Virus record (IMG/VR): IMGVR_UViG_2703719355_000004
Coordinates: 1-6,418 of that record
Direction: 5' to 3' (one strand)
DNA from: a virus
Lineage: Duplodnaviria > Heunggongvirae > Uroviricota > Caudoviricetes
Length of the DNA stretch: 6,418 bases
Shown here: one piece after another, positions 1-6,418 of the stretch
Numbering within the stretch: position 1 is the stretch's first letter
Layout of the letters: each line of letters opens with the position of its first letter
The notes under the pieces: model-generated
Database searches by the model: none
The model's input: only the letters and a program-made list of their open reading frames with translations
What the model was told of the DNA's origin: nothing
Translations under genes and position numbers: made by a program

Positions 1-167
1 TCGGAGACGGTAATAATTGAGTTCAGCATCTGCTGTAAGTCCTGGGCTTTCTCCATCGCCCATGCCGCTGGCTCCGGTCGTTGACTTTGCACAGGTGGCG
101 GCGACTTGCAGGCGCTTACGACCAGCAGAAACATCAGCACGGAGACTTTCGATAGTCGCGTTAGCAT
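1..167 (-). CDS. Rz1: Rz1-like o-spanin (outer-membrane lipoprotein) embedded out of frame inside Rz; partial, 3' end lies beyond window start
   Basis: Minus-strand ATG at 167..165 preceded by AAGGAG with a 7-nt spacer. Translation [36 protein letters not shown]... has a short signal peptide ending in a lipobox-like VVSAC and a Pro-rich mature part, as in lambda Rz1. It lies wholly inside the Rz ORF in another frame. No stop codon before position 1. Confidence 0.7.
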
Positions 168-366
168 CAGCAAGCTCCTTTGTGTATCTGGCGTCGAGTT
201 CTGCTACATCACGTTGACGCTTCTGCATGTCAGCGATGATGGATGCGGCCTTATCGCGCTGCTCTTTGTAGGCGATGGCGTTATCACGGTAATGATTAAC
301 AGCCCATGACAGGCAGGCGATAATGCAGATAACCAGAGCGGAGATAATCGCGGTTACTCTGCTCAT
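1..366 (-). CDS. Rz: Rz-like i-spanin; partial, C-terminus beyond window start
   Basis: Minus-strand ATG at 366..364 overlaps the endolysin stop (ATGA). Translation [41 protein letters not shown]... closely resembles lambda Rz from memory (N-terminal TM helix, then charged coiled-coil region). Open frame continues to position 1 (122 codons in window). Confidence 0.9.
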
Positions 367-860
367 TGCTGACCCCACAAACAGATTTCACGCTCAATCT
401 CACGACGAGTCATGAGACCTTTCCATTGCTTACCGCCAGCATATGTCCAGCGACGTAGCTGATCACATGCGCCTTTGATATCGCCCTGGTTGATTTTGCG
501 AAGAAGCGTCGATGTTCTGAAATTGCCAGCACCCACGTTGTAAACGAACGAGTAAAGAGCGCCGCGCGTTGTTTCCGGTATATCGACTTTGATGTACGGG
601 TTAATTTGTCTGGCGACAGTGGCAAGGTCTTTATTCAGGAGGGCTTTGCATTCTGCTTCGGTATACGTTTTACCTGGTATGATGTCTTTTCCGGTGTGTC
701 CGTGACATACAGTCCATACACCAACAATATCTTTGTATGGTATGTAGCTGACACCTTCCAGACCATCGTTACCACTTGGACCCGTGATTAACACAGATGC
801 TATAGCAATAGCCCCGCCACCAATAGCAGCAGCAACGGCTTTTCGTAATGATGGAGGCAT
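363..860 (-). CDS. R: SAR endolysin (T4-lysozyme-like muramidase, phage 21 R-type)
   Basis: 165-aa ORF. N-terminal Gly/Ala-rich weakly hydrophobic segment ([19 protein letters not shown]) typical of a signal-anchor-release domain. Catalytic triad spacing E35-x8-D44-x5-T50 ([17 protein letters not shown]) of T4-lysozyme-like enzymes. Start overlaps holin stop (TAATG); GAGGTGA RBS 5 nt upstream. Confidence 0.93.
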
Positions 861-1075
861 TATTCACCTCTCGCAGCCTTTCGTCTGTCTTCTCTGATTT
901 TGAAATACAGATTTGTCAGATAGGTGAGAAAGCCCAACACAAGGCTTCCAAGCACCCCAATCGCAGCCCACTGTGATGGACTGACCTGATCCAACCACTG
1001 CAAAAACCAGTATCCCGCACTACCAGCGGATGTTCCGTAGGCAATGCCAGTTGAGATTTTGTCCATTGATTTCAT
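860..1075 (-). CDS. S: Class II pinholin/antiholin with dual start (phage 21 S21 / DLP12 EssD-like)
   Basis: 71-aa [74 protein letters not shown]. Two hydrophobic segments and a charged C-terminus. Dual-start motif M1-K-S-M4 (antiholin from 1075, holin from 1066). GGAGG RBS 8 nt upstream. Matches the phage 21 pinholin as far as I recall it. Confidence 0.9.
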
Positions 1076-1472
1076 AGCAACGCCTCCGCAAGTAACGGAT
1101 TGCGTAGTTCTTATATTGGGAATGGGGAAAAGAAGGCCGCAGCGTAACTATCACTGATGAATTCAGGACAGCCAGTGGCTACGGCTCAGTTTGGGTTGTG
1201 CTGTTGCTGGGCGGCGATGACGCCTGTACGCATTTGGTGATCCGGTTCTGCTTCCGGTATTCGCTTAATTCAGCACAACGATAAGAGCACTCAGTGCATT
1301 TAAGCCAAGCCCCATAAGGGAGAATGCTCTTACCTGTTGTGCAGACAAAAAACCGCACGGCGGCGGGTTTAAGCTGTGTGGCGAAGTTACCCATCTTTAC
1401 CAAGTATTCGGTAATAAAATAACTTGTGGTGTTCTCATTTTTATGCCGATAAAATAAACGGTCCACTTTCAA

Positions 1473-2405
1473 ATGGAGCGATTCATGATTTTTCTCAGAA
1501 CTGAAAACGGCATCGAGAAACTTGAAAACTGGGAGGAAATTATATCCAGACCAAACTTTGTCACCACTATAGACAAAGGAGTTCAACAACTTGAGGAGAT
1601 AATTGGTTACTACAAATTTAAAGAAGAAATCCACTGTGGTCTAACTGGTTGCAACCAACCACATCAAATGGGTTATATTGTAAAAACATCTAGTGGCATT
1701 GAAACCAACATCGGAAATAAATGTGGTAAAAACGAATTTGGTGTGGAATTTGGTGAAAACGTTCTTAGTTTCAATAAATTTATGCAACTCGAAACCAATC
1801 GGGAAATTATTAGCACCGCAAAAAGTAAATGTGAAGAGTGGCAAAAAAATATTGAAACGATACGAAATATCAAACCCACAATAGATTATCTATCTTCTAC
1901 CATCGAAAATAGTAAAAATTCCAATTACTCCGGAAGACTTGGTGCTACAGAAATTCGTTTTTTGACCAAGAGCCAGACAGGCCTTGTAACCCTTTCTGAA
2001 GTGGAAACTGATAAGAATACCAAAACAATTCTGTTCGCAATGAATGAACACATGCGCGAGTCTGGAGAGGCAATAAGTGAATTCTACATAGGAAAAGTAT
2101 CATTTAGTCATGTTCTTTTACCAGAAAACAATCTTCGTGATTTTTTTGTTGCGCTCAAAGAAGATATAAAAAAAATTCAGTGTATTGATCTACAAACAGC
2201 CCCAAGCCCAGAAATTTCTAATGTTGCCCAAATTGCCAGTTCAATCGAAGAACGAATCAAGCGATTAAAAAAACTGAAACATGAAGCCAGTAAATTCCTA
2301 ACTAAAAAAAATCTGCGTCCCATCGCAAACAAAATAAAATACTCATCGACAGCGGATGAACTTGAATTCCATAATTTCGAACGCTTTTTAAACGGGCTGA
2401 AATGA
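1473..2405 (+). CDS. Hypothetical protein, AT-rich foreign insert in the Q-S moron slot; candidate accessory/anti-phage gene (function unknown)
   Basis: Long uninterrupted ORF (310 aa from ATG 1473; 306 aa from ATG 1485, which has GGAG 6 nt upstream). Only plus-strand gene in the window, convergent with Q. Visibly much more A+T-rich than all flanking genes, with K/E/N/I-rich codon usage. Hairpin terminator directly after the stop. No family recognised. Confidence 0.8.
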   Translation: MERFMIFLRTENGIEKLENWEEIISRPNFVTTIDKGVQQLEEIIGYYKFKEEIHCGLTGCNQPHQMGYIVKTSSGIETNIGNKCGKNEFGVEFGENVLSFNKFMQLETNREIISTAKSKCEEWQKNIETIRNIKPTIDYLSSTIENSKNSNYSGRLGATEIRFLTKSQTGLVTLSEVETDKNTKTILFAMNEHMRESGEAISEFYIGKVSFSHVLLPENNLRDFFVALKEDIKKIQCIDLQTAPSPEISNVAQIASSIEERIKRLKKLKHEASKFLTKKNLRPIANKIKYSSTADELEFHNFERFLNGLK

Positions 2406-2408
2406 TAA

Positions 2409-2426
2409 AAGCCCCGAAAGGGGCTT
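2409..2426. terminator. Intrinsic terminator hairpin (7-bp stem, GAAA tetraloop), probably bidirectional between the convergent genes
   Basis: AAGCCCC-GAAA-GGGGCTT at 2409-2426. On the minus strand the stem is followed by TTATCATTT; on the plus strand it is preceded by an A-run and followed by CTATCAAAATCATTT. Sits 4 nt after the moron stop and about 95 nt downstream of the Q stop. Confidence 0.55.
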
Positions 2427-2519
2427 CTATCAAAATCATTTACGCATTATTCCGCATGCTTAAAAGAATACATGACAGATTCGGACAAAATCAAGTGCAA
2501 TGTCGCAAAAACCCTAAGC
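2427..2519 (-). promoter_or_regulatory. Putative Q-dependent late promoter region (pR'-like, possibly with the Q-utilisation site) between the Q stop and the hairpin
   Basis: Position only: lambdoid pR'/qut lie immediately downstream of Q and upstream of the first late terminator. Weak sigma70-like hexamers on the minus strand (TTGATT, 18-nt spacer, TATTCT with TG just upstream; or TTGCAC, 17-nt spacer, TGTCAT). No strong consensus match. Confidence 0.25.
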
Positions 2520-3350
2520 TTAGTTCACATCATCACCAAAACTTGTCACATTCTGAAAAGCAATATCGGCCTTACGCTCTTCCTGGTGGCAAATGTCAAC
2601 CAGAGAATCAAGAAACGGCTTCCAATTACGCGTCCATGTCCTGACATGTAGCTCGGGTATCCGCTTCAGTACAACTTTATATACTGTGGTAGACGGTACC
2701 GTGGAAAATCCATTTCCGCTGCAACGTTCGCAGATTTTAAACACTGGCACACCACGCTCGCTTGTGGCTTTGCGGTCCAGTACCTCTCCCTTTCCACCAC
2801 AACGACACCTGGCACTTATCACTCCCTTCCCTCTACATACATCGCAAACGACTAGTACAACTTCCGTTACCTCTGTCCATTTCTCCCAATCTGACGGTCG
2901 AACAGCACGGGAGCGACTGGCCCAATATGGTGCTTTACCCCATGGGTATGAAACCTTACGAATGACCTGCTTACGGGGTGTTAGTCCGGTACCACTGCAA
3001 CTATGGCATGTTACGCTGGTGGCCGCCGATCGGGAATACTCAGCAAAAGCAAACTGCGCCAGTACCAGCATACACCAGCCAAATTCACCACCAGCTGCTT
3101 TACGCACATTCTTCGGTGCAATTTCCATCGCGTGACGCGCCAGCGCCTGGACTGCCATCTGCTCATCAGTCTTGCTGATACCGGCCTTCCCGAAGAAGGC
3201 CGCCAGGCCAAACCGCTCACGATTGCTGGTGGTACCAATAGCCGCCATAACATCGGTGCCTGTAAGACGTTCCGGAGAGGTTCCTTTCACATCGTCGCCG
3301 ATATACATTCCCTGAGGACTGAAGTATTTTAGCGATGCCTCAAGCTTCAT
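2520..3350 (-). CDS. Q: Late-gene antitermination protein Q (Q82/933W-like family) with Cys-rich zinc-finger repeats
   Basis: 276-aa ORF immediately upstream of the lysis region on the late strand. Contains TGTDVMAA...FG.AAF.GK and AQFAFAEYSRSAAT followed by CxxCxGxG motifs, which I recall from enterobacterial prophage Q proteins. Four Cys pairs: C115/C118, C169/C172, C182/C184, C207/C210. Start overlaps upstream gene stop (TAATG). Confidence 0.75.
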   Translation of the reverse strand: MKLEASLKYFSPQGMYIGDDVKGTSPERLTGTDVMAAIGTTSNRERFGLAAFFGKAGISKTDEQMAVQALARHAMEIAPKNVRKAAGGEFGWCMLVLAQFAFAEYSRSAATSVTCHSCSGTGLTPRKQVIRKVSYPWGKAPYWASRSRAVRPSDWEKWTEVTEVVLVVCDVCRGKGVISARCRCGGKGEVLDRKATSERGVPVFKICERCSGNGFSTVPSTTVYKVVLKRIPELHVRTWTRNWKPFLDSLVDICHQEERKADIAFQNVTSFGDDVN

Positions 3351-4207
3351 TATTCACACTCCCCAACCAGATTAAGAATAACCGCCGCGCCATTGTCTTT
3401 CATATATTCGCCCTTTCCGCTTGCCAAAAACCAACGACACACCTCCACGGCTTCAGCCCGTGTCACCGGTTTGATGGTCATCAGCAATTTTTCAAGATAG
3501 CGCTCGCGGTCATATACCGATTCGTGATGCTCAGAGTAACCAAACTCATCGCCCTGTTCTTTAGTTGCAGTGTGGCGAACACTGTAGAGCCAGTCCCAGT
3601 AAACAAACTCACGAACTACGTCTGACAATGTATGAGGCTCTGGCAGTACATCACGATAGCCATCAACATATGCCCGGCGCTGATCATCAATTTCATTCAT
3701 ACGGATGCCGTCAATTCTGCCCGCGTTCTTCTCGGCTGCAGTCCAGCCCCAAAAGTGATCGTCGATAAATTTCGGGGAAGACTTGATTACTCGCTCGGCC
3801 TCCACATCTTCGAGAGCTGCCTCATAGCTGCCGAACGTGGCCCTGACTGATGCTGCTTTTTTGATGTTCTCCCGGGCGTTCTTGATTGCCCGGGCCGGGT
3901 TATCCATGCCGATGATACCGAAAGCAACCTGGAAAGGATCTCCACCATTCGCCAGCAGATAACGCGAATAGCGTTCCTGGGCCTCTTTTGGGGAAATTTT
4001 AATTTTCACCAGCGCGGCCTCAGCAGCATCCAGATGTGCGGGTTCGTTCAGACGGATAACCTCCAGCACCCAAAGATAAGCATCAGTCTGCTTATGCCCG
4101 GTGATTCTCCGTTGCTCTGGCAGGGGCTTAATGTTTGCGATGGCGGAGCTGTACGTTGCCGTCGGGATGGTGAATAGTGCTTTATGTTCGTTGTTATCAG
4201 TACGCAT
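3350..4207 (-). CDS. Hypothetical phage protein (unknown function), between primase-like gene and Q
   Basis: 285-aa ORF with flank-like base composition, coupled at both ends by TAATG stop/start overlaps to the primase-like gene and Q. No nucleotide-binding or catalytic motif recognised. Confidence 0.75.
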   Translation of the reverse strand: MRTDNNEHKALFTIPTATYSSAIANIKPLPEQRRITGHKQTDAYLWVLEVIRLNEPAHLDAAEAALVKIKISPKEAQERYSRYLLANGGDPFQVAFGIIGMDNPARAIKNARENIKKAASVRATFGSYEAALEDVEAERVIKSSPKFIDDHFWGWTAAEKNAGRIDGIRMNEIDDQRRAYVDGYRDVLPEPHTLSDVVREFVYWDWLYSVRHTATKEQGDEFGYSEHHESVYDRERYLEKLLMTIKPVTRAEAVEVCRWFLASGKGEYMKDNGAAVILNLVGECE

Positions 4208-5175
4208 TACGCAACCGCCTTTTTCTTATGGAAAACCAGCTCTCGAACCTGATCACCGTTCATGAGCATATTGTTGAAATCATCGTGATCCGGCCAGTAC
4301 ACGCTCACGCGCTGCAGGTCATTCTTTGCCATCAGATTGGCATGAGCACATTCGCAAGCTGCAGCCAGCCCGGTGGCGCTGTTCTCGTCACGGTCGGCAA
4401 AAATAATCAGGTGCAGAACACCAGCTGGTACGCGGAACTTTTTCATAAAGCCGCTGTTAATGGTTGCCCAAGTGTTCACGTTATAAATCTGGTGCGCTGA
4501 CAGCGCTGTTTCGATACCTTCGGCGATACCCAGAGTGCTGGCGACAGGAAACATGCGGATAGCTACAGAACGAGCGTGATCCAAATAGTTATCTTCCTGC
4601 AGGGATTTGAGGCGCTTTGCACTGCTACCGATATCTGCTTTTTTATCACCATCAAGCAGAGTCTGGTGCAGATAGCACAACTCCCCTTTATCGTCCGTAG
4701 CAAGTGAATAAAGAGACTGGAACACACTCCCGTTGTGTCTCTGCCTGGCATTGAACCGGATCGCCTCAGCAGGAAGACTGAATATTCCACGAGAATTAAG
4801 ATACGCTGCGCCGGATGTACCACGCAGTGCCTCCAGTTTTGAAAACTTGCTCAATACCCGTTTGCGTAAGCTGGTGGCGCTGCTGGTTACCGGGATTTTA
4901 ACCCGTTGGTAATCATTACCGATCAGGCGGTCTATTTCGGTACAAATCTCGTTAAATGGCTTCGCCTGTGTCAGGGTGACAAGTTTCATACCATCGCCAC
5001 TACCACATACACAGATCCACGTTCCTGCACCGTCGCGGTCGTCAATTCGGAACTTGCCACGTGCACCGCATACCGGGCATTCACCCTTGAAGTGATTTTT
5101 TCCGGTTATCGGCGGCAGACCGAAGTGCTCTAATATTTCAGGCCAGCGGCCTTTCGCTGCATCTGCTGTTTTCAT
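4207..5175 (-). CDS. Primase-like protein: N-terminal primase-type zinc ribbon plus Toprim domain
   Basis: 322-aa ORF. N-terminal CPVCGARGKF...WICVCGSGDG (C-x2-C...C-x-C) resembles the zinc-binding domain of P4-alpha/TraC-type primases. Toprim signatures: conserved Glu in GIAEGIETALS and acidic DxD-type motif in LIIFADRDENSATG. ATG lies 1 nt after the helicase stop. Confidence 0.8.
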   Translation of the reverse strand: MKTADAAKGRWPEILEHFGLPPITGKNHFKGECPVCGARGKFRIDDRDGAGTWICVCGSGDGMKLVTLTQAKPFNEICTEIDRLIGNDYQRVKIPVTSSATSLRKRVLSKFSKLEALRGTSGAAYLNSRGIFSLPAEAIRFNARQRHNGSVFQSLYSLATDDKGELCYLHQTLLDGDKKADIGSSAKRLKSLQEDNYLDHARSVAIRMFPVASTLGIAEGIETALSAHQIYNVNTWATINSGFMKKFRVPAGVLHLIIFADRDENSATGLAAACECAHANLMAKNDLQRVSVYWPDHDDFNNMLMNGDQVRELVFHKKKAVA

Positions 5176-5176
5176 C

Positions 5177-6418
5177 TTACTGACTCAGACTGTTTATATT
5201 TTTCTGGAGTTGGTGCTTTGCCTGCATGATGCGCCAGGCCTCACTGCCTGCCGGTATCTCACGTCGTTCATCACGTTCCTGAGATAAATCAATCGTTGTT
5301 TGTGCGTTTTCAGTGACCTTCTGAACCCGCTGGTGGCCTTTGGCAAACCGGATCAGTTTGTGTCTGATGTAGTTATTTACCTCAGGGGTAATTTCCATCG
5401 GAAAGTTACTCAGTCCGTCAGGCCACTCACCGAACTTTTCCCGGAAAGTGTGAGCACACCATCCGTCACTGACTGGACGCCCCAGCGAAGCACGCTGGCG
5501 CTGATAAAATTTGATCTGACTCCACCAGGACTGTTTCTCTGCCTTCGTCGACTGATGCTGATTTTTACCCAGCTTATTAAGTTTGCGGCTAGTGTCAGTA
5601 TCAACGTCTTCACCTCGCAGCGGCTTGTGTCCACATTTCGGGCAAACATAGACGCCTGCTGGCTTCATGTAGTGGCATTGGGGGCATTCATGTGGCAGTT
5701 TTGCGGCCCGTTCCTCAACTGCCCGGCGCGCGCTTTCCTCCATGCCGTCAGACTTACCGGGAAGCTCGTCGTACTCGATTGAATCCGGATAACCCAAACG
5801 GTGCACGGTGCCGCTGTGATCGAAGATAAGGCAGGACTCTTTACCCGGTGCGGTGCGCAGCCCACGCCCGAGAGCCTGCAACCAGCGAATTTCGCTTTTT
5901 GTTGGCCTGGCGTAGATGATGCAACGAACGTCACTATCAAAGCCGGCCACCAGAACGCCCACACTAACGATGATTTTCGTTGCACCGGTTTCAAAGCGGT
6001 GAATGATGGTCTGGCGCTCATCTACCGGAGTGTCGGCGGTCATTACCTCAGCGTTAACACCCGCCAGGTTAAACTGGATTGTCAGATAATTGGCGTGAGC
6101 TACGTTGACGCAGAAAGCGATGGTAGGTAAATCCCGACCATTCTCCAGCCAGTTCTGTACGATGTCGCCCACCAGCGTAGAGCCGCACATGATTTCAGCC
6201 AGCTGTGTTTCGTTGTAATCGCGGCCGTACTCAAGCGAAGATGTGGTTTTAACACCTTTCAGATCCGGCTTAGTTGGCGCGTAAAATTCGTATTTACTCA
6301 GATCGCCACGCTGGATTAACTCGCCGATGGTGGTCGGCTTAATCAGTCGGTCTGAACCGCCCCGGAAATCCTGGAGACTAAACTCCCTGAGAAAGAGGTA
6401 AACAGGATGACTAAAAAT
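5177..6418 (-). CDS. SF2 (DEAD/DEAH-like) helicase, C-terminal portion; N-terminus beyond window end
   Basis: Minus-strand frame is open from 6418 to stop at 5177 (the ORF track begins at an internal Met at 6190). Helicase C-terminal-domain motifs are present: VGVLVAGFDSDV, IIYARPTKSEIRWLQALGRGLR (QxxGRxxR motif VI). A C-terminal zinc ribbon follows (CPQCHY...CPKCGH). Confidence 0.8.
   Translation of the reverse strand: MFSHPVYLFLREFSLQDFRGGSDRLIKPTTIGELIQRGDLSKYEFYAPTKPDLKGVKTTSSLEYGRDYNETQLAEIMCGSTLVGDIVQNWLENGRDLPTIAFCVNVAHANYLTIQFNLAGVNAEVMTADTPVDERQTIIHRFETGATKIIVSVGVLVAGFDSDVRCIIYARPTKSEIRWLQALGRGLRTAPGKESCLIFDHSGTVHRLGYPDSIEYDELPGKSDGMEESARRAVEERAAKLPHECPQCHYMKPAGVYVCPKCGHKPLRGEDVDTDTSRKLNKLGKNQHQSTKAEKQSWWSQIKFYQRQRASLGRPVSDGWCAHTFREKFGEWPDGLSNFPMEITPEVNNYIRHKLIRFAKGHQRVQKVTENAQTTIDLSQERDERREIPAGSEAWRIMQAKHQLQKNINSLSQ

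Follow-up and report, generated by a model that had tools for sequence, protein, structure and literature searches.

The DNA analysed here, a 6,418-nt stretch of a Caudoviricetes record (IMGVR_UViG_2703719355_000004; hereafter the window), carries on its minus strand genes for an endolysin (363-860), a P21-type holin, the late antiterminator Q, an unknown 285-aa protein, a primase and a helicase. A preliminary description, made from the sequence alone, had placed all recognisable phage genes on this strand, and our assignments of endolysin, holin, Q, primase and helicase agree with it. The sole long plus-strand ORF with a family match in the whole window, 1473-2405, is convergent with Q and is hereafter referred to as gene X (Table 1); the ORF call and the family match together establish that it is real. 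An antisense ORF of 151 aa (1179-1634) matched no family and was treated as spurious. Rfam and tRNA scans of the window returned nothing relevant.

Table 1. Coordinates and basis of assignment of features in and around gene X.
Feature	Position	Strand	Basis or remark
P21-type holin, first downstream lysis gene of the late operon	860-1075	-	PF04971, E 8.6e-36
Non-coding stretch resembling the lambda late leader upstream of S	1133-1291		97% identity to lambda 44845-45003 (sequence comparison)
Second terminator-like hairpin, late strand, upstream of gene X start	1352-1364	-	hairpin prediction
Candidate -10 (TAAAAT) of gene X's own promoter, weak -35	1450-1455	+	consensus-level prediction only
Upstream ATG, alternative start of gene X	1473	+	would yield 310 aa
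Shine-Dalgarno sequence GGAG	1475-1478	+	direct sequence reading; 6 nt 5' of ATG 1485
Gene X, phrog_7003 protein, 306 aa	1485-2405	+	phrog_7003, E 4e-111, full length; homologues begin at the Met of 1485
N-terminal beta-rich domain, residues 1-88	1485-1748	+	bears the invariant putative zinc ligands
Codon of putative zinc ligand Cys51	1635-1637	+	
Codon of putative zinc ligand Cys56	1650-1652	+	
Codon of putative zinc ligand His60	1662-1664	+	
Codon of putative zinc ligand Cys80	1722-1724	+	
C-terminal domain, mostly helical	1749-2402	+	long helices and a small beta insert
Terminator common to both strands (hairpin 2408-2427)	2400-2428		8-pair stem, ~-13 kcal/mol on either strand
Candidate late promoter, downstream of Q	2446-2494	-	consensus-level inference, conserved in alignment A4
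Late antiterminator Q, 276 aa, convergent with gene X	2520-3350	-	PF03589, E 1.6e-52; phrog_127, E 2e-98

The product of gene X was originally given as 310 aa, a length that should probably be revised to 306 aa. ATG 1485 is the likely start because it is preceded by a GGAG Shine-Dalgarno sequence, because nearly all homologues have the N-terminus MIF(L/I)RT, and because the 4-codon upstream extension is interrupted by a stop codon in two homologous loci (L107 and L108). The candidate -10 hexamer of the gene lies 29 nt from this ATG, a distance that is identical in E. coli, Salmonella and Pectobacterium loci. This candidate promoter consists of the conserved -10 alone, with a poor -35, and the promoter scan did not list the site.

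As the preliminary description had remarked, gene X is far more A+T-rich than its surroundings, with a GC content of 35.5% (GC3 30.6%) against 51.0% in the rest of the window; it is compositionally foreign to them and was acquired horizontally. Segments of equal size elsewhere average 50.8% (sd 1.4%, minimum 47.8%), which puts gene X ~11 sd lower. The low-GC block runs from ~1400 to 2519, and the spacer between gene X and Q is therefore AT-rich as well.

Gene X is dispensable, and its slot undergoes allele replacement. Carriers account for ~16 of 5426 complete E. coli genomes. A relative in E. coli 2012EL-2448 retains Q, the promoter and the hairpin, with ~75 nt of the 3' end of gene X left behind. 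Frameshifted copies occur in phi467 and other contigs, and a nonsense allele (E11*) is found in a prophage gained by a K-12 strain in the mouse gut, one of two prophages shown to be active (PMC6731689). Phage vB_EcoS-611R1 matches the window at 100% in the primase, 98.6% in the holin and 87% in Q, and holds in the same slot a gene X that is 25.6% identical. The suggestion that gene X is cargo in the Q-lysis slot is supported, and related phages are without the gene, have a divergent allele or have inactivated copies.

The position of gene X within this slot is fixed. It lies between Q and the holin gene, on the opposite strand, in all 32 informative viral contigs and in seven further independent loci of Enterobacterales, which answers the question put in the preliminary description of whether homologues recur there in other prophages. 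In the same 32 contigs, the clade members that extend far enough, Q begins 89-192 nt past gene X on the other strand. The slot is occupied by gene X in E. coli, Salmonella, Pectobacterium, Providencia and Serratia, although the Q genes there come from two unrelated families and the holins from at least four. The idea of separate acquisition by insertion needs to be split: the foreign composition stands, whereas a one-off insertion into this phage does not fit a gene that is locked to a unit of Q, late promoter and terminator in five enterobacterial genera. Functional pairing of gene X with Q was considered and dropped, as the type of gene X does not co-vary with the type of Q.

Directly downstream of Q are a predicted promoter, a -10-like element and an intrinsic terminator, all of which are conserved in an alignment of relatives (A4); they make up a candidate late-operon control region of the lambdoid kind, in which a late promoter, a sigma-dependent pause element and a terminator follow Q. 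The candidate late promoter comprises a -35 element TTGATT (2494-2489), an 18-nt spacer and a -10 element TATTCT (2470-2465), and is followed on the minus strand by the conserved -10-like element GGAATAAT (2453-2446); in the promoter scan of the window it fell below the tool threshold. These blocks are kept among E. coli and Salmonella relatives in A4, including the relative that has no gene X, and a comparable promoter-to-terminator order follows Q in four other loci. The terminator is interlocked with gene X itself: the late-strand U-tract TTTTATCATTT, which follows hairpin 2408-2427, includes the complement of the gene X stop codon (2403-2405). This overlap recurs in 6 of 6 other loci examined, and a strong late-strand terminator lies 2-5 nt past the gene X stop in seven loci representing six independent lineages. 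The AT-rich gene is framed on the late strand by this shared hairpin and by the terminator-like one upstream of the gene X start. Comparable terminator-like late-strand hairpins precede the start of gene X by 60 to 370 nt in a Stx2f prophage and in the Salmonella, Pectobacterium and Serratia loci.

Such an arrangement might be expected of a cis-acting transcriptional insulator, a convergently transcribed, terminator-bracketed, AT-rich block that would limit leakage from the late promoter into the lysis or stx genes and in which the protein would be secondary. The interlocking of gene X with the late terminator in all enterobacterial loci examined is compatible with this role, as are the second late-strand terminator found beyond gene X in 5 of 7 loci and the Stx2f prophages, in which gene X lies exactly between Q and stxA2f. 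We nevertheless consider an insulator highly improbable, since the protein is conserved with invariant residues over 844 clusters, many of them non-phage and with no Q nearby, and since gene X assorts independently of Q (a 58% identical gene X is paired with an unrelated Q family, and the 25.6% identical one with a Q of 87% identity). The nonsense and frameshift alleles do retain the DNA block, yet a cis role cannot account for the family.

Phage operons may contain added genes equipped with a promoter and a terminator of their own. Such genes, bor and lom of lambda among them, are known as morons, a concept of the Hendrix laboratory; bor lies on the strand opposite to the late operon. Gene X resembles morons in being present in some relatives and absent in others, in having a base composition unlike that of its neighbours and in being flanked by a terminator and a predicted promoter, and it shares with bor an orientation opposite to that of the late operon. 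It differs from them in that its position is fixed rather than sporadic: in five genera, and with Q of two families, it comes right behind the late terminator, its stop codon lying in the U-tract. A further difference is the protein, which appears to be cytoplasmic and is part of an unnamed family for which no fold match was obtained. In Stx phages stxAB, and in DLP12 nmpC, occupy this same slot past Q and the late promoter, which gene X and stx2f share in Stx2f prophages. The stx genes are co-oriented with the late operon and reach high expression through Q read-through, whereas gene X runs antisense to that operon, so Q read-through should oppose rather than drive its expression.

The gene X protein is a member of phrog_7003 (PHROGs v4; E 4.3e-111, with residues 5-310, in the 310-aa numbering, aligned to profile positions 1-309 of 309). 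This group carries no function annotation. The family that we recovered is far broader than phage proteins, comprising 844 clusters at 50% identity, almost all of 280-320 aa and many of them chromosomal or plasmid-borne, with 96 close homologues in Enterobacterales. The earlier characterisation of the product as belonging to no recognised family thus holds with respect to domains and has to be amended with respect to extent, given the size of the family and its presence outside phages. A single architecture prevails throughout, and a Pfam scan of shorter or differently extended members revealed no domain fusions. For the gene X protein, Pfam gave no match over the curated threshold (best DUF4419, E 0.09) and NCBIfam gave at best 17.3 bits against a cut-off of 40; no Pfam family was common to the 40 members scanned, and no known regulator family was matched in these searches. 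PADLOC-DB v2.0.0 (5027 models) likewise returned no match for the window protein, and for the 40 family members it gave lone single-member matches at E 0.0015 or weaker. PDB sequence searches, whether by the protein alone or by a profile of 40 family sequences, yielded nothing beyond chance-level coiled-coil matches, Foldseek found no match in BFVD at E <= 0.001, and fold comparison against PDB and BFVD gave no informative match. Literature searches by accession, PHROG identifier and context found no paper on the family.

The preliminary description had drawn attention to a His/Cys cluster at residues 54-84 and to the lack of a Walker A motif or transmembrane segment, and the protein conforms on each point. 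It has no Walker A motif, no hydrophobic segment (maximum Kyte-Doolittle value over 19 residues, 0.73), and neither a signal peptide nor a membrane segment was found. The cluster was confirmed, and it includes four residues that do not vary within the family: Cys51, Cys56, His60 and Cys80, along with a few further residues, are unchanged in 40 sequences of 20-58% identity. These four constitute a set of candidate metal ligands (Cys3His) conserved down to 20% identity, through which the N-terminal domain probably holds one zinc ion. As in treble-clef and zinc-ribbon fingers, Cys51 and Cys56 would sit at the tip of a beta-hairpin, the His would open the next strand and the fourth ligand, Cys80, would open a helix; the spacing C-x4-C-x3-H-x19-C, however, fits no Pfam zinc-finger model. 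In the C-terminal domain, which is mildly basic (median pI 8.7 across members), Asn276 is invariant within an FLxxxNL motif. Assignment as an HNH or His-Me finger nuclease was dropped, with HMM and fold support absent and no spare catalytic His.

Distant members of the family are stand-alone low-GC genes on plasmids, temperate phages and chromosomal islands. The hosts of the family range over soil Burkholderiales, marine Gammaproteobacteria, Pseudomonas and enterics. In a scan with an alignment narrower than the 40-sequence family set, GC content averaged 8 points under that of the flanks and was more than 3 points lower in 58 of 69 loci of Beta- and Gammaproteobacteria, a sign of horizontal mobility. 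All-against-all clustering of 556 neighbouring ORFs from 67 loci disclosed no conserved partner gene beyond one Pseudomonas subgroup, in keeping with the preliminary view of gene X as a single-gene unit and not with a two-gene toxin-antitoxin or abortive-infection module, and the neighbours of gene X in enterobacterial prophages vary as well.

Several of these neighbourhoods point to conflict between mobile elements. In Rhizobacter, a complete Gabija system lies 209 nt from the gene X homologue; in another genome a GajB gene adjoins a family member, and in a third a GmrSD/SspE-like gene lies within 3 genes. In a census of 25 loci (3 genes to either side, with ORFs called in this analysis), at least 3 had a defence gene within 3 genes (two strong Gabija cases and one GmrSD/SspE-like), a count from a small sample with no matched background. 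For comparison, the reported share of genes that have a defence gene no more than 10 genes away is 17% among known defence genes and just 2% among E. coli genes as a whole (PMC13092281). A gene for an Abi family protein adjoins the homologue on a Pseudomonas luteola megaplasmid, and toxin-antitoxin genes adjoin it in Burkholderia phage phi644-2 and at locus L018. At L018 the homologue lies behind the 3' end of an integrase-like gene; an integron cassette was not demonstrable there, and that assignment was dropped. The Tai tail-assembly-interference system was ruled out as a different gene at a different locus. The anti-phage or host-modifying role suggested in the preliminary description is still a putative one, but taken as a whole the genomic context favours a conflict or defence role somewhat more than it did at the outset.

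Some neighbourhoods would equally suit a counter-defence or establishment factor, made from its own promoter upon entry into the cell to neutralise a host defence or stress response and switched off late. On Vibrio vulnificus plasmids the homologue lies beside hok and is co-oriented with antirestriction and zincin-like metallopeptidase genes, and on a Rep3 plasmid contig its neighbours include orphan DNA methylase genes. Early expression would also follow if the promoter is constitutive and enters the cell with the DNA. The gene identities around the plasmid copies come from annotation only, however, and chromosomal copies adjoin Gabija and other defence genes. Counter-defence genes are, moreover, common in virulent phages, whereas each of the seven phage-database records with the family (six distinct phages) either derives from a prophage or encodes lysogeny functions such as a repressor, cro or a toxin-antitoxin pair of the immunity region, and there was no obviously virulent phage among the matches. 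In non-lambdoid phages the homologue lies near the immunity region on the strand opposite to the early genes, and temperate-phage copies in general oppose both early and late lytic operons. We therefore judge a counter-defence function decidedly unlikely.

Many other distant members lie in housekeeping settings, one of them following nrdAB and another flanked by panB and an SseB-family gene, and some of these settings lend support to a lysogenic-conversion factor, a zinc-motif protein that would benefit the lysogen in fitness or virulence by altering the physiology or gene expression of the host. Such a factor would be akin to other late-region lysogen cargo in role rather than in mechanism. 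Its presence in gut- and pathogen-associated prophages, including Stx2f phages, would fit, the moron architecture and orientation are compatible with lysogen expression, and the mildly basic character of the C-terminal domain would allow nucleic-acid binding. The very diverse hosts of the family are difficult to square with a host-specific target, though, and swapping in an allele of 25.6% identity while the rest of the phage stays nearly the same is behaviour more typical of arms-race genes. As signal peptide, membrane segment and a match to a known regulator family are all absent too, lysogenic conversion strikes us as unlikely.

Our preferred reading, advanced tentatively and rated at slightly less than an even chance, is that gene X acts as a single gene whose accessory product is made in lysogens, probably to exclude or defend against other phages, and that Q-dependent antisense late transcription shuts it off. 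Counting against this reading are the negative PADLOC and fold searches, the housekeeping settings of many distant members, the small neighbour census, the poor -35 of the gene's promoter and the sub-threshold score of the candidate late promoter. Gene X would be a self-contained moron of lambdoid prophages, its product a cytoplasmic protein of ~300 aa in which a zinc-binding beta domain precedes a helical domain. In the lysogen, the late promoter beside Q would fire and its transcript would be halted at the terminator abutting gene X, while a weak sigma-70 promoter belonging to gene X would drive transcription of the gene the other way, ending at the same hairpin. Once Q is made, terminator-resistant polymerase would cross all of gene X in the antisense direction on its way to the lysis genes or stx2f, and head-on transcriptional interference would silence gene X. 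Under such interference the gene would consequently be on in lysogens and off during the lytic growth of its own phage. The protein most likely serves in conflicts between mobile elements, where it would act alone and use its zinc domain for binding or sensing.

BstA of the Salmonella prophage BTP1, a single-protein defence with built-in self-immunity, offers a parallel in kind: gene X is likewise a single gene of ~300 aa in a temperate phage, is plausibly expressed in the lysogen and would need a means of sparing its own phage. BstA is encoded next to the repressor, and a DNA element neutralises it (PMC8585504). Gene X differs in having no PADLOC match and in the proposed means of self-sparing, antisense late transcription. 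Overall, gene X looks like a lysogen-expressed accessory or defence gene. A stronger version of the proposal is that gene X founds a single-protein anti-phage family with a previously unseen zinc-binding fold, in which self-immunity would arise purely from gene orientation: late transcription of the resident phage, antiterminated by Q, would cross gene X in the antisense direction and silence it, and only foreign phages would meet the active protein. On this version, the arrangement in Stx2f phages would also couple gene X to toxin expression. We consider this version unlikely.

These findings bring to light a family of ~300-aa proteins, spread across hundreds of clusters in prophages, plasmids and genomic islands of Beta- and Gammaproteobacteria, that is unnamed and has no Pfam entry, structural relative or literature. 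Its unusually rigid placement in enterobacterial prophages provides a concrete regulatory hypothesis, with gene X on in lysogens and off when Q fires. Gene X is also a promising candidate for an exclusion or defence function new among prophages. As the late transcript of Stx2f-converting phages must cross gene X in the antisense direction before it reaches the toxin genes, gene X could affect Stx2f production or the stability of the prophage in an emerging pathogen group.

Gene X, the open reading frame between the holin gene and the gene for the late antiterminator Q, is the lone, AT-rich plus-strand gene that the preliminary description had reported (Table). Its GC content is 35.5% (GC3 30.6%) versus 51.0% in the remaining window, and equal-sized windows elsewhere have a minimum of 47.8% with a standard deviation of 1.4%. 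The frame proved real, but its proposed start at 1473, giving 310 aa, probably does not hold. Because the ATG at 1485 is preceded by GGAG 6 nt upstream, homologues begin with MIF(L/I)RT, and two homologous loci have a stop codon within the 4-codon upstream extension, translation almost certainly starts at this ATG and yields 306 aa. A 151-aa minus-strand ORF (1179-1634), antisense to the start of gene X, matched no family and is probably spurious.

Table. Genes and candidate regulatory elements of the window
Feature	Position	Strand	Basis or remark
Endolysin	363-860	minus	PF00959
P21-type holin	860-1075	minus	PF04971
Second terminator-like hairpin	1352-1364	late (minus)	Terminator scan; upstream of gene X
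Gene X	1473-2405	plus	Sole long plus-strand ORF noted; between holin and Q, convergent with Q
Terminator hairpin	2408-2427		About -13 kcal/mol folded on either strand
-10-like GGAATAAT	2453-2446	minus	Invariant; between Q stop and hairpin
-10-like TATTCT	2470-2465	minus	Conserved; TATCAT or TATGAT in relatives
-35-like TTGATT	2494-2489	minus	Conserved; between Q stop and hairpin
Antiterminator Q	2520-3350	minus	PF03589
285-aa protein, function not assigned	3350-4207	minus	phrog_6204
Toprim/zinc-ribbon primase	4207-5175	minus	Family match
Helicase, C-terminal part only	from 5177	minus	Family match

Elsewhere in the window, the last 66 bases (6353-6418) come from the end of an IS3-family (IS1203-like) element, and the helicase gene loses its homology to all relatives after 6352, so the replication helicase is interrupted and the prophage is probably defective. 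The phrog_6204 protein, encoded between the primase and Q, has no Pfam match; it is also found in E. coli, Salmonella and vB_EcoS-611R1 relatives with the same replication-Q module and is absent from a more distant Q relative, E. coli 2012EL-2448 (locus L020). The non-coding segment 1133-1291 shares 97% identity with lambda 44845-45003, a stretch located between the late terminator and S of lambda, and a shorter piece of it occurs in the plasmid prophages P7 and D6. With 1100-2700 as query, 1250 of 5426 complete E. coli genomes matched, most solely in this segment; gene X itself is carried by about 16 of the 5426.

The most informative result is the position of gene X in Enterobacterales. Flanked by Q and the holin, it is encoded on the strand opposite to both and converges on Q in prophage loci of E. 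coli (L001, a close relative with 97.8% DNA identity), Salmonella (L003-L006, 78% identity to the window protein), Pectobacterium (L007, 58%), Providencia (L008, 42%) and Serratia (L017, 40%). Two unrelated families of Q protein (PF03589 and DUF1133/PF06530) and at least four holin families are represented among these loci. Among 34 IMG/VR contigs with a member of the gene X clade, 32 are long enough downstream, and all 32 have a Q gene that begins 89-192 nt beyond gene X and is encoded on the opposite strand; a holin lies upstream wherever the contig reaches that far. Homologues recur in the slot that had been described as a cargo site, the one that also holds stx and nmpC. Unlike stx, gene X is antisense to the late operon, and whereas it behaves like a moron, it differs from typical morons in its rigidly conserved position.

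In Stx2f-converting prophages (L021, 4139-5059; L002, 5139-6013) gene X separates Q from stxA2f, and a late transcript therefore has to cross it antisense before reaching the toxin genes. It is intact in Stx2f strain 2015C-4136CT1 and frameshifted in phage phi467. A study of the "stx regions" of Stx phages called the Stx2f phage layout unusual and did not discuss this ORF (PMC7366253).

A strong late-strand intrinsic terminator lies 2-5 nt past the gene X stop in seven loci from six independent lineages. In the window, gene and terminator interlock, as the late-strand U-tract of the hairpin, TTTTATCATTT, includes the complement of the gene X TGA stop (2403-2405). Going by consensus and conservation, we read this hairpin and the three elements between it and Q as a candidate late promoter, sigma-dependent pause element and terminator, taking lambdoid late control regions as the model; a promoter scan of the window did not report the candidate late promoter. 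Six other loci were examined, and four of them likewise have a late-strand terminator upstream of gene X, at a distance of 60 to 370 nt from the gene start. Hairpins thus bracket the AT-rich gene on its late strand in the window. The case for a promoter of its own is less clear than that for the terminator: in E. coli, Salmonella and Pectobacterium alike, the candidate, TAAAAT, precedes the ATG by exactly 29 nt and has a poor -35. Within gene X, the late strand has two promoter-like sites and a terminator-like hairpin (1806-1873 and 2311-2330), at counts not above those in shuffled sequence.

We consider it likely that gene X is transcribed in the lysogen and suppressed by antisense late transcription once Q is made. 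In the lysogen, late-promoter transcripts would halt at the hairpin abutting gene X, and the gene would be read the opposite way from its own weak promoter, ending at the same hairpin. With Q made, terminator-resistant polymerase would cross the whole of gene X antisense towards the lysis genes and should suppress it through head-on interference. Temperate coliphages offer established cases of transcriptional interference between convergent promoters. That the bracketed locus serves mainly as a cis-acting transcriptional insulator we regard as very improbable.

Gene X is accessory, exchangeable and sometimes dead. The reading frame is intact in 28 of 34 enterobacterial copies checked, the rest, the phi467 copy among them, having an early nonsense codon or frameshifts. 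Its copy in E. coli IGC_EcoliInv_1.1 (L142, 12141-13061) is the nonsense allele E11* (TAG, amber at position 11), of which RefSeq annotates the 245-aa remainder only. This K-12 "invader" strain gained two prophages during mouse gut colonisation, each of which was shown to form particles and to lysogenise (PMC6731689); since the E11* allele lies in a prophage of that active pair, gene X is not needed for the phage life cycle. In vB_EcoS-611R1, whose primase (100%), neighbouring 285-aa protein (92%), Q (87%) and holin (98.6%) are nearly those of the window, the gene X slot holds, in the same orientation, a family member only 25.6% identical, likewise abutting a terminator. At L020 (3001-3189) the promoter-like region, the hairpin and ~75 nt of the gene X 3' end are kept before the sequence diverges into a methyltransferase remnant and tRNA genes, and this is a deletion scar of gene X. 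Gene X type does not track Q type, which argues against a direct partnership of the two.

The gene X protein is a full-length member of phrog_7003 (E 4e-111), a PHROG without assigned function; it belongs to no curated family and to no known defence system. Neither it nor 40 diverse relatives matched Pfam, NCBIfam or PADLOC, and PDB sequences gave no match to single-sequence or profile queries, in agreement with the preliminary description, which had recognised no domain; the absence of a Walker A motif and of a hydrophobic segment and the presence of a His/Cys cluster were likewise borne out. Close homologues (40-97% identity) are from Enterobacterales only, all annotated "hypothetical protein", and a literature search by family accessions and PHROG id found no paper mentioning either. 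A profile search of 1.84 billion cluster representatives extended the family to 844 clusters with an E-value of 0.001 or less, of which 519 reach 1e-10 or less; almost all measure 280-320 aa and align end to end. In a 40-sequence alignment with identity down to 20%, Tyr43, Cys51, Cys56, His60, Gly63, Gly77, Cys80, Gly81, Phe85 and Asn276 are invariant. The spacing C-x4-C-x3-H-x19-C suggests a single putative Cys3His zinc site, for which the support is conservation only. AlphaFold2 confidently predicts an N-terminal beta domain followed by long helices and a small beta insert (pLDDT 88; 93 for the N-domain alone). A slightly acidic N-domain is followed by a slightly basic C-domain. A Foldseek search of predicted viral structures returned nothing at E <= 0.001; with no sequence or fold match, biochemical activity is therefore not readable from either. 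Neither an HNH nuclease nor a Tai-type system, both considered, was supported.

Beyond lambdoid phages, scanning a single genome of each species gave 69 loci, mostly in Beta- and Gammaproteobacteria, including Burkholderiales, Nitrosomonadales, Xanthomonadales, Pseudomonas and Endozoicomonas. The GC content of the family gene averages 8 points under its flanks and is more than 3 points lower in 58 of the 69, and no conserved neighbour was found across loci. The family gene stands alone and moves horizontally, in keeping with the horizontal acquisition proposed earlier for gene X. A toxin-antitoxin pairing was considered and, with no conserved neighbour, is not supported. An identical copy of one divergent homologue, flanked by the same neighbours, is present on each of four Pseudomonas agarici LMG 2112 contigs (L086-L089; 9.5 to 11.3 kb), suggesting a multi-copy mobile element.

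Around the family gene (150 ORFs, three genes to either side, 25 loci) we found integrases, Tn3 transposases, resolvases, ImmA/IrrE-like peptidases, ankyrin proteins, PD-T4-6-like kinases and two strong GajB (Gabija) matches. Checked individually, a complete Gabija pair lies 209 nt from the family gene in Rhizobacter, a GajB gene adjoins it in another genome, and a GmrSD/SspE-like protein is encoded at most three genes away in Trinickia. An Abi family protein gene adjoins it on a Pseudomonas luteola megaplasmid, a phospholipase D gene is near it on pQBR103, toxin-antitoxin genes adjoin it in Burkholderia phage phi644-2 and at locus L018, and hok, an antirestriction gene and a zincin-like metallopeptidase gene lie beside it on Vibrio vulnificus plasmids; further copies sit among housekeeping genes. 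One study places 17% of known defence genes, against 2% of all E. coli genes, at most ten genes from a known defence gene (PMC13092281); in our small sample of 25 loci, without a matched background, the association with defence genes is suggestive only.

Seven phage database records (six distinct phages) hold a homologue, all prophage-derived or with lysogeny genes. A host-directed lysogenic-conversion factor, the other role that had been thought plausible, seems unlikely to us. In Klebsiella and Pseudomonas (Hollowayvirus) phages the family gene is close to the repressor/cro region and has the orientation opposite to that of the early genes. A counter-defence or establishment factor we rate as decidedly unlikely. 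Tentatively, we favour a protein that acts alone in mobile-element conflicts, most likely excluding or aborting other phages, its putative zinc domain serving as a binding or sensing module and the proposed antisense switch sparing the resident phage. This role in phage conflict is our best-supported hypothesis and not a finding. As a cargo gene, gene X is real and well delimited, and its family is widespread but uncharacterised; we class it as a prophage moron and candidate defence gene whose regulatory architecture is striking and testable.

What the first reader, a model, noticed from the sequence alone, without database searches (positions are those of the whole stretch)
2406..2519. Compact Q-proximal promoter/terminator unit shared with the convergent moron
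The strong GAAA-tetraloop hairpin (2409-2426) lies about 95 nt downstream of the Q stop and 4 nt downstream of the moron stop. In lambdoid phages pR', qut and tR' sit right after Q. If that holds here, the hairpin is tR' and also the moron's terminator. Q-modified RNA polymerase would then read antisense through the whole moron gene (about 0.9 kb) before reaching the holin, so lytic induction would also oppose moron expression.
Basis: inference. Interest (0 to 1): 0.45.

Follow-up and report, generated by a model that had tools for sequence, protein, structure and literature searches.

The report
Phage late promoter-terminator beside convergent gene
The 114 bases between the phage antiterminator gene Q and an oppositely oriented accessory gene hold the phage's late promoter, the Q loading site and a terminator hairpin, so late transcription must run backwards through the accessory gene; this is an ordinary lambda-type control unit in a slightly unusual setting.

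Summary
The hairpin lies at 2409-2426, three bases after the accessory gene ('moron') stop and 93 bases after the Q stop, and folds far better than shuffles.

- Q belongs to the lambda-Q family (PF03589).
- On the minus strand, 25 nt after the Q stop, lies TTGATT-18-TATTCT. The spacer holds a 13-bp two-block site, and a -10-like hexamer and GG follow.
- This motif is conserved next to about 45 Q homologues from many enterobacterial genera, while the flanking sequence is not.
- Where a gene is inserted after Q (three loci), the motif moves 0.65-1.35 kb downstream and still precedes the late genes.
- Five Q residues co-vary with the first block of the site.
- 44 of 47 motif copies are followed 29-43 nt later by a hairpin plus T-run, with 27 different hairpin sequences. 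Control windows give 2.5%.

The window hairpin therefore occupies the position of tR'. Its T-run is good on the Q strand and poor on the moron strand.

The stretch between moron and holin holds only the 3' relic of a DLP12-type leader and a weak second terminator. I found no convincing promoter there.

The moron (phrog_7003, function unknown) keeps this antisense position across at least two antiterminator families.

This is a new member of a known kind, of modest interest.

The parts
2520..3350 (-). Q antiterminator gene (276 aa), lambda-Q family
   Evidence: PF03589 at E 1.6e-52. PF03589 is the Q-lambda family according to PMC9388147. 31.6% identity to lambda Q over 97% of its length and 41.7% to phi80 Q.
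2489..2494 (-). Predicted -35 hexamer TTGATT of the late promoter pR'
   Evidence: Starts 25 nt after the Q stop. Conserved as TTG(A/C)(T/C)T in 29 thinned sequences, mean 1.78 bits. Same position as the annotated pR' -35 of phi80.
2474..2486 (-). Predicted Q-binding element, GTCCGAATCTGTC: 13 bp with conserved blocks at positions 1-4 and 11-13
   Evidence: The spacer between the hexamers carries 1.49 bits. Q-lambda binds a 13-bp asymmetric site through positions 1-4 and 11-13 (PMC9388147). Positions 1-4 read GTCC or GCAT in two groups that segregate with Q residues 221 and 236-240. The motif follows Q even when displaced 0.65-1.35 kb.
2465..2470 (-). Predicted -10 hexamer TATTCT, 18-nt spacer
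   Evidence: TAnnnT in all 29 thinned sequences of the profile, which were selected on that pattern, 1.63 bits. The two hexamers match the sigma-70 consensus at only 8 of 12 positions, below the threshold of the scan.
2443..2461 (-). Initially transcribed region: -10-like hexamer AAGCAT (2461-2456), then GC, then GGAATAATGCG. Candidate sigma-dependent pause element and pause site.
   Evidence: In every thinned sequence a hexamer beginning 3 nt after the -10 (4 nt in L002) has A at position 2 and T at position 6. It is usually followed by GG and, 10 nt later, by C-G, as in lambda AACGAT-GGGTTAATT-CG. The start site is not mapped. The hexamer lies 3 nt after the -10, against 6 nt in lambda.
2400..2426 (-). 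T1: hairpin (2409-2426) plus T-run TTTTATCATTT (2410-2400). Predicted tR', also the 3' end signal of the convergent moron.
   Evidence: Fold energies and z-scores. Passes the terminator test on the - strand only. 44 of 47 motif copies carry a hairpin plus T-run 29-43 nt after the -10, with 27 different sequences. Within the moron-carrying group the loop varies while the stem GCCCC/GGGGC stays.
1485..2405 (+). Convergent accessory gene ('moron'), 306 aa from ATG 1485. The listed ORF starts at 1473. Shine-Dalgarno GGAG at 1475-1478.
   Evidence: phrog_7003, unknown function. No Pfam or PADLOC match. Homologues start at MIFL. GC content 32-39% against about 50% in the flanks.
1427..1455 (+). Promoter-like site of the moron: TGGTGT-17-TAAAAT
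   Evidence: Both hexamers and the spacing are kept in homologous loci whose proteins are 58-78% identical. Read by eye, weak -35, not tested.
1347..1400 (-). Relic of a DLP12-type late leader ending in weak terminator T2 (stem 1366-1353, T-run 1352-1347)
   Evidence: About 85% identical to the element upstream of essD in DLP12, which is found in 3343 of 5426 E. coli genomes. The DLP12 promoter hexamers are absent here. Listed as terminator-like. The fold is no better than shuffles. A mosaic junction lies at 1346/1347.
1133..1291 (-). Non-coding stretch shared with lambda (the region between tR' and S)
   Evidence: 96.9% identical to lambda 44845-45003. Window 1352-1323 also aligns with the lambda tR' T-run and the bases after it.
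860..1075 (-). Holin gene, first late gene
   Evidence: PF04971, P21-type holin S, E 8.6e-36.

Best explanation
The segment 2400-2494 (minus strand) is the late control unit of a lambda-Q-family antiterminator.

1. A sigma-70 promoter, TTGATT-18-TATTCT, starts transcription at about 2460-2457.
2. The Q-binding site lies between its two hexamers.
3. A -10-like hexamer just downstream is expected to hold sigma-bound polymerase in a promoter-proximal pause, so that Q can load.
4. Without Q, the roughly 55-nt transcript ends at the hairpin and T-run T1 (the tR' equivalent).
5. With Q, polymerase ignores T1, runs antisense through the whole 0.92-kb accessory gene, passes the weak terminator T2 and enters the holin and the other late genes.
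6. T1 sits three bases after the accessory gene's stop and very probably also ends that gene's mRNA, less efficiently.

Shown here: the sequence features, their conservation, their linkage to Q, and the lack of an equivalent site nearer the holin.

Inferred: promoter activity, the pause, Q loading, readthrough, and any drop in accessory-gene expression during lytic growth.
For: - Q is a PF03589 protein related to lambda and phi80 Q.
- The phi80 record annotates the same layout: -35 43 nt after Q, Q site between the hexamers, -10, a terminator about 55 nt later, and a second terminator before the holin.
- The motif starts 1-42 nt after the Q stop in 28 of 31 homologous loci. In the other three it lies 651, 1353 and 1347 nt downstream, behind an inserted gene.
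- Information content is 1.5-1.8 bits per position from the -35 through the -10 and 1.4 bits over the next 9 nt. It is 0.7 bits upstream and 0.5 bits further downstream.
- The only five fully segregating Q columns (221, 236-240) track the first block of the site.
- 44 of 47 motif copies have a hairpin plus T-run 29-43 nt after the -10, with 27 distinct sequences. Control windows give 123 of 5000.
- T1 passes on the minus strand and folds with z = -4.8.
- Region A occurs in 29 of 5426 E. coli genomes and overlaps or abuts an antitermination gene in every one.
- The element nearer the holin occurs in 3343 genomes with other Q types.
Against: - There are no transcript data of any kind.
- The promoter matches the sigma-70 consensus at only 8 of 12 positions with an 18-nt spacer, and the scan did not list it.
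- The -10-like hexamer lies 3 nt after the -10, against 6 nt in lambda. It would overlap the start site, so its role as a pause element is uncertain.
- The window has AAGCAT and an extra GC where most relatives have AATCAT-GG.
- The plus-strand T-run of T1 is weak.
- In related layouts (DLP12, strain J3, L027/L028) the late promoter does lie beyond an inserted gene, so position next to Q is not guaranteed.
Confidence: 0.8

Rival explanations
1. The working late promoter lies between the moron and the holin (1076-1472). The moron then sits between Q and pR', as in DLP12 or strain J3. On this view the hairpin at 2409-2426 only ends the early (Q) transcript and the moron mRNA.
For: This layout exists elsewhere. 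In strain J3 only 14 nt separate the Q stop from the stop of a convergent gene, and the DLP12-type leader follows that gene. DLP12 has nmpC before the same leader. Window 1400-1347 is homologous to that leader and contains AAAGATGGGTAACTTCG, which resembles lambda AACGATGGGTTAATTCG.
Against: The promoter hexamers seen in DLP12 and L002 (TTTACG-16-TATGCT or TATCAT) are absent upstream of the relic in the window. That leader goes with PF06530-type Q genes, not with this Q. The scan found no minus-strand promoter-like site in 1076-1472. The site that co-varies with this Q is at 2474-2486.
Confidence: 0.07
2. The motif next to Q is an inactive remnant and the prophage is defective for late transcription. 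The hairpin then serves only as a terminator between two convergent genes.
For: The window's hexamers (TATTCT, AAGCAT) depart from the family consensus (TATGCT, AATCAT), and the promoter match is weak. Some close relatives carry a frameshifted moron, which shows decay in this region.
Against: The same 150-nt sequence occurs in phage phi467, deposited as a complete phage genome, and in several other contigs. The critical positions (TTG, A2 and T6 of both hexamers, both blocks of the site) are intact. Q, holin, lysozyme and the replication genes are full length.
Confidence: 0.05
3. The convergent arrangement is itself a regulatory device. In the lysogen, moron transcription leaks through the weak plus-strand side of T1 into pR' and Q and damps stray late expression. 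After induction, Q-modified polymerase silences the moron. Together these form a two-way switch.
For: The moron keeps this antisense position, with its stop 3-6 nt from the foot of the hairpin, across protein identities from 100% down to 40%. It does so with PF03589 and DUF1133 antiterminators and with four holin families. The plus-strand T-run is consistently the weaker one.
Against: The position is also used by unrelated genes: DUF3800 in L018, and nmpC in DLP12, where the late promoter lies beyond the gene. Many relatives have no gene there, and L002 has lost it. It therefore behaves as a general accessory-gene position. No expression data exist.
Confidence: 0.08

Closest known systems
Lambda Q / pR' / qut / tR' late control unit, and the annotated equivalent in phi80
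   Same: Q belongs to the same protein family. A sigma-70 promoter lies directly after Q, with the Q site between the hexamers. A -10-like hexamer followed by GG and a C-G about 10 nt later matches lambda. An intrinsic terminator follows in the leader. As in phi80, the leader is short and a second terminator stands before the holin.
   Different: Q is 276 aa against 207 aa in lambda. The spacer is 18 nt. The -10-like hexamer lies 3 nt after the -10, against 6-7 nt. The leader is about 55 nt, against 194 nt for lambda 6S RNA (own knowledge). A convergent gene abuts the terminator, so the first 0.9 kb of the late transcript is antisense RNA.
Accessory genes ('morons') lying antisense in lambdoid late operons: lambda bor (own knowledge) and nmpC in DLP12
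   Same: An AT-rich accessory gene with its own promoter-like site lies on the strand opposite to late transcription, between Q and the lysis genes.
   Different: In DLP12 the late promoter appears to lie beyond nmpC, so nmpC would not be crossed (inference). Here the promoter lies before the gene. Lambda bor lies after the lysis genes, not in the leader.
Bidirectional intrinsic terminators between convergent genes
   Same: A GC hairpin is flanked by an A-rich run on one side and a T-rich run on the other. The flanks pair into an extended stem. The hairpin lies between two converging transcription units.
   Different: The unit is asymmetric. The T-run is good on the Q strand and has only 4 T in 8 on the moron strand. 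One of the two converging units is a short regulatory leader, not a gene.

Membership tests
Lambda-Q-family late control cassette | Antiterminator protein of family PF03589 | tested here: met
   E 1.6e-52. Family assignment from PMC9388147. 31.6% identity to lambda Q over 97% of its length.
Lambda-Q-family late control cassette | Sigma-70-type promoter downstream of Q, facing the late genes | tested here: met
   TTGATT-18-TATTCT at 2494-2465, conserved across 29 thinned relatives. This is a sequence test only. Activity was not tested, and the consensus match is 8 of 12.
Lambda-Q-family late control cassette | Q-binding element between the -35 and -10 hexamers, specific to the Q allele | tested here: met
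   A 13-bp two-block site is conserved. It moves with Q when displaced. Its first block co-varies with Q residues 221 and 236-240. Binding itself cannot be tested with these tools.
Lambda-Q-family late control cassette | Sigma-dependent pause element (-10-like hexamer) in the initially transcribed region | tested here: inconclusive
   A hexamer with A at position 2 and T at position 6 is present in all relatives. It lies 3 nt after the -10 and would overlap the start site. The start site and the pause are unmapped.
Lambda-Q-family late control cassette | Intrinsic terminator between the promoter and the late genes | tested here: met
   T1 passes on the minus strand with fold z = -4.8. 44 of 47 relatives have one at 29-43 nt, against 2.5% of control windows.
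Lambda-Q-family late control cassette | Q-dependent readthrough of the terminator | not testable with these tools
   Needs in vitro transcription or a reporter assay.
Bidirectional intrinsic terminator | Stable GC-rich hairpin between convergent transcription units | tested here: met
   -16.0 and -13.4 kcal/mol on the two strands, with no shuffle as stable. The moron stop is 3 nt from the foot of the hairpin.
Bidirectional intrinsic terminator | T-run after the hairpin on both strands | tested here: not met
   The minus strand has TTTTATCA and passes. The plus strand has TTCTATCA and fails my criterion of at least 5 T in 8. Partial termination of the moron mRNA remains possible.
Moron (autonomous accessory gene in a phage operon) | Base composition differs from the surrounding phage DNA | tested here: met
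   GC content is 0.32-0.395 across 1400-2500 and about 0.50 in the flanks.
Moron (autonomous accessory gene in a phage operon) | Present in some related phages and absent from others | tested here: met
   Absent from L005, L007, L008 and phi80. Reduced to a 70-nt stub in L002. Present in 33 viral contigs.
Moron (autonomous accessory gene in a phage operon) | Own promoter and terminator | tested here: inconclusive
   TGGTGT-17-TAAAAT is conserved but has a weak -35. The terminator side is weak on its strand.

The most novel reading that the evidence does not exclude
The antisense placement of the phrog_7003 gene directly against tR' is selected, not accidental. Converging transcription from the gene's own promoter and from pR' would form a two-way switch. 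The gene would be on, and late leakage damped, in the lysogen. The gene would be shut off by Q-modified polymerase once the lytic programme starts. The arrangement is kept across at least two unrelated antiterminator families and four holin families.
Probability: 0.1. Interest if true: 0.6.

Novelty: new member of a known kind. Interest (0 to 1): 0.3.

Why it matters
It places the late promoter of a little-studied branch of the lambda-Q family. That branch includes the Stx2f-converting phage phi467, which carries the same Q, control unit and moron at 99.6% identity, with stxA and stxB downstream.

In those phages toxin transcription would have to pass T1, 0.9 kb of antisense gene and T2. All three depend on Q.

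The comparison also yields a testable pairing: five Q residues against four bases of the binding site. That pairing could be used to probe or re-engineer Q specificity.

Finally, it flags a conserved gene of unknown function that always sits antisense in the late leader.

None of this changes the textbook picture of Q antitermination.

Tried and rejected
- Family assignment. I first took PF03589 to be the phage-82 Q family. PMC9388147 assigns it to the lambda family.
- Region B as the late promoter. I considered 1347-1472 because it resembles the lambda initial transcribed sequence. It turned out to be the 3' part of a DLP12-type leader that travels with other Q types, and it lacks that leader's promoter hexamers.
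- Phage 21 pR' is unrelated in sequence to either region.
- Rfam at E up to 1 gave only three sub-threshold chance hits in 1000-2700.
- The consensus scan listed neither the promoter nor T1.
- My first two terminator scripts missed T1, because the stem extends through the T-run. The third version is the one cited.
- Papers on Stx phages held no mapping of the late promoter in Stx2f phages.

Full report
**Layout.** All genes lie on the minus strand except the accessory gene.
- Helicase-like gene (5177-6190) and primase (4207-5175).
- A 285-aa ORF (3350-4207).
- Q (2520-3350).
- A 114-nt gap.
- A plus-strand ORF of 310 aa (1473-2405).
- A 397-nt gap.
- A P21-type holin (860-1075), a lysozyme (363-860) and the start of an Rz-like gene.

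**The observation.**
- The stem is AAGCCCC/GGGGCTT at 2409-2415 and 2420-2426. The loop reads GAAA on the plus strand.
- Three bases separate it from the ORF stop (TGA 2403-2405). Ninety-three bases separate it from the Q stop (2520-2522).
- As RNA it folds at -16.0 kcal/mol on the minus strand and -13.4 kcal/mol on the plus strand. The z-scores are -4.8 and -3.9, and no shuffle folded as well.
- The minus strand continues with TTTTATCATTT. The plus strand continues with TTCTATCA.
- The consensus scan missed the hairpin. The A-rich and T-rich flanks pair and lengthen the stem through the T-run. A test that allows for this passes it on the minus strand only.

**What Q is.**
- The protein matches PF03589 at E 1.6e-52. 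Yin et al. 2022 (PMC9388147) name that family the Q-lambda family.
- It aligns with lambda Q over 97% of its length at 31.6% identity, and with phi80 Q at 41.7%.
- Prophage and phage Q proteins of Klebsiella, Yersinia and Aeromonas are 60-72% identical.
- The phi80 record annotates a late promoter whose -35 lies 43 nt after Q. It also annotates a Q site between the hexamers, a terminator about 55 nt after the -10, and a second terminator before the holin.

**The promoter motif.** On the minus strand, 25 nt after the Q stop, the window reads as follows:
- TTGATT (2494-2489)
- ttgtccgaatctgtcatg
- TATTCT (2470-2465)
- ttt AAGCAT gc GGAATAATGCG

I collected Q homologues at 43-86% identity. They comprise 24 loci from one-genome-per-species contigs, four phages, two E. 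coli prophages and the window itself.
- In 28 of the 31 loci the same motif starts 1-42 nt after the Q stop. The sequence between the stop and the -35 is unrelated in length and content.
- In the three exceptions (L013, L027, L028) a terminator follows Q directly. The motif reappears 651, 1353 and 1347 nt downstream, behind an inserted same-strand gene. In L027 that gene encodes a ParA-like ATPase.
- The motif therefore stays with this Q clade wherever it lies.

After thinning to 29 sequences below 90% identity, mean information per position is as follows.

| Segment | Bits |
|---|---|
| 25 nt upstream of the -35 | 0.72 |
| -35 hexamer | 1.78 |
| 18-nt spacer | 1.49 |
| -10 hexamer | 1.63 |
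| Next 9 nt | 1.37 |
| Following 11 nt | 0.82 |
| Last 25 nt | 0.54 |

The motif occurs once in the window and in none of 200 shuffles. Region A is found in only 29 of 5426 E. coli genomes, where it overlaps or abuts an antitermination gene in every case.

**The Q site.**
- The spacer has two conserved blocks, GTCC and GTC, at positions 1-4 and 11-13 of a 13-bp stretch (2486-2474).
- This matches the way Q-lambda contacts its site. The helix-turn-helix reads positions 1-4 and the zinc-ribbon arm reads positions 11-13 (PMC9388147).
- Six loci read GCAT in place of GTCC and keep GTC.
- In an alignment of 51 distinct Q proteins, only five columns separate these six loci from the rest. They are residue 221 and residues 236, 237, 238 and 240 (VRTWT in the window).
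- The tight clustering suggests a recognition helix that co-varies with its DNA block. With one clade of six, shared ancestry cannot be fully excluded.

**The pause element.**
- A hexamer with A at position 2 and T at position 6 begins 3 nt after the -10 in the relatives (4 nt in L002). It is usually AATCAT or AATCGT, and AAGCAT in the window.
- It is mostly followed by GG and, 10 nt after its last T, by C-G.
- Lambda has AACGAT-GGGTTAATT-CG with the same internal spacing. Its pause at +16/+17 is from my own knowledge.
- In this clade the hexamer lies 3 nt after the -10, against 6 nt in lambda and 7 nt in phi80. It would overlap the start site. I therefore treat its role as a pause element as likely but unproven.

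**The terminator.**
- Of 47 distinct motif copies, 44 carry a GC-stem hairpin and T-run starting 29-43 nt (median 35) after the -10.
- These use 27 different stem-loop sequences.
- The same test passes 123 of 5000 control windows from the same loci.
- Function is conserved while sequence turns over. The window hairpin occupies this position, 40 nt after the -10.
- The leader RNA would be about 55 nt long. Its T-run overlaps the accessory gene's stop codon.

**The other gap (1076-1472).**
- The last 54 nt before 1347 match, at about 85%, an element found in 3343 of 5426 E. coli genomes. In K-12 that element lies upstream of essD in DLP12.
- In DLP12 and in L002 it is preceded by TTTACG-16-TATGCT or TATCAT. 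The window lacks these hexamers.
- The element accompanies PF06530-type Q genes. In strain J3 only 14 nt separate the Q stop from a convergent gene, so the late promoter there must lie beyond that gene.
- The window keeps only the 3' part of that leader and its terminator T2 (stem 1366-1353). T2 has four GC pairs and folds no better than shuffles.
- A mosaic junction lies at 1346/1347. Phage phi467 and several prophages share 1347-2700 and then diverge.
- Beyond the junction the window matches the lambda stretch that follows tR'.
- The scan found no minus-strand promoter-like site in this gap.

**The accessory gene.**
- It belongs to phrog_7003, of unknown function.
- It probably starts at ATG 1485, behind GGAG.
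- GC content is 32-39% against about 50% in the flanks.
- The family is under clear constraint. The motif HC-x4-CNQPH is invariant, and a CG pair follows 19 residues later.
- A confident model (pLDDT 91.7) shows an N-terminal beta domain and a helical domain. It has no informative match in the PDB.
- In 33 viral contigs, homologues at 58-100% identity are almost always convergent with a lambda-family Q at 44-100% identity. The gap of about 120-190 nt holds a promoter and a hairpin.
- In L060 and L062 the promoter is nearly lambda's own (TATATT tgacatt AACGATGGGC). The hairpin is CCCGCC/GGCGGG.
- Homologues at 40% identity in Serratia and Providencia sit in the same position against a DUF1133 antiterminator-like gene. 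They have their own promoter and hairpin and different holins.
- The stop codon is always 3-6 nt from the foot of the hairpin.
- The position is also used by unrelated genes and is empty in many relatives. L002 retains only a 70-nt stub. I read this as a favoured accessory-gene position. A functional link remains a minority possibility.

**Conclusion.**
The late promoter and Q site lie next to Q, and the hairpin is the tR' equivalent.
- Q-modified polymerase must cross the accessory gene in antisense, and then the weak T2, to reach the holin.
- The hairpin is a better terminator for the leader than for the accessory gene.
- The effect on accessory-gene expression is plausible but untested.
- The unit is a new member of the known lambda-type late control cassette. 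Antisense accessory genes in late operons have precedents such as lambda bor (own knowledge).

Noticed in passing
window 1347-1400 (minus strand): This is a relic of a DLP12-type late leader with weak terminator T2. About 85% identical copies lie upstream of essD in 3343 of 5426 E. coli genomes. The promoter hexamers seen in DLP12 and L002 are missing here.
   Followed up: yes
window 1485-2405 (+); loci L037-L071: The phrog_7003 gene keeps the same antisense position between an antiterminator gene and the holin across 100-40% protein identity. It does so with PF03589 and DUF1133 antiterminators and with four holin families. It carries an invariant HC-x4-CNQPH ... CG motif, likely a zinc site. 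A confident AlphaFold model has no PDB match. Function is unknown.
   Followed up: partly
window Q residues 221 and 236-240 (codons within 2520-3350, minus strand); site 2474-2486: Only five Q alignment columns separate the loci whose site starts GCAT from those whose site starts GTCC. They cluster in what looks like a helix-turn-helix recognition helix. This is a candidate specificity code.
   Followed up: partly
window 2456-2470 (minus strand): The -10-like hexamer lies 3 nt after the -10 in this Q clade, against 6 nt in lambda and 7 nt in phi80. Any sigma-dependent pause would therefore occur unusually early, at an RNA length of roughly 10-13 nt.
   Followed up: no
L001 (phage phi467, LN997803) 1416-5004: The Stx2f phage phi467 carries the same Q, control unit and accessory gene at 99.6% identity, with stxA and stxB downstream of T2. 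Its accessory gene is frameshifted into two ORFs. The same frameshift pattern appears in L063, L064 and L066, and L069 carries a more broken, more divergent copy.
   Followed up: partly
L002 (E. coli 2012EL-2448) 3190-3690: Two late leaders stand in tandem. A lambda-type promoter and hairpin lie next to Q. A 70-nt stub of the accessory gene follows, and then a complete DLP12-type promoter, leader and terminator.
   Followed up: partly
L027 and L028, 216-1265 nt after the Q stop; L013: A same-strand gene is inserted between Q and its promoter motif. In L027 it encodes a ParA-like ATPase. A terminator follows Q directly. This shows the alternative insertion point, before pR' rather than after tR'.
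   Followed up: partly
window 1473 versus 1485: The mechanical ORF starts at ATG 1473. Homologues, the PHROG profile and the GGAG at 1475-1478 all point to ATG 1485 as the real start (306 aa).
   Followed up: yes
window 3350-4207 (minus strand): This 285-aa ORF between the primase and Q has no Pfam match (phrog_6204, unknown function). Its stop overlaps the Q start and its start overlaps the primase stop, which suggests translational coupling.
   Followed up: no
window 1427-1455 (+): A promoter-like site, TGGTGT-17-TAAAAT, lies upstream of the accessory gene. Both hexamers and the spacing are conserved in loci whose proteins are only 58% identical. The -35 is poor, so an activator or another sigma factor may be involved.
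   Followed up: no
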